Of a stretch of 64,000 nucleotides of DNA, positions 1 to 64,000 are shown in pieces. Position 1 is the stretch's first letter, and each line of letters opens with the position of its first letter. The translations under genes and the position numbers were made by a program. Source of the stretch: Thermodesulfovibrionales bacterium (GTDB taxonomy: Bacteria > Nitrospirota > Thermodesulfovibrionia > Thermodesulfovibrionales > UBA9159); the NCBI GenBank assembly GCA_050014695.1, contig JBEKCV010000010.1, positions 8,619-72,618 on the forward strand, read 5' to 3'. Below the pieces are notes generated by a model. It worked only from the letters and a program-made list of their open reading frames with translations. It searched no databases and was not told the origin of the DNA.

Positions 1-1
1 T

Positions 2-709
2 CCTTTTGACTATCATACTCAGGTTGCGCTCTATGTGCCCAATGACGTCAGAGAGCCGGGCACTGCCGGATTTGAAGACGACCTGGTACAACGCCTGAAG
101 GACATCCTGAGCATTACCCAAGGCAGCACTTTGGTGCTTTTCACCAGCTACACGCTCTTAACAAAGGTATATCATTCTATGAAGCTGCCCTTATTGGAAC
201 TCATCAGGCAGGGTGAAGGGGATAGCTACAGCTTGGTGCAGATGTTCAAAAAAAATAAACATTGTGTCCTTTTTGGTACCTATGCATTCTGGCAGGGAAT
301 CGATATCCCCGGCGATGCTCTCCGATGCGTGGTGATAACAAAACTGCCCTTTGCGGTTCCTGCCGAGCCGGTAATGGAAGCGAGAATGGAGGCACTTACG
401 GTGAGCGGCAAGAACCCGTTCAGCCACTACCAGATACCGCAGGCGATCATTCTCCTCAAACAAGGCTTCGGAAGACTCATACGAACGACAACAGACAGAG
501 GGGCTGTCGTTATACTGGATTCGAGAATCAGGACACGGGGGTATGGTTCCCGGTTCCTAAGATCACTTCCGGCGTGTAAAATAGCTGCCGCCTTGGGCGA
601 TATAGCAGAGTTTGCCGGGAATCAGGGAAACGAAGAGGGGGACGAATATAAAGCGGACGTCGGTGGGGAGGCCTGCAGTGTTTCCTCACGGTCTACAGAA
701 AAAGAATAA
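2..709 (+). CDS. dinG: DinG/Rad3-family ATP-dependent DNA helicase, C-terminal part (5' end lies outside the window)
   Basis: The frame is open from the window edge. Helicase C-terminal motifs are present: 'VLFTSY', 'FGTYAFWQGIDIPG', 'VVITKLPF', 'QGFGRLIRTTTDRGAVVILDSR'. Confidence 0.8.
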   Translation, partial: PFDYHTQVALYVPNDVREPGTAGFEDDLVQRLKDILSITQGSTLVLFTSYTLLTKVYHSMKLPLLELIRQGEGDSYSLVQMFKKNKHCVLFGTYAFWQGIDIPGDALRCVVITKLPFAVPAEPVMEARMEALTVSGKNPFSHYQIPQAIILLKQGFGRLIRTTTDRGAVVILDSRIRTRGYGSRFLRSLPACKIAAALGDIAEFAGNQGNEEGDEYKADVGGEACSVSSRSTEKE

Positions 710-740
710 AAGGTCTTAAGTCCGAAAAGAGGAGGGCGCG

Positions 741-1022
741 ATGTCGGAGAAAGTGAGTCATGAGGAATTTGTGAGGAAGGCGATTATCAGTCTGAGAAAA
801 GAAGGGTATAAGGGCATTCATACGGTTTTTTCCGGATTCAATGAAGCGTTCAAGAAGTATTTCGTGGGTGAAAACCCCGTTGAGGTGACAAACCGATTGG
901 CCCAGGAAGGAAAGGTTGCGATGAGGCCTGTGAAGGGAGGCGTGATGCTCTATCTTCCCGAGGATGCGCCTGCCGTCAAGAAGACAGGAGATGAGGCGTT
1001 AAAAAAGATGGGACTTGAATAG
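741..1022 (+). CDS. small conserved hypothetical protein (93 aa)
   Basis: The ATG is preceded by 'aagaggaggg'. It is compact, sits in an operon-like position, and its stop overlaps the next start. No motif recognised. Confidence 0.5.
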   Translation: MSEKVSHEEFVRKAIISLRKEGYKGIHTVFSGFNEAFKKYFVGENPVEVTNRLAQEGKVAMRPVKGGVMLYLPEDAPAVKKTGDEALKKMGLE

Positions 1023-1978
1023 TGCAAAAGCTTTCTGAGGACGCGAAGGAACTGAGAAAGTTGTGGGGCGGTTTTCAGTCCGCGAGGGTGCTTTTGACCG
1101 CCAACAATTACAGGGTGTTTGATTTCTTGAAGTCTTCCCGGTCGGCAGAAGAGTTGGCAGAGATTCTCAAGGCTGACGCGCGGGCGACGGAGATACTCCT
1201 GGATGCGTTGGCAGGGCTCGGACTCTTGAGAAAAGCGAAGATGAGATATCAAAACACGACGACGGCAAACCGTTTCTTAGTCAGAGGGACCCCCTATTAC
1301 CAGGGCGACATCTTACGGCATGCTGATATTCTTTGGAAAAACTGGTCAGGGCTTGATGCGGTGGTGAGAACTGGCAAGCCCTATCACGTCGGCCGTGACC
1401 ATGATTCCTTCATCAGGGGGATGCATAACGTCGCGTCTTTGAAGGCCGGGGATGTCATGAAGGCCATTGACATGCGGGGCATAAGACACGCCCTTGACCT
1501 TGGAGGCGGGCCCGGGACATATTCGATCGAAATGGCAAGAAAGGGCGTCTCGGTCACCCTCTTTGACAGGCCCGAGACAATACAGATTGCGAGGGACATC
1601 ATTAGAAAATCGGGACAGAAAAATGTGGGTTTTCTCGAGGGGGATTTTTTTTCTGATGATATCGGCAAAGGGTATGACCTCGTATTCGTGAGTCAGGTGC
1701 TTCATTCCTTCTCGGAAACGGATAACAGGCATATCATCGGCAGAACGAAAAAAGCACTGAATCCGAATGGCAGGCTTGTAGTTCAGGAATTCCGTATTAA
1801 TAAGGGCAGAACGAGCCCGCCCCAGAGCAGTCTCTTTTCGGTTAACATGCTGGTGAACACCGCTGCCGGCAGATGCTACTCACCGCGTGAGATGAAACAG
1901 TGGTTTTCTGAGGCAGGGTTTCGGCGTATCACGCAAAAGATCCTTGAGGATACCGTGCTGGTCAGCGGGCAGCAATGA
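1022..1978 (+). CDS. SAM-dependent O-methyltransferase (Methyltransf_2 type with N-terminal winged-helix dimerisation domain)
   Basis: SAM-binding motif 'LDLGGGPGTYSIEMARKG' followed by 'LFDRPE' and 'GDFF'. GTG start overlaps the upstream stop. Confidence 0.8.
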   Translation: MQKLSEDAKELRKLWGGFQSARVLLTANNYRVFDFLKSSRSAEELAEILKADARATEILLDALAGLGLLRKAKMRYQNTTTANRFLVRGTPYYQGDILRHADILWKNWSGLDAVVRTGKPYHVGRDHDSFIRGMHNVASLKAGDVMKAIDMRGIRHALDLGGGPGTYSIEMARKGVSVTLFDRPETIQIARDIIRKSGQKNVGFLEGDFFSDDIGKGYDLVFVSQVLHSFSETDNRHIIGRTKKALNPNGRLVVQEFRINKGRTSPPQSSLFSVNMLVNTAAGRCYSPREMKQWFSEAGFRRITQKILEDTVLVSGQQ

Positions 1979-2652
1979 ACGCTCATAACAAGATCGGCAT
2001 TTTCGGAGGGACCTTTAATCCCGTGCATTACGGACACCTCAGGGCTGCTGAAGAAGTGAGAGAAAAACTGCATTTCGAAAAGGTGCTCTTTATCCCTTCG
2101 CGCAACCCGCCCCTGAAGATGGATGACCTGGCGCCTGCTGAAGAACGCTACGAGATGACCAGGCTTTCCATAGAGGCGAACCCTTTTTTCGAGATATCAC
2201 CCATAGAATGCGAGAAGCAAGGGAAGTCATATACGGTCGAAACCCTTGCGGCACTGCATGAGCTGTATCCCGATAAAGCTTTATATCTGATCGTGGGCAT
2301 CGATTCGTTTCTTGATATCCCTGCGTGGCGCCAGCCGGAGAGGGTTTTGGAGCTCACCCATTTTGTGGTTCTTTCAAGACCCGGCTTCAGTTTCTCAAGC
2401 ATTTCTTCGCTGATACCAACGAACATCGCCATTCTCTCGGAAATGGATGGTGCACGCCGTGAGGTCTATAAGACAAACCTGAAGAATGGGAGAGAGGTCG
2501 TGCTGCTCAATGTCACGCCGTTGCCCATATCTGCCACGACAGTCAGAAGGCTCGTGCGCCATGGCAAAAGCATAAAATACCTGTTGCCAGATAAGATAGA
2601 ATCTTATATAATTTCTCATAGTCTTTATCAGGAAGGTGGTGACGACCTTTAG
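1975..2652 (+). CDS. nadD: nicotinate-nucleotide adenylyltransferase
   Basis: 'GIFGGTFNPVHYGHL' (HxGH nucleotidyltransferase motif) and 'ISATTVRRL' (ISSTxxR-like). Start overlaps the upstream stop by 4 nt. Confidence 0.9.
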   Translation: MNAHNKIGIFGGTFNPVHYGHLRAAEEVREKLHFEKVLFIPSRNPPLKMDDLAPAEERYEMTRLSIEANPFFEISPIECEKQGKSYTVETLAALHELYPDKALYLIVGIDSFLDIPAWRQPERVLELTHFVVLSRPGFSFSSISSLIPTNIAILSEMDGARREVYKTNLKNGREVVLLNVTPLPISATTVRRLVRHGKSIKYLLPDKIESYIISHSLYQEGGDDL

Positions 2653-3052
2653 AAGTAAGGAGAAAGCTGTTCTTGCCGCATACGCAGCTATGGCAAAAAA
2701 AGCAAAGGAGACCGTAATCCTTGAACTGGCGGGATTAACCATCCTTGCTGATTATTTTGTTATCTGCTCTGGTGAAAGCACAACCCAGGTTAGGGCCGTT
2801 GCCGAATATATCGAGGCAGAGTTCCAGAACAAATCCATGAGGCCATTGGCGATTGAGGGGTTAAGTTATGCTCACTGGGTGTTGATAGACTATGGCGATG
2901 TTATTGTCCATGTGTTCGAAGATGAGACTAGGAATTATTACGAGCTCGAAAAGCTGTGGCTGGATGCGCCGAGAGTCATCATTGAAGAACAGGACGGCGC
3001 GCATCGAAAAAGAGACATGACTGCCGTGAAAGGCGAAAGGTATCATCAGTAA
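2636..3052 (+). CDS. rsfS: ribosome silencing factor RsfS (iojap family)
   Basis: 'ILADYFVICSGESTTQVRAVAEYI', 'WVLIDYGDVIVHVF', 'RNYYELEKLW'. The nadD-rsfS order is the conserved one. Confidence 0.9.
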   Translation: MVTTFRSKEKAVLAAYAAMAKKAKETVILELAGLTILADYFVICSGESTTQVRAVAEYIEAEFQNKSMRPLAIEGLSYAHWVLIDYGDVIVHVFEDETRNYYELEKLWLDAPRVIIEEQDGAHRKRDMTAVKGERYHQ

Positions 3053-4365
3053 TGGGTAAGATTGCACTGACGGTTTTTGTGGCGTTCCTTCTGGCACTCG
3101 GGTATCTTGCTGTCCTCAATAAAGAGCCGATTACGTTTACCCTCGCGCCGAAAACGGTTTACGAGATGCCCAAAATAGCCCTCATACTCCTGTCCTCAGC
3201 CGTAGGGGCTGCAATCATGCTCCTTTATTTCTTCATCAGGGATACGCAGCGGTTTATTCACAGCAGGCAGTATCAGCGAAAACAGAAGAGAGATCTGAAG
3301 GTCCAGGAACTCTATTCGAAGGCACTGAACTCGATTCTCGCAGACAACGAGGAAGAGGCAAGGTCCGCGTTGGAGGAAATCCTGCAGGAAGAACCCGGTC
3401 ACTTGGACGCCATGCTGAGGCTCGGCGATATTTCTGCTGGAAACAAAGACTTTGCAAAGGCGTTCAACTATTATAAAAAAGCGAAAGAGATCCAGCCGCA
3501 GAATCCGGAGGTACTTTTTTCCCTGGTGAGGGTGATGGAGAATACGAACCGGGTGTCCGATGCCCTTCTGTATCTGGACGAGATTCTCGACAGGAACCCG
3601 GAGAACCTCACCGCCCTCCATGCGAAACGGTCTCTGCTCGAGAAGAAGGACGAGTGGGATGAAGTCATTTCCCTCCAAAGGACCATTATCAAATCTGAAC
3701 ACAACGAGAAGGACCGCCAGAGAGAACAGGAAAACCTCCTTGGGTATAAGTATGAACAGGGCAGGTATAGTCTTGAGAACGGCCAGAACGAAAAAGCGAA
3801 AAAGGCGTTCAGGACAATTCTTCGGCTTGAGAAGAACTTCATTCCTGCCTATCTCGGTCTCGCTGAGGTGATGCTCAGGGGAGGGGAGACAGAAGAAGCG
3901 ATCGGCTTTCTCGAGAAAGGGTTTGAACAGACATCCTCTGTCATCATCCTGGCACGGATTGAGGATCTTCTCATAAACCTCGGCGAACCGGCTAGACTGA
4001 TCCGACTCTATAAGAACGCCCTCTCGAAATCTCCCCAGGGCCAGTCATTGAGATTTTTCCTAGGGAAGCTCTACTATAGGCTTGAGATGCTGGACGATGC
4101 CTTTGATATCCTCTTGACGGTCGATTCAAGCGGCGTTGCCTATCCTGAATTGCATCAGCTTCTGGGGAACATATACCTCAGGCACCAACAATGGAACAAG
4201 GCGGTCGAGGAATTCAAGAAGGTGATAGACATAAAAAAACCTTTCAACCTTTTGTACTGTTGCGAATCGTGCGGGTACTCTTCTCAAGAGTGGGCGGGAA
4301 GGTGTGCAAATTGCAAATTGTGGAACTCGTATCAGTTCAACTTCTATGGCAGCTGCAAAGCGTAA
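3052..4365 (+). CDS. lapB: LapB/YciM-like TPR protein (N-terminal TM segment, TPR repeats, C-terminal rubredoxin-type zinc ribbon)
   Basis: N-terminal TM helix, multiple TPR-like repeats, and C-terminal 'CCESCGYSSQEWAGRCANCKLWNS'. Confidence 0.7.
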   Translation: MGKIALTVFVAFLLALGYLAVLNKEPITFTLAPKTVYEMPKIALILLSSAVGAAIMLLYFFIRDTQRFIHSRQYQRKQKRDLKVQELYSKALNSILADNEEEARSALEEILQEEPGHLDAMLRLGDISAGNKDFAKAFNYYKKAKEIQPQNPEVLFSLVRVMENTNRVSDALLYLDEILDRNPENLTALHAKRSLLEKKDEWDEVISLQRTIIKSEHNEKDRQREQENLLGYKYEQGRYSLENGQNEKAKKAFRTILRLEKNFIPAYLGLAEVMLRGGETEEAIGFLEKGFEQTSSVIILARIEDLLINLGEPARLIRLYKNALSKSPQGQSLRFFLGKLYYRLEMLDDAFDILLTVDSSGVAYPELHQLLGNIYLRHQQWNKAVEEFKKVIDIKKPFNLLYCCESCGYSSQEWAGRCANCKLWNSYQFNFYGSCKA

Positions 4366-4407
4366 AAGCGTAATAGCGACGATGCTGCGTCAACATCGAG
4401 TGGCGGG

Positions 4408-5079
4408 TTGAACGAGAACGAGAAAAATGCTGAAAGCCGGGAAGGGTGCGTGCCGCTCATCTCGCATCGCTCGACACTGCAGCGAGTCGTTCTGGATACC
4501 AGCCTTTTCGTCAATCCCGATGTGAGAACGAGCTTGGGGAATACCCCCACCGAGGCCCTCGAAACATTCCTTTCCATGGCGGCTCAGATACACGTGCTCG
4601 AATTCTATATGCCTCCGTCGATCTTTGCGGAACTCCTCCATTTTGTCGAAAGAGAGAAGATACCTGGTGACCTTCTTGTCATCCTTCACCAGAAGCCGCC
4701 TAAAAAACATGAGCTGAAGTGTCCCGCGATTTTATTGTACGAGTTAATCGAAGATATGAGGGAACGGGTAAATAAAGGGCTGAGAGTTGCTGAAAATGCT
4801 GTCAGGAGCGCTGAAAAGAAAAAAACCGATGAGATCATTCAGGACTTGAGACGGAAATATAGGGAAGCTCTGAGGGAGGGCATTATAGACAGCAGAGAGG
4901 ATGTTGATCTCCTGCTGCTCGCAATGGAACTGGACGCCCTTCTCATTACCGCAGATCAGGGCCTCATCACCTGGGCGGAAAAATTCGGCATACAATGGCT
5001 GTTTCCTGAAAAGTTCAAGGATTATCTGACAGGGGCGATAAAGCGAACAGAGCTTCTTTCAGCAATGCCAAAGAAGTGA
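4408..5079 (+). CDS. HARP-type protein-only RNase P (PIN-like, Aq_880 / MJ_0950 'RNA ligase partner' family)
   Basis: 'VVLDTSLFVNP', 'EFYMPPSIFAEL', 'ERVNKGLRVAE', 'LRRKYREALREGIIDSREDVDLLLLAMELDALLITADQGLITWAEKFGI'. These are colinear with my recollection of A. aeolicus Aq_880. The start codon is uncertain (TTG at 4408, or an internal GTG). Confidence 0.8.
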   Translation: MNENEKNAESREGCVPLISHRSTLQRVVLDTSLFVNPDVRTSLGNTPTEALETFLSMAAQIHVLEFYMPPSIFAELLHFVEREKIPGDLLVILHQKPPKKHELKCPAILLYELIEDMRERVNKGLRVAENAVRSAEKKKTDEIIQDLRRKYREALREGIIDSREDVDLLLLAMELDALLITADQGLITWAEKFGIQWLFPEKFKDYLTGAIKRTELLSAMPKK

Positions 5080-5120
5080 GCTGGGATTCCCCTCCTGCTG
5101 CCAGACTGAACCCATGGCAG

Positions 5121-6044
5121 TCACAGCAGGAGCTCCCGGGATAGCCGTTGTCCTACCTCCATCAATGCCCTCTTCCCCCTCATTTCTTTGCTCGAAAAAG
5201 GCAGTATCGCGACCGAATGCCCTTTTGTCATCTCCTGCAGTTCCGCAAGATAGGTTTTTTGCATGGCACGCACTTCTTGCAGGGATTCCGAGTCCGGATG
5301 TTCTATCACCCGATTGATCACCATGCCGTGGATAGTGAGAGAGTAGCCGTTGAGCGTTTCCATAACCCTGCGCACCTGCTTCACGACAAGGGCCTCGGGG
5401 GTGGCAACCATAACGAAGGTCGACCGCTCGAAGAGAAAGCGCGATATCCTCTCTGATGCTGAAATCCATTCGTCCATAATATCCGCCACAGACCTTTTTC
5501 CGGTGATCTGTTTCCCTATCCTGTCGAGGCCTTCGAAAACCCTGGCGCCGGCACGGAGGTGTCTTCTTATATATTTGGGCATTGCGATGAGGTTTAACGT
5601 TTCACCGGCAGGTGCGGTGTCCCAGACAATCCGGTCATATCCGCCGGATTCAGCCATATCCACAATAAGATCGAGCATGGTCTCTTCCCTCAGAGAGGGG
5701 GCAGAGCCTATGTAGTCCATCAGCTGATGGCGGGATTCGCTGTCTAGCCCTTCCACATCGATAAGATGAGAAAGGATATCATAGAAATCAGGGCCGAATT
5801 TCTGTTTCCATTTGTGTACGATCGCGTTCTGGCTGATCTCCACGGCATGAAGATTTTTATCGATTTCCCTGGCGGTGTCACCTATTTCTTCATCGAAGAT
5901 GTCGGACAGAGAGGGGGTCATGTCAGAGGTGAGAATAATCGTCTTTAAGCCTGAGGACGCAAAGCGCAATGCCATGGCTGCTGAGCAGGTGGTCTTTCCG
6001 ACTCCACCTTTTCCGCCAAAAAGGATCATAGGCCTCTCTGTCAT
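5121..6044 (-). CDS. ArsA/GET3-family P-loop ATPase
   Basis: Deviant Walker A 'GGKGGVGKTT' and 'DTAPAGETL' (switch region), with the typical ~300-aa single-domain length. Confidence 0.8.
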   Translation of the reverse strand: MTERPMILFGGKGGVGKTTCSAAMALRFASSGLKTIILTSDMTPSLSDIFDEEIGDTAREIDKNLHAVEISQNAIVHKWKQKFGPDFYDILSHLIDVEGLDSESRHQLMDYIGSAPSLREETMLDLIVDMAESGGYDRIVWDTAPAGETLNLIAMPKYIRRHLRAGARVFEGLDRIGKQITGKRSVADIMDEWISASERISRFLFERSTFVMVATPEALVVKQVRRVMETLNGYSLTIHGMVINRVIEHPDSESLQEVRAMQKTYLAELQEMTKGHSVAILPFSSKEMRGKRALMEVGQRLSRELLL

Positions 6045-6788
6045 ATCTTACCGTGCTCCGCTGTCTCCATGGTTAAACAATGGGATGGTGATTTCCCGAG
6101 CGAACTGGGCGCCAGAAGAGGGCTCCCGGCCAACTCTCAGATCCCGTATCGCACAGCTCAAGCGAACCAGCAATGTTGGTAAGCCCAATAAGGAACAAAA
6201 TAAACTCCATAAGTGGCAAGGCGAAGGACATTGTCCGTAGTCTCGCCGTAGTTCAAGCCACCGACGAGGTCGATGGGAGTTAACTATCTTTTCGGAAATA
6301 TGTCTGATGGTCTCAACGTAGGTGGAGGCATTCCAACGATGACCCCTCCATAACCACCATGGGATCATTATAGCAGAGTCTTGGGCTAAGAAAGAAAAGA
6401 GTGCTCCCGTTAACACCGACCTGACAAGACATTTAACATCTTAGGGCAAGAAGTCCCTTCCGTCATCCTTGCATGAAAGATGAAGGATGAATTGCCTGCT
6501 GTACATTTTGCACTTGAGGATAATAGGTTATTCTGCGACAATATGGCATGTAATATAAGTTGGATCAAGGTTTACATTCAGTATATGCTATTCAGTTCTA
6601 CCTCATTGATCTTGATGTACGAAGACTGATTCCAAAAATGATCAAGGGAATAGCTGGCTGTGAACAGGGATGCCCTGCAAATGCTAAAGGTCTTGTCTCT
6701 GACGGCTTTATGAGTTTTGAACTGCAATGCATAGAGGGCGGTATTCTTTCGGCATCTGCATCTATCGGAAACGGTAAGATGTTATGGC

Positions 6789-7706
6789 TCAAAATGTTTC
6801 CTGACTTTTGATGTTACTGCATGCTTTGGGAAGATCATTCCGGGGGGAAGCCTCTTCACGTGTCATCCTTGGATGTGAGCGATAATAGCTGATATAGCGC
6901 TTAGCATAGGGATCATGGCCGCGAAGTAGGTCGGTTGCACGGATAAAAGCAGTGAACTGTATCGGGTCAGTGATCACGCAGTTTGCCCCTGCCGCAACCG
7001 CCAAGGCAAGGAAAGCTTGGTTAATCGTATTTCGCGAAGGGAGACCGAATGAGACGTTGCTCGCTCCTAAAATTATGTTCACTCCCAGTTCCCGTCGTAT
7101 CAGCTCAATCGTCTCCAAAGTGACCTTGCCTGCTTTCTGATCTGCACCCACTGGCATCACCAGTGGATCGATAATCACATCGTCGCTCGGAATGCCGATC
7201 CTGACTGCTTGCTCAAGGATTCTTCCTGCAATGGCTAGGCGTTCATATGGCTTGTTCGGTATGCCTTTATCATCTAACGTGAGGCCGATCACCGCCGCTC
7301 CTCTATCTTTAACAATTGGAAGCATCTCCCGTAACACTGACCCTTGGCCGTTCACCGAGTTAGCCAAGGGTTTGCCAGGAGCTACGGCCAGGGCAGCAGC
7401 CATTGCTTTCGGGTTTGGCGAGTCAATACAGAGTGGTACGCTTACCCTTGAGGCCAGGACTTTCACCACTTCAGGAAGCAACACGGTGTCGTCGAGGCCA
7501 TGGGCGCTCACATTGATATCCAAGACATCCGCACCAGCGGCAACTTGTTCGGCAGCCAAGGTCCTGATATACTCGTAGTTACTTGTCTGAAGCGCCTTAG
7601 CCAATCTCTTGTTCCCTGTTGGATTTATCTTCTCACCGATGATGATGATTGGCGCGTTGCTCTGGATTCTAACTTCAGTTATCTCACTTTGCAAGGTTGT
7701 CTGCAT
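6789..7706 (-). CDS. methyltetrahydrofolate:corrinoid methyltransferase (pterin-binding, DHPS-like TIM barrel; MT2 component)
   Basis: 'IIGEKINPTGNKRL', 'GADVLDINV', 'PLCIDS', 'ANSVNG', 'GASNVSFGLP'. This is the MeTr/MetH pterin-binding pattern. Confidence 0.8.
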   Translation of the reverse strand: MQTTLQSEITEVRIQSNAPIIIIGEKINPTGNKRLAKALQTSNYEYIRTLAAEQVAAGADVLDINVSAHGLDDTVLLPEVVKVLASRVSVPLCIDSPNPKAMAAALAVAPGKPLANSVNGQGSVLREMLPIVKDRGAAVIGLTLDDKGIPNKPYERLAIAGRILEQAVRIGIPSDDVIIDPLVMPVGADQKAGKVTLETIELIRRELGVNIILGASNVSFGLPSRNTINQAFLALAVAAGANCVITDPIQFTAFIRATDLLRGHDPYAKRYISYYRSHPRMTREEASPRNDLPKACSNIKSQETF

Positions 7707-7724
7707 GAGAAAACCGTCTTCCAG

Positions 7725-8468
7725 CTAAAGATATCGTTGCGGTGCAGGAATCCGAGATAAATTTGTACGATCAGTGCTTTCCGATCTGCTCTCTGTTCCT
7801 GACAGTTCGGATAATAGTTTCTTGATCTTGCGCACTGCCATGCTAGCATCTGATGCATATCCGTCGGCTTCTATCAGGTCTGCGTACTCCTGAGTGAGTA
7901 ATGCCCCCCCGACCATCACCTGAACCCGTTCGCGCAGACCTTCGGCCTTGAGCGCATCAATCACGAGTTTCATCCTGGGCATGGTCGTGGGAAGCATAGC
8001 GGACATTCCGATCACTTGAGCGCCGCCGCGAGCAGCTTGAACAAACTTGCTCTGACAGACATCAACGCCCAGATCTGTGACGTCAAAGCCGGATCCTTCC
8101 AGCATCATGATGACCAGGTTCTTGCCGATATCGTGTATGTCACCCTCCACTGATCCTAGGGCTATCCTGCCAGCTGAACGCACACTTGTCGCAGCCAGCA
8201 TCGGACGTAAAATGGATAATCCTGCCTGCATTGCTTCTGCTGAGATCATTATTTCCGGCACATAGTATTCATGTGCCTCGAATAGATGTCCTACTTCTGT
8301 CATTGCTGGAATGAGCGCGTCAGAGAGAATTTGGCCTGCCGGCACCCCTGCTGACAACGCTGCGCGCACTGCTATTTCGACGATCTGATTGTCTCCATTC
8401 ACGACGGCGTGATAAAGTTTTTCTAGCTCTATCGTGCCTTGTAATAGATGTTCTGATTTCTTTACCAT
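7725..8468 (-). CDS. cobalamin-binding corrinoid protein (B12-binding cap plus Rossmann domain)
   Basis: DxHxxG motif 'GDIHDIGKNLV', 'GMSAMLPTT', and a helical cap domain at the N-terminus. It lies 18 nt upstream of the MT2 gene. Confidence 0.85.
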   Translation of the reverse strand: MVKKSEHLLQGTIELEKLYHAVVNGDNQIVEIAVRAALSAGVPAGQILSDALIPAMTEVGHLFEAHEYYVPEIMISAEAMQAGLSILRPMLAATSVRSAGRIALGSVEGDIHDIGKNLVIMMLEGSGFDVTDLGVDVCQSKFVQAARGGAQVIGMSAMLPTTMPRMKLVIDALKAEGLRERVQVMVGGALLTQEYADLIEADGYASDASMAVRKIKKLLSELSGTESRSESTDRTNLSRIPAPQRYL

Positions 8469-8756
8469 GACTGTTTCCTCCCCTAGCTGTTACGGTATCG
8501 TTAATAATTTTTGCAGGTCGCTTCCACTGCTCGAGGACTCTGCCTTCTCGCAACCTGTCCCTTTACCTGTGTTTGCTGTAAATGTGCTCTCCTTTCTCTC
8601 GTCACGTCTTGTTTTTTTTCATTTTTTTTATTCATGGATCGCTTACCCTGTTGCCTCTTGTCGGATTTCTGCCCTGTACTCAGTATTCCCGATAGTTCAT
8701 CGGCATAAGTATCTTTTTAAAGCCTGCTTTTCTTGACGATACCCGGCTTGTCAGGA

Positions 8757-9269
8757 TTATTTTGCAGACCCATATGGTGTAACAATTCCTTGGAAGTCCT
8801 CTATGAACTGCGCCTGTTTGTTGTCTGGCTGATCGGCAATCGCAATTGAAATAAGCGTATCCTTCATCAGCTGATTCTCTTTATCGGACCACCAGTTCTC
8901 GATACTGACGTAAACAGTTGAGTCTTTCTTATCGATGGAGAGAACATAACTGTCCTTGGAAATGCAGCAGGACCTGATAGAATCGTGTCTGATTACAGAG
9001 AATCCCTGAGTTTTATAAAACTCCACTGCCTTAATGACGGAATCTGGAGTGAGATAAGAGTGGTAAAGAACTTTTCTCTCCTCGCAGTCGAAAAAATCGG
9101 CCGATCCTTTCTTGTAATCGACTGCGCCGGGATATGCTTTCACCTGTAACGGCTCGGCCGCCGATGAACAGGTCACGCCCGCTCCCAAAACTGACACCAT
9201 CACGAAGGCGGCGGCCACTCTCGTTACAGCCCTCAGCCTTTTCCATGAAATACTCTGCACTTTTTCCAT
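8757..9269 (-). CDS. secreted hypothetical protein (170 aa)
   Basis: The internal ATG ('MEKVQSISW') is preceded by 'ggaggtgtaaa'. Signal-peptide-like 'AAAFVMVSVLGAGVTCSSAAEP'. The longer track ORF (to 9407) lacks an SD. Confidence 0.55.
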   Translation of the reverse strand: MEKVQSISWKRLRAVTRVAAAFVMVSVLGAGVTCSSAAEPLQVKAYPGAVDYKKGSADFFDCEERKVLYHSYLTPDSVIKAVEFYKTQGFSVIRHDSIRSCCISKDSYVLSIDKKDSTVYVSIENWWSDKENQLMKDTLISIAIADQPDNKQAQFIEDFQGIVTPYGSAK

Positions 9270-9319
9270 TTTACACCTCCGTCCCTGCACACGAAGCGGA
9301 ACGGGATCCGCTTCGGCCA

Positions 9320-9472
9320 TTAGAAGCATATGCCTGCTGCTGCTACTATCATCAGACATCCGAAAAACCCGATGCCAAGGAGCGCATAAGAAAGCAGCAT
9401 GGTGCACATAACGATTGTCCCTATGTTCTGAGAAACTCGTTTTCCAACGCTTGCTCCGTTTACCATGTTCAT
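9320..9472 (-). CDS. small hydrophobic membrane peptide (50 aa)
   Basis: Strong SD 'aggaggaggg' lies immediately before 'MNMVNGA'. One clear TM segment 'IVMCTMLLSYALLGIGFFGCLMIVAAAGI'. Confidence 0.4.
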   Translation of the reverse strand: MNMVNGASVGKRVSQNIGTIVMCTMLLSYALLGIGFFGCLMIVAAAGICF

Positions 9473-10050
9473 CCCTCCTCCTGAATGCATTAGCAAAATA
9501 CTGAGGATTGTACGTGTTGTCTTGCCGTACGTTGATGCATACGTCGTGCCAATCTCTCTGATGAAGAAAAGAGCTTGATTAACAAGCACTATTTGCCCTT
9601 AGTTAGCAAGGAGAGTTTGGATTACTCTGGGAAGAAAGTCGCGCAGGATATGCAGAAAGTTCAGTGAAGATGTGCTCACCGAAATCGAGGTTAAGGCGGA
9701 GAAACGGGTTCAAAACGAAGATAAAACAGAATGTTGTCTTTGGAGGGTTTGGGAGTAACCAGTTGATGACCTGCTGTAACTCTCTTATCATGACAATGAG
9801 GTGGCCGAGGCAGTTTGTTTTCATGAATTTTTAGGAGGCGGACACCCTGCGCTCTTGGCGCTGGGCTGTTGACGAACACTGATTGTATGATTCATGAAAA
9901 AGAAACGGCATCGGGTCGCATGGAAGGAAACTGATTTTCTCGAATCGACAACTGACACGGCCTAATCATTTCGAGCGGTTTATCAGGGGTGATCCTGAGG
10001 TGAACATTTTCAGTGGAATGTACTCAGAGTTGCGAGGGTAAACCATGTTG

Positions 10051-10479
10051 TTACATCTTCCATATGAAACAATGTTCTGGCTGGCAGTTCTCAATCAGCC
10101 TCTTTGAGTTTGCCCTCAAGGCAAACTCATCCATGATCGTATTTTCCATCATTTTAAAACTGAAAGGTTTTTCCAAACATTTGGGCACACCCAGCGCGCG
10201 AAGTCTCTCTTTCGCTTCAGACGTGTAGCTTCCGGTCATCGCAATTGCCGGAATGTCCGGGTAGTTTTTAGTGGTGTATGCCAGGAGTTTATAGCCGTCC
10301 ATCACCGGCATCTGAAGGTCAGTGACAATGAAGTCCACCTGAACGGATTTCAGGATTTCGAGTGCTTCCGATCCATTTTCTGCCGTCAGGATTTTCCAAC
10401 TTGCGGCTGATATACTAAGCCAGTCGGCTAAGGCACGAAGAAAGCTCTCAGCGTCGTCTACAACTAAAATATTCTTCAA
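10051..10479 (-). CDS. single-domain response regulator (receiver only)
   Basis: 'ILVVDDAE', 'DFIVTDLQMPVMDG', 'AMTGS'. I place the start at the TTG preceded by 'ggcggaggttaca'. The track start at 10551 has no SD. Confidence 0.8.
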   Translation of the reverse strand: MKNILVVDDAESFLRALADWLSISAASWKILTAENGSEALEILKSVQVDFIVTDLQMPVMDGYKLLAYTTKNYPDIPAIAMTGSYTSEAKERLRALGVPKCLEKPFSFKMMENTIMDEFALRANSKRLIENCQPEHCFIWKM

Positions 10480-10498
10480 TGTAACCTCCGCCTGTCGG

Positions 10499-10681
10499 TC
10501 AATCTGCTCCGAATTCACTGTCAAGATGCGCACGTTCCGATCTGGATACATTAAGATAGAAAGGACATTGTTCGAAACCCTGGTTTGTGCAATATTTTGT
10601 CACCGGGTAAGAATCGAGGACAAAACCTCCTGAAGAACACCATGTTATAATCCATCGCCTCAAATAGCAGCAGTCCATCAT
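10499..10681 (-). CDS. possible Cys-rich mini-protein (60 aa)
   Basis: 'MMDCCYLRRWIITWCSSGG...YCTNQGFEQCPFY'. It ends 19 nt before the receiver gene. No clear SD, so weak. Confidence 0.3.
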   Translation of the reverse strand: MMDCCYLRRWIITWCSSGGFVLDSYPVTKYCTNQGFEQCPFYLNVSRSERAHLDSEFGAD

Positions 10682-11195
10682 GTCACCCGGGAAAAAGGTA
10701 GATTTACTCGGCTGTTTACTTCCTAATCTGTTAGCAAAGGTAATGCCAAACAGCTTACGCAGAGGGTCGGCATTTCCTCTGATCAAATCCTCCTGGATTA
10801 ATCAAAAGATTGGCCACTCATTGTCGGTCGTTACCACTTGGGCCTACATGGCCCATCTGACCAGTAATTTCGGTATATCAGATCGGGAGACAGGCAAATG
10901 TCTTTGTTAACGGCTGTAAAAAGTTAAACAAGGCATTATCCTTAACAAGTAAGTACTTATATTCATATCTGGTTAGTTTGGTCAGAAATTAGATTTCCTT
11001 TGCTTAGTAACGTGTTTTTTTAACGGAGGAAGAGAGTACTGTGCGGAAAACCGCAGAGAGTATGCAAAAAGTATATAGTCGAACATAGCATGGTTAGATC
11101 ATGCTTAAGATATCGTGGCTCTCGCAAACAAAAGGGTGAGACACAGACAAACATCGATGTAATCCGGCGCGTCAGGTGCGCAGTATTGCTACCTG

Positions 11196-12566
11196 TCAGC
11201 TTCGGTCGATACAGATATCTTGAGAGGTATCGATTCCGTATTCTCTTATCTTTTCGAAAAGGGTTCTGTAACTGATATTGAGGACTTCTGCTGTTTTCGT
11301 CTTGTTGCCCCTGCTTTTTCCAAGGGCGTCAAGGATCATCCTTCTTTCAAGTTCCTTCACTGCGTCCTTGAGGTGCAGAGAGGAAGACGCACGTGTCTCG
11401 GATTGTTCATTCATCAAGAAGTCGATGCATCCTTCATCGATGGTATCCTTATCTGTCATGAGCACGGCTCTTCTCATGACATTCTTCAATTCTCGTATGT
11501 TGCCTGGCCATGAATGCTTCGTCAATCTGGCGATCGCATTTGAAGTCATTTCCTTGATCTGTTTATTCAGCTCTGCGCAGGCCTCAAAGATGAATTTCTG
11601 AGCAAAGAGCTGGATGTCTTCGCCCCGTTCTCGCAGGGGAGGGAGGCTGATAATAAATTCACCGAGGCGGTAAAAAAGGTCTTCCCTGAATTCCTTCTTG
11701 AGCACGCTCTGCTTAATGTCGCTATTCGTTGCAGAAAGAATGCGGACATCTATATCGACGGGGTTCGTATCGCCGAGAGGATAGACCTTTTTTTTCTCGA
11801 TAACCGTAAGGAGCTTGCTCTGTATGAGGGGAGACATATTCTCGAGCTCATCGAGGAAGATGGTACCGAGATGGGCCGTTTCAAAATAGCCGATCTTATC
11901 CTTTTGCGCTCCGGTAAATGATCCTTTCTTATAGCCAAAGAGTTCGCTCTCAATAAGATTATCGGGTATCAAACCAATGTCGACGCTCACGAAAGGCTTT
12001 GACGCCCGTTTGCTCATATTCTGTATTGCAGAGGCGACAACCGATTTTCCTGTGCCTGTTTCACCTTGAATAATCACCGAAAAATCAGTCTCTGCAACCT
12101 GGCGAACCTCTTTTATGACCTTTCTGATGGCGGGGCTTTTCCCCAGCAGGTGCTCAAGGGAGGACTCAAGGGCTGAACTGACCTTTGTGATCTCCGCTTC
12201 CAAGGTTAGCCTTTCAATCGCCCTCTTCAGGGTGATAATGAGTCTTTCAAATTCTGGTGGCTTGACAGAAAAATCATATGCTCCGTTCTTTATCGCCTCA
12301 ACCGCGGTTGGGATGTCCCCATGCGCCGTAAGGATGATAATGGGAACATGACTGTCGATTTTCTTGAGTTCCTTCAACGTCTCCAGACCATTCATCCGCG
12401 GCATCTGCAGATCAAGAAGCACGGCTTGGGGTCGGTCGGCTTTAAAGACTTCTATTGCTCTGATTCCGTCTGAAGCCTCCGCAGGTGAGAAACCTTCATC
12501 ACTCAATACCTCTTTCACGATACCCCTCAAATCTTCATCATCGTCTACGATCAATACCTTTGCCAT
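11196..12566 (-). CDS. sigma54-dependent response regulator (REC + AAA+ + Fis-type HTH; NtrC family)
   Basis: 'VLIVDDDEDL', 'DLQMPRMNG', Walker A 'GETGTGKS', 'ESELFGYKKGSFTGA' (GAFTGA variant), 'FREDLFYRL', C-terminal HTH 'KTKTAEVLNISYRTLFEKI'. Confidence 0.9.
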   Translation of the reverse strand: MAKVLIVDDDEDLRGIVKEVLSDEGFSPAEASDGIRAIEVFKADRPQAVLLDLQMPRMNGLETLKELKKIDSHVPIIILTAHGDIPTAVEAIKNGAYDFSVKPPEFERLIITLKRAIERLTLEAEITKVSSALESSLEHLLGKSPAIRKVIKEVRQVAETDFSVIIQGETGTGKSVVASAIQNMSKRASKPFVSVDIGLIPDNLIESELFGYKKGSFTGAQKDKIGYFETAHLGTIFLDELENMSPLIQSKLLTVIEKKKVYPLGDTNPVDIDVRILSATNSDIKQSVLKKEFREDLFYRLGEFIISLPPLRERGEDIQLFAQKFIFEACAELNKQIKEMTSNAIARLTKHSWPGNIRELKNVMRRAVLMTDKDTIDEGCIDFLMNEQSETRASSSLHLKDAVKELERRMILDALGKSRGNKTKTAEVLNISYRTLFEKIREYGIDTSQDICIDRS

Positions 12567-12591
12567 CTGCTTATTTTCTCCTCTCTGGCTG

Positions 12592-14214
12592 TTAATCTAG
12601 TCCAATAACCTGCTTTTTGTGGTCGCTCAGAAGCAAAGGGAAATAAATCATGAATTCCGTACCCTTGCCTGCCTCTGTTGTAAGATCGATGAACCCTTTG
12701 TGTTGCTCCACTATCCCAAAGACAATGGAAAGCCCGAGCCCAGTGCCTTTACCAGGCTCTTTGGTCGTAAAAAAAGGCTCAAAGATTTTGTCGTGAGTCT
12801 TGTCATCCATACCTGTGCCCGTATCGCTTACAGAAATCCGTACGTATCTGCCTGGTTTTGTGAACAAACTGCCTCCCGGATGTTCTTCATCCATGAAAAC
12901 AAAATCGGTCTTAATCGTAAGGAGCCCTCCTACAGGCATCGCGTCCCGTGCATTTGTGCAGAGGTTCATCAAGACCTGATCTATCTGGAGTGGATCGGCC
13001 AGCACGACAGACGGTTCATCACAGAGCAAGGTCTTTATCTCCACGGCCTCTCCTGCAAGATTCTTGAGCATAGGTATTAATTTCCTAATAACCTTATTAA
13101 TATCTACGGGGCTAAGATGACTGATCTGTGTTCTACTGAACGTGAGGAGTCCGTGAACGAGACCTCTCATCTTGGATAACGACTTCTGCATCTGTTCCGT
13201 ATACTGCATCAGGGAGATGTTCTCTGTCAATTTCTTCTTCAAGACAAAGAGAGAACCCTCGACGGTCGTCAGGATATTGTTAAAATCATGGGCGATGCCT
13301 CTGGCGAGTCTTCCCACCGCCTCCATCTTCTCGGCGCGTCTGAGTTTTTCTTCGATCAGAAGTTTTTCCTCTTCCCTTTTTCTCATGTCTTCTGTCATGG
13401 CATTGAAGGCCTCAGCGAGTTTTCCGATTTCGTCGCTGGACTCAACGGGGATCTTTTCAGAGGATATTCCTTTCCCGAGTAGCCTTACCGTTTCGGTCAG
13501 GCGGACGAGGGGTTTTGTGACCCGCCTCAAAATCGTGTAGATAACAATAACGCCCAAAAAGACAAAGAGGGCCGCAATGAGAACATTTCTGAGAAAGACT
13601 TCTCGTACCTCTTTCCGAATGACTTTTCTGTCCAGGGTAATTTTCACATATCCGATAACCTGTTCCGATTTTTTGGTTTTGCCGACATCAAAATAGAGCG
13701 CTTCTCCCATGGAAGTGGCTGCCTCGATGGTTACGGGTTTATAGACGTTTATGGTGTTCTTATCACTAGTTACTTCCCATGACAAACTGTCACGAAGTTT
13801 CGCAGCGATCTCCTGATCCTTCCGGGTGAGCGCCATCGGCATCACCTCCCGGGAAAGCGTTTTCTGCTCCCCAATGAGCTGCCTGTTGTCAATAGTGCAG
13901 ATCTCCACCGCCTGAACCTCCTCCTGGGCCAGTACCCCGTCTACAGCATCCCTCAGACTGTCCCTGTTCTCCGCGAATACCCCGGTCCTCGAACTGGAAG
14001 CGAGGAGTTTGGCGAGAAGCTCACCCTTCCTGAGCAGGTTTTGCTCGACCTCTCTGGACTGAGAGTAAACGGAGAAGAACGTAAATGCTGATGAGACCAG
14101 GACGATGAAGGACACAAAGGCCCGAAAGATCCTCGTGCGGAAGCTCTCTCGAGCAGTCATAAAAAACACAAATTTATTGGAAAATCTCTTACTGAACCAC
14201 ATATGCCTTCTCAA
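12592..14214 (-). CDS. sensor histidine kinase (2 TM, periplasmic domain, HAMP, HisKA, HATPase_c)
   Basis: HAMP 'ITKPLVRLTETV...EIGKLAEAFNAM', H-box 'ARGIAHDFNNIL', N-box 'NLCTNARDAM', G-boxes 'DTGTGM' and 'GTGLGLS'. Start uncertain (14214, 14202 or 14160). Confidence 0.9.
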   Translation of the reverse strand: MRRHMWFSKRFSNKFVFFMTARESFRTRIFRAFVSFIVLVSSAFTFFSVYSQSREVEQNLLRKGELLAKLLASSSRTGVFAENRDSLRDAVDGVLAQEEVQAVEICTIDNRQLIGEQKTLSREVMPMALTRKDQEIAAKLRDSLSWEVTSDKNTINVYKPVTIEAATSMGEALYFDVGKTKKSEQVIGYVKITLDRKVIRKEVREVFLRNVLIAALFVFLGVIVIYTILRRVTKPLVRLTETVRLLGKGISSEKIPVESSDEIGKLAEAFNAMTEDMRKREEEKLLIEEKLRRAEKMEAVGRLARGIAHDFNNILTTVEGSLFVLKKKLTENISLMQYTEQMQKSLSKMRGLVHGLLTFSRTQISHLSPVDINKVIRKLIPMLKNLAGEAVEIKTLLCDEPSVVLADPLQIDQVLMNLCTNARDAMPVGGLLTIKTDFVFMDEEHPGGSLFTKPGRYVRISVSDTGTGMDDKTHDKIFEPFFTTKEPGKGTGLGLSIVFGIVEQHKGFIDLTTEAGKGTEFMIYFPLLLSDHKKQVIGLD

Positions 14215-15127
14215 GGATGGTTTTGCTAATGTCTATTCCGAGTTTCCGAGCTATTTTCCTGTTAATGGTCAGCACTGTTTTCCGTGGAGCGACCGGTGCG
14301 GCAATGCCTCCCTTTTTTTGGTCGAGGAGCCTCTTCATGATCTCTCCAGCCTGAACTCCAAGATCCACGGGATCGATGTTCAGTGCAGCGAGCGCTCCCA
14401 TTTCTACATATTTAGTCGCAAAAGCAAAGATCGGTATTTTATTTTGGAACGAAAAAAGGAGAAGGGAATTGACCGTTTCGGCGTTTATGACTGTCGTATC
14501 AGGGAGCATCCAGAACACATCGATCTTGTCCTGCATGCTCTCTATGAGCGACGGCACGTCGCCAGGCTTGCTGGCCTTCTTCGGGATAAGGATAATTCCC
14601 TTGGCTAGAGCACTCTGGCTTGCTTCCCTGACAAATGATTCAGCGTTTTGGGGGTCATAGATGATGCCGATTCGTTTTGCAGTGGGTACGAGTTGGAGGA
14701 TTGTGTCGAGTTGTTTCTCCGGCGAAACAGTCATGCTCACGCCGTAGATGTTTTGCCTGCCTGTCACGGAAGATGGCAAGTGCGGCACCATTGTGAATAC
14801 AACGGGGATGTCCTTGATCGACTGAGCACCCTGGAAGGCATCCATCCCGATGGCGAGGACGGCGTCAGGATGTAACTGAGCGATACTCTTGGGCAGAGCA
14901 GCGGGATCCGATTCCTGGTAGGGTATCTCTGTGATCGAGCAACCGCACGAACTTTTGAATCCCGACAGTGCATCATTGTAAGGCTTGATATCGGCGCTCT
15001 TTATCACCGCAACATCATGGCCCTCTGAGATGATGGGGTGCAATACGGATATGAAAACGGCTATTAAGGCAAAAATAGAGCGCAACACGATCTTGCCCCC
15101 TTCGACTGGAGTGGAAACGTTTCCCAT
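14189..15127 (-). CDS. periplasmic substrate-binding protein, PF04392 (ABC_sub_bind) type, with no cognate permease or ATPase
   Basis: Signal or TM segment, then 'RIGIIYDPQNAES', 'IDVFWMLPDTTV', 'KIPIFAFATKYVEMGALAAL', 'TINRKIARKLGIDI'. Overlaps the kinase start by 26 nt. Confidence 0.8.
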   Translation of the reverse strand: MGNVSTPVEGGKIVLRSIFALIAVFISVLHPIISEGHDVAVIKSADIKPYNDALSGFKSSCGCSITEIPYQESDPAALPKSIAQLHPDAVLAIGMDAFQGAQSIKDIPVVFTMVPHLPSSVTGRQNIYGVSMTVSPEKQLDTILQLVPTAKRIGIIYDPQNAESFVREASQSALAKGIILIPKKASKPGDVPSLIESMQDKIDVFWMLPDTTVINAETVNSLLLFSFQNKIPIFAFATKYVEMGALAALNIDPVDLGVQAGEIMKRLLDQKKGGIAAPVAPRKTVLTINRKIARKLGIDISKTILEKAYVVQ

Positions 15128-15147
15128 CGAAGAAAGGTAAGCAAGAT

Positions 15148-16464
15148 CTATGCCTGCCCCTTTGTGTTATATTTGATGTCCTGCAGGACGAAGGCTTCAA
15201 AGGTGGCATCAAAGAGGGGCTTACGACAGTCAACCCCTTCCATAGTCCCGTCACTGATGATTTTCATGTATCTGCAGCCGCCGAAGCAAAGAGGAAGGTA
15301 ACTGCAGTCGAGACACTTTTTGTTTTTATAGCTGTCCAGGTTATGGGTCTGCCTGTAATCCTTTATTCCCATCTTGAGATCCCCGATGCAGAAGCCTTTC
15401 CTGCCGATGAGCCCGGGGCACTTGTAAAGGGTGCCGTCATGGTTAACGATTACATTTTCGGTTTGCTGCACACCGCATGCCTGAGGCATGACCTTCTGCG
15501 CTCGATAACCTCTCTTAAGGACCTCTTCCCTCAGAAAGATCCCTGCCTTAGAAATCCAGCGCTCGTTCATCGATGCGCAACCATCATGACAATGAGGAGG
15601 CCGGAACTCAGAGCTTTCCAAAAATACAGGATCAAATGATACATCAGCGATCTTCTCAGGTGTCAGGCCGTTCTGCATCATATGGTCGAGGAGAGAGGGA
15701 AATTCTGCATAGTTTTTCCGCGTGAAGTTCCCTCCCATATGGACTTCCACCAACTCACAGACTTGCCTAACATTCTTAAAGATTGCGTCAAAGCTTCCCT
15801 TGCCCGATTTGAAAGGCCTGGACCGATCATGAACATCCTGAGGCCCGTCTAAGGTGATGCTTGCGCTCTTTAGTCCGAGAGGCTTCAGTTGTTCTACTGT
15901 CTTAGGAGTGAGGAGCGTACCATTCGTTGTTAAGGAAAAACTGTAGCTCACGCTATTTTCTTGAGCAAATTTCTTCAGTTTCCCCGATAAATAAAGGATA
16001 AGCTCTTTGCTCAGAAGAGGCTCTCCGCCATAAAAGCGGACGCTAATTGCTTTGAAGGAATCTCCTTTGATCCCTCTTGCTATTTTTTTCTTCACAAACT
16101 CATAAAAAGAATCCGCCGTCTCCCGGGTCATGTAAAACCTGCCTTTTCTCTTTCCCTCAAAACAGTAACTACATGCAAGATTACAGTCAAGGTTCATAAC
16201 GACTGTAGCATTGAAGACCCTATTGCGAGCGCCGAGTTTCCGCAAGAAATTACGCATCCTGTTTTTCTCATGCTCGATACTTGTCACCAGGAAGCCGAGT
16301 TTTCGTAATGTCCTCTCTTCGTTGACTGTTATGTCGCCTCTCTCGATCTCTTTGATAACAGACTTCGGGATTTGGATTATGGAGGCGCGCTTCGTCGAAA
16401 AGACAATGAGAGAGTCAGAGTCTTCCGGGAGGGGAAACACCTTTGTGTATTGGGAGAGAATCAT
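15148..16464 (-). CDS. radical SAM / SPASM-domain enzyme with ~90-aa N-terminal extension (peptide-maturase architecture)
   Basis: CX3CX2C 'CNLACSYC' near residue 93, 'GGEPLL', and SPASM cysteines 'ACGV...YKCPG...CLDCSYLPLCFGGCRY...DCRK'. SD 'gaaaggagatct' precedes the ATG. Confidence 0.9.
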   Translation of the reverse strand: MILSQYTKVFPLPEDSDSLIVFSTKRASIIQIPKSVIKEIERGDITVNEERTLRKLGFLVTSIEHEKNRMRNFLRKLGARNRVFNATVVMNLDCNLACSYCFEGKRKGRFYMTRETADSFYEFVKKKIARGIKGDSFKAISVRFYGGEPLLSKELILYLSGKLKKFAQENSVSYSFSLTTNGTLLTPKTVEQLKPLGLKSASITLDGPQDVHDRSRPFKSGKGSFDAIFKNVRQVCELVEVHMGGNFTRKNYAEFPSLLDHMMQNGLTPEKIADVSFDPVFLESSEFRPPHCHDGCASMNERWISKAGIFLREEVLKRGYRAQKVMPQACGVQQTENVIVNHDGTLYKCPGLIGRKGFCIGDLKMGIKDYRQTHNLDSYKNKKCLDCSYLPLCFGGCRYMKIISDGTMEGVDCRKPLFDATFEAFVLQDIKYNTKGQA

Positions 16465-16688
16465 AGATCTCCTTTCGATAGATATTATGAGACGGGCGCT
16501 CTTTTATTTTTTCCTAAAAGATTCCCACCGCGAGAGGGCTGAGCACGAGAGAACGCGAATTATCTGGTCCTCGTCGTGCTCATTAGCTCATGTACTTCTT
16601 GATGGGGGCTGGTATTCTCAAACTCCCTTTTAGCAAAGGCGACCACGGCCCCTTCTCAGCATTCTTGAGATTACCTATACCAATTTCA

Positions 16689-16946
16689 TCACTTCAGCGG
16701 ACCAGCCGGCCAATTGAAGCAATGCGCCATCACCTGCATGCTTTTTTCACTAATACCTGGTGCGATTATGGTGATACTGTTTTTCCCTAGTTTCACCTGG
16801 TGTTTACCGGTCCCCTGGATAGAAATTGCGATATGGCTGTGCTCAGTAGTAATACCCGTGACTCCTATCTCTGGGTTGCATGCGCCTTTGTCCTTGAGTG
16901 CCTTCGTTTTTCCCCCCCCACTGCTGAGATCTGTGCGTTTCGGCAT
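16689..16946 (-). CDS. hypothetical 85-aa protein (candidate substrate/precursor or gene remnant)
   Basis: The ATG is preceded by 'ggggagggaaat'. It lies between the TonB receptor and the rSAM gene on the same strand. No recognisable family. The longer form starting at 17012 lacks an SD. Confidence 0.35.
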   Translation of the reverse strand: MPKRTDLSSGGGKTKALKDKGACNPEIGVTGITTEHSHIAISIQGTGKHQVKLGKNSITIIAPGISEKSMQVMAHCFNWPAGPLK

Positions 16947-16970
16947 ATTTCCCTCCCCACTGCTGAGATC
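16916..16970 (-). repeat. perfect 16-bp direct repeat (minus-strand GATCTCAGCAGTGGGG) at 39-bp periodicity spanning the SD and start of the 85-aa ORF
   Basis: The plus strand reads 'ccccactgctgagatc' at 16916-16931 and again at 16955-16970. The similarity extends to about 27 nt (GATCTCAGCAGTGGGGAGGGAAATATG versus GATCTCAGCAGTGGGGGGGGAAAAACG). Confidence 0.8.
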
Positions 16971-17026
16971 GTCCCTCTGAAAGAGGTTGACAAAATCTTC
17001 TCCATATAACATTTTTCATAGAAGAC

Positions 17027-18910
17027 TCAAAACTTCACCCGTATCCCTCCCTCGAACCATCTATTGGGGGTCTGGGATATATCTTCCGCCCGCTGTGTCC
17101 CATTGAATAGATTGTGGCCGGAAAGAAAGAGCTCCAGGGCTCGTCTGCCTTGTTTCTGCTTCAAAAGATTCTTTATGAGGGTAATATCAACCAGCCATGC
17201 GTTATACGTGCCAAAATAGTCGCCCTCGGAATTCCACCAGATGTAGTGGCCTGTGAGCAGGGCCTTAAAGGACTGTTCATCGTCGTACTTGAGGCCGAAG
17301 TCATAGGAATATCTAGGGACATCTTGCTCTGTTTGACCGGTGGTGCGATCTGTCGTATCAATAAACGTCGTGCCTCCATAAAGAGTGAAATGATAGACGG
17401 GGACCGTCTTGAAGTCTATCTCGAATCCCTGACGCCTCTGCCTTTCGCTGTTGACAACTGTGTAGAGTTGGTCCGATATTTGAGTAAACTCTATAGCGTT
17501 ACTTACCTCATGTCTGAAGACGGTGGCCTTGAGCCAGAGGTATTTCAGCGCGGTCGTTTCTGCTCCTAACTGGTAGGACCATATCTTTTCGACCTGCAGG
17601 TTAGGATTTGCCACATAACCAGAAAGTGGGTTACTGATGAATTCGTCAAGGCCTGCATTGCTGAAGCCCCGTGCGACCGAGGCCCTTAATAACGTATTGT
17701 CAAAGAGTGCATAGGTTATCCCAATGCTTGGGCTGGTGAAATTACCCCAGGGCTTTTGATTGTCATAGCGCAAGCCTGGAGTAATAGACAGTTTATTCAA
17801 TACGATAGTATCGTTAGCGAATACTGCCCATTTCTGCGATGACACCTGGGAGGTTGTCATCTCTGTTTGAGTATACGTGGCAGCATCGTAATCAGAACCT
17901 ATGACTACGGTATGCGCACCATTGCTGTAAGTGAGCTTGACTCTGTCTCCGTATGTGCTATCCTTGGTAGGCTCTTCAGATGACATCCCGGTGCTCAATG
18001 TTGTCAGAGAACCCGTACTCCTCAGCATGGTGGAATAAAGAGAAGCGCTTAATCCCAATTCCTGGGTGAAAACGGTCTTGAAAGAGAGGCTTGATAAGAA
18101 TTCCTCGGAGCTATCCCGGGCAGAGTAATCAGATGCTGGAAACTCCCCCTCCCCTTTTGAACTTTTCACGTAAAGTAAAGTGAAGAGAAGGCTACTGTCT
18201 TTTGACAGATCGTACGATAGCTTTGAATAAAAGTTCCTTTGCGAAACATCGCTGTTGTTGGGCAGGCCATGCAGGCCATCGGACTGCAGATCCCCGCCCT
18301 GGAGATAATACCCGAAGTCATTTTTTTTGCCGAAAAGTTCGGCTCTGAAATCTCCGGTATCATCGTCTCCATATGATGTCGAAAAAGTCCCACTCACCTT
18401 TTCGTTATTTCCGGGGGATTTTGTGATGATATTCACCACTCCCCCGAGAGACGAACCCCATGAAGAAGATGCGGGCCCCTTGATGATCTCAATCTTTTCG
18501 ATAAATTGTACCGGTATGAGACCGAAGTCAAAAGCATCAAGATTAGTCAGGGGAATCCCATCGAGGAATACGCTGACCTGCCAGCTTTGCGATCCCTGGA
18601 TGTATACTACACTAGCGCTTCCCGGGCCTCCTTGCATATCCACCTCCACACCGTTTACCCTATAAAGGACATCCGCTACGGTATGGGCGTTCATCAATTC
18701 GATGTCTTCTGCGGTGATGACCGTAATATTTTCAGCAACCCGCGTGATGGATGAGAGGTTCCTCGTGGCGGAAATTACGGCGAGTTCTTCGTCTGAAAAG
18801 TACATGGAGAGGAATGTTTGTTCTTCCACCGAAGTGGCAAAGGCGTTCAAAGAAAAGAAGATGGATAGGAGAAAGCAAAATAAACAAACTGCTGTTTTCC
18901 GAACAAACAA
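17027..18910 (-). CDS. TonB-dependent outer-membrane receptor
   Basis: Signal peptide 'LFCFLLSIFFSLNAFA'; plug 'ITVITAEDIELMNAHTVADVLYRVNGVEV'; 'IEKIEIIKGPASSSWGSSLGGVVNIITK'; terminal 'RWFEGGIRVKF'. I place the start at the TTG after 'ccggggg'. Confidence 0.9.
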   Translation of the reverse strand: MFVRKTAVCLFCFLLSIFFSLNAFATSVEEQTFLSMYFSDEELAVISATRNLSSITRVAENITVITAEDIELMNAHTVADVLYRVNGVEVDMQGGPGSASVVYIQGSQSWQVSVFLDGIPLTNLDAFDFGLIPVQFIEKIEIIKGPASSSWGSSLGGVVNIITKSPGNNEKVSGTFSTSYGDDDTGDFRAELFGKKNDFGYYLQGGDLQSDGLHGLPNNSDVSQRNFYSKLSYDLSKDSSLLFTLLYVKSSKGEGEFPASDYSARDSSEEFLSSLSFKTVFTQELGLSASLYSTMLRSTGSLTTLSTGMSSEEPTKDSTYGDRVKLTYSNGAHTVVIGSDYDAATYTQTEMTTSQVSSQKWAVFANDTIVLNKLSITPGLRYDNQKPWGNFTSPSIGITYALFDNTLLRASVARGFSNAGLDEFISNPLSGYVANPNLQVEKIWSYQLGAETTALKYLWLKATVFRHEVSNAIEFTQISDQLYTVVNSERQRRQGFEIDFKTVPVYHFTLYGGTTFIDTTDRTTGQTEQDVPRYSYDFGLKYDDEQSFKALLTGHYIWWNSEGDYFGTYNAWLVDITLIKNLLKQKQGRRALELFLSGHNLFNGTQRAEDISQTPNRWFEGGIRVKF

Positions 18911-18968
18911 ATTACCCCCGGCACTTTCTTCTCTTGGTCGGTTACGTATATGTTTTATTCTTATAATG

Positions 18969-18997
18969 TGTATACAGTAAAACAATATTCTTGTCAA
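18969..18997 (-). promoter_or_regulatory. sigma70-like promoter upstream of the TonB receptor
   Basis: The minus strand reads TTGACA, a 17-nt spacer, then TATACA, about 60 nt upstream of the proposed start. Confidence 0.35.
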
Positions 18998-19128
18998 GTA
19001 AATTCCTCTACTATCCGTTATCCGTGGCAGTTCCGCTAACGCTTATTGAAGCTACTTCCCAAGCAGTTCACATGGCAGATCACAAGATGCGGAACATCCC
19101 GATGTCACTTGCCTTGCCCACTTCGAGC

Positions 19129-19162
19129 TATATATACGGGAAGGACAAGTTCCTCCTTCCCG
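19129..19162 (-). terminator. hairpin terminator after the small membrane protein gene
   Basis: 9-bp stem CGGGAAGGA/TCCTTCCCG with an 8-nt loop, followed on the minus strand by TATATATA (an imperfect U tract). Confidence 0.4.
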
Positions 19163-19206
19163 TATAAGCCCTTTTCAATGGCGCATTTCTGCATGGCTGT
19201 CGACAA

Positions 19207-19515
19207 TTATGCTTCTGGGTACGACAGCGCGGGGCTTTGAGAGGTATTCAAATTATACTTAGGTTCGAACTGTCTGCGGCACTCGGAGCAGAGAATCATC
19301 GCCTCCTCTTCGGCTTTTTCTTCTTTTGGGGCCCGCCCGCCGTTGAGACAGGCACTCCGGAAGACCGAGACAAAAACGAGCGCTATGGCGAAGCCAATTA
19401 CATAGCTTACGGCTTCTGATTCAAATGCGTCGGCAAGGCCGGTATAGATATATGCGGCTAATCCCCACCCTGCACTCATCAGCATTCCCACTACGAATAA
19501 GATCTTTCTTTTCAT
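19207..19515 (-). CDS. small membrane protein (102 aa, 2 TM, C-terminal CxxC)
   Basis: The ATG ('MKRKILFVVG') is preceded by 'taaggaggatacc'. Two hydrophobic segments, then 'ILCSECRRQF'. Confidence 0.5.
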   Translation of the reverse strand: MKRKILFVVGMLMSAGWGLAAYIYTGLADAFESEAVSYVIGFAIALVFVSVFRSACLNGGRAPKEEKAEEEAMILCSECRRQFEPKYNLNTSQSPALSYPEA

Positions 19516-20238
19516 GGTATCCTCCTTACTGGAAAAATTTAAGTTAGCATCGTTTTTGCTGCTCAAGAGCTATCCTTGCCTCACCTCCCTCTTCTCATTT
19601 TTTTCTTAGCCTCTGTGCTCTGGGATAAAAACCCTCTCATATTGTATGTTGCTGTCTCCACTTCTTCTATCCTCCCCTCAATTCGATACCTGACTATAGA
19701 AAAGCAAAGAATGTGCCACACGATGATCTATGGAAAGCCCTTTGATTTAATAGCCCTTGTCAGTTGTCCTGTCAGTTATAAGGAGTGAACCTAAGCAGAA
19801 ATTCGCATGCGGTGCGCGGAAAGTTTCAACTCATACAAGCCGGGACGGAGTCCCGTTGGCAAACGCTGGTTTTTTTTGTAGCTTCGGGAGACAAGAGCGA
19901 GGAGGGCGAGTAGATAAATCGATTTGACATACTCCCGTATCGCTCCTCTGCTCATTCTGTCACCCTCTTTCCTGACTCATCATCAGGGTTACATGGTAAA
20001 TGGCGCAATGATTCTCCATACGGTTACATTTTAGACCGCGCAATGCGGGGGGATTTTAAAATTATTTGGTTTTTTGGTATCATCATTAACGGGTTCGTAA
20101 AAAAAAGCTTCTCTGGTCCCTCTTTGCTAAAGAAAGGCATAGCGTGAACTTCTTCTTGTCCGGGAATTGCGTGGTGCGAAAGAGGAAGGAGACGGAGGGG
20201 AGTGTGACGGCACAAGAGACCCCGATCACGAATGAGAG

Positions 20239-20997
20239 GTGAACAGCATGCATAAAGTTGTTTTACTCAGACACGGAGAAAGCATATGGAACAGAGAAAA
20301 CCTTTTTACCGGGTGGACTGATGTTGATCTGTCCGAAAGAGGCATCGAGGAAGCCAGAGACGCGGGCCATGTGCTGAAACAACAGGGATATGTGTTTGAT
20401 GTCGCTTTCACTTCAGTTTTAAAACGCGCGATACGAACTCTTTGGATCGTGCTCGATGAGATGGATCTTATGTGGATTCCCGTCTACCGCGACTGGCGAC
20501 TGAATGAACGCCATTACGGTGCGCTGCAGGGTCTCGACAAAGCGGAGACTGCTCGGAAATTCGGAGAGCAGCAGGTGAAAATCTGGAGGCGGAGCTATGA
20601 CGTTCGTCCTCCGGCTCTGGAAGAAGACGATCCGCGGAATCCACGGAATGACCCTCGCTACAAGGAACTCACCGGCGGTCAGCTTCCGCTCTCGGAGTGT
20701 TTAAAGGATACGGTAGAGCGGTTTTTGCCCTGCTGGCATGATCGTATTGCGCCTGCGGTCAGGTCAGGGCAGCGGGTGCTCATCGCTGCCCACGGGAACA
20801 GTCTTCGTGCCCTCCTAAAATACCTAGATGGAATCTCTGAAGAGGAGATCGTGGGACTGAACATACCCACGGGAATGCCGCTGGTCTACGAGCTCGATGG
20901 CCAGTTGAAACCGATACGAAACTACTATCTCGGTGATCCTGACAAAGTAAAGAAGGCCATGGCGGCGGTGGCAAACCAGGGCAAGGTCAGGAAATAG
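20239..20997 (+). CDS. gpmA: 2,3-bisphosphoglycerate-dependent phosphoglycerate mutase
   Basis: '[27 protein letters not shown]', 'ERHYGALQG', '[10 protein letters not shown]'. Confidence 0.95.
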
Positions 20998-21031
20998 CTG
21001 ATTGATTTACTCTTGAGAGGCAGAAAACGTT

Positions 21032-22462
21032 GTGACTCTTCCCGCTAACAAAACCAAGCTTGTCTGCACCGTCGGACCAGCATCCGATTCGCCTGAGATC
21101 CTAAAACAGATGATAGGGGCCGGCATGAATGTGGCGCGGCTCAACTTCTCCCACGGCGATTTCAGATGGCACAAAAGGGTGATCGATGAAATACGTGCTG
21201 CGGCTATTTCAGCCGGACAGCGTGTCGCGATTATGGCCGATCTGCCTGGACCCAAAATGCGCATCGGTCAACTGGCCCAAGAGCCAGCGGAGTTGAGGCC
21301 GGGTGCCGTTTTCACCCTGACGACAGAAGGCATAGTCGGTGACAGCTCCAGGGTCTCTGTTACCTTTTCCGGTCTGCCGAAGGCCGTGAAGCCGGGAGAT
21401 ACGTTGTTTCTCAATGACGGCCTCATTCAACTCGAAGTGGAAGAAGTGCGGCGCAATGAAATTCGCTGCCGCGTTCTGGTCGGCGGTGAACTATGGTCAC
21501 GCAAAGGGATCAACGTGCCAGGCATCAATCTCGGTATCGGGGCATTTACTGACCGTGACCGCGAGTGCCTTAAATTTGCTCTGGACCAGGGGGTGGACGC
21601 AGTCAGCCAATCTTTTGTTGAGACCGCAGCAGACATTACCGCTGTCCGTGGAGCCAGTGCAGCTCTCGGCCACAATCCGTTTCTCATCGCGAAGATCGAA
21701 CGATCAAGGGCGCTTGACCATCTGCAGGACATCCTTGAGGTTGCCGACGGTCTCATGATCGCCCGCGGCGATCTGGGAGTCGAAATACCGATTGAGCAGA
21801 TAGCCGTTGTTCAAAAGCAGATAATGCGCCTTGCAAATCTGCGCGGGAAACCGGTGATCACGGCTACGCAGATGCTTGAGTCCATGACCGATAACCGACG
21901 CCCCACCCGTGCGGAGGCGACTGATGTCGCGAATGCCATCCTTGACGGCACAGACTGCGTCATGCTTTCCGGAGAGTCTGCAATGGGGAAGTATCCGGTG
22001 GAGGCAGTGGCTATGCTGGCCAAAATCGCAGCAGCAATCGAACCGCACCGTGTTGGCAATCAGGCGCGAGACGCAATGAAAGTCGTTGACCCCGAAAGCG
22101 CAATCAACATCACTGACGTAATAGCCTTCAGTGTTGAGGCAACGCTGGATCATATCTCTCCTGCTGCTGTCTTTGTCCCTACCCGCACCGGGACGACCGC
22201 GAGGAGTCTTTGCCGTTTCAGGCTGCCGGTCTGGATAACGGCTGTGAGTTCCCAAGAAACAACCTGCCAGCACCTCCAGTTCTCCTACGGGGTCTATCCG
22301 GTTCATGAGCCTGACCACCCCGAGGACTGGCGTCTCTATGCGAGAGAATGGCTTGCTTCGCACGGGGTGAGCGGGAAACTCGTCGTGCTGACCGAGGGGC
22401 CGTCTTCTCGGCACCCGGAGGCAAACAACCGCATGGAAATCATTGACCTCGAGCGAGCGTGA
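21032..22462 (+). CDS. pyk: pyruvate kinase
   Basis: 'KLVCTVGPAS', 'GMNVARLNFSHGD', 'IAKIE', 'MIARGDLGVEIP', 'VITATQMLESM', 'DGTDCVMLSGESA'. GTG start. Confidence 0.95.
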   Translation: MTLPANKTKLVCTVGPASDSPEILKQMIGAGMNVARLNFSHGDFRWHKRVIDEIRAAAISAGQRVAIMADLPGPKMRIGQLAQEPAELRPGAVFTLTTEGIVGDSSRVSVTFSGLPKAVKPGDTLFLNDGLIQLEVEEVRRNEIRCRVLVGGELWSRKGINVPGINLGIGAFTDRDRECLKFALDQGVDAVSQSFVETAADITAVRGASAALGHNPFLIAKIERSRALDHLQDILEVADGLMIARGDLGVEIPIEQIAVVQKQIMRLANLRGKPVITATQMLESMTDNRRPTRAEATDVANAILDGTDCVMLSGESAMGKYPVEAVAMLAKIAAAIEPHRVGNQARDAMKVVDPESAINITDVIAFSVEATLDHISPAAVFVPTRTGTTARSLCRFRLPVWITAVSSQETTCQHLQFSYGVYPVHEPDHPEDWRLYAREWLASHGVSGKLVVLTEGPSSRHPEANNRMEIIDLERA

Positions 22463-22725
22463 CGCTGCGCTGTCGTATCGGCATGTTTTTTCCTTCTCCA
22501 ATTGCATCTCCTTTTTTTCTCCTCATGATGCGGAATCTGTCTCTTGCAATAGCGCTCGTTGCTATGCTAGTATCCTTTTGACCACACTGCAACGAAAGGC
22601 GGAGGTTGCGCAGGCACTGAGAGAATGAGCATCGATAATATAAAGGGGACTGACCTCTGGGCTTGCTGCAAAGGTTCCCGCCAGACACCAGACACCAAGC
22701 AACAACATACAACCGCGTGTCATCC

Positions 22726-24591
22726 ATGCGCTGGATTTTCCGAGTCGCACCACTTCTAATCATCGCCGCGATCGTGGCGGCAATTGTTCACTGGGGTGGC
22801 CCAAGGAACGTCGTCTACATATTTCCGGGCGTTACCGGACCATCGCAACCTACTCCGCCGCCAGACGGGGCTGTTCCGACCCCCTGGAAGAACTTCGTCA
22901 AAGGGGGCCCCAGCCGGCTCGCTGTGCTCCTCACCGATGAGGATTCAGACTGGCTCGGCGTTGCTCATGGGTTAAAGTCTATAGGCGTTCCCTTTGTTAT
23001 AACCCGAGATGTCAGCAACGCCCTCACGCACCATGTGGTTCTCGTCTACCCAGTGATCTCGGGGAAGGTGTTACAGTCCGACGAGATGAAAGCTCTTGCC
23101 CGCTACCCCCAGCAGGGTGGCACCCTGATCGGGGTGAACGTTCTCGGAGGATTGAACGAGGTATTCGGCTTCGATGAGGCAGTGGCGACGCACAACCACT
23201 ATGAGATCCGGTTTGATACCACCCAGCGGATAGCATCAGCGTTTACGGATCCGAAGGAGTCGACAATCCGAATTGCAAGCCCGACCAATACTGCAGTAGC
23301 CGGTGGAGCCTATAGCTACTCGAATCCGCGCACTGCGCTGATAGCCCGCTACGAGGACGGTACCGCTGCGATAACGATGAAGTCCTATGGCACCGGGCGG
23401 GCTTACGCCATCGGCATGGACATCGGCCATCTGCTTCTCAAGGGTTACAACAACCGCGAGGAGGATATCGCCCGCTCCTACGTCAATGACTTCGAGCCGT
23501 CTCTGGATGTACTGCTTCGTCTGATCCGGAATATTTACCTCGACGGTGAGGATTCCGCTGTCACGCTTGGCACAGTTCCCTTCGGGAAGTCTCTCGCTGT
23601 GGTGCTCAGTCATGATATCGACTACACGAGGTCGATGGTAAACTCTCTTGTCTATGCGGAATTAGAAAAAAGCCAGGGCGTCCCCGCGACCTACTTTGTC
23701 CAGACCAAGTACGTACGCGACTGGAACGATGATGTTTTCTTCAACGCACGCGGCGTGGAGTTGATGAGGGCCCTTGACGCATCGGGCTTCGAAGTTGCAA
23801 GCCACTCGGTGTCCCATTCCCGCGTGTTCAGCAAGTTTCCTCTCGGCAAGGGTGACGAGACTTATCCCAGCTATGTGCCCTTTGTTAAAAGCGCTAAGGT
23901 GACCAAAGATGGAACGGTGCTGGGCGAATTGCGGGTGAGCAAGTTCCTGATCGAGCATTTCCTGCCAGGCCGCACCGTCGACACCTTCCGCCCCGGTCAC
24001 CTGCAGAATCCCTATTCCCTGCCAAGCGCGCTTGCGGCCATTGGCTATCGTTACAGTTCGTCGGTGACCGCGAACAATTCGCTCACCCATCTGCCATTTC
24101 GGCTGAACAACAACCGCGACACCCGCTCCGAATCAAAAGTGTACGAGTTCCCGCTCACCGTTGAGGACGAGGCGCCGCCGAAGATGATCCAGAGGCTCCC
24201 TGAGGCTGTTGATCTCGCGCGGAAGATCAGCAGCTATGGAGGGTCCTTCGTCGTTCTGATTCATCCCGACGTTCTGGCCGAAAAATTTGAATTTGAGCGC
24301 AAGTTCATCCCCGCGGTCAAAGACTTCTCGTGGTTCGGGTCCCTCCGGGATTTAGGCGGCTGGTGGAGTGCCAGGGATCAGATCGGAGTCGACGTCACCT
24401 CGTCTGGTAATGAGCGGATAGTTCTGCTGACAGTGCCTGAGCACATAAGCGGTCTTGCTCTTCAGGTTCCTCGCGGCTTTCGATTTGTTTCGGCCGATCC
24501 ATCTACAGTCCGGGTTTTAGCGAAGGAGGGAATCGTAGTCATCAAGGATGCGCTAGGCGATCTCACGCTGAAGTTTAGAGTGAAGAACTGA
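22726..24591 (+). CDS. membrane-anchored polysaccharide deacetylase (NodB/CE4)-family protein with a large N-terminal domain
   Basis: TM 'VAPLLIIAAIVAAIV', 'VVLSHDIDY' (Asp-Asp motif) and 'ASHSVSHS' (His-His motif). I prefer the start at the ATG ('MRWIF') over the track TTG at 22663. Confidence 0.7.
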   Translation: MRWIFRVAPLLIIAAIVAAIVHWGGPRNVVYIFPGVTGPSQPTPPPDGAVPTPWKNFVKGGPSRLAVLLTDEDSDWLGVAHGLKSIGVPFVITRDVSNALTHHVVLVYPVISGKVLQSDEMKALARYPQQGGTLIGVNVLGGLNEVFGFDEAVATHNHYEIRFDTTQRIASAFTDPKESTIRIASPTNTAVAGGAYSYSNPRTALIARYEDGTAAITMKSYGTGRAYAIGMDIGHLLLKGYNNREEDIARSYVNDFEPSLDVLLRLIRNIYLDGEDSAVTLGTVPFGKSLAVVLSHDIDYTRSMVNSLVYAELEKSQGVPATYFVQTKYVRDWNDDVFFNARGVELMRALDASGFEVASHSVSHSRVFSKFPLGKGDETYPSYVPFVKSAKVTKDGTVLGELRVSKFLIEHFLPGRTVDTFRPGHLQNPYSLPSALAAIGYRYSSSVTANNSLTHLPFRLNNNRDTRSESKVYEFPLTVEDEAPPKMIQRLPEAVDLARKISSYGGSFVVLIHPDVLAEKFEFERKFIPAVKDFSWFGSLRDLGGWWSARDQIGVDVTSSGNERIVLLTVPEHISGLALQVPRGFRFVSADPSTVRVLAKEGIVVIKDALGDLTLKFRVKN

Positions 24592-25141
24592 TTTTCTCCG
24601 TGACCGTCACTTCGTGATGTCTTTGGATATTATTCCCTCGCCCTCGTCGCTGTCTGACCTACCGTAAAAATTGAGGCATATGACTTACAGTATGGAGGCT
24701 GCGCTCATAGGTGATTCTAAAAAAATCACCTATTTTAAGGGAGGGTGAATGGTCTCTTAGAGCGCTCTCCGAGAGAGCCGTCATGACAGGCCCTTGCTCG
24801 TTTTGAGCACTTGGAGTATGCTAAGAAGAAACCAGGTAATAATATTGTTATACGTTAATTAAGAAGAGCCAAATGCAAGCCGCAATTAAGTTCCATGGTT
24901 CTGATTTAGCCTGACGATTGTCCCCGTGGAAATATGCGACGGCGAAATATCTGGTGGGAATGTGGTATTTGATAATCTGATACCCGGTTCCATTGAAAAT
25001 GAATGGTCGGTCAATGCTTCAACTTTCAGCCATTCTGTCTAATCGGTTTTTATTCCCACTACGGAAGAAGAGTCGGAATACGTCCGCGAGATAGCTTTCC
25101 GCAAGGTTCTGGGGAATTAAAGGTCTATCACAAGTAACGGC

Positions 25142-26386
25142 ATGATTTCCTCTGTCGATCAAGAAGAACCGAAAGCGATCCTGCAGCACCGCCCGTTCGT
25201 CCTGTTCTGGTTCTCCCGAGTGGCGACCATGATCGCCTTCCAGATGCAGGCTGTTGCCGTGGGTTGGCAGATCTACGCCCTCACCGGCAGTGCATTGTAT
25301 CTCGGCCTCGTCGGCCTTGCCCAGTTCCTGCCCATGTTCCTGCTGACGCTCGCCGTGGGTCATGTTGCAGACCGCTACGACCGCCGCATCATTGCGCGAC
25401 TCTGTCAGATCGTTGAAGGCCTTGCCGCCTTCGCACTGGCCTGGGGGAGCGCCGCCGGCTGGCAGAGCAAGGAGACCATACTCGTCATCATGGTTATTGT
25501 CGGCGCCACACACGCATTCGAAGGGCCGACCATGCAGTCGCTCCTGCCAAGCCTGGTCACCGGCCCGCTCCTTCCGCGAGCACTTGCCTGGTCTGCGTCG
25601 GCAATGCAGACCGCAACCATTATCGGGCCGGCGCTCGGTGGTCTCCTGTACACTGTGAGCCCGACCGATGTCTATGCAGCAGCAGGGGGCCTGTTCCTGT
25701 CTGCAAGCGTATTGCTCGGTCTTATCCGCTCCGGCCGCGCTCCCGTTATCCGCGAACCTGCGAGCATTAAGTCGACGTTTGCCGGCATCGCCTTTATCCA
25801 TAGCCGTCCGGATGTCTTGGGCGCCATATCCCTCGACCTCTTTGCCGTTCTCCTGGGTGGCGCTACAGCCCTCTTGCCAATCTATGCGCGCGACATTCTG
25901 ATGACTGGACCGTGGGGGTTGGGCTTGCTCCGCTCGGCGCCTGCTGTGGGCGCCCTTGCTATGTCGCTTTTCCTGGCGCGCCGCCCGCTCAAGCGCCGCG
26001 TGGGCAGGACTATGTTCATTGCCGTGGCGATCTTCGGTCTAGCAACTATCGTGTTCGCTCTTTCGACATCCTTCCTCCTGTCGCTGGCCACCCTTGCCGT
26101 GCTCGGAGCCGCCGACGTGATCAGCGTCGTCATCAGGCATTCGCTGGTCCAGATCGAGACGCCTGATGAGATGCGGGGTCGGGTAAGCGCCGTCAACTCC
26201 CTGTTCATCGGAACATCGAACCAACTGGGAGAGTTCGAGTCAGGGATCACGGCAGCCTGGTTCGGCGCGGTTTTTGCCGTCCTGATCGGCGGCATCGGCA
26301 CAATCATTGTCGTTGCGCTCTGGATGCGATTTTTTCCGCAGCTGTTGCAGACCGATGCCTTGGATTCGAGGAAAGAATCGGGATGA
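25142..26386 (+). CDS. MFS transporter (EntS / MFS_3-like)
   Basis: About 12 hydrophobic segments, 'FVLFWFSRVATMIAFQMQAVAVGW', 'VADRYDRRII', 'GPALGGLL'. A hand-counted 60-nt line gives about 63% G+C. Confidence 0.85.
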   Translation: MISSVDQEEPKAILQHRPFVLFWFSRVATMIAFQMQAVAVGWQIYALTGSALYLGLVGLAQFLPMFLLTLAVGHVADRYDRRIIARLCQIVEGLAAFALAWGSAAGWQSKETILVIMVIVGATHAFEGPTMQSLLPSLVTGPLLPRALAWSASAMQTATIIGPALGGLLYTVSPTDVYAAAGGLFLSASVLLGLIRSGRAPVIREPASIKSTFAGIAFIHSRPDVLGAISLDLFAVLLGGATALLPIYARDILMTGPWGLGLLRSAPAVGALAMSLFLARRPLKRRVGRTMFIAVAIFGLATIVFALSTSFLLSLATLAVLGAADVISVVIRHSLVQIETPDEMRGRVSAVNSLFIGTSNQLGEFESGITAAWFGAVFAVLIGGIGTIIVVALWMRFFPQLLQTDALDSRKESG

Positions 26387-26756
26387 AGGCTATTCGTCCT
26401 GTCCCATATGCAGATGCTACATAAGAGGCGTTGTTACCGAACTATCATTGCTATCGGCGACCGCTGCTCGGCCTCCTTCTTTGCCATGCGGAACGTATTC
26501 AAGTACAACGAGTGATTGCCGGTTTTTCGTCAGTTCGGTAACCTTATCATGCGAAGGGTTTTACAGAATAAAAAAACGAGGTTAGTCACTGCGTATCATG
26601 ACTATTGGGATGGTAACCAGCAGCTCGATAGCACCCTCTTATATATTGATGAGTTCACAAATACCAAGAAAAACATACACAACTGAGTGCTGGCAAAGGG
26701 GCACGGACTTCAGGAAATACTTCTCACTCCCCTGTAGAGGCTCCGGATTGATTAAA

Positions 26757-26797
26757 GGAAGGCAGGGCATAGATGATATGCCCTGCCTTCCTTTTTT
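26757..26797. terminator. strong, probably bidirectional, rho-independent terminator
   Basis: Perfect 15-bp stem GGAAGGCAGGGCATA/TATGCCCTGCCTTCC with a 5-nt loop. TTTTTT follows on the plus strand and TTTAAT follows on the minus strand, downstream of tRNA-Leu. Confidence 0.6.
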
Positions 26798-26874
26798 GAT
26801 TCTCGTGACGGTTTGGTGACGGTATTTTTGTTCGCAAATCAGGGTTCAACCCATTGAAATAAAATAAAAAGAGT

Positions 26875-26961
26875 TGGTGCCGAAGGCGGGATTTGAACCC
26901 GCACGGCCTTTCGACCACTAGACCCTGAACCTAGCGCGTCTGCCAGTTCCGCCACTTCGGC
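26875..26961 (-). tRNA. tRNA-Leu (anticodon CAG), class II with long variable arm, CCA encoded
   Basis: The reverse complement GCCGAAGTGGCGGAACTGGCAGACGCGCTAGGTTCAGGGTCTAGTGGTCGAAAGGCCGTGCGGGTTCAAATCCCGCCTTCGGCACCA folds as a cloverleaf with anticodon loop TTCAGGG. It is near-colinear with E. coli tRNA-Leu(CAG) as I recall it. Confidence 0.92.
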
Positions 26962-27031
26962 AATTACAAAGCGAAGGAGTTCAGCGCTAATCTCTTGCCA
27001 CGAATACGATAACTCCAGCGTACGCTCTCTG

Positions 27032-27802
27032 TCAGTTTCCTACAAGCTCGATGAGATCTTTGGCGTCTCTGTAACCCGAGAGTAACCTTCCGTCAGGCAT
27101 GACGAGGGCGGGTGTGCCTGAAATCCCGAGTTTCTCCGCTAGCTTGATGTTCTCGTCAATCACGGAAGTCTCACATGTTGGTTTAGGCAATTCTTTTTTC
27201 GCATAGGCGTCTTCGAGGAGCGCAAGTGATTTTTCGCACTCAATGGCCTTTGCCTTCTCATATGATCCCTTATGCATCGCAAGCGGATACAGCTTTATGT
27301 AGAAAGCGATATCTTTTCTCTGTTCAATGACCTTCTTCATCTCCTGATGAAGTTTTTCGCAGAATGGTCATTCAGGGTCGCTAAACACGATCACCTTATA
27401 TTTGGCATCTTTAGCCCCCATGACAAGGGCGTCATCAAGAGGAATCTTTGATGCGTCGACCTTATTGATTTGGTCGAACCTCTCTTTGGTGAGATTCTTT
27501 TTCTCGTTGATTGCGAAGATCGAACCCGATATGATGTGCGTCTTCGAAAAATCAATATAGGTCAGACCTTTTTTCCCTCCGGTTTCGATATCCACTTCCC
27601 ACATACTTTTCAAAGGACTTGCTGTAACCTCCAGGACCTGGATGTTTGGGTCCAACTTTTTCAGCAGTGCAGAGGCCTCTTCTTTGCTTAACGTATGGCA
27701 TTTTGAACAGTCCTGGCCTTTTTCGCTGAAGCCATGGGAATATGACACTGGCAGGAGAAAAAACGCCACTGCCACAAACAGAACAATTTTTCGCATGTTC
27801 AC
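27032..27802 (-). CDS. periplasmic DsbC/DsbG-like thiol:disulfide oxidoreductase, probable selenoprotein (in-frame UGA at 27368-27370 read as Sec, redox motif U-P-F-C)
   Basis: Two same-frame track ORFs are separated only by TGA. The joined sequence is 'KVIVFSDPE-U-PFCEKLHQEMKK', with U at the first Cys of the thioredoxin-fold CxxC. A signal peptide is present, and a hairpin lies 15 nt downstream of the UGA. Confidence 0.72.
27335..27352 (-). promoter_or_regulatory. candidate bacterial SECIS hairpin
   Basis: The minus strand reads CUUCAUC-AGGA-GAUGAAG: a perfect 7-bp stem with a G-containing 4-nt loop. The loop starts 22 nt after the UGA. Confidence 0.5.
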
Positions 27803-27898
27803 CTCCGAAATGTTTTCTCATACTACCATAAGCGGGGTGAAAGGAGCAAGAAAATATACCTATTCGCTCTCTGGTAAAATGAGGTATACTAACATCCT

Positions 27899-28417
27899 AT
27901 GCCGTTATATGGTGCATTGTTCCTCAGTGAGTTAGTCAAGAAGCCGGTTTTTGACCCCGAAGGTGAGGTTTTGGGAAGGGTCAAAGACATCATTGTCGTG
28001 AAGGGCGACCCCCTTCCACAAATATCAACCACTATTACCGAAAGAAAAAAGGAACTGTTCCAGATTAAGTGGAAGGACGTTGATATTTTCAACAAGAGGA
28101 TCATATCGTCAGAATTCGCTGGATGGACGGCAAGCAATGAATTATTCGGTATCAAGGAATACCCGGCGGTCCCGATCAGCCGTGGGCTCTCTCATCGTAC
28201 TGATTCCGAACGCTCCCCTCATCGCTATCGTGTGGATTTTGCAGGTGGTAAACGGTGTGATGTTGCCTTTCGTGCTGATCTTCATGCTGTTTTTGATAAC
28301 AAGAAGGAATTGCTGGAAGACCTTACAAATTCAAAAACGTTTAAGAGAATCGCATGGACAACGGGCGTAGTGATGATCGCGTTGACCGGGATGTCTGTTG
28401 TTATCATGTTTGTTTAG
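27899..28417 (+). pseudogene. mosaic remnant: PRC-barrel domain N-terminus joined to a frameshifted Nramp (MntH) C-terminal fragment
   Basis: Frame 2 reads 'LSELVKKPVFDPEGEVLGRVKDIIV...WKDVDIF' (PRC-barrel-like). Nramp-like text then switches frames: 'EFAGW' (frame 2), 'GSLIVLIPNAPLIAIVWILQVVNGVMLPFVLIFMLFLI' (frame 0), and 'DNKKELLEDLTNSKTFKRIAWTTGVVMIAL' (frame 2). Confidence 0.5.
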
Positions 28418-28436
28418 AATGTATGGACAGGTGAAA

Positions 28437-29510
28437 ATGATGGTAAAAGCGATCGAATGGAACAATGGCGAGGTCATCATGCTCGATCAGAGCAGGCTTC
28501 CTGCAGAGGTAACATATATCGAATGCCGGGATTGTCAAGCGGTCGCGGAAGGCATCAAGAAGCTTCGGATACGGGGGGCTCCGGCCATCGGCATTGCGGC
28601 GGCGATGGGCATCGCCCTCGGTGCTCGGGATATAGAGGCTGACGATTTTAAAGAGTTCATGGCAAAGCTTGAGCCGGTCTGTAATCTGCTTCTTTCCACG
28701 AGGCCGACGGCGGTAAACATTCGATGGGCGGTCGACAGGCTGAAGGGGTTTTTATCGGACAAAGAAGGCCTGCCCGTTGTGCGGTTGAAAGAGATGCTCA
28801 TCGAGGAGTCAACGAGGATCCTTGACGAGGATCGACAAGTCAATAGGGCAATCGGAAGGCACGGAGCGGGGCTCATCAGAGACGGCGATACCATCCTGAC
28901 CCACTGCAATGCAGGGGCCTTGGCAACCGGCGGATACGGTACGGCAACAGCACCGATGTTCATTGCGAAAGAGCAGGGAAAGACAATACAGGTGTTTGCT
29001 GATGAGACGAGACCGGTGCTGCAGGGGGCGCGCCTTACCGCCTGGGAACTGATGGAGGAAGGCATCCCTGTCACTTTGATCACTGATAGTTCGGCGGGGT
29101 CACTCATGAAAAAGGGTCTGATCGACCTCGTGATCGTTGGAACCGACAGGACGGTAAAAAATGGGGACGTGGCAAATAAGATCGGTACGTATCCTCTTGC
29201 TGTTCTCGCTAAAGAGCACGGGATACCCTTTTATGTTGCAGCTCCTACGAGCAGCATTGACCTCTCCATCTCCACGGGAGATGAGATACCCATCGAGGAG
29301 CGAGACCCTTCAGAGGTTACTCATCTGTTCGGAAAAGTTTCGGTGGAGGGATGCGAGTCCTTCTGGGGCTCTGTCCAGATAGCTCCCGAGGGCGTCGCGG
29401 TGAGGAACATCGCTTTCGATGTGACGCCTCATCGGTACGTTACTGCAATAATTACAGAAAAGGGTATATTCAAGCCAGGCGATATCAGGCATATAATGGA
29501 CCGGCCATGA
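28437..29510 (+). CDS. mtnA: S-methyl-5-thioribose-1-phosphate isomerase (eIF-2B alpha/beta/delta family)
   Basis: 'MLDQSRLP', 'IRGAPAIGIAAAMG', 'RPTAVN', 'ILTHCNAGALAT', 'ADETRPVLQGARLTAWEL', 'VGTDR', 'NKIGTY', 'FDVTP'. Confidence 0.9.
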   Translation: MMVKAIEWNNGEVIMLDQSRLPAEVTYIECRDCQAVAEGIKKLRIRGAPAIGIAAAMGIALGARDIEADDFKEFMAKLEPVCNLLLSTRPTAVNIRWAVDRLKGFLSDKEGLPVVRLKEMLIEESTRILDEDRQVNRAIGRHGAGLIRDGDTILTHCNAGALATGGYGTATAPMFIAKEQGKTIQVFADETRPVLQGARLTAWELMEEGIPVTLITDSSAGSLMKKGLIDLVIVGTDRTVKNGDVANKIGTYPLAVLAKEHGIPFYVAAPTSSIDLSISTGDEIPIEERDPSEVTHLFGKVSVEGCESFWGSVQIAPEGVAVRNIAFDVTPHRYVTAIITEKGIFKPGDIRHIMDRP

Positions 29511-30481
29511 AGTGCGACAATATCTTTTCATTCTATGCAGAGGACTTGGACCGTGTAGAGAAGAGCCTCAGAACCATCTTTGCGAGCGATGCCTTCATTA
29601 TCCCGATGGTCGGGGAGCACATTATACGCAGTGGCGGCAAAAGGCTGAGACCGCTTTTTTTAATCCTGAGCGCTGAGCTTGCCAATTACAGGGGTGAAAA
29701 CAGGATCATCCTCGCGGGTATCATTGAAGCGATCCACACAGCCTCCCTTCTCCATGATGACGTTGTGGATGGTGCCGAGGTCAGGAGGGGGAAGGCCGCC
29801 TCTCATGTCGTTTGGGGAAATCAGGTAGTCATCTTAGTGGGAGACTACATTTATGCCAATGCCCTGAGAATCTCTGTCCTTCAGGAAGACCTGAGGATCA
29901 TCGAGGCGCTGTCAGCGGCGATAGCGGCCATGACCGAGGGCGAGATTATCCAACTGAACAGGGTGGCGGACCCGGAGATAACCCTCGATGAGTACTACCG
30001 GATAATCTCTTCAAAGACTGGCGCTCTGATCTCGGCGGCATGCAGGATCGGCGGTATCCTGGGTCGGCTTCCGCTGGAACAGGTGGATGCGCTCGGCAGA
30101 TTCGGTATGAAGACGGGCATAGCGTTCCAGATAGCTGACGATATACTGGATTACATGGCAGAGGAGAGGGATCTCGGGAAGAAACTGGGGAAAGACCTTG
30201 AGGAAGGCAAAATAACCCTTCCCCTCATTTATCTGCTCGGGGAGGCATCCGGTGAAGAAAAGGAGGAGGTGAAGCGTATTATCAAGAATGACCTCTTCGC
30301 AGTGGATGACTTGATGAGGATTACGAAGCTGTTCAGAAAGTATCATGCGATAGAAGAAGCTCTCAGGATTGCGCAAAGGCTGCTCAATGAAGCCAAGGAA
30401 GAGCTTGCGGTATTTGGGGACATACCGGAAAGGCAGGCCCTGTTGATGCTTGCGGAATACGCCCTTGCAAGGGAGAGATGA
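29507..30481 (+). CDS. trans-polyprenyl diphosphate synthase (long-chain, IspB/HepT-like)
   Basis: FARM 'LLHDDVVD', SARM 'DDILD', 'GKRLRP'. The ATG overlaps the mtnA stop (ATGA). Confidence 0.9.
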
Positions 30482-30987
30482 TGCATCCGCTGGCTGAACT
30501 GGCAAAGAAGGTGGTGGAGGAGTTTGCGGCAACGGGTAGGATTCTTCCTCCGCCTCAAGAACTTACCCCCGAGATGCAGGGGCAGGCAGGCGTTTTTGTC
30601 TGTTTGAAAAAAAACGGAGAATTGAGGGGATGCATCGGTACCTTTCTTCCCTGCAGCCAGAACGTTGCTGAAGAGGTCATCAATAATGCAGTGGCCGCTT
30701 CAACGGAAGACCCAAGGTTTCTCCCCGTAGAAGTTGATGAACTATCAGCTCTCGTGTACTCCGTTGATGTGCTTTCTCCCCCGGAAAAGGTGACGAGTGT
30801 CAGGGAGCTTGATCCCAGACGATACGGTGTGATTGTCGAGTTCGGAGGAATGAAGGGCCTTCTCCTGCCGGATCTCGAAGGCGTGGACACCGCGGAGGAG
30901 CAGCTCAGGATTGCAAAGATGAAAGCCGGAATATCCGTGGCCGAGGACTGTGCAATCTATAGGTTTGAAGTCAGGAGATACCATTGA
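30478..30987 (+). CDS. AMMECR1-domain protein
   Basis: '[19 protein letters not shown]', 'DPRFLPV', 'GLLLPD'. Confidence 0.85.
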
Positions 30988-32496
30988 ATGAACATGTCTC
31001 TCAAGGGAAACCTCAGAGATCATAGTCTGCCGCGAATACTCCTTGACATCAAGAGGAAAGGAGTGACCGGCACCCTTTCTCTCATGTCTTCGTCTGTTGA
31101 AAGAACTATCTATTTCCGGAACGGGGAAGCGATTTTCGCTTCTTCCACGTCGGATGCTGACAGGCTCGGGGAGATGCTCCTGAAGGCCGGCAAGATTACC
31201 GTGCAGGGGTACGAGAAATCCATTGAACTGCTGAAGAGAACGGGGCAACGATATGGTGCGATACTGGTGGAACTCGGCTGCCTCACACCGAAAGACCTCT
31301 TATGGGGCGTCAAATACCAGGTCGCGGAGATCCTGTACAGCTGCTTCAGGCTTGACGAGGGCGCTACCTATGAGTTGCAGGAGGCAGTCTCGCCTTCCCT
31401 CGATATAACCCTCACGCTGAGCACGGAAGCTCTTGTCTACGAGGGCATAAAGAGGCTTCGGGAACAGGGGGAAATGGGGAAAGATATGCCGGACCTGGAT
31501 ATGGTATTTAAACTCGATGATGATCGCGCACATCTTCTCCGGGGCGAGGGCGCCGTTGTTGACCTCGATGCCGAGGATAGAAGGATATTTTCCCTCGTGG
31601 ACGGAGAAAGAACGGTAAGGCAGGTGATAGAGGAAGCGCATGCGAGTCCGTTTGAGACCATGAAGACCCTGTATGGGTTGGCGGTTGTCGGAGTCATTGT
31701 GAAGAGGGAAGCCCCGCGGGGGGAAAACGGTGAGACCAGAGATTCCAGAGCGACGGCCGGGGACGAGCCGCGAGGTCAAGGCGATAAAAATCCGTCCACT
31801 TCCGAAGTCGATAGCGCCCTGGCGCGAAGGGTTGACGATTTTTATCAGCGGGCGAAGGATATGGGCCCAGATGAAATACTCCAGGTTGATGAGAAGACAG
31901 GACCGGAGGAGATAAAGAGAAATTACTATCGACTGGTACGAGAGTTTCATCCTGACAGGGTTTATCATACAGACGATAAGGAACTGAAAGGTAAGGTCAC
32001 CGTCCTTTTTGATACCATCACGAAGGCATATAGACTGTTCCAGGATGAGGAAAAGCGGAGGGAGTATTTTGATTCCCTTCTCAGGCCGTCAAAGCCTCCG
32101 TCATGGAAACAATCCCAACAGTCACCTGACAACGCGACGCGGGAAACACTCTTGACAGAAATGTTTCAGAGAGGGGTCCAGGAATTTAAAAAGGGCAATT
32201 TCTGGGGTGCTGCTGATCTGTTTAAACGGGTGACCAAGGAGGACCCTCGAAATACTAAGGCGTGGAGTTATCTTTCTCTTGCCCTGAGCAAGGTCCCCAA
32301 CAGACTGAAAGAGTCTGAAGAAGCGCTCCTCAAGGCTGTTGCCCTTGACCCGCTGAACAGTGAGCATCTCACGAACCTGGGGCTCATATACCTCAAGGCG
32401 GGTCTTAATATGCGGGCAAGAAAACAGTTCGAGAAGGCCCTGAAATTAGACCCTGCGAATAAACAGGCAAAACAGGGACTTGAACAGATAGGATGA
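30988..32496 (+). CDS. DUF4388 (PatA-N-like) + J-domain + TPR protein
   Basis: 'LKGNLRDHSLPRILLDIKRKGVTGTLSL'; J-domain 'ILQVDEKTGPEEIKRNYYRLVREFHPDR'; C-terminal TPR repeats. Confidence 0.8.
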   Translation: MNMSLKGNLRDHSLPRILLDIKRKGVTGTLSLMSSSVERTIYFRNGEAIFASSTSDADRLGEMLLKAGKITVQGYEKSIELLKRTGQRYGAILVELGCLTPKDLLWGVKYQVAEILYSCFRLDEGATYELQEAVSPSLDITLTLSTEALVYEGIKRLREQGEMGKDMPDLDMVFKLDDDRAHLLRGEGAVVDLDAEDRRIFSLVDGERTVRQVIEEAHASPFETMKTLYGLAVVGVIVKREAPRGENGETRDSRATAGDEPRGQGDKNPSTSEVDSALARRVDDFYQRAKDMGPDEILQVDEKTGPEEIKRNYYRLVREFHPDRVYHTDDKELKGKVTVLFDTITKAYRLFQDEEKRREYFDSLLRPSKPPSWKQSQQSPDNATRETLLTEMFQRGVQEFKKGNFWGAADLFKRVTKEDPRNTKAWSYLSLALSKVPNRLKESEEALLKAVALDPLNSEHLTNLGLIYLKAGLNMRARKQFEKALKLDPANKQAKQGLEQIG

Positions 32497-32554
32497 CTAT
32501 CGAGTTTGGGGCAGGAGTCTCAGACCCGATGGAACGCTCGAAGGCGTATTGATA

Positions 32555-32965
32555 ATGGATGCGATCGCCGAACGGCTAAAAGAACTCTTTGCGGAAATCT
32601 CACCCATGATTGAATCATACACCCGGGAGGTCTGTCCTCAATGTGCGCAGGTCTGCTGCAAGCAGAGGCATGCCTTGCCGGATGCGAAAGACCGTGTTTT
32701 CCTGCGTGCTCTCGGGCTTGAGAGTCCGCCGTACGACAACCGTCGGTCGCCCGACGAACAGTGCCAGTTTCTCGGCAGCACGGGCTGTGTGAACCCGCGG
32801 TGGATGAGACCTTTTCGGTGTACATGGTTTTTCTGTGAACCCTTGTTGAGGGCCATGGATGAAGGAGCTGGAAAGAGATGCCGGAAATTGACGGCACTGC
32901 TGGGGGAGATCGTCAAAATGAGCAACGACTTACAGGGAAGATCCCTGTATGGGACATCCCCGTAG
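32555..32965 (+). CDS. YkgJ/UPF0153-type Cys-rich putative Fe-S or zinc protein
   Basis: 'CPQCAQVCC' (the CxxCxxCC signature), then 'CQFLGSTGC' and 'RCTWFFC'. Confidence 0.6.
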   Translation: MDAIAERLKELFAEISPMIESYTREVCPQCAQVCCKQRHALPDAKDRVFLRALGLESPPYDNRRSPDEQCQFLGSTGCVNPRWMRPFRCTWFFCEPLLRAMDEGAGKRCRKLTALLGEIVKMSNDLQGRSLYGTSP

Positions 32966-33055
32966 ATTTGTTGCAGGAGATCAGCTGTCTGTTGCCGTTT
33001 GGCGTGAACAGCGCCGAAGAGATGGCATTATCGTACGCCGTACAGAACACGTGCT

Positions 33056-34048
33056 ATGAATATTTCATATTTGATGAGTTCGTATCCAGGGATGTACATC
33101 GTCCAATCGTTTTGGCATTCTCTCATAGCGACTGTTTTGGTGGACAGCGCCATCCGTATATGGAGGATCAACAATTCATCCGCAAGGCAGAGGTTTCGAT
33201 TCCTCGTTCTCATATGCCCGCTCGTCTTATTCCCCATTTATCAGGCAATAAATCCTGACCGGGGCTCCGTTTTTTTCAGACTTGAGGCGCTCTTCGATAG
33301 TAATCGATTGATGAACCTGGAGTTATGGGGAGGGATCCCCTTGAGTGCCGGCGTCGCTCTTGTCGTCTGTATTACGACAATCATCTTCATCATGCAGGAG
33401 ATAATCCCGATCATGAGGCACGCCATTGAATCGAGACAATCCGGACCTGAAGGGGACATGCTCGCTGAGGATTCTCCTGTGCAGAGGGCTTTAGAGGACT
33501 TGCCCGGAGAAAAGCCCGACATTATCGTACTGGATGATGACGAACTCGTGTTGTTTTCCAGGACAGGGAAAAAAACGGCAATCTTCTTATCCTCCGGCGT
33601 GTTGAAGGAACTGAGCGTTGAACAGTTGCAGGCTGCGATCGCCCATGAGATTGCTCATATCATCAGAAATAGACAACCGGTCCTCATTATTATATTTCTC
33701 CTGCGGCTCCTGATGTTTTATAATCCCGTTGTCCTCCTTGAGTTCAGAAGGATTGTCCAGGAAGAAGAAAACATCTGTGATGATGTGGCGGTTTCCCTGA
33801 CGCGCAAACCCCATGCATTGATTGAAACACTGAAGAAACTGTATTATGAGCCTGAAGAGAGGAATCCCCTGAACCTGCGTGAGCTATCGAAGTTGAAAGA
33901 CTCCATCGAGGAGTACGGCCACAATATGCATATCGAGGGCAGGATTATGAGGCTCGAACAAGGGGGTGGCCCGAAAACCGACAGCGCATGGTTTGCTTTC
34001 GTGCTGACACTTTCGGCGATCATCGTAATGAATTATTTCATCGTGTGA
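33056..34048 (+). CDS. M56 (BlaR1-type) / M48-like membrane zinc metalloprotease
   Basis: Several N-terminal TM segments and HExxH 'AIAHEIAHI' followed by another TM. No BlaI/MecI-type repressor is adjacent. Confidence 0.7.
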   Translation: MNISYLMSSYPGMYIVQSFWHSLIATVLVDSAIRIWRINNSSARQRFRFLVLICPLVLFPIYQAINPDRGSVFFRLEALFDSNRLMNLELWGGIPLSAGVALVVCITTIIFIMQEIIPIMRHAIESRQSGPEGDMLAEDSPVQRALEDLPGEKPDIIVLDDDELVLFSRTGKKTAIFLSSGVLKELSVEQLQAAIAHEIAHIIRNRQPVLIIIFLLRLLMFYNPVVLLEFRRIVQEEENICDDVAVSLTRKPHALIETLKKLYYEPEERNPLNLRELSKLKDSIEEYGHNMHIEGRIMRLEQGGGPKTDSAWFAFVLTLSAIIVMNYFIV

Positions 34049-34055
34049 GGGCAAG

Positions 34056-34589
34056 GTGAGTGTAGGTAAGAAAATCCTTGGTGCGTTTTCCTTTGCAATA
34101 CTGATCGCAGGCGTCATCATCGCCTTAAAGATCCTGAATTGGCTGCCTCTTGCTGTCCAGGAGGGCTCCATGAAACGGTATGACAGCATAGAGGAGGTGA
34201 GGGCGGCGTTGAATGTCAGAGAGATATATGTCCCGGCATATTTCCCCCAGAGTCTCACCTGGCCGCCGTCATTGATCTTGGCGCAGAGTAAACCGTTTGA
34301 AGCGATCATTATGGTGTTTACTTCGGCGGCCAAGGGCGGTGTCACACTCGTGACTTCGCAGTCGACCGCCGCTGATTTTGTCCCCGATGACACAATAAAG
34401 ATCCTCCGCACAAAGGAAACGGTCAAATACTCTTTAAGAGGCAGAGATGCCCTGATCGAGGTGGGAACCGGCAAAAACGAAGAGCAGTGCAGCCGGATTT
34501 CATGGACTGAGGGGAAATTCAAGATACGTGTCGCGATGAAGTCAAATCCATTTGATTTAATAAGGATTGCAGAGAGTATGGTGCGTTGA
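34056..34589 (+). CDS. membrane-anchored hypothetical protein (DUF4367-like C-terminus)
   Basis: GTG start 7 nt after the protease stop; N-terminal TM 'AFSFAILIAGVIIAL'; C-terminal 'ISWTEGKFKIRVAMKSNPFDLIRIAESM'. Confidence 0.5.
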   Translation: MSVGKKILGAFSFAILIAGVIIALKILNWLPLAVQEGSMKRYDSIEEVRAALNVREIYVPAYFPQSLTWPPSLILAQSKPFEAIIMVFTSAAKGGVTLVTSQSTAADFVPDDTIKILRTKETVKYSLRGRDALIEVGTGKNEEQCSRISWTEGKFKIRVAMKSNPFDLIRIAESMVR

Positions 34590-34852
34590 GCCTTCCCCTG
34601 CGAACGCCCTGTCATCATGTTCCGATATGAAATAGCCGCTCGGCCAGCATGTCGAGAAAGGCAGTCGTAGCACCGTCCGGCAGTGCCCGGTAGGCATATC
34701 TTCTCCCTCGTCCAAATTATCCCCCTGACGTAGGAACAAATTCCTATAAGAAATAGGAGTTTGTTCCAATTTTCTTCGCCTTCTCCTTCTGTTATAGTGG
34801 ATTCAGAAAGCACGGGATACAACATTTCAGGCAGGAAAGGAGGTGAATAAAG

Positions 34853-35173
34853 ATGACACGGTATAAGGGAGGAGATAGGGTCCGCAAGGGAACTTACTGG
34901 GATTTCAAGAGCGGAAACAGGGTTGATATGGCCGGCGAAGGTATTCTTCCGGGGGATGAGAGATCGAAATACGTAAGATGTCCCCCCGTTCTCGTGCTGC
35001 TTTCAGGCCCTGTAGTGGGGCTGTTCTACGTCGTAGCACTCCCCTTTATCGCCTTGGGAACAATCCTGACGCTCGCGGCGGGGAAACTCCTAACCGGTAT
35101 AGTAAGCATTGTGCCTTTTGGATGGAGACCGGGAGAAGCGCATTTAGGAGGGAAACGGAAGAAACAGAAATAA
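34853..35173 (+). CDS. small membrane protein, paralogue A (106 aa)
   Basis: SD 'aaaggaggtgaataaag' before the ATG. C-terminal module 'PVVGLFYVVALPF-x23-FGWRPGEAHLGGKRKKQK'. Confidence 0.55.
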   Translation: MTRYKGGDRVRKGTYWDFKSGNRVDMAGEGILPGDERSKYVRCPPVLVLLSGPVVGLFYVVALPFIALGTILTLAAGKLLTGIVSIVPFGWRPGEAHLGGKRKKQK

Positions 35174-35226
35174 CGGTGATTACGGCGGGCCGACATGAAG
35201 AAGGTCCGGAAAGGAAGGAGGAAAAA

Positions 35227-35619
35227 ATGAATACGCTCTATGATTTCATTACCCATGTCAAGGGAGTGGAGTACCTATTAGCAATCCTGTTCATTGCGGG
35301 ATACATTCTCTACGCCGAAGCGTTAAAACCGAAGCCCTTCAAGACCCTGGTAGAGTCGGGCAAGGAGGACCTCGAGTTCATAAAAGAAAGGGGCCTTGCA
35401 AACACCCTGAAGAGCATTGGTAAGATCGCCGCCGCTCCGTTCATTGGGCTCGCGTACGTGATTATGCTTCCCTTCACCTTTGTATATGCCCTGGGAACAG
35501 CGGCGCTCAACGGTATCTTCGCACTGGCAGGAAGGAGTGCATCATTTGGGTGGAGGCCTACCGAGGCTTATCTGGCGGGCAAGAAGAAGGATAAGAAGAA
35601 AAAGGTCGAAGAGGAATAA
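35227..35619 (+). CDS. small membrane protein, paralogue B (130 aa)
   Basis: SD 'ggaaggaggaaaaa' before the ATG ('MNTLYDF'). C-terminal module 'PFIGLAYVIMLPF-x23-FGWRPTEAYLAGKKKDKKKK'. The longer track ORF from 34978 has no SD and a non-protein-like N-terminus. Confidence 0.6.
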   Translation: MNTLYDFITHVKGVEYLLAILFIAGYILYAEALKPKPFKTLVESGKEDLEFIKERGLANTLKSIGKIAAAPFIGLAYVIMLPFTFVYALGTAALNGIFALAGRSASFGWRPTEAYLAGKKKDKKKKVEEE

Positions 35620-35710
35620 TTCCGAGGAGCAGGAAAGCACCCACGACAACTCAGCAATCCCCCGTAGTGTTAGCCCTCTCCGGGGGTTGTTGAAAAGGAG
35701 GCAACAATAG

Positions 35711-36172
35711 ATGAAAAAGATAATCATGATCTGCTTTGTATTCAGCATCTGCATATTCTTCGGTACGTCCCTCTTTGCGGGGAATGGTGCCAAAAACCCT
35801 GAGTTTGTGACCCTTGACAGCATAGCAGACAAGTATGAGTCAGTCATCTTCACGCATGCAAGGCACGCCACTCTGGCGGGGAATTGCGGGTCGTGCCATC
35901 ACCAGCACGCCGACAGTGGAACGCTTCCCTGTAAGGGATGCCATTCCCTTACGCCCGCTGATTTTAAAAAGTCGGTTACGCAGAGTTTCATGGCCTGCAA
36001 GAACTGCCACGCCGGCAATGACCGCGCGAATCCAGCGGTTCCGGGACTCAAGGTTGCCTACCATCAGATGTGCTTCCAATGCCACAAGGGGATGGGCAAC
36101 ATCGGTCTGGACCCGAAGGGCTGCACGGAGATATGCCATGCGAAGAAAGAACAGGTAATAAGCCAGAAGTGA
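35711..36172 (+). CDS. periplasmic class III (c3-type) multihaem cytochrome, 4 CxxCH plus one CX3CH
   Basis: Signal peptide, 'VIFTHARHA', then 'CGSCHH', 'CKGCH', 'CKNCH', 'CFQCH', 'CTEICH'. Confidence 0.85.
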   Translation: MKKIIMICFVFSICIFFGTSLFAGNGAKNPEFVTLDSIADKYESVIFTHARHATLAGNCGSCHHQHADSGTLPCKGCHSLTPADFKKSVTQSFMACKNCHAGNDRANPAVPGLKVAYHQMCFQCHKGMGNIGLDPKGCTEICHAKKEQVISQK

Positions 36173-36195
36173 CGAAGCCACGGAAAGGAGGAATC

Positions 36196-37209
36196 ATGGA
36201 CAACGAACACAGAACAGATAAAGAACACGAAGCCGTAAAAAACGGCGGTGGAAATTCCGACTGCAAGAAACGTCTTACCCTGACCAGGAGAGGTTTCTTA
36301 GGGACCGTGGCTTCGGTAGGGGGGGCAGCCCTCATCAGCAACGCGAAAGAGGCTTGCGGGTATAAGGAATTTGCCGGCTACCCTGACAGCTTCGGCTGCC
36401 TGACGGATTTTACCCGGTGCGTGGGATGTCGGAGCTGCGAAAAGGCCTGTAACGAGGCGAACAACCTTGAGAAGCCACAGGTCCCCTTTGACGATAAGTC
36501 TGTTTTTGAGGAAACAAGAAGACCGAATGCACATGCATATACGGTGGTCAATAGATATGAAAATCCGAAAGATAAGAGCAATCCTATCTACCGGAAAATG
36601 CAGTGCAACCACTGCAAAGAGCCAGGGTGCGCCACTGCATGCCCCATCCATGCCTATTCGAAGACTCCGGAAGGGGCGGTTTTTTACGATGAGAGTCTCT
36701 GTTTCGGCTGCAGATATTGTATGACGGCCTGCCCGTTTTATGTACCGTCCTTTGATTATTGGAGTGCCCTGGAGCCGAAAATCGTAAAATGCACTATGTG
36801 CCGCGACAGGATCAAGAAGGGCGGCATCACCGCCTGCGCAGAGGCCTGTCCTACGGGCGCTATCACCTTTGGCAAGAGGGAAGACCTGATCAAAGTGGCG
36901 AGGGAGAGGATCGGGAAAAACCCGGACAAGTATGTCGACCATATCTACGGGGAACATGAGGTCGGAGGGACGAACTGGATGTATGTCTCCGGAGTTCCCT
37001 TTGAGCAGCTCGGCTTTCCTTCGCACCTGCCGACAACACCACTCGTTGAACAGACAAAAGGCTTTCTCGCCGCGGTACCGGTCGTGCTGACCGTCTGGCC
37101 AGCGCTCTTCGGAATGTGCTATGCAGCCCTTCGTCACAGGAACGAGCAGGATAAACAGGATAAAGAGAAAGAAGCGAGTCAAGGAAAGGAGGAGATGAAA
37201 AATGGGTAA
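36196..37209 (+). CDS. Tat-exported 4x[4Fe-4S] ferredoxin-type subunit (NrfC/HybA/DmsB-like) with C-terminal TM anchor
   Basis: Tat motif 'TRRGFLGTV'; clusters 'CVGCRSCEKAC', 'CNHCKEPGCATACP', 'CFGCRYCMTACP', 'CTMCRDRI...CAEACP'. SD 'ggaaaggaggaatc'. Confidence 0.9.
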   Translation: MDNEHRTDKEHEAVKNGGGNSDCKKRLTLTRRGFLGTVASVGGAALISNAKEACGYKEFAGYPDSFGCLTDFTRCVGCRSCEKACNEANNLEKPQVPFDDKSVFEETRRPNAHAYTVVNRYENPKDKSNPIYRKMQCNHCKEPGCATACPIHAYSKTPEGAVFYDESLCFGCRYCMTACPFYVPSFDYWSALEPKIVKCTMCRDRIKKGGITACAEACPTGAITFGKREDLIKVARERIGKNPDKYVDHIYGEHEVGGTNWMYVSGVPFEQLGFPSHLPTTPLVEQTKGFLAAVPVVLTVWPALFGMCYAALRHRNEQDKQDKEKEASQGKEEMKNG

Positions 37210-38437
37210 CGGATATGCAGTGAAGAACGAAAACTTCAGATCTTGGTTCATGGATAAGTTACTCATGGGACTGAGTTGGCCGGAGTACTCGAGAAAACTC
37301 CTGACTCCTTTCAATGTGATCGCAGCGATCATCCTGTCCATCGGACTCCCCCTGATCGTCCTGCGGTTCGTCGATGGTCTCTATCTTGTCACCCATGCTT
37401 CAGACGATTACCCGTGGGGCTTGTACCTCGGGTGGGGACTTTTTGGAGGAGTTCCGCTGTCGGCAACGGGATTTGTGATGGCCACAGCCTATTACATCTT
37501 CGGGTTTAAAGGCTTTCGACCGATTGTGAGGCTTGCAGTCCTGACAGGATTCCTGGGCTATCTCTTTGCGGTCATTTATCTCCTCGTGGACCTCGGCAGA
37601 CCGTGGAGAATCTACTACCCCATGATTATCGGGTTCGGTACGGCCTCAGTGCTGTTTCTTGTGGCGTGGCATGTGGCAACATACCTGACGGTCCAACTTC
37701 TTGAATTCAGCCCCGCTATCTTAGAATGGCTTAAATCGAGAAGGGTCAGGAGATGGGCAACAATGATCACCATTGGCATGACCATTGCCGGTATCATCCT
37801 GTCCACGCTCCATCAGTCCGCCCTCGGCGCAATGTATTTGCTCGCGCCCGGGAAACTCCACCCGCTCTGGTTCTCATCGTATATCCCAACCTTCTTCCTG
37901 AGCTCGGCGGTCTATGCGGCTCTTGCCATGGTAATCGTCGTGAGCACCCTTGCCGTCCGTTTTCTCAGAGACAAGGCCGGCCCGACTTTTCTCGGAAGTA
38001 TAGACAGAATAACTCTCGGCCTCGGCAAGGGCGCCTGTATCGGCATGTACGTCTACTTTGTACTGAAGGTGATCGGGATAGCGCATGACGACAACTGGGG
38101 GCTCCTGAGCACTCCGTATGGCTACTGGTTCCTTGTGGAGATCCTCGGCTTTGTCCTGCTGCCCGCACTCATCTTCACGTTGGGAGTGAAGATGAGCAGT
38201 GTGAGGACGGTCCGCTTCGGTGCCTTCCTTGCCGTCATCGGGATTATCGTGAATCGCCTCAACGTATCGATCGTGGCGCTGAACTGGAATCTCCCGCATC
38301 ACCTCCATCACATCATTCCACCCTGGCGGGAAGTGGCCGTCGTCCTAAGCATCGCTACGATACACATTCTCATATTCCGTTGGATCCTGAACCGCATGCC
38401 CGTCATGAGGGAAGAACCGGGTTATGAGGATCACTAG
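37202..38437 (+). CDS. NrfD/PsrC-family integral membrane quinone-interacting subunit
   Basis: 411 aa with about 10 hydrophobic helices. It overlaps the FeS gene by 8 nt, which is the canonical FeS-NrfD pairing. Confidence 0.9.
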   Translation: MGNGYAVKNENFRSWFMDKLLMGLSWPEYSRKLLTPFNVIAAIILSIGLPLIVLRFVDGLYLVTHASDDYPWGLYLGWGLFGGVPLSATGFVMATAYYIFGFKGFRPIVRLAVLTGFLGYLFAVIYLLVDLGRPWRIYYPMIIGFGTASVLFLVAWHVATYLTVQLLEFSPAILEWLKSRRVRRWATMITIGMTIAGIILSTLHQSALGAMYLLAPGKLHPLWFSSYIPTFFLSSAVYAALAMVIVVSTLAVRFLRDKAGPTFLGSIDRITLGLGKGACIGMYVYFVLKVIGIAHDDNWGLLSTPYGYWFLVEILGFVLLPALIFTLGVKMSSVRTVRFGAFLAVIGIIVNRLNVSIVALNWNLPHHLHHIIPPWREVAVVLSIATIHILIFRWILNRMPVMREEPGYEDH

Positions 38438-38516
38438 ACGTGAGCTCTTGAAGGGATATAAGGGGGATACCTCGCTGCGGGGTGTCCCCCTCCGGGACAA
38501 CGGGGGGGGTGAGACA

Positions 38517-40007
38517 ATGAGGGCTCCTCAACGAAATACCTTTATGACGGAGGCGGTGAGCATAAAGGGGAGAAAGGACATAATTTACCTGGTGCTTTCT
38601 CTTTCGCTCATCTTTCTTATTCCGGCAGACTTTGCTTATGCAAAAGGGAACGGCCAGCAGGAAGCGGTTCAACAGTGTCTGAAGTGCCATGGGAAACGGG
38701 GCATCACAAAAAAATTCGAGAACGGTGAATCGGTAGCGGCCTATGTGGACAGCGAAAGCTTCAAGAATTCTGTTCACAAATCCCTGACCTGTTTCGATTG
38801 TCACCCCGATTTTTCCGGAGAGAACCATCCCGACAGGAGATTCCGGAGCGCGGAGCAGTTCAGAATAAAATCCTCGCGGGCATGCAGAAAGTGCCACACC
38901 GTTGAACAAATAAAAAGGGAATCCATTCACGCCACATTATTGAGGGAGGAAGATGAGGGCAGAGCACATCCCTGCACAAACTGTCATGGTTCCCACGCAA
39001 TAGTGCCGATAGGCGTCGAACGGATGACAAATGAAGAGCAATATTGCATGGAGTGTCATGCTCACGAGGTGAGCATGGAATGCAGAAATGGTGAAAGGGC
39101 GTTACTGAAAATGGACAGCACTGCGTTGAAGGCCTCTGTGCATAACAAGCTCGGGTGCTCGGACTGCCATTTCGGATTTTCCCCGTCTCATCACCCTCAG
39201 AGAAACTTCAGGAGCATCCGTGATTTTTCGATCGCCAATGCAGAGATGTGCCGACGCTGTCACTTCGATAAATATACGAAGGAGATGGAGAACGTCCATT
39301 ATGTGAAGCGCAGTCAGGGCAACCTCAGTACGCCGGTATGTACCGATTGCCACGGCTCTCACGCCGTGGTGAGTTTTGAGAAAGAGAGAACGGCGATAGC
39401 CTGGAGATGCCAGAAATGTCATCCGCAGGTATTTGCCCTGTATGCACAAAGCGTACACGGAAGAGGGCTTTTTGAAGAACAGAGCCAGGACGTCCCGGTC
39501 TGCACGGATTGCCATACGGCACACGATATCAAAGACCCGCTGACCCTGGAGTTCCGCGAGCACATACCGGAGAGGTGCAGCAACTGCCATGCAAATAAAG
39601 CCGTGATGGCGAAATATGGACTTTCGACGGATGTCGTAAAAACCTATTTGTCGAGCTTCCATGGGGTCACCTTGGCCTTTTACAGAAAGCAGAGGGAGGA
39701 GATGAGCAAGCCCGCCAGACAGATAGCCGTATGTACGGATTGCCACGGCACCCATAATATCATGAGCACCAGAGCCGCGAATCCGGCCGTCGTAAGAGCC
39801 AACCTCGTGAAGAGGTGCCAGCAGTGTCATGCGCAGGCAACTCGGAATTTTCCGGACGCATGGCTCTCTCACTACGAGCCGAGCCTGAAACAAGCCCCTC
39901 TCGTTTTCATGATCAACCTGCTCTATACGGTTTTCCTGCCTATTCTGGTGGTAGGGCTTATCCTCCAAATCCTCTTGCATGCCTGGCGTTATGCGGTCAA
40001 CAGATGA
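38517..40007 (+). CDS. 13-haem c-type cytochrome with doubled-CXXCH repeats and C-terminal TM anchor
   Basis: I counted 13 CxxCH motifs (CLKCH, CFDCH, CRKCH, CTNCH, CMECH, CSDCH, CRRCH, CTDCH, CQKCH, CTDCH, CSNCH, CTDCH, CQQCH). C-terminal TM 'LVFMINLLYTVFLPILVVGLIL'. Start uncertain (38424 or 38517). Confidence 0.85.
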   Translation: MRAPQRNTFMTEAVSIKGRKDIIYLVLSLSLIFLIPADFAYAKGNGQQEAVQQCLKCHGKRGITKKFENGESVAAYVDSESFKNSVHKSLTCFDCHPDFSGENHPDRRFRSAEQFRIKSSRACRKCHTVEQIKRESIHATLLREEDEGRAHPCTNCHGSHAIVPIGVERMTNEEQYCMECHAHEVSMECRNGERALLKMDSTALKASVHNKLGCSDCHFGFSPSHHPQRNFRSIRDFSIANAEMCRRCHFDKYTKEMENVHYVKRSQGNLSTPVCTDCHGSHAVVSFEKERTAIAWRCQKCHPQVFALYAQSVHGRGLFEEQSQDVPVCTDCHTAHDIKDPLTLEFREHIPERCSNCHANKAVMAKYGLSTDVVKTYLSSFHGVTLAFYRKQREEMSKPARQIAVCTDCHGTHNIMSTRAANPAVVRANLVKRCQQCHAQATRNFPDAWLSHYEPSLKQAPLVFMINLLYTVFLPILVVGLILQILLHAWRYAVNR

Positions 40008-40019
40008 AAGGAGACAACG

Positions 40020-40757
40020 ATGGAAGGTGACCAGATAAAAGAGGGGTACGTGAGGAGATTCAGCTTCTATCGAATAATCGAGCATTGGCTGCATGCCGTC
40101 ATTTTTGCGATCCTGGTTGTGACCGGCCTTTCCCAACGGTTCTATAGCCTTGATGTCTCGCAGCTGCTGGTGATGTATCTCGGCGGAATCGATTCCGTCA
40201 GGATGATCCACAGGGTCACCGGGTTGTTCCTAGCTTTCCTCCTGATCGAGCATGTCTTTGTTGCCTCATACGGCATTCTTTTCAGAAAATGGAAACCCTT
40301 GATCATGATCACCAAAAAGGATTTCAGCGACGCCATCGACAACCTGAAATACTATCTCAACATGAAAGACCATCAGGCATACTGCGACCGATACGGATAT
40401 AAACAAAAATTCGAATATTGGGGAATCCTTTCCGGCCTGCTCGTGATGATGGGAACAGGGGTCATCCTGTGGTTCCCTGCGACGGTCAGCCGATTCCTCC
40501 CCGGAGAACTCATCCCCGCGGCAAAAGTGATGCACTCAAATGAGGCATTCCTCATATTCCTCATCATAGCCCTTTGGCATATCTATAATGCGATATTCAA
40601 TCCGGAGATATTCCCCCTTGATACCAGTATACTTACCGGTTACATATCATGGGAACGGATGGTGCGTGAACACCCAGCTGAGCTCGCAAGGATTGAGGGT
40701 AAAACGCTCCAGGAGATTGTTCATCCGGAGCACCGCGAAAAGTTCAGACGCGATTAG
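40020..40757 (+). CDS. membrane dihaem cytochrome b (FdnI / Ni-hydrogenase b-type cytochrome family)
   Basis: 'RFSFYRIIEHWLHAVIFAILVVTG', 'HRVTG', 'MHSNEAFLIFLIIALWHIYNA'. Four TM segments with conserved His pairs. It starts 12 nt after the cytochrome c gene. Confidence 0.85.
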   Translation: MEGDQIKEGYVRRFSFYRIIEHWLHAVIFAILVVTGLSQRFYSLDVSQLLVMYLGGIDSVRMIHRVTGLFLAFLLIEHVFVASYGILFRKWKPLIMITKKDFSDAIDNLKYYLNMKDHQAYCDRYGYKQKFEYWGILSGLLVMMGTGVILWFPATVSRFLPGELIPAAKVMHSNEAFLIFLIIALWHIYNAIFNPEIFPLDTSILTGYISWERMVREHPAELARIEGKTLQEIVHPEHREKFRRD

Positions 40758-40829
40758 AGGAGCTTACACGCAAGACCATCATCCCTATTCGTCCCTTTCC
40801 ATTTTTTGAATGTTCATTTATAATGCTTT

Positions 40830-42680
40830 ATGAGGATTACAAAAGGTGGGCTGCAAAGAAGGATCACGCTCGCGGCGACGCTCGGCTTATCCCTGATAGT
40901 GTTATGCTTTGGAATCGTAAGCTATTATCTTATCGAGAGGAACATCGAAGACACCCTGAACAAGAGAATTGCCCTTGCTCATCTTATCCGGAATAATGTC
41001 GATACCGTCATAAAAGAAAATATTAATCGCCTCTATGACATATCGCTCTCCGGAAGCATCGACCTGCATGGCAGCGATGTCAGACTGGCAAAGGAAGCCC
41101 TTGCCACCGCATATCGGTATTCCATATTTACCGACGGTATTTTTCTCATGGACACGGGAGGGAATGTCCTTCTCAACTATCCTGAAAGAATGAAGGACGT
41201 CTCCCTTAATTTGCTGAGTATCGAGCCAATAAGCAGGATGATTGCCATGGGAAAGCCGGTTGTATCGAATATCTATACGGTGGAGCCCGTAAAGAAGAAG
41301 CTTCTCTATATCCTCGTGCCGTTTCGTGATAAGAATGGCAACTACGCTGGAGTTGCCGGGGGGGAGATTGACCCGACAAATCCGCTCTTGACCAGCATGC
41401 TTAGGTTACGCGACGCGGGGGGAAATACGTTTGTCGATATCATCGATTCCAACGGTGTGGTTGTTGCGTCGTCAACTCCGTCGCGGGCACTGACCTATTG
41501 CGACTATAATAACATTTTCAGCGCGCTGATCAGTTCAAAGAAAGAACGGGTGACTACCTGCCATCAATGTCATATCAAGGGCACCGGGAGAGAGAAGATC
41601 ACGAATATGATGGCTTTCGTCCCCCTCGAGACAGCACCGTGGGGGGTATCGATCCAGGAACCCGAGAAAGACGTTTTTGCGCCTGTCGTTAAGTTGAAGT
41701 GGACCCTGTCGGCGCTGGGCATCATTTTTATCGGTACTGCTTTTATGCTGACCTGGGGCGTCAGTCGGAGTATTGTCAATCCTATTCGAGAGTTAACCTA
41801 TGCAACCGAGCGAATCGCAGAGGGTAAGCTCTCGACTCCCCTTTTTCCCCAGGGAGGCGATGAAATAGGTGTTCTCGGCAGGAGCTTTGAGAGCATGAGG
41901 CTAAAATTGGTCGAATCCATGGAAAACACGAAGCGGTACAACATCGAACTCGAAACTCGGGTGAAGGAAAGGACTCGGCAGATAAAAGAGAGCGGGAGGA
42001 GAATCCAAAACCTTTTGAAAAAGATCATATCGAGTCAGGAGGAGGAGCGAAAGCGGATCGCCAGGGAATTGCATGACATCACCCTTCAGGAACTCTCAGC
42101 TATCCTCATGAGGCTCGATATTTGTAAATTGTTCCCGGAGAGCATCTCTCAGGAGAAGATCGAAGAGGTGCGGAACATCACCCTGAATGCGCTTGATGGG
42201 GTACATACGATTACCCAGAACCTGAGGCCATCCGTTCTCGATGATCTGGGGCTTGAGTCGGCAATAAAATGGCTCCTTGATACCCATCTCAAGGAACGGG
42301 GTGTAACCTATTTCTTCAAGATGTTCGGAGCCACTGATATGAGGTTCAGTCCCGAGGTCGAAATAAGCCTTTTCAGGACCATACAGGAGGCAATTGTGAA
42401 TATCGCCCGTCACGCAAAAGCGAAACACGTCCTTATCAGCATGGAGATAGTTGGCAGGATGGTGTCTGTCCTGATAGAAGATGATGGCCAGGGTTTTGAC
42501 CTTGACCTTCTGTTGCAGAATACGCTCAATTATAAAGACGGCAGGGGGTTAGGCATCCTTGGCATGAGAGAGAGGGCCTATTTCATTGGAGGCACATTGC
42601 ATTTAAGTTCATCTCTGGGCAGCGGCACGAAAATAACGCTGAAGGTGCCTCTGGATGCTCAGGAGTTTCATGATGTCTAG
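40830..42680 (+). CDS. sensor histidine kinase (NarX-type HisKA_3) with periplasmic Cache-like domain carrying a CxxCH motif
   Basis: TM1, a ~250-aa periplasmic region containing 'TTCHQCHIKG', TM2, HAMP, 'RIARELHDITLQ' (H-box), 'NIARHAKA', 'DDGQGF', 'GLGILGMRERA'. Confidence 0.9.
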   Translation: MRITKGGLQRRITLAATLGLSLIVLCFGIVSYYLIERNIEDTLNKRIALAHLIRNNVDTVIKENINRLYDISLSGSIDLHGSDVRLAKEALATAYRYSIFTDGIFLMDTGGNVLLNYPERMKDVSLNLLSIEPISRMIAMGKPVVSNIYTVEPVKKKLLYILVPFRDKNGNYAGVAGGEIDPTNPLLTSMLRLRDAGGNTFVDIIDSNGVVVASSTPSRALTYCDYNNIFSALISSKKERVTTCHQCHIKGTGREKITNMMAFVPLETAPWGVSIQEPEKDVFAPVVKLKWTLSALGIIFIGTAFMLTWGVSRSIVNPIRELTYATERIAEGKLSTPLFPQGGDEIGVLGRSFESMRLKLVESMENTKRYNIELETRVKERTRQIKESGRRIQNLLKKIISSQEEERKRIARELHDITLQELSAILMRLDICKLFPESISQEKIEEVRNITLNALDGVHTITQNLRPSVLDDLGLESAIKWLLDTHLKERGVTYFFKMFGATDMRFSPEVEISLFRTIQEAIVNIARHAKAKHVLISMEIVGRMVSVLIEDDGQGFDLDLLLQNTLNYKDGRGLGILGMRERAYFIGGTLHLSSSLGSGTKITLKVPLDAQEFHDV

Positions 42681-43332
42681 GATAACGGTTCTCATTGCAG
42701 ATGACCATACGCTGGTGAGGGAGGGTATCGCGGCATTCCTTAAGTTGTCTGATGACATCGAGGTGATTGCTGAAGCCTCGGACGGCCTCGAAGCAATCGA
42801 AAAAGCCAAGAAATTTGATCCTGATGTGGTCTTGATGGATATCTCGATGCCCAAGCTTGGGGGGCTGGAAGCGACGATTGAGCTGAAGAAAATAAAACCA
42901 GCGATAAAGATACTTGTCCTCACCCAGTATGATGACAAAGAATATATCTCACGTTTTTTGAAAGCAGGGGTTTCCGGATACTTGTTAAAACGGGCGGTGG
43001 GGAGCGATCTCATCTCCGCCATACGGGCGGTAAGCAGGGGAGAGACGTATCTCTTTTCCTCCATTGCCGCAGAGGTGGTCGCGGGCTATCTCGGCAAAGA
43101 TAAGAATGAATCGATGGTGGATCCCTATGAAAAACTGACGGACCGGGAAAAGCAGGTTTTAAAGCTTGTTGCTGAGGGATATACGCACAAAGAAATAGCG
43201 GATATGCTTGATATTAGCGCCAAGACGGTCATAGCCCACCAAACCAATATCAGTGAAAAGCTTGATATTCATACCCGTGCGGGCTTGATTAAATTTGCCA
43301 TCCACCGGGGAATCATAAAGATAGACTCATGA
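42670..43332 (+). CDS. NarL/LuxR-family response regulator
   Basis: 'ITVLIADDH', 'DVVLMDISMPKLGG', 'VLTQYDD', and the HTH 'LTDREKQVLKLVAEGYTHKEIADMLDISAKTVIAHQTNI'. Confidence 0.9.
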   Translation: MMSRITVLIADDHTLVREGIAAFLKLSDDIEVIAEASDGLEAIEKAKKFDPDVVLMDISMPKLGGLEATIELKKIKPAIKILVLTQYDDKEYISRFLKAGVSGYLLKRAVGSDLISAIRAVSRGETYLFSSIAAEVVAGYLGKDKNESMVDPYEKLTDREKQVLKLVAEGYTHKEIADMLDISAKTVIAHQTNISEKLDIHTRAGLIKFAIHRGIIKIDS

Positions 43333-43423
43333 ACGAACTGCTGACATCCTCCGACCACCAAACCGCCACGCGTTTCCTGATATAAATCATACCCGGTCAC
43401 CAGTAAAAATTGTAATATGCATT

Positions 43424-44422
43424 ATGAGGAGTGATCGTTCGTATATCAGAAAGGTACGTTACGCTGTCCAGGGGATTATCTCTCTTCTCGTGCTTTATGT
43501 CGGGTTCACTTTTTATCTTTTTGCCGAGGATCTCATGCAGGGGAGAGTTCCCTCTTTGCCCCGTCCTCCATCGGTGGAAGGATTCATGCCCATAGGCGCG
43601 CTCATGTCATTGAAACTCTTGGTTACTGAGGGGATCTTTGATCCGGTGCACCCTGCGGCCCTAGTTCTTTTTTGCGGTGCAGCACTGTCGTCAGTTTTGC
43701 TGAAAAAGTCATTCTGCGGATGGATATGCCCGGTGGGCACGCTGTCGGAGGCTGTCTGGAAGGTGGGACAAAGAATATTCGGGAAAAATGTCACCCTGCC
43801 GCGATTCATCGACTATCCCCTGAGGTCTCTAAAATATATTCTCATGGCGTTTTTCCTTTTTATCATACTCGTGAAGATGTCATCCCAAGAAGTCATAGGA
43901 TTCCTCTCGACGCCTTACTGGAAGGTCACGGATATCAAACTCTTGCAATTCTTTATGGAAATGTCATTGATGACGCAGATAGCGATCGGCGTTCTCATAG
44001 CATTGTCCCTCATCGTTAAGAATTTCTGGTGCAGGTATCTTTGCCCTTACGGCGGATTGCTCGGACTGGTGAGCCTGCTCAGTCCCGTAAAGATAAAGCG
44101 GACTGACCTGGCATGCATTCACTGCGGCCTCTGTTCCAGGCATTGCCCATCACTCCTGCCTGTCGACCGGAAAAGGGTCATCCGCTCTCCGGAGTGCATG
44201 GGCTGTCTCACCTGCGTGAGCCACTGCCCTGCACAGGGCGCTCTTGATGCGATGGTCACGGGCAGAAAGCGGATGAGCCCGCTGGCCTTCGTTCTTATGG
44301 TTATGAGTGTTTACTTTGGTCTGATTCTCGTGGCGAAATTAACCGGGAGATGGCATTCATCTGTTTCTTACGAGGAACTCCGCAGCCTTGTGCCGATTCT
44401 CGACGGGCTCATCCACCCCTGA
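43424..44422 (+). CDS. NapH/MauN-like polytopic membrane 4Fe-4S protein
   Basis: 'FCGWICPVG', 'WCRYLCPYG', then ferredoxin motifs 'CIHCGLCSRHCP' and 'CMGCLTCVSHCP'. Confidence 0.8.
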   Translation: MRSDRSYIRKVRYAVQGIISLLVLYVGFTFYLFAEDLMQGRVPSLPRPPSVEGFMPIGALMSLKLLVTEGIFDPVHPAALVLFCGAALSSVLLKKSFCGWICPVGTLSEAVWKVGQRIFGKNVTLPRFIDYPLRSLKYILMAFFLFIILVKMSSQEVIGFLSTPYWKVTDIKLLQFFMEMSLMTQIAIGVLIALSLIVKNFWCRYLCPYGGLLGLVSLLSPVKIKRTDLACIHCGLCSRHCPSLLPVDRKRVIRSPECMGCLTCVSHCPAQGALDAMVTGRKRMSPLAFVLMVMSVYFGLILVAKLTGRWHSSVSYEELRSLVPILDGLIHP

Positions 44423-44734
44423 GATACAACGACCGCCTAATATCACGTACGAGACGGGACAGGGATGCAAAGGGGAAAATGGGTACCCTTTCCAGGGCCG
44501 GTGCCAGAAAGCCCACGTGATTCATCCGTCAGTGAATGGCACGCCGTCAAGCTCCTGTGCGCTGCTGCTCTCTGTGCTTCCTGATGGTTTCCGAACAGTT
44601 ATCGAAAGTGTCAAGAGCAACAGCATACCGGCAGTTTTTTTCTGTCAAGACCGGAAATCGATGGCAAGGTCATCTCATTGTCTTTTACGGTGAAGAGTTT
44701 GACGATAAGAATGAGTATAATAGAGGGTGAGGCT

Positions 44735-45763
44735 ATGGAGATGAATGCTCAGGACAAAGCGAATCCAGGCAGCTATGACATTGTCTCGTGGCTGATCATG
44801 GGAGTCCTGCTCCTCCTGACGCTTGAGTTGCACCTCCTGCCTGCGTTGCTCGCCGGGTTACTCGTGTACGAACTCGTCCATCTCTTGGCCCCGTTGCTCC
44901 GAATTACCAGATTGGCGGGCAATCGCGCCAAGGTCGTGGTGGTCATGGTCCTATCCATTACGGTCGTGGTGTTGCTAGCTCTGCTGACGGGGGAGACAGT
45001 CTCCTTGCTCCGGAGCGAGTCGGGTAGTATTCCGGAGGCGATGAAGAAAATGGCGGAGATTCTTGAGGGATCGCGCGACAGGCTCCCTGCTTGGTTGGTG
45101 GATTATCTGCCGGCTGATGCTGAGGGGTTTAAGAACTGGGCGGTGCACTGGTTACGGACGCATGCGGGTGAGCTACAGGCGGCGGGGAAAGAGGTGGGCC
45201 GCGTGGTTGTGCATATCGTAATTGGCATGGTGATCGGCGTGCTGATTTCCCTGAGGGAGGTGATGCCCATCCAGGAATATCGTCCCCTTGGGCGGGCGCT
45301 GGTTGAGCGCGTTACACGCTTCAGTGAAGCTTTCAGTTCTATCATTTTCGCACAAGTGCGCATTGCGGCGCTGAACACCTTTTTTGCATGGCTTTATCTG
45401 GGCGTTGTGTTACCGGTACTCGGCATTCACCTGCCACTCGTGAAGACCATGGTGGCTATTACCTTTCTCTCAGGCTTGCTACCGGTTGCCGGCAATCTGA
45501 TCTCGAACTCGGTGATCGTGGTAGTCAGCTTGAGCCAGTCGCTGTCCGTTGTGGCAGCTTCTTTCGTTTTTCTTGTGGTCATTCATAAGCTTGAGTATTT
45601 CCTGAACGCCACCATTGTGGGAAGCCGGATCCATGCTCGGGCCTGGGAGTTGCTGGTGGCGATGCTCGTGATGGAGGCGGCTTTCGGGCTTGCAGGCCTT
45701 ATTGCGGCTCCAATCTACTATGCATACGTAAAGAATGAGTTGGCGGACTGGGGCCTAGTCTGA
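44735..45763 (+). CDS. AI-2E/PerM (UPF0118) family transporter
   Basis: 8 TM-like segments; C-terminal 'LSGLLPVAGNLISNSVIVVVS...HKLEYFLNATIVGSR'. The start is set at the ATG after 'gagggtgaggct'. Confidence 0.8.
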   Translation: MEMNAQDKANPGSYDIVSWLIMGVLLLLTLELHLLPALLAGLLVYELVHLLAPLLRITRLAGNRAKVVVVMVLSITVVVLLALLTGETVSLLRSESGSIPEAMKKMAEILEGSRDRLPAWLVDYLPADAEGFKNWAVHWLRTHAGELQAAGKEVGRVVVHIVIGMVIGVLISLREVMPIQEYRPLGRALVERVTRFSEAFSSIIFAQVRIAALNTFFAWLYLGVVLPVLGIHLPLVKTMVAITFLSGLLPVAGNLISNSVIVVVSLSQSLSVVAASFVFLVVIHKLEYFLNATIVGSRIHARAWELLVAMLVMEAAFGLAGLIAAPIYYAYVKNELADWGLV

Positions 45764-45770
45764 ACAAGAA

Positions 45771-46610
45771 TCAAGAATGAGGTCGTCCGATGTCTGCTGA
45801 TTCGTAGCCATAGCGCGAGAGAAAAAGACGTAAACCGTTTATATATGCCGTTCCGGAGAGCAGAAATCCCTCATTGTGCCCACCGATGATCTGGAGAAAC
45901 TCTTTCGGCTCACATGCCTTTTCAAAAAGCTTTAACCCTTGCTCATAAGGCACGATCTCGTCCGCCGGACTATGGATGAAAAGTTTCGGTATCTTTATTT
46001 TGTCGACTTTGCTGATCGATGCGTAGTGGTATCGCGCTATAAGTCTCACGGGCAAGTGTGGAAAAAACTTTTCACCCAGGTCAGGCACGGAGGTAAATCC
46101 TGACTCCATGATGAGTGCACCAGCCTGTTTCCGCAACGCGATTTCGGCGGCGACGGCGCTTCCGAGAGAACGTCCGAAGAAGATAATTCGGTCAGGTTTC
46201 ACGCGGAGACTGTTCACCAAATAATCCCATGCAGCCTCTGCGTCTTCATATGTCCCTTTTTCATCCGGTGAACCCTGGCTCTTGCCATAGCCTCGATAAT
46301 CGAAGATGAGTACCGCGAGGCCGAGGCTGTGGAATATACGGATCGAGTCCAGACGGTGCGAAATATTTCCAGCGTTCCCATGGCAAAAGAGGACGACACT
46401 CCTCAAGTCCTCAGCAGGGACATACCATGCTGAGATATTCAGGCCGTCCGCCGTCCTCAATGTGAGATCCTCATAAGGAAGTCCGATATCAAGAGGGGTG
46501 GCCTCTATCTCCCCCGAGGGGAAATAGAGCATGGAGCCTTGTCTTGCATAAAAATAAGCGACAAGGAGTATGTAGCCAAGGGCAAGGCCGATTGCGACTG
46601 CCAACAACAT
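45771..46610 (-). CDS. alpha/beta hydrolase (membrane-anchored, BEM46/lysophospholipase-like)
   Basis: N-terminal TM, 'LFCHGNAGN', nucleophile elbow 'GRSLGS', 'HSPADEIVP', 'GGHN'. Confidence 0.85.
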   Translation of the reverse strand: MLLAVAIGLALGYILLVAYFYARQGSMLYFPSGEIEATPLDIGLPYEDLTLRTADGLNISAWYVPAEDLRSVVLFCHGNAGNISHRLDSIRIFHSLGLAVLIFDYRGYGKSQGSPDEKGTYEDAEAAWDYLVNSLRVKPDRIIFFGRSLGSAVAAEIALRKQAGALIMESGFTSVPDLGEKFFPHLPVRLIARYHYASISKVDKIKIPKLFIHSPADEIVPYEQGLKLFEKACEPKEFLQIIGGHNEGFLLSGTAYINGLRLFLSRYGYESADIGRPHS

Positions 46611-47176
46611 TCTCTTGATTCTACGGAACGTGGCGTTAGTAATATCGTTCCTTAAAACATGGACAAATAAGCCATGGCATCATTCGAACGGTACTCATGA
46701 CGATTAGCAAACCGCAATTTCGCCGGCAACAAGCGGTATGATCGCAGGACGTGCCGTGCCCTTCGGTCGGTGACAACCCGGATCGGGACGCGCCCGCCCG
46801 CCCGTGCGCTGCTTGGCCTTGCAGCAGACAACTGCCCACCTGCTCCACCCATGCCTACCTCGATTTGGAGGAACTGCAGGGGGAACCGGAATATCAAGGA
46901 GGTGGCATGGCCGTTACTCGGCGAAAACAGTAGTGTGTGCTTGCATTGACTCATCGTCATCTTAGAATCCTCTTATGAGTCTGTCATCTTTGCTCAAAGG
47001 TCTATATCTCATCGCTCACGTATTACGTTCTCTCGTCCTGGATCTCCTCAGTCGGCCTTCGCAATCTCAACGCAGGCATTTTTTCAGGAAGAGATGTCAC
47101 TGTTTCAGCAGTCAGCATAGCAGAAATGAACCGGAAATAACGGGGGGGGAGAGATGACATCCGCGGCCGCAGAGGG

Positions 47177-47653
47177 TTATCTTCTTTTGAATTCCCCGCT
47201 CTTTCCGCCGCGCTTCTTCATGAGCATAATGCCGGATATAACCATTTCCTTATCAACCGCTTTGCACATATCGTATACCGTCAATGCGGCTACGGACACG
47301 GCGGTCAATGCCTCCATCTCGACCCCGGTTTGACCGATGGTCTTTGCCGTTGCCTCCACGTCCACCAGACTCCTTGCTTCATCGACCGTGATCTCAACAG
47401 CAATCGACGTGACGTTGAGGGGATGACACAGGGGGATGAGCTCACTCGTTTTTTTTGCTCCCATGATGCCTGCAACCCTAGCCACCGAAATCACATCACC
47501 CTTTTCAATGGCGTTATCCATGATCAGTTGTAGCGTCTCCGGTTTCATATGCACTGAACCTCTTGCAACGGCTTCCCTTTTCGTTGGAGACTTCTCAGAC
47601 ACATCCACCATTGTTGCCTTTCCCTCTTTATCCAGATGGCTGAGTTTTCTCAT
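47177..47653 (-). CDS. moaC: cyclic pyranopterin monophosphate synthase accessory protein
   Basis: '[16 protein letters not shown]', '[29 protein letters not shown]', '[23 protein letters not shown]'. Confidence 0.95.
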
Positions 47654-48633
47654 CCCCCGATCCTCGACATAGCTCGTAAGGACAAGAGATCTGTGCGCTG
47701 ATGGATATTGTGTCCTTCGGGCTTGATCTCGATGGAGAGCCTGAGGATGCGCTTTATCTCCTCATCAGAGGAGTATTCCCTCAATGCTGGTTTCAGGTCA
47801 ATTTCCGTCTCTGAGAAAAGACATGGTCTCAGCTTCCCATCGGCGGTAATGCGGAGACGGTTGCAGTCAGCGCAGAAGTGGTGGGTTAATGCGCTGATGA
47901 ATCCGATGATGCCACAGGCACCGTCGAATCTGAAGTACCGCGCCGGTCCTGTTTTCCTCAGCCGCACAGGAACGAGGGGGCCGATTTTTTCGACCACGGC
48001 CTTGAGAGAATCGGATGAGATATACCGCTCGCTATTCCATAGTTCCTGACCTCCTATGGGCATGAATTCGATAAATCTCACGTGGTATGGGGTCCGGAGG
48101 GTCAAGCGGGCAAAATCCTCAACCTCATCGTCATTCAGAGACCGTATGGGCACCATGTTTATCTTTATCGGCATTAACCCTGCGTCCTCAGCAGCCCGAA
48201 TGCCCTTCATCACCTGATTGATGTCTCCTCCGCGGGTCATTTCCCTGTATCTGTCAGGCTTGAAGGAATCGAGGCTGACGTTAACCCTGCTGAGACCCGC
48301 GTCTGCGAGGTCTTTCGCATACTGCTCAAGGAGTGTCCCGTTCGTGGTCAGGCTGATATCCTCTATGCCGTTGATGACCCTGAGGGATTTGATGAGATAG
48401 AGGATATTTTTTCGTACGAGGGGCTCACCGCCGGTAACGCGTATTTTTCTCACCCCAAGGGCCGCAGCGACCCTCGCGACCCTTACAATCTCTTCGTACG
48501 TCAGTATCTCCTTATGTTTAAAGGGTCTTACGCCGTGCTGTGGCATACAGTAAACGCATCTCAGATTACATCTGTCGGTGACAGAGATGCGGAGGTAGTC
48601 TATGGTCCGGTCATAAGTGTCTTTGAGCTCCAT
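47650..48633 (-). CDS. moaA: GTP 3',8-cyclase
   Basis: '[19 protein letters not shown]', 'VTGGEPLVR', 'LTTNG', '[21 protein letters not shown]'. Confidence 0.95.
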
Positions 48634-48649
48634 ACCACCTCGGGCGCGG

Positions 48650-49573
48650 CTACCGTTTAGGCTTGGCCTTTGCCCCTTTCTTATCTAGCTCGGCTATCTT
48701 TTCCTTGGCAAGTTTGGCCTGTTTTGAATCTGGATATTTCTCTATCAGTGTCTGGAATATGACCTTCGCAGTCTTTTTATCGCCCAACTCCATGAAGGAC
48801 AGTCCTTGCTTATAGAATGCGGAGGGTACCTTTTCGCTGTTCGGATATGTTTTTATAACCGTCTCATATGCCAGGATGGCCCCTTCATAGTCCTTCTCCG
48901 CGTAGTGGGTCTCAGCAATCCAGAACTGTGCGCTGCTCACCCGACTATTTTTCGGAAATCTCTTTACGAAGGCATTGAACTTTTCTCGTGACTCTTTGTA
49001 CTGTTTATCCTCAAACAGCATGTAAGCGGCCTCATAGGCCTTCGCCGGGTCATCCTCGATGCCTTTTTCCTCGGTGGTCTTCACGCTCTCTGAGGGAGCT
49101 TCACTTTTCAACTCGGGCTCTTCTTTCTTCTCCGGGCTTTCTGTCGCCGGTTTAGCGGGAGACGACGCCTCAAGGAGTTTCGCTAACTTATCATTCAGTT
49201 CTTTCAGACGAGTCTCAAGGCTGCCGATCTGGGAGCGGAAAAGCTCTCGCTCAGTGGAGTCGTCTTTCAATGTCTTGTCGATGAAAAACTTGTTTTCGTC
49301 AAATCGGCCGCGGAGGACCTGGAGATCCTTCGAGAGATCCGAGACCTGGGAATAAAGGGACGCCTGGCTCTCTCTGATGGCGTTGAAGGTTTCTTCCTTT
49401 GCGGCACCGGCCACCAGCAGCTTCGTCGCGCTCATATCTTTCTTGAGATCAGATGTCTCGGTTTTCAACTGATCGACGTCTGCTCTCATCGAGTCGAAAT
49501 CGCCCGAGGATACGCATCCGGCGAAGAGAAGAAGACAGAGCAGTGGGAGTATGATCGTTGGACGGAACGTCAT
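48650..49573 (-). CDS. cpoB: Tol-Pal system protein CpoB/YbgF (coiled coil + TPR)
   Basis: Lipoprotein-like signal, coiled coil, C-terminal TPR 'AQFWIAETHYAEKDYEGAILAYETVIKTYPNSEKVPSAFYKQGLSF'. It sits after pal. Confidence 0.85.
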   Translation of the reverse strand: MTFRPTIILPLLCLLLFAGCVSSGDFDSMRADVDQLKTETSDLKKDMSATKLLVAGAAKEETFNAIRESQASLYSQVSDLSKDLQVLRGRFDENKFFIDKTLKDDSTERELFRSQIGSLETRLKELNDKLAKLLEASSPAKPATESPEKKEEPELKSEAPSESVKTTEEKGIEDDPAKAYEAAYMLFEDKQYKESREKFNAFVKRFPKNSRVSSAQFWIAETHYAEKDYEGAILAYETVIKTYPNSEKVPSAFYKQGLSFMELGDKKTAKVIFQTLIEKYPDSKQAKLAKEKIAELDKKGAKAKPKR

Positions 49574-49574
49574 T

Positions 49575-50123
49575 TTACTTCTTTCCTTTCATGATGACAA
49601 AGTGCGCCCTTCTGTTCTTCGCCCAGCAATCCTCCGTGTGTTCGTCGCAAAGGGGCTTCTCTTTGCCGTAACTGATGGTGTCCAGGCGGGATGAAGGAAC
49701 GCCAAGGGAAATGAGATAGTCCTTTGCAGCCTTAGCCCTTCTGTCCCCGAGACCGAGGTTATATTCTGCTGTTCCTCTCTCATCGCAATGGCCTTCAATG
49801 AGCAACCTCTGCCCGGCATTCTTAATGAGATAATCCGACACCGATTTGAGAATGGGTTTTACATCGTCCCTTATGTCGTATTTATCAAAATCGAAATGGA
49901 TGTCTTCAAACATTCCTGAGACTTCTTCAACCGAAGACGGGAGTTCTTTTGATTGGATCGGTGGGACTTTCTCCTCTGTCACCTTTTCGGACGGCTTTAC
50001 TGTCTCCTTTGACGGTTGCGGGGCTGTCGGCTGCTGAGCCTCCGGAGCTACCACTTTTTTCTGGGCACAACCGAAACTGACTACGAATCCCAAGATTACT
50101 GCCAAGACAAAAAACTTCTTCAT
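49575..50123 (-). CDS. pal: peptidoglycan-associated lipoprotein
   Basis: Lipobox 'VVSFGCAQ'; OmpA-like 'IHFDFDKYDIR', 'IEGHCDERGTAEYNLGLGDRRA', 'ISYGKEKP'. Confidence 0.9.
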   Translation of the reverse strand: MKKFFVLAVILGFVVSFGCAQKKVVAPEAQQPTAPQPSKETVKPSEKVTEEKVPPIQSKELPSSVEEVSGMFEDIHFDFDKYDIRDDVKPILKSVSDYLIKNAGQRLLIEGHCDERGTAEYNLGLGDRRAKAAKDYLISLGVPSSRLDTISYGKEKPLCDEHTEDCWAKNRRAHFVIMKGKK

Positions 50124-50144
50124 GGAAAACCTCCTTTGAGTAAT

Positions 50145-51440
50145 TTAATTAGGTGACCAGCGGGGACCAAAGGCCCGCTCACCTTTTGGTGTTATCCTTT
50201 TTTGCGCCTCTCCATTTGCCCTCATAATGTAGATGGATCTCCCTCCATCCCTGTCTGAAATAAATACTATATACCTTCCGTCAGGGGAAAAGGAAGGGTC
50301 TTCATTATTCCCCCTGTCGGTAAGCTGTGTTATCCCTGAACCGTCAGTGTTGATGGTGAATATCTGATTTCTGCCACTGTACCTTCCTGAGAAAACGATC
50401 TTATCTCCCTTTGGAGACCATGACGGAGCGGTGTTGTAAGGACCGCTGAATGTCAGCCTCCTGACATCGTACCCCTCTTTATCCATGATGAATATCTGAG
50501 GACTTCCCTGGCGGTCAGAGACGAAGGCTATGTACTTTCCGTCAGGGGAAACGGTGGGGGTAACTTCTACAGACCGGGATGCAGTCAATCGCACGAGTTT
50601 CGATTCGGAGATGCGGTAGAGATATATGTTCGATGTACCGCCCATGGAGGAAGAGAGGGCAAACTCATCGGCATTGGGGAAGAAATCACCGGCAAGGTTT
50701 GTCCCCTTGGCTGAAAAGACCTTTTTTTCCGACTGTTTTTTGAAATCGAGGAGGTATATGCCCCATTGTCTGTTCCTCTCGGCAGAGTAGATCAGTTTTG
50801 ATCCATCCTTTGCCCAGCGCGGACTGAGTAAAAGTGAGCTCTTTATCCCCGTTCTGTATGAGCGCTGGCCGTCCCAGTCCATGATTGAGAGTTCGTCATG
50901 ACCGCTGAACCGTGTAATATATGCTATCCGTGTTCTGAAGATACCGGCTTCATTGGTTATCTGGTTATAGATGTCATTCGCAATGCTATGAGCAAGAGGA
51001 CGCGTAAGTCCGGCTTCGGCCCGGTATTCCTTTTTGAAGATCTCCTTGCCTTCACCCACATCGTATAGCGAGACGATTGAAACACTATTGTTATCACTTC
51101 TCACCGTCCCTTTCACAACAACTTCAACACCGAGCACTGTCCAGTTGTTGGGATTGAAGGGCTGGGTAGGGGCCTCAAGAAACGCATTCCTATCGAGGAC
51201 GAGGAAAATGCCCGTAAAATCAAGATCATCCCTGATGATATCAGAGATCTCCCTGCCGGATGGCCCCGGAAACTCGGAAATGGCAATAGGGAGTTTCTTG
51301 ACTGCTGGCGATGTGACGTCAATGTACACCTTCGCATCGGCAACAGAGAAGTGGGAATGAAGGGTGCACAACAGACACAACGCAATAAAAAAGGCGGTGC
51401 GGTATTTCGTGTTCGATATGTGCGATGCAATCGCTATCAT
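50145..51440 (-). CDS. tolB: Tol-Pal system beta-propeller protein TolB
   Basis: Repeated 'P.WSPDG..I.F.S.R.G...I' blades (for example 'SPDGKYIAFVSDRQGSPQIFIM' and 'SPDGRYIVFISDRDGGRSIYIM'). Confidence 0.9.
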   Translation of the reverse strand: MIAIASHISNTKYRTAFFIALCLLCTLHSHFSVADAKVYIDVTSPAVKKLPIAISEFPGPSGREISDIIRDDLDFTGIFLVLDRNAFLEAPTQPFNPNNWTVLGVEVVVKGTVRSDNNSVSIVSLYDVGEGKEIFKKEYRAEAGLTRPLAHSIANDIYNQITNEAGIFRTRIAYITRFSGHDELSIMDWDGQRSYRTGIKSSLLLSPRWAKDGSKLIYSAERNRQWGIYLLDFKKQSEKKVFSAKGTNLAGDFFPNADEFALSSSMGGTSNIYLYRISESKLVRLTASRSVEVTPTVSPDGKYIAFVSDRQGSPQIFIMDKEGYDVRRLTFSGPYNTAPSWSPKGDKIVFSGRYSGRNQIFTINTDGSGITQLTDRGNNEDPSFSPDGRYIVFISDRDGGRSIYIMRANGEAQKRITPKGERAFGPRWSPN

Positions 51441-52219
51441 GGATAGAATCTCACTCCGATCTCCATCTCATAGGGAGGGGATGTAACAGGGCTTGCCTTG
51501 GTTATCGCCCTCAAGGCAGAGCGATCGAAGAGGGGATTGCCGGAACTCTTTTCTATGTGGAGTATCTGAACGGAACCGTTCTTCTGTACCCGTATCAAAA
51601 CAATCGCCTCGATGTTCCTGTTGTCTAATAAGTCTGTTGGAAATTGCCATTGCCGCCGAATTTCCTCTCCCACCAGCCTGCCGTAGTCATCGATCACGGA
51701 GCCTTTCCCCTGACCTGCGGCTCCTGTAGCAGGGCCGATTTTCGCCTCAGTATTCTCCTTCTTCACGGAGATGATCTCTCCCAATTTCAGATTCCTCTTA
51801 ATGTTTTCTATCTCTTTTAACGTAGACAGCCTTTTTTCGACGATCTTTTCGTTCTTTTCTGTTTGTTTAAGCGCTTCAATCCTTTTTTCGACGATCGTTT
51901 TGTCCTTTTCTGTTTGCTTGAGCGCTTCGATCCTTTCTTCGATCAACTTTTCATCGCTCCTGCGCAGTGTCTTTGGAGCAGACATATCCGCTTTCCGTTC
52001 AAGCCGGCTTTTTTCCGCGGGCAGACTTTCTTTGCTCTCAGGCAGACTTTTCTCCGCTGTCTTGTTTGCGAAGGCTTCGGGACTGACGAGATCCACCATA
52101 TAAGGCGACGGCATGACGAAATGGGTTGAGTGTCTCACTGCCAGCAGTGTTGCAGCGAAAAGCGAGATATGGAGGAGCAGGGAGAGAGCTGCCGTGCGTT
52201 GCAGAGACACCGCACTCAT
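51437..52219 (-). CDS. tolA: TolA/TonB-family energy-transducer (N-terminal TM, repeat-containing linker, TonB_C-like domain)
   Basis: It occupies the position between tolR and tolB. TM 'AALSLLLHISLFAATLL', a charged repeat linker, and C-terminal 'VLIRVQKNGSVQILHIEKSSGNPLFDRSALRAI'. Confidence 0.75.
   Translation of the reverse strand: MSAVSLQRTAALSLLLHISLFAATLLAVRHSTHFVMPSPYMVDLVSPEAFANKTAEKSLPESKESLPAEKSRLERKADMSAPKTLRRSDEKLIEERIEALKQTEKDKTIVEKRIEALKQTEKNEKIVEKRLSTLKEIENIKRNLKLGEIISVKKENTEAKIGPATGAAGQGKGSVIDDYGRLVGEEIRRQWQFPTDLLDNRNIEAIVLIRVQKNGSVQILHIEKSSGNPLFDRSALRAITKASPVTSPPYEMEIGVRFYP
51832..51950 (-). repeat. 51-bp tandem repeat (2.3 copies) inside tolA encoding 17-aa units
   Basis: Units at 51832-51882 and 51883-51933 differ at a few positions. 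They encode 'IVEKRIEALKQTEKxxx' twice, plus a partial third copy. Confidence 0.8.
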
Positions 52220-52617
52220 TTCATCTGAATGGCCGGCTCGGTTATCATGCCGAGTTTTTCTATCCCGGCATCCTTTATCTCGCCCATAACCTCAACGACG
52301 AGGCCGTAAGGCACGGACTGGTCAGCCTTTAAAAACACGTTGGGATTCAGCCTGCTTATGGACTCGAGCTTTTTCTTCATTTCCGGGATGGACACGAGAT
52401 CGTTATTCATGTAAAGCGTCCCGCCCTTTTTGATGATGAGGGTTATCCGTTCCTCGGAGGGGAGCTCTTTACCTTTTGCCTTCGGAAGATTGACGTCGAT
52501 CCCTTGTTGCAGAAGCGGCGCGGTCACCATAAAGATGATGAGCAGAACCAGCATGACATCTACAAACGGCGTCACATTTATTTCGGACATCGCTGACCTG
52601 TTTCTCTCTACCCTCAT
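52216..52617 (-). CDS. tolR: TolR/ExbD biopolymer transport protein
   Basis: 'EINVTPFVDVMLVLLIIFMVTAPLL', 'VFLKADQSVPYGLVVEVMGEIKDAG'. Confidence 0.9.
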   Translation of the reverse strand: MRVERNRSAMSEINVTPFVDVMLVLLIIFMVTAPLLQQGIDVNLPKAKGKELPSEERITLIIKKGGTLYMNNDLVSIPEMKKKLESISRLNPNVFLKADQSVPYGLVVEVMGEIKDAGIEKLGMITEPAIQMK

Positions 52618-53243
52618 AGAGTCTCTCTAGAAAAGAAATCGAGGAGTTCTTCGGAGAAGTCCTCCATATCTATGCTCATTATTCTGGCACGACTGAGATA
52701 ATAGTTGAAAGCCACGACCGCCGGGATAGCTGCGCCGAGTCCCGCCGCGGTCGTTATGAGTGCCTCCGCAATCCCGGGCGCTACGACCGCAAGGGATGCC
52801 GAGCCTGCTGAGCCTATCCCCCTGAATGCATTCATGATCCCCCAGACAGTACCGAAGAGCCCGATGAAAGGGGTCGTTGAGCCAGTTGTTGCAAGGAAGT
52901 TCAGATATTGCTCCATTTTTGCTATCTCCAGTGCTTCGTATCTCCTGAGGAGTCTCTTTATCTCATCGCGGTTCACGCGCCCCTCTTCGGTATACACAGA
53001 CCTGAAGACGTTTGCGAGAGGGCTGACGGTAAGGTTTTTTGCCGTGGTAAAAAGCCCTCGGGTCTCGCTACCCGCCCTGAACACTCGCAGGAAAGCATCG
53101 GACTCCTTCGTCGCCTTTGAGAAATACCGGTATTTATAGAAGATTATCGCCCATGAAAAAACGGAGAAGAATAAGAGAATCAGGAGGACACCTTTCACAA
53201 CATAACTTGCCTGAAGAATCAATTGAATTGCCGTATCTTGCAT
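52614..53243 (-). CDS. tolQ: TolQ/ExbB (MotA/TolQ/ExbB proton channel)
   Basis: 'LATTGSTTPFIGLFGTVWGIMNAF', 'VAPGIAEALITTAAGL'. Confidence 0.9.
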   Translation of the reverse strand: MQDTAIQLILQASYVVKGVLLILLFFSVFSWAIIFYKYRYFSKATKESDAFLRVFRAGSETRGLFTTAKNLTVSPLANVFRSVYTEEGRVNRDEIKRLLRRYEALEIAKMEQYLNFLATTGSTTPFIGLFGTVWGIMNAFRGIGSAGSASLAVVAPGIAEALITTAAGLGAAIPAVVAFNYYLSRARIMSIDMEDFSEELLDFFSRETL

Positions 53244-53490
53244 TTATACCTCTCTCGTGGCCTTGTATTTCTTGATATTTTAAATCAGATTAAAAAAAAA
53301 TGCACGGAAAGTCAAATCGGTTCCGACGCGTTGTCAAGGTTCCGACGTGAACCAATCTTATTCTTCGTCAATGAAACACATATGAGATTACCCTATTATC
53401 CCTCTTTTTTCATCCGCAGCCGCCGAAGAAGTGGTATCTACCGTCAGACAATTTGCCTGTTTCACGCGTATAATAAAGAGGAGGCAGACC

Positions 53491-54276
53491 ATGGTGAACG
53501 CGTTGAGGCGGATAAAGATAGAGCTTCAGTATGACGGCACTTCTTACCGGGGGTGGCAGGTGCAGCCCTCCGGTGTGACCATTCAGGGCATGCTGCAGGA
53601 GAGTATCCGGGGCATCACCGGCCAGCCCGTGACTATTGTCGGTGCGGGCAGGACGGATGCCGGTGTCCATGCCATTGCGCAGGTTGCATCGTTCGATTCG
53701 TCGTCCCGACTTGATGAGACGGTTCTAAAGCGGGCGCTCAATGCCCAGCTCCCGCCGGATGTGAAGATCATGGCTATAGAAAACTGTCCAGGTGATTTCC
53801 ACCCGCGATACAGCGCACTTCGCAAGCGATACTTTTACCTGATAGCGAACGCGGGGGACGTGCCTGTTTTTTTTGAACGGTATATGTGGTGGATAAGGGC
53901 ACCCCTCGACGTGGGGGGCATGAAGGCCGCATCAGAGTTTCTCCTGGGCAGGCATGATTTTTCTTCTTTTCGAGGAGCAGGGTGTGACGTGAAGAGCCCT
54001 GTTCGAGAGGTCTACTGCATCCAGGCAGAGAGATTCGGGGAACTGACGTTCCTCTCGGCGCGATTCAGTGGCAACTTCATCAAGATTTCTCTTGAGGCCA
54101 ACGGATTTCTGAGACATATGGCGAGAAACATTGTGGGAACGCTCGTTGAGGTTGGCAGGGGAAGGATACGTCCGGAAACGCTAAGGGATATCCTCCTGGC
54201 ACGGGATAGAAGGCGTGCCGGTCAGACCGCGCCAGCAAAAGGGCTTTTCCTTGACAGGGTCATCTACAGCCTATAG
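53491..54276 (+). CDS. truA: tRNA pseudouridine(38-40) synthase
   Basis: 'IELQYDGTSYRGWQVQ', 'GAGRTDAGVHA', 'GRHDFSSF', 'FLRHMARNIVGTL'. SD 'aagaggagg'. Confidence 0.95.
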   Translation: MVNALRRIKIELQYDGTSYRGWQVQPSGVTIQGMLQESIRGITGQPVTIVGAGRTDAGVHAIAQVASFDSSSRLDETVLKRALNAQLPPDVKIMAIENCPGDFHPRYSALRKRYFYLIANAGDVPVFFERYMWWIRAPLDVGGMKAASEFLLGRHDFSSFRGAGCDVKSPVREVYCIQAERFGELTFLSARFSGNFIKISLEANGFLRHMARNIVGTLVEVGRGRIRPETLRDILLARDRRRAGQTAPAKGLFLDRVIYSL

Positions 54277-54855
54277 CTCTTCGGTTTCTATCTTTTCGAT
54301 CTCTTCCCTTTTTTCCTGGCAGTCTCGGCAATAAATGGCAAAAGGAAGGACCTTTAACCGTTCGATATTTATCTCTTCTCCGCAATCTTCGCATGTCCCG
54401 TAGGTGCCTTCTCTCAATTTCCGCAATGCCTCGTCTATCTTGAGGAGGACGTCCCGGTGGGTGGCGAGTCGCCGGAAATTGATATCCTCCGAAAGATCGA
54501 TGACCGACCAATCACCATCGTCCAGGACGGACTCGACGATCTGCCGCGTTTCCCCCTTGATATATTTCCCAATCTCGGCCTTCGCTTCCCGTACGATCTC
54601 TTCCCGGTTGAGAATCAGCCGCTTTTTCAATATCGCCTCCCTGTTCGGGGTGGCGGTTTTGAGCTTCGGTTCCTTGGCTTTTGGCAGCGCGGTTATTTTT
54701 TTTGCCGGTTTGATCACGGCCGACTGGCTTGCCGAGCGTGATTTCTTTGCTTTCTGGGGAGCTTTTGTCCGCGGCGGTGTTTTTTTTGCTTTGTCTTTGG
54801 CAGACTTCTTCTGCGGCTGTGGTTTTTTTCTTAACGGAGTCGCTTTTTTTGCCAT
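54271..54855 (-). CDS. DksA/TraR-family C4 zinc-finger protein with a ~75-aa Lys/Pro/Ala-rich N-terminal tail
   Basis: 'LREGTYGTCEDCGEEINIERLKVLPFAIYCRDCQ'. The N-terminus reads 'MAKKATPLRKKPQPQKKSAKDKAKKTPPRTKAPQKAKK...'. Confidence 0.8.
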   Translation of the reverse strand: MAKKATPLRKKPQPQKKSAKDKAKKTPPRTKAPQKAKKSRSASQSAVIKPAKKITALPKAKEPKLKTATPNREAILKKRLILNREEIVREAKAEIGKYIKGETRQIVESVLDDGDWSVIDLSEDINFRRLATHRDVLLKIDEALRKLREGTYGTCEDCGEEINIERLKVLPFAIYCRDCQEKREEIEKIETEEL

Positions 54856-54938
54856 AAGTACCTCTTTATGCTTTATTTCCGATCAGTTATCAGGCTGTTA
54901 ACAAAATGTTCTCTTTTCATGACGACCGATGAAAAGCC

Positions 54939-55091
54939 CTATTGCTTCTGAGATGCCGCGGGTTCCGGGCTCTTCTCCTCTTCCTTAAAGATCTCGATGA
55001 TGCTCCCCACTTCTATGCCTGCCTGCTGCAGCGCCTTCTGGAGGTCAACGAGCTTTGCATCCTTCACCTTCACGATATAATTGATATTCAT
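54939..55091 (-). CDS. possible 50-aa protein immediately after frr
   Basis: The ATG lies 1 nt after the frr stop and is preceded by 'ggaggtttagc' (a good SD at 6 nt). No family recognised. Confidence 0.35.
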   Translation of the reverse strand: MNINYIVKVKDAKLVDLQKALQQAGIEVGSIIEIFKEEEKSPEPAASQKQ

Positions 55092-55092
55092 G

Positions 55093-55650
55093 CTAAACCT
55101 CCATGATCTCATTCTCTTTATGGCTGAGCACCTCGTCGACCTTCTCGATGGAGGAGTCGGTGAGTTTCTGTATTTCAGCGTGAAATTTTTTGACATCGTC
55201 CTCGCTTATGTGTTCTTCCTTCTCGAGTTTCTTCAGTTCCTCGTTTGTGTCTCGCCTGATGTTCCTTACCGATACCTTCGCCTCTTCAGCACGCTTTTTT
55301 ACCACCTTGACAAGTTGTTTTCTCCGCTCCTCGGTGAGCGCCGGAATCATGATCCGTATCATCTTCCCGTCATTTGAGGGGGTAAGGCCGAGATCGGATT
55401 TCATGATCGCTTTCTCGATTTCAGGGATGATTCGCGGTTCCCACGGCTGAATTGCTATCTGCCGCGGGTCAGGGATGCTCAGGCTTGCCACCTGTTGAAG
55501 AGGGGTGGGTGTCCCGTAGTAGTCCACCGTTATGCTATCGAGCAGCGCAAGGGAGGCCCTTCCTGTCCGTATCGAAGCGAAGTCCTTCTTGAGCGCTTCG
55601 AGGGTCCCGTCCATTTTTTCAACGGTCTTTCTTCTGAGTTCCTTCTGCAT
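55093..55650 (-). CDS. frr: ribosome recycling factor
   Basis: '[12 protein letters not shown]', '[22 protein letters not shown]', 'IRNIRRD'. Confidence 0.95.
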
Positions 55651-56368
55651 TGTTACCCCCTACTAAGGTGCCTATCCTTTTTCCCTGAACGATTTTCTTG
55701 ATGTTCCCTTTTGCCCTTACGTTAAATACCATGATGGGCAGGTTGTTGTCCATACAGAGGGATATTGCTGTCGAATCCATTACCGACAAGCCTTTCCTAA
55801 GGACATCGATATAGGAAATGAAGCTGTATTTCTTGGCGGTTGGATCCTTCATGGGATCAGAGGTATATACCCCGTCGACCTTTGTTGCCTTGAGTATGAT
55901 TTCGGCCCCGATCTCCATTGCCCTCAAGGCAGCTGCAGTATCGGTGGTGAAGTAAGGGTTCCCTGTCCCCGCAGCGAAGATAACGACGCGGCCTTTTTCG
56001 AGGTGCCTCATTGCCCTGCGCCTGATATAGGGCTCGGCCAGCTCCTGCATCTCTATCGCAGACTGGACTCGCGTATGAACTCCAATCTTCTCGAGGGAGT
56101 TCTGAAGGGCGAGAGCATTGATGACCGTGGCAAGCATTCCCATGTAATCGGCAGACGCTCGTTCCATTCCTTTGACGCTCGCTTCCACGCCTCTGAAAAT
56201 ATTCCCGCCACCAATCACCACTGCAATTTCGACCCCCATGGCAACAATTCCCCTGATTTCAGATGCCATGAAATGAACCGTCGTCGAATCGATCCCATAG
56301 CTCTTTTCGCCCATGAGGGCTTCGCCGCTGAGTTTCAACAGTATCCGTTTATAGGTGAAGCCTTTCAT
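55619..56368 (-). CDS. pyrH: UMP kinase
   Basis: '[13 protein letters not shown]', '[11 protein letters not shown]', '[15 protein letters not shown]', '[17 protein letters not shown]', 'KATKVDGVY'. The start is set at 'MKGFTYKR'; the longer track form has a non-protein-like N-terminus. Confidence 0.95.
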
Positions 56369-56779
56369 CTTAAGTCCTGGCGGCTGAGACCCAGCCCACG
56401 AGGGCGGTGAGAAGCCGCTTGTGTGGGCTGCCCCACTTTCGCCTTCCCGTGGTAACGCACTCGCCTTGTGAGAGAGTGTCTCCACTCGCCACTGTTGTAC
56501 GGCCGCTGTATGTCTCGGTCCGTTTCGCGGTCATCCAGACCGTGTCAGCAGGCAGAGGTTCGAGTGGTCCGAACTGAGGAAGCATTCGGACGTTGGTCTT
56601 AACCTCCCGCACGACGTACTGCCTTGTCGGCCGATGATCCGGCTTATGAGTATGAGGACTCCGTCTGGTCACTCCCGGGCTACGCATCAACTGCTTGCGC
56701 ACCCCGTCCGTCAGGGAGGGGGGGCGGCTCGTGTATAGGAAGTCCTCAGGATAGGAATGAAGATCCCCCGTCCCTGAGA
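56369..56779. other. GC-rich, highly self-complementary non-coding insert between tsf and pyrH (candidate structured RNA or remnant of a mobile element)
   Basis: A 411-nt gap sits inside the otherwise tight rpsB-tsf-pyrH-frr cluster. Nested helices can be read directly: 56392-99/56423-30, 56404-07/56415-18, 56551-60/56601-06 and 56619-23, 56567-73/56585-91, and 56712-23/56765-76. Confidence 0.3.
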
Positions 56780-57379
56780 TTATGACCGCTCTCCCAGCTG
56801 GAACCTGACAAAACGCCTCACGACGATGTTTTCCCCGAGCTTTGCGATCTTCTCGGTCACCAGGTCCTTTATCGTGCGCTTCTGATCGGGGTCCTTAATG
56901 AACACTTGATCGAGGAGACAGGTATCGCCGAAAAATTTCTCCAGCTTGCCTTCCACTATCTTTTCGACAACCTGTGCCGCTTTGCCTGCGACCTGCGCCC
57001 GGTAAATCGCTTTCTCATTTTCAATAACATCGGGGGGAACATCTTCCCTCGCTGTATAGGACGGATTTGCTGCGGCTATGTGCATCGAGATGTCCTTCAC
57101 AAGATTCTTGAAATCATCGGTCCTGGCCACGAAATCGGTCTCACAGTTGACCTCCACAAGAACGCCGATTCTGTCCATGTGTATGTATGAGCCGACAGAG
57201 CCCTCGGACGCGCTTCGCCCTGCCTTTTTCGATGCGGTTGCAAGGCCCTTTTGCCTAAGCACAACTACTGCTTTTTCAGAATCTCCATTGGCTTCGGTGA
57301 GGGCTTTTTTACATTCCATCATGCCTGCACCGGTCTTCTCCCTGAGTTCTTTCACCTTGTCAGCTGAAATAGTTGTCAT
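56780..57379 (-). CDS. tsf: elongation factor Ts (short form)
   Basis: '[25 protein letters not shown]', '[18 protein letters not shown]', 'LLDQVFIKD'. Confidence 0.95.
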
Positions 57380-58200
57380 CCTAAAACCTCCGATGTCTTT
57401 GTCGCAAAGCCTTGTGGAGGCAGTGGCACTGTGCTTTCCGCAGGGGCCTCAGCAGCTTCTTCCTGTCCGATCTTCTCCTGTATCGCCGCCTTTTCCGCTT
57501 CAAGGGAAGCGGCTTTTGCAGCGGTCTCTTTTCCCGTAAGAATGGCTTCAGCCATCTTTGCTGTTATCAACTTTATTGCCCGTATGGCGTCATCATTTCC
57601 GGGTATTACGTAATCCACCTCGTCCGGATCGCAATTGGTATCAACAACAGCAACTATCGGTATGGAGAGCTTTTTTGCCTCCGCAATGGCGATCCTCTCC
57701 TTCTTCGGGTCTACAATAAAAACAGCGCCGGGAATCCCGGGCATATCTTTTATCCCGGTGAGATTCTTTTCCAGCTTCATCCGCTCTTTTTCGAGGCCAG
57801 CAACTTCTTTTTTTGAGAGGGCCTCGTAGGTGCCGTCCTCCTTCATCTTTTCAATACTCTTCAGGCGCTCGATGCTTTTCTTAATGGTAGAAAAGTTGGT
57901 CAGCATTCCTCCGAGCCACCTCTGGTTCACAAAGAAGGCTCCGGCCTTCTGGGATTCCTCCTGGATAGCGTCCTGTGCCTGTTTCTTGGTTCCTACAAAA
58001 AGTATCGAATCACCCTTCAGTGACGTCTTCTTGACGAAGTGGTATGCCTCTTCAAGCCCCCTCAATGTCTTCTGAAGGTCGATGATATAGATACCATTTC
58101 TCTCTCCGAAGATGTACCGTTTCATCTTCGGGTTCCACCTCTTTACCTGATGACCGAAATGAACGCCGGCCTCAAGTAATTCCTTCATTGTTGCTACCAT
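57376..58200 (-). CDS. rpsB: 30S ribosomal protein S2 (with acidic/Ala-rich C-terminal extension)
   Basis: '[22 protein letters not shown]', '[10 protein letters not shown]', '[10 protein letters not shown]', 'VVDTNCDPD'. SD 'aaaggaggacacc' precedes 'MVATMKEL'. Confidence 0.95.
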
Positions 58201-58897
58201 GGTGTCCTCCTTTGGTTGTTCCTCCGCCATTTCTCCCTTCACCCTGGTATAGGGACCGAGAAGGGAAAGCATTACGGCGTGTGTTTTTCAGGGTAAAAGC
58301 TTAGCACAGGGAGAGAGCTTTTTGCAAGACGCTTCCCCCCCGACTCGCCGATCCCCGTGCAAGGGTATGCAGATCGCGGCAATCAGGGGAGATGCGAGGT
58401 GGAAGAACAGTGCCGGAAAGCTCGCCGAGAGAACTCCCGTCGATATTAGTTGCATTTTTTGTGTAAAAACTGATAAATATATAGAATCTTTTGGGGGGCA
58501 GTTGCCTTGTCCGGCTCCCGGAACAGATTTATTGAGAACACGACAGGAACATGCGAGGAAGGTGACAAAGGCTCCATATGATTGTCTTTAGAGGCATCTT
58601 GTGTTGTTTTGAGGTCTCAGCGGTGGCGCTGTTAGCGCGTAAGTCCCTCGAGTCCTATCTCCATCAAAAGAGTGTGAAAAGGTAATAGTGGGAAGGCTTG
58701 GACTCTGCTGTTAAGATACGGCAAGCTGTCTCGTCGGCCTCCGGCGTATATCGGTTCAACAACGGGTTTGCCTTACGCCTCAAAGACGCATCGAGTTCTC
58801 TGAACGACGTCCGGAAAGACCCCTTCAATGCTGTGGAGAATAAGACGGACATATGACTGCGACAATGTTTTTCGGAGCGCTGGCAGGGAGGGTGACG

Positions 58898-59869
58898 GTG
58901 AGGGTCTCAGGGAAAGCGGTTCGTCGTACGAAAAAGAGGCTCGCGCGAGGTCTCTTGCTCATCCTACTGTCCGCACTCTGTGTGGGTTTTTTTTCCTTTC
59001 CCGCTGCTGCCGCAGATAAGACCATCGGTGTGATTCTGCCGGGCGACGTCCCTTATTTCCTTGATGTCCAGAGCGTTTTCCTCTCGAATCTGAATAAGGA
59101 AGGGTATGCCGGAAAGGTTGGGATAGTCATTCAGAAACCGTTCCCCGACCCTGTCTCCCTGAGCAATGCCGCACGGAAGCTCATCGCCCTTGATGTCGAT
59201 GTCATCGTCACCTATGGAGCGCCTGCCACGCTTGCCGCCGCAAGAGAAAAATCGAGGATTCCCATTGTATACGCGGGGGTATATGATCCCATGGTTCCTA
59301 AAATCAGGACAAGAAATATTATCGGTATAAGCTCAAGACTATCCGTTACCAGCCTCTTGCGTTATCTCAGGGGGTTGAATGACATCTCAACCCTCGAGGT
59401 TATCTATAGCGCAGGTGAGGAGGATTCCGTAATGCAGTTGCGAGAGTTGCTGAAACTTTCCCAGCAGCATGGATTTCGCGTTGAGGCGATAGATCTGAAA
59501 AGGCCCCAGGACGTAAGAACGGCACTTTCCGGCAGGAAACTCGATGCGATCTTTATTACCGGAAGTTCGATAGCGAATCTGGCTGGTCCAGCGATCATGG
59601 ATTTCGCGAGGGAGCAGAAGATCCCAACAGCTACCCTCATTCCTCTGAAAACCTCCCCTGCCACCGTTACCCTGGCTGCCAGTTCGAAGGAACAGGGAGA
59701 GAGGATTGCCGAGATGGTGACAAAGATTCTGAATGGCACCCCCCCTTACCGGATGAAAGCGGATTCCTCCAGCGAGATAGAATTAATCTTTAACTTCAAG
59801 GAGGCTGCGGCTATGGGTTTCAGGATACCCATGGATCTCGTCACAGAAGCGACGAGGCTCATTCAATGA
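58898..59869 (+). CDS. periplasmic substrate-binding protein, PF04392 (ABC_sub_bind) type, second copy, no transporter partners
   Basis: Signal peptide 'LLLILLSALCVGFFSFPAAAA', 'KTIGVILPG', 'IPIVYAGVYDP', 'LDAIFITGSS', 'KIPTATL', 'NFKEAAAMGFRIP'. GTG start after 'gggagggtgacg'; the alternative ATG is at 58853. Confidence 0.8.
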   Translation: MRVSGKAVRRTKKRLARGLLLILLSALCVGFFSFPAAAADKTIGVILPGDVPYFLDVQSVFLSNLNKEGYAGKVGIVIQKPFPDPVSLSNAARKLIALDVDVIVTYGAPATLAAAREKSRIPIVYAGVYDPMVPKIRTRNIIGISSRLSVTSLLRYLRGLNDISTLEVIYSAGEEDSVMQLRELLKLSQQHGFRVEAIDLKRPQDVRTALSGRKLDAIFITGSSIANLAGPAIMDFAREQKIPTATLIPLKTSPATVTLAASSKEQGERIAEMVTKILNGTPPYRMKADSSSEIELIFNFKEAAAMGFRIPMDLVTEATRLIQ

Positions 59870-60750
59870 AGATGAAGGGCACACTGGTGAAATGCGTCGT
59901 TGTCTTTCTTCTCCTCTTGCTGCCTTTGAAGGGATACGGTCAGCAGGAGCTGCTCATCGGGCTTATCCCAGAAGAGAATATCTTCAATCAGATGGACAGG
60001 TACAGGCCCCTTGCGGCCTACTTATCGAGTAAACTCGGCATGAAAATCAGGCTCACCATCTTGAGCAGATACGGAGATGTCATCGACAAGTTTGACTCGC
60101 GTAAGATGGATGGTGCTTTTTTTGAGGTCTTTACTGCTGTACTCGCCATGGAAAAACTCTCCGTCGAGCCGATAGTTACCAAGGTGAACCTTGACGGAAC
60201 ATCGACCAGCCGGGGGTATATCTTTGTGAGACAAGACAGCGGCATAAGAACCGTCAAGGATATGAAGGGCAAGCGAATGGCCTTTGTCGACAAAGCGACG
60301 GTCACCGGCTATCTCTTCGCGGTTTCATTCCTTCGGGAGAACGGCGTCAAGAGCATTGAGAGATATTTCAAGGAATACTATTTCACCGGAAGCCACGATT
60401 CCGCCATCTATTCCGTACTCGATAACCGTGCTGATATCGGTGCTGCCGATGGGGAGGTCTATCTGCGGATGGTCGAGAAGGACCCTTCGATAAAGAATGA
60501 ACTTTTCTTTGTCGCGCAATCACCACCGGTTCCTGACACCACGCTCTGCCTTAGGAAGGATTTGCCGGGAGAGGTTAAATCAAAGATCAAGGAGATACTC
60601 TTGAACATGGACAAGGACCCTGAGAGCAAGGAGGTTCTGAGAAATCTTAGGGTAATAAAGTTCCGCGGAGCAAGTAAAGACGATTTTCTCCCCGTTTTTG
60701 AAATAGCAAAGAAGGCAGGTGTCGACATAAAGTCCTACAGGTATAAATGA
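59866..60750 (+). CDS. PhnD-like (phosphonate/phosphite-type) periplasmic substrate-binding protein
   Basis: 'LLIGLIPEENIFNQMDRYRPLAAYL', 'GDVIDKFDSRKMDGAFF', 'GKRMAFVDKATVTGY', 'GSHDSAIYSVLDNRADIGA'. Overlaps both neighbours by 4 nt. Confidence 0.8.
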   Translation: MKMKGTLVKCVVVFLLLLLPLKGYGQQELLIGLIPEENIFNQMDRYRPLAAYLSSKLGMKIRLTILSRYGDVIDKFDSRKMDGAFFEVFTAVLAMEKLSVEPIVTKVNLDGTSTSRGYIFVRQDSGIRTVKDMKGKRMAFVDKATVTGYLFAVSFLRENGVKSIERYFKEYYFTGSHDSAIYSVLDNRADIGAADGEVYLRMVEKDPSIKNELFFVAQSPPVPDTTLCLRKDLPGEVKSKIKEILLNMDKDPESKEVLRNLRVIKFRGASKDDFLPVFEIAKKAGVDIKSYRYK

Positions 60751-62717
60751 AGAAAAGGCTCATATATGCTCTTGTCCTCTTGTTCCTCCTCTTTTCTTTG
60801 GGAGCAGGGGTGACCATGGTGTATATCTATCGGGTAACATCCGATCTCCAGTCGGTCATCAATCTTCACCGGATAGAGATTATCCGCCAGAATCTCGTTA
60901 TCAACACGCAGACCGTCCAATCGAATCTCTACACGACAGGAACCATCTTCGGCAAGGAACTGGATGTGATCGTGGAGAACGTCACTGCCCTGGACGACTC
61001 CATCCACGGCTGTAAGAAGTGTCATCATAGCAGAGAGATGACGGCGAGGCTGAAAGACGTCGAAAGAAACGTGGAGCAGTATAAGGAGGCGATCAGTTAT
61101 CTGATTACCACCACAGCCAATCCGGAGAGGGTCGGACGGTTGAAAATGGTGGCGGTTGGTATCGGGGACAGGCTCCTGTCCCAGACGCAGGAGATGGCCT
61201 TTATCGCCGACAAGAGCCTCAGCATGAGGACAATATCGGCGATTAAGGAGATCAACAATTCCAAGAATATCCTGCTTGCGACTCTCCTCCTCACTCTCGT
61301 CATAGCCCTTATCATCGCTATTACGTTAACAAAACAAATAACCAGACCGGTATACGCGCTTGTCGCTGCTACCCGGATGATCGCCTCCGGGCATCTTGGA
61401 TATAAAGCATCCTATGACGACAAGACCGAATTCGGAGAACTCGCGAAAAACTTCAACGCCATGAGTGAACGACTGAAGGAGGAACGTGAGCATATCACCC
61501 AGTATATTGAGCAACTCGCCGGCCTTTACGACATAACCCTCTCCCTGTACAAGATCACCGAGCTGGAAGATGCCTATAGCGGAATTTGCCGAGAACTCGC
61601 CAACCTCTTAAAGGTGGAGCAGTGTACCCTGATCCTGTACAGTGACGAACAGCGTATGTTTGTCGCTCATCCCTCAGCCTATGGCCTGAGTGACGAGCAG
61701 ACACCGCTTCTGAAATTTTCCCGCGAGAAGGGGGAAGAACTCTTTCGCCAGGCGCAGGGCCTTCCTGTCGTCTCGAATGACGTTCTCAACGATGAGCGCT
61801 TCGACCCTGCTGTCACACACGTCTTGAATGAGCGCTCTGTCCTGATGGCATGGCTGCATCGGAAAGAAAAACTGCTCGGTGTCCTGAGAGTCGCGAACAA
61901 GAACGGGATTTTTACTGAGGAGGATGCGAAGCTCTTGACCATCCTCGCAAGCCATATAGCCGTCGCCAGAGAAAATGCGCTCCTGTATGAATACTTGCAG
62001 GATCAGATGTTCGAGTTGCGGGACACCCAGGAACAGCTCATCCAGTCTGCGAAGCTGGTTGCAATAGGAGAACTGGCCTCTAATGTCGCCCATGAGATCA
62101 ACAATCCCCTGACCAGCATTATCGGTTTTACCGAGCTGCTGAAAAGCGAGGGAGACATCCACCGTATCCGAATCCGCCTCGACATTATCGAGAAAGAGTC
62201 TTTGAGGGCGAGGGACATTGTGAGGCAGTTACTCCGGTTTGCGAGAAAAAGCCCCCTGCAGCTTATGGAAATCGATGTCAACGAAGTGTTGAGAGAAGTG
62301 TTGCAGCTCATTGATGTGCAGGTAAAGGGCAATCATGTCGAAGTGCGAGAAGAGTTTGGCCAATTTCCCCAGACGGTAGGGGATCTCAACCAACTGAAAC
62401 AGGTCTTTATCAACATCATCAACAACGCTATTTCCGCGATGCCCGACGGCGGGAGGCTCACAATAAGAACAGCTCGCCTCGGGGAATATATCCTCATTGA
62501 TGTTGAGGATACGGGCGTTGGCATCCCAAAAGAGATTCTCACGCGAATTTTTGAACCCTTTTTCACCACCAAAAAGGAGAAAGGGACGGGGCTGGGGTTA
62601 TCTATCAGTTACCGCATCATTCAGGACCACGGTGGGCGGATCGATGTCGAGAGCTACGACGGTGAGGGTACCAGGTTCACGGTAAGACTCCCCCTAAGAA
62701 CGCAGAAGACCTCGTAA
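60747..62717 (+). CDS. sensor histidine kinase (helical periplasmic domain with CxxCH, HAMP, GAF, HisKA, HATPase_c)
   Basis: TM1, periplasmic '[10 protein letters not shown]', TM2, HAMP '[12 protein letters not shown]...[12 protein letters not shown]', a GAF-like region, H-box '[12 protein letters not shown]', '[10 protein letters not shown]', 'DTGVGI', 'GTGLGLS'. Confidence 0.9.
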
Positions 62718-62812
62718 GTCCACAACGCGAAATGGTCGACTTCGGAGGTTGCACCATAACGGTGGCATCCATGAAGGCTGGCCTTATTGTAATATAGCAG
62801 GAGGGTTATCGC

Positions 62813-63628
62813 ATGGAAGAAGCCTACAGCATAAAGATTCCTGTTTTTGAAGGACCTCTGGATCTCCTCTTGCACCTTATCAGGGAGAACAAGATAGACG
62901 TTTATGATATCCCCATAGCCCTTATCACGCACCAGTACCTTGAGTATATAGAGATGATGAAGGAACTCAATCTCGACGTGGCAGGTGAGTTTCTTCTTAT
63001 GGCAGCGACGCTCATCCATATCAAGTCGAGGATGCTCCTTCCGGTGGATGAAGAGGTGAAGGATGAAGAGCAGGAAGATCCGAGATTCGAACTCGTTCAG
63101 AGGCTCCTTGAATACCAGACATTTAAAGAGGTATCCTTGGCGTTGCAGGAAAAGGAAGACGAATGGAGTAATGTGTTTTATCGGCAGTTCTTCGAGGGAG
63201 ACGAAAAGGGGAAGAGACGTTCTGACGACGACGTGCTTTTCTCGCCGGAGAATGATTCCGATGGGTATCTGCTTGAAACCGGCGAATCCGGATCTGAAAC
63301 CCTCCATCTTTTTGACCTCAACATCTTCGATCTTCTCTCTGCATTCAGGAAATTCTTGGACAAGGCGCCGCCCGAGGTCGTTGCGATCACGAGGGAAACG
63401 TTAACCGTGAAAGACAGGATATCGTTTATCATGGAGAAGCTTGAAAATGAGAATGCCGTTCGATTTGAGGACCTGCTTGGGGGGAACGTAACGCGATCGT
63501 ATCTCATTGTTACCTTTATTGCTTTCCTTGAAATCTTGAGATTGGGGCTCGCAAGGGCATATCAGGAAAGGGATTTCGGAAATATCTGGATTATCAGGAG
63601 ACAGGACCCCTCACACGAAGCGGAATGA
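62813..63628 (+). CDS. scpA: segregation and condensation protein A
   Basis: 'FEGPLDLLLHLIRENKIDVYDIPIALITHQYLEYI', 'AGEFLLMAATLIHIKSRMLLP', 'IVTFIAFLEILR'. Confidence 0.9.
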   Translation: MEEAYSIKIPVFEGPLDLLLHLIRENKIDVYDIPIALITHQYLEYIEMMKELNLDVAGEFLLMAATLIHIKSRMLLPVDEEVKDEEQEDPRFELVQRLLEYQTFKEVSLALQEKEDEWSNVFYRQFFEGDEKGKRRSDDDVLFSPENDSDGYLLETGESGSETLHLFDLNIFDLLSAFRKFLDKAPPEVVAITRETLTVKDRISFIMEKLENENAVRFEDLLGGNVTRSYLIVTFIAFLEILRLGLARAYQERDFGNIWIIRRQDPSHEAE

Positions 63629-63886
63629 TATAGAGATTTCCCCAGTAGCCCGAGCTGTTAGCGCACGTTTCTGCCTGCCGGAGAACGTCCTTCGCTGGAG
63701 GGGTTTTGGCGAGTGCGGGCCGCATGTCGGTTTTTATCGGCAACGGTTACATGGCAAAGGCCCCGCTCTATCCAGCGGCGTCTCTCCGCGGCCCAAAGCA
63801 AGGATAGGTTTATGGTATAATTTTTTAAAACAACGTTCAGACAAAGACGGTCCGGTACTGCTGTACGGCCGAAGGAGGTTGACGAA

Positions 63887-64000
63887 ATGAAAGTGATTCT
63901 GAAAGAAGAGGTAAAAAGTCTTGGAGCCATCGGCACCGTGGTGAATGTTGCTGACGGGTATGCGCGGAATTATCTGATACCCAAAAATCTTGCCGTGGAA
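63887..64000 (+). CDS. rplI: 50S ribosomal protein L9, N-terminal part (runs off the window)
   Basis: '[38 protein letters not shown]'. SD 'gaaggagg' lies 8 nt upstream. Confidence 0.9.

Follow-up and report, generated by a model that had tools for sequence, protein, structure and literature searches.

The locus raises the question of why tsf and pyrH, which lie close together in related genomes, are set so far apart here. In the 64,000-nucleotide stretch of Thermodesulfovibrionales DNA analyzed in this work, hereafter the window, the two genes are separated by 411 nt (56369-56779), as a preliminary description of the locus had stated, and the spacing is unusually long, because the corresponding gaps of the nearest relatives measure about 5-90 nt. 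The best named relatives by EF-Ts are Thermodesulfovibrionales and Ca. Sulfobium. The insert has a G+C content of 60.8%, compared with 50.5% for the window, 50.8% for tsf, and 50.3% for pyrH; the enrichment over the flanks noted previously is thus real, while the value of about 65% given for it was too high. A scan of the insert for sigma-70-like promoters and intrinsic terminators returned none. An AGGA resembling a Shine-Dalgarno (SD) sequence is located at 56378-56375 of the minus strand, 6 nt ahead of the ATG of pyrH and inside the insert, and pyrH is now translated from this SD. The features discussed below are collected in Table 1.

Table 1. Features of the tsf-pyrH region, in window coordinates; the ends of the element and its target site are proposed positions.
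Feature	Position	Strand	Basis or remark
tsf (EF-Ts, 199 aa)	56780-57379	minus	ORF and Pfam EF_TS; upstream co-oriented host gene
Proposed original host spacer between tsf and pyrH (51 nt), preceding the element	56729-56779	minus	Precedes the first position of the HEARO model
Degenerate HEARO / IscB omega-RNA scaffold	56474-56728	minus	Rfam RF02033; putative transposon end adjoining the guide
Core segment lost in the sister lineage (84 nt)	56616-56699	minus	Alignment with L133/L134 (EF-Ts 96% identical)
HEARO core hairpin, GUCCGAA-UGCUUCCUCAG-UUCGGAC	56567-56591	minus	Aligned to model segment ACCcugGgAUGCuucgCcAGUcCcagG
Segment 3' of the Rfam model: possible omega-RNA 3' extension or internal remainder	56422-56473	minus	
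Putative ISC/IS605-like 3' terminus	56369-56421	minus	GCTTCTCACC, small hairpin, GTCTCAGCCGCC, SD-like AGGA
TTCAT (plus) / ATGAA (minus): pyrH start codon and two bases	56364-56368		Candidate N/ATGA target, in the form of an IS605-type TAM
pyrH (UMP kinase, 249 aa)	55619-56368	minus	ORF and Pfam AA_kinase; downstream host gene
frr	55093-55650	minus	

The preliminary description had matched the insert to no RNA family. The Rfam scan that it suggested does find one, namely the HEARO family (RF02033), on the minus strand, which is the operon strand that it had considered for a co-transcribed RNA. The IscB nuclease is the transposon ancestor of Cas9, and the HEARO RNA, or omega-RNA, is the guide RNA of IscB. 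The alignment runs from 56728 to 56474 and covers model positions 1-211 of 211 with a score of 38.7 bits, the E-value being 2.2e-6 in a local scan of 751 nt and 1.9e-4 window-wide, where the search space comprises 128 kb and 4227 families. Only two matches with E <= 0.05 were obtained in the window-wide scan, a tRNA and the HEARO match. The score falls below the gathering cut-off of the family, 83 bits. Copies linked to IscB also do so (69.9 bits for locus L139 and 75 bits for L105), and only 65% of the 5' UTRs of IscB genes match RF02033 (Goltsman et al.), which means that genuine omega-RNAs can score under the cut-off. With 38.7 against 83 bits and no IscB neighbor, membership in the family is therefore judged by similarity of sequence and structure.

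This similarity is detailed. The insert contains the HEARO motifs TGACCAG, TACGT, and ATGCTTCnnCAGT, and bona fide HEARO RNAs were retrieved elsewhere with the same motifs. The ordered blocks UGACCAG, UACGU, AUGCUUCnnCAGU, and AACA..GGCGAG are found as a pattern at 56573-56671 of the minus strand, with 0 occurrences expected by chance; the pattern matched 11 viral and 35 metagenome loci. When 31 of the matched loci were rescanned with Rfam, 22 reached the gathering score (89-157 bits) and six further ones gave 34-75 bits. The insert is second-lowest among the 29 copies scored, only L128 being lower (34.3 bits). At the core hairpin, 32 consecutive nt are shared without a mismatch with the omega-RNA that precedes the intact IscB gene of L105. 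Direct comparison of the insert with IscB-linked omega-RNAs by blastn yields E = 2e-10 for L105 and E = 2.8e-6 for L139 (69 nt, 72%). These are the closest copies, L105 and L139 (Nitrospiraceae MAG), and both are located upstream of intact IscB genes. An intact IscB ORF (RRXRR and HNH) follows the RNA in seven loci (L090, L096, L097, L102, L105, L131, and L139). IscB occurs in Nitrospirota.

The departures from the family were also examined. The HEARO part starts with GCCG here and with GCCA in the sister copy, compared with GTCA in 28/28 other copies (the 27 rescanned ones and L139). A first tally of 17 invariant positions found 10 kept in the window copy and 16-17 in most others. An argument from lost invariant positions is weak, however, since at the near-invariant positions the window copy keeps 32/40 and L139, linked to IscB and found independently of the pattern, only 29/40, so that the reference set is ascertainment-biased. 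Among the base pairs of the model, 51/67 are canonical in the window copy (16 are non-canonical), to which the structure was fitted, and 23/43 in the sister copy.

The preliminary description had taken the density of long-range pairing as a sign of a structured RNA. Its three sets of helices are all present where it had placed them, and a repeat finder reports two of the pairings, 56392-99/56423-30 and, with 92% complementarity, 56711-23/56765-77. The minimum free energy of the 411-nt insert, however, gives z-scores of -0.64 (minus strand) and -0.60 (plus strand) relative to dinucleotide shuffles, and that of the 255-nt HEARO-like part gives -0.58; the range among eight bona fide HEARO RNAs is -0.9 to -7.4. 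The pairing is at chance level on both strands, and we have therefore discarded it as evidence. The perfect 7-bp stem 56567-73/56585-91 is the conserved core hairpin of HEARO, while the other two helix sets lie outside the consensus fold of the family.

Among the relatives, the insert is confined to a single lineage. It occurs where EF-Ts is 100% or 96% identical, with gaps of 411 and 326 nt, respectively. It is absent from the relatives with 84-88% identity, whose gaps of 37-200 nt have no similarity to it, and from more distant Thermodesulfovibrionales; over all relatives the gaps range from 5 to 200 nt. In the sister lineage the element has decayed. There, a deletion of 84 nt has removed TGACCAG and the 3' strand of P1 together with most of the TACGT motif, and an Rfam scan of the sister copy L133 gave no HEARO match with E <= 0.01. 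The window and sister copies are 78.6% identical, and the fourfold sites of tsf and pyrH 72-73% identical. The divergence is even along the insert, with no segment more conserved than synonymous sites; the last 23 nt are 83% identical (19/23). Among the pairs that have changed, 2/18 still pair, in a structure fitted to the window copy. The view of the insert as a conserved structured RNA is disfavored by this core deletion, by the nearly synonymous rate of change, and by the few pairings kept, while the alternative that had been offered beside it, a remnant of a mobile RNA element, is in essence borne out by the HEARO homology, the lineage-limited presence, and the decay in the sister.

Within the window lineage, the strain L002 differs by one SNP, which falls in the TACGT motif and is the only difference in the 2.6 kb of rpsB-tsf-insert-pyrH. 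When changes at conserved positions are polarized with the HEARO consensus, the window lineage shows 2 and the sister 9 (or 5 and 12), a contrast that is not significant and for which the alignment bias favors the window copy. The branch lengths of the flanking genes are equal in the two lineages. Since the window lineage has fewer such changes, some constraint may act on its copy, or may have acted until recently. With about 27% synonymous divergence between them, the two lineages provide a dated example of decay.

At its other end, the element would meet pyrH. The last 53 nt of the insert on the minus strand are suggestive of an ISC/IS605-type 3' terminus. The terminus hairpin is CCGCCC-TCGT-GGGCTGG (56407-56391, minus strand) and overlaps the helix 56392-99/56423-30 of the preliminary description; the architecture, a hairpin followed by about 20 nt and then ATGA, is as in ISC elements. 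Aligned with an anchor to the 3' termini of four ISC elements (L093, L122, L125, and L131), the segment has a score of 20, compared with -18.6 +/- 9.5 for shuffles, and 0/2000 shuffles reached it, for a likeness that was spotted by eye before the test and is thus post hoc. A search of the window using nhmmer with a profile of four ISC 3' termini did not recover the insert, and for this reason we treat the likeness as suggestive only.

The insert ends in ...TTAAG/ATGAA, and no flanking direct repeat is visible. The target of ISC elements is N/ATGA (Kapitonov et al. 2016), and the TAM of elements in G. stearothermophilus is TTCAT (Meers et al.). The start of pyrH would fit both, the match being of limited weight because three of the four bases are the start codon itself and the fourth alone carries information. 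In the element-free L141, pyrH also begins with ATGAAAAAG (MKKGLTYKR), and the start codon of pyrH is thus ancestral. Splicing the insert out and aligning the product to the element-free L136, L138, L140, and L141 produced an apparent match of CCATACAC to CTATACAC that is unsupported; the intergenic DNA of these relatives is too diverged, and the exact empty site is therefore not reconstructed.

At the 5' end, the boundary between spacer and element would be placed near 56728/56729, good to a few nucleotides. According to Meers et al., IscB elements take their guide from the DNA that adjoins them on the 5' side, beyond the transposon end, and here this position corresponds to the last 16 nt of the host spacer (56744-56729, minus strand, GACTTCCTATACACGA). 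IscB elements also show an orientation bias, being co-oriented with the upstream gene (Meers et al.); the HEARO match lies on the minus strand, like tsf and pyrH, which is the orientation for read-through. The start of pyrH is 105 nt past the end of the HEARO model, and real omega-RNAs reach past RF02033 (Meers et al.). A search for further copies, which the preliminary description had proposed, gave no second copy of the insert by blastn within the 64-kb window, and a pattern scan of metagenomes recovered only the same locus (L114). The past mobility of this element is accordingly inferred rather than observed.

We conclude, with a probability of about 70%, that the minus-strand segment 56369-56728 (about 360 nt) derives from an IS200/IS605 element of the ISC type and is now a non-functional relic that lacks the IscB gene. 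What is left of it would be a degenerate HEARO scaffold, a short tail, and an IS605-like terminus set against the ATGA of pyrH, and the first 51 nt after tsf would be the original host spacer. The steps of its past proposed here are drawn from the known biology of the IscB/ISC family rather than from this locus. A Y1 transposase (TnpA) supplied in trans would have pasted the single-stranded element beside TTCAT/ATGA, facing the same way as rpsB-tsf transcription, and read-through from such a co-oriented insertion would have yielded an RNA with a 5' guide taken from the host flank. Together with IscB, this guide RNA would have cut the emptied site, forcing the element to be copied back. Today it probably has no role as a guide RNA, because there is no adjacent IscB, the GTCA is lost, the fold is no better than that of shuffles, and the drift is near neutral. 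The relic would persist as a transcribed spacer through which the operon reads, and because it contains no recognizable terminator and places AGGA 6 nt before the ATG, the expression of pyrH-frr would be unharmed.

Other explanations have to be weighed against this one. That the insert is a degraded protein-coding gene, in the form of either its sole sizeable ORF (56370-56702, minus strand, 110 aa) or a fragment of IscB, is suggested by an NCBI MAG in which a 100-aa "hypothetical protein" is annotated here. The 110-aa ORF has no Pfam match, however, and when its translation was searched in a set of 5.8 billion proteins, its only relative was the same locus in that MAG. Nor is IscB present: a tblastn search of the 64-kb window with five IscB proteins gave a best E of 0.28 and no match in the insert, and an HMM of 120 IscB C-termini detected nothing in the six frames of the insert. 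A coding origin is effectively refuted by these results, its chance being close to nil, and the earlier view of the insert as foreign and non-coding is correct, its G+C being 61% against 50% in the flanks. The score under the curated cut-off, the missing IscB, and the single copy (window blastn and metagenome pattern scan) are what one would expect if the DNA were a G+C-rich spacer with no relation to HEARO, or a structured RNA of a new kind, and resembled HEARO by chance. Such a coincidence is disfavored and very improbable, considering the window-wide E-value of a full-length alignment, the correct order and spacing of motifs that retrieve bona fide HEARO RNAs, and the independent blastn similarity to L105 and L139. 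The orientation, the insertion polymorphism, the foreign G+C, and the ATGA junction are moreover all consistent with an element, and a novel structure finds no support in the fold energy.

Two further explanations grant the element but assign it a present function. One is a live stand-alone omega-RNA, processed from the rpsB-tsf-pyrH transcript and loaded on an IscB encoded elsewhere; its predicted target would be the emptied tsf-pyrH site or another match to the 16-nt guide. Stand-alone, trans-acting omega-RNAs have reportedly been found. IscB is also absent from at least six of the 27 rescanned copies (L093, L107, L109, L115, L122, and L125), and since IscB-less HEARO copies reach 137-156 bits, solo omega-RNAs are a real class. 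The full-length scaffold with all of the strongest family motifs, an orientation that permits read-through transcription, the smaller number of conserved-position changes than in the sister, and the finding of IscB in Nitrospirota are in line with this proposal. We nevertheless consider it unlikely, in view of the lost terminal GUCA, the 16/67 non-canonical model pairs, the shuffle-level stability, a score near the bottom of the 29 copies, the SNP segregating in an invariant motif, and the absence of IscB within 64 kb; the divergence from the sister is in addition near neutral, where one constrained lineage would give roughly half-neutral. The other is an exapted leader, i.e., a structured 5' UTR that gives pyrH its ribosome-binding site and adjusts how pyrH-frr is translated or how the mRNA is processed. 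The SD-like AGGA, the retention of the insert in two lineages over about 27% synonymous divergence, and the SD-like motifs 5-7 nt before the host start codon in other ISC termini point in this direction. On the other hand, no segment exceeds synonymous-site conservation, the last 23 nt included, and the sister lineage tolerates the 84-nt deletion. No Rfam cis-regulatory family or riboswitch matches at gathering score or with E <= 0.05 (the weak local matches have E of 0.8-7.5), and providing an SD is passive rather than regulatory. We regard this leader as decidedly unlikely. In a broader form, the idea of a relic still alive, be it through trans use by a distant IscB or as a pyrH leader, extends to IscB-less mini-elements as a recurrent mobile class; as a whole, we give it an outside chance.

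With the non-functional relic as the preferred explanation, an apparently unmatched structured RNA becomes an ordinary object, an eroded IscB/OMEGA guide-RNA element, and sub-threshold Rfam matches combined with context can account for odd gaps in conserved operons. The appropriate annotation of the region is a HEARO-like relic instead of the "hypothetical protein" of the NCBI MAG.

It remains to compare the insert with known systems. With HEARO RNA (RF02033) it shares the alignment over the full model, the conserved sequence blocks and the core hairpin, the place behind a transcribed host gene that runs in the same direction, and a host flank at the guide position. It differs in scoring 38.7 bits against the 83-bit cut-off, in having GCCG for GUCA and 16/67 non-canonical pairs, in the absence of a following IscB ORF, in a stability at shuffle level, and in an about neutral rate of change. 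In common with ISC transposons (Kapitonov, Makarova & Koonin 2016), it has a proposed 5' end at the point where HEARO begins, a small hairpin, putatively the subterminal one, at a distance of about 20 nt from ATGA, no visible target-site duplication, and a presence confined to one lineage, whereas it measures about 360 nt, lacks iscB, has a mutated terminal GTCA, and is present as a single copy (64-kb window and metagenome scan). PATEs, which are protein-less derivatives of IS200/IS605, are defined in the literature by their ends and not by a guide-RNA cargo. Cas9d (type II-D) is related in that Cas9d and IscB ("HEARO") are compact RuvC and HNH RNA-guided nucleases that have been treated jointly, and Cas9d is known from a Nitrospirae MAG (Goltsman et al. 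2022). The insert, however, matches the omega-RNA model of IscB and not a tracrRNA, and neither a CRISPR array nor a cas gene nor a match to CRISPR repeats was found in the window.

The mini-elements L093, L107, L115, L122, and L125, which are IscB-less omega-RNA elements of 379-443 nt compared with about 360 nt here, have a similar layout, namely an omega-RNA, about 100 nt, a terminus, and ATGA. In 4/5 of them the ATGA is the start codon of a host gene, as it is at pyrH. ISC elements and IscB-less mini-elements often appear to lie exactly between the SD and the ATGA start codon of the host, with an SD-like motif at their end. The combination of an IscB-less omega-RNA and a terminus may represent a recurrent mobile class, whose members appear to insert between the Shine-Dalgarno and ATG(A), bringing a replacement Shine-Dalgarno with them. 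If true, this would let mini-elements settle harmlessly before essential genes such as pyrH, and the SD/ATGA junctions, which call for a proper survey, could be of interest to researchers working on transposons and genome editing. Four of the five mini-elements differ from the insert in scoring 110-156 bits and keeping the GTCA, L125 having 58.2 bits; the mini-elements look intact or recent and the insert eroded. The probable degenerate omega-RNA relic between tsf and pyrH is a newly found instance of an already known type of element.

The gene coordinates leave a tsf-pyrH gap of exactly 411 nt, as stated in the preliminary description, and the G+C content of this insert is 60.8%, compared with a window average of 50.5% and with about 50.5% in the genes tsf and pyrH, in line with the enrichment reported there, the figure of about 65% being too high. 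The three sets of helices proposed for the insert are all present at the positions assigned to them; the pairing density, which had been taken as unusual, is unexceptional, with MFE z values of only -0.64 and -0.60 for the minus and plus strands of the 411 nt, respectively. The 110-aa ORF also exists and is indeed unconvincing as a gene, having no Pfam match and, among 5.8 billion proteins, a sole relative, which comes from the same locus in an NCBI MAG of the Thermodesulfovibrionales and is labelled hypothetical.

At gathering scores, tRNA-Leu(CAG) is the only RNA to pass the Rfam scan of the 64-kb window. Under E-value thresholds, the insert, previously left unmatched to any RNA family, gives a full-length match to HEARO (RF02033; model positions 1-211 of 211, minus strand, 38.7 bits, E = 2.2e-6 in the local scan and 1.9e-4 for the whole window), and nothing besides this match and the tRNA is found in the window at E <= 0.05. 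IscB, which is carried by transposons and is ancestral to Cas9, uses HEARO as its omega-RNA (Meers et al.; Goltsman et al.). The perfect 7-bp stem noted before corresponds to the conserved HEARO hairpin around AUGCUUCnnCAGU. A search pattern composed of blocks common to the insert and the HEARO consensus (TGACCAG...TACGT...ATGCTTCNNCAGT) has one match in the window, with 0 expected by chance, and retrieves 11 loci from viral and 35 from metagenome sequences. Rescanning of the pattern loci with Rfam (n = 31) placed 22 at gathering scores (89-157 bits) and six further at 34-75 bits; an intact IscB gene lies 3' of the RNA in seven loci, the RRXRR and HNH motifs being confirmed in two of the seven. 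The omega-RNAs closest to the insert, those of contigs L105 and L139, are both located 5' of intact IscB genes. The former shares 32 identical nt with the insert, while the latter, from a Nitrospiraceae MAG, aligns over 69 nt with 72% identity (E = 2.8e-6), its own Rfam score being only 69.9 bits. We consider it very likely (probability about 0.9) that the insert belongs to the HEARO/omega-RNA and ISC transposon family, as a degenerate member lacking IscB. Because it misses formal Rfam membership and has no defining IscB neighbour, IscB similarity being absent from the insert and from the rest of the 64-kb window, we file it as a 'HEARO-like relic' and not as a functional omega-RNA.

Coordinates of the operon, the insert and the elements used for comparison (window positions unless a contig is named)
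Feature	Position	Strand	Remark
rpsB	57376-58272	minus	
tsf	56780-57379	minus	
tsf-pyrH gap (insert)	56369-56779		411 nt
host spacer	56779-56729	minus	last 16 nt at guide position
omega-RNA scaffold	56728-56474	minus	HEARO match
3' terminus-like segment	56421-56369	minus	last 53 nt: GCTTCTCACC, small hairpin, GTCTCAGCCGCC, AGGACTTAAG
110-aa ORF	56370-56702	minus	within insert
pyrH	55619-56368	minus	
frr	55093-55650	minus	
50-aa ORF	54939-55091	minus	MNINYIVKVKDAKLVDLQKALQQAGIEVG...
tRNA-Leu(CAG)	26875-26961	minus	
mini-element	L093:4156-4534		IscB-less
mini-element	L107, oriented 569-951		IscB-less
mini-element	L115:2259-2655		IscB-less
mini-element	L122, oriented 1710-2111		IscB-less
mini-element	L125:6578-7020		IscB-less

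By its EF-Ts, the host belongs to the Thermodesulfovibrionales (Nitrospirota), the best GTDB genome being a Ca. Sulfobium sp. at 79% identity. The 411-nt gap is found in all contigs with identical EF-Ts, and the sister lineage (L133/L134, 96% EF-Ts identity) carries the same insert in a 326-nt gap. Relatives at 84-88% identity have gaps of 37-200 nt without similarity to the insert, and the tsf-pyrH gaps of the nearest GTDB relatives measure about 5-90 nt; the insertion is thus limited to a single shallow clade. As pyrH of the element-free relative L141 likewise begins ATGAAAAAG (MKKGLTYKR), the pyrH start codon is ancestral.

The last 53 nt of the insert resemble the ISC 3' termini of L093, L122, L125 and L131 (CTTCCTCCCC-hairpin-T.TCCGCGC-about 10-20 nt|ATGA). 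In an anchored alignment, the terminus scores 20 versus -18.6 +/- 9.5 for shuffles, none of 2000 scoring as high, in a comparison made post hoc; a window-wide nhmmer search with ISC termini did not recover the site. The pyrH start lies 105 nt past the end of the HEARO model, approximately the usual IscB start position. The five mini-elements (379-443 nt) have the same layout as the insert, namely a HEARO omega-RNA, about 100 nt, and the conserved terminus adjoining ATGA, and four of them score 110-156 bits, L125 scoring 58. Since L125 retains IscB C-terminal codons (..RNDGYQYG), such elements can arise by internal deletion; the window copy may have arrived either as a full element or as a mini-element. 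The full element on L131, a short metagenome contig, has the same terminus as the mini-elements (1694 nt, IscB of 446 aa). HEARO occurs twice on this contig, with about 1.9 kb between the copies, one at 107-373 (92 bits) followed by the intact IscB and one at 2081-2289 (59 bits) cut by the contig end. In L103 and L106, 228-aa ORFs starting about 30 nt past HEARO correspond to IscB cut short directly behind the HNH motif and are frameshifted pseudogenes or, alternatively, a naturally occurring short form.

The preliminary description had offered a structured RNA or the remnant of a mobile RNA element. The evidence favours a decaying remnant over a conserved structured RNA. The scaffold has an MFE z of -0.58 (-0.9 to -7.4 in eight real HEAROs), and of 18 changed pairs only 2 are still paired, in a comparison biased toward the window copy. 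Canonical model pairs number 51/67 in the window copy and 23/43 in the sister copy, in which a deletion has removed 84 nt of the core (corresponding to window 56699-56616) and for which the Rfam scan returns no HEARO match. The two inserts are 78.6% identical, with 72-73% at tsf/pyrH fourfold sites, and no segment is better conserved than the rest. In strain L002, with rpsB-tsf-pyrH otherwise identical, the only SNP in 2.6 kb falls in the TACGT motif of the insert. The window copy keeps 10/17 invariant positions in a first test and 32/40 near-invariant ones, a test that is undermined by the IscB-linked L139 keeping just 29/40. Derived changes polarized by the HEARO consensus number 2 in the window lineage versus 9 in the sister, or 5 versus 12, a difference that is not significant and partly reflects alignment bias, and branch lengths of the flanking genes are equal in the two lineages; the asymmetry makes it conceivable that the window copy stayed functional for longer. 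Overall, the insert is probably a non-functional relic. The promoter and terminator scan finds no such sites in it, an SD-like AGGA lies 6 nt 5' of the pyrH ATG, and the simplest view is that of a transcribed, tolerated spacer.

Several annotations touch these loci. A 100-aa 'hypothetical protein' (ABSA46_05055) is called across the relic in the NCBI MAG, and many IscB calls exceed the plausible-start ORF by about 80 codons (L105, 513 versus 434 aa) and therefore run through the omega-RNA; these calls, including proteins P0121 and P0122, are annotation artefacts. IscB is named 'McrA' by JGI. Elsewhere in the operon, L002 shows 13 differences clustered in 67 nt of frr (55495-55561), a pattern suggestive of either a chimeric assembly or recombination over a short tract. 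The 50-aa ORF directly 3' of frr, ahead of a DksA/TraR-type zinc-finger gene, has no Pfam match; a 47-50-aa gene is called at the equivalent position in L136, L137, L138, L140 and L141, relatives down to 84% EF-Ts identity.

ISC elements often appear to be placed exactly between the host Shine-Dalgarno sequence and start codon. In L096, L105, L107, L115, L122 and L125, a host ORF of 85-360 aa begins with the ATG(A/G) of the 3' junction, and GGAGG/AAGGAG-like motifs lie 3-10 nt 5' of GTCA in at least 14 of 27 HEARO 5' flanks. Of eight termini, six have an SD-like GGAG/GAGG/AGGA of their own, 5-7 nt ahead of the junction, possibly a replacement RBS. ISC transposons start with GTCA, corresponding to HEARO positions 1-4 (Kapitonov et al.), as do all 27 rescanned copies and L139, whereas the window copy starts with GCCG. 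At its 3' end the insert adjoins ATGA(A), the pyrH start codon, which has the N|ATGA form targeted by several ISC families (Kapitonov et al.) and also that of the TTCAT TAM (Meers et al.). IscB elements favour co-orientation downstream of a host gene, their guide having to be transcribed from outside the element (Meers et al.), and the insert, directly 3' of tsf, is likewise co-oriented with its upstream gene.
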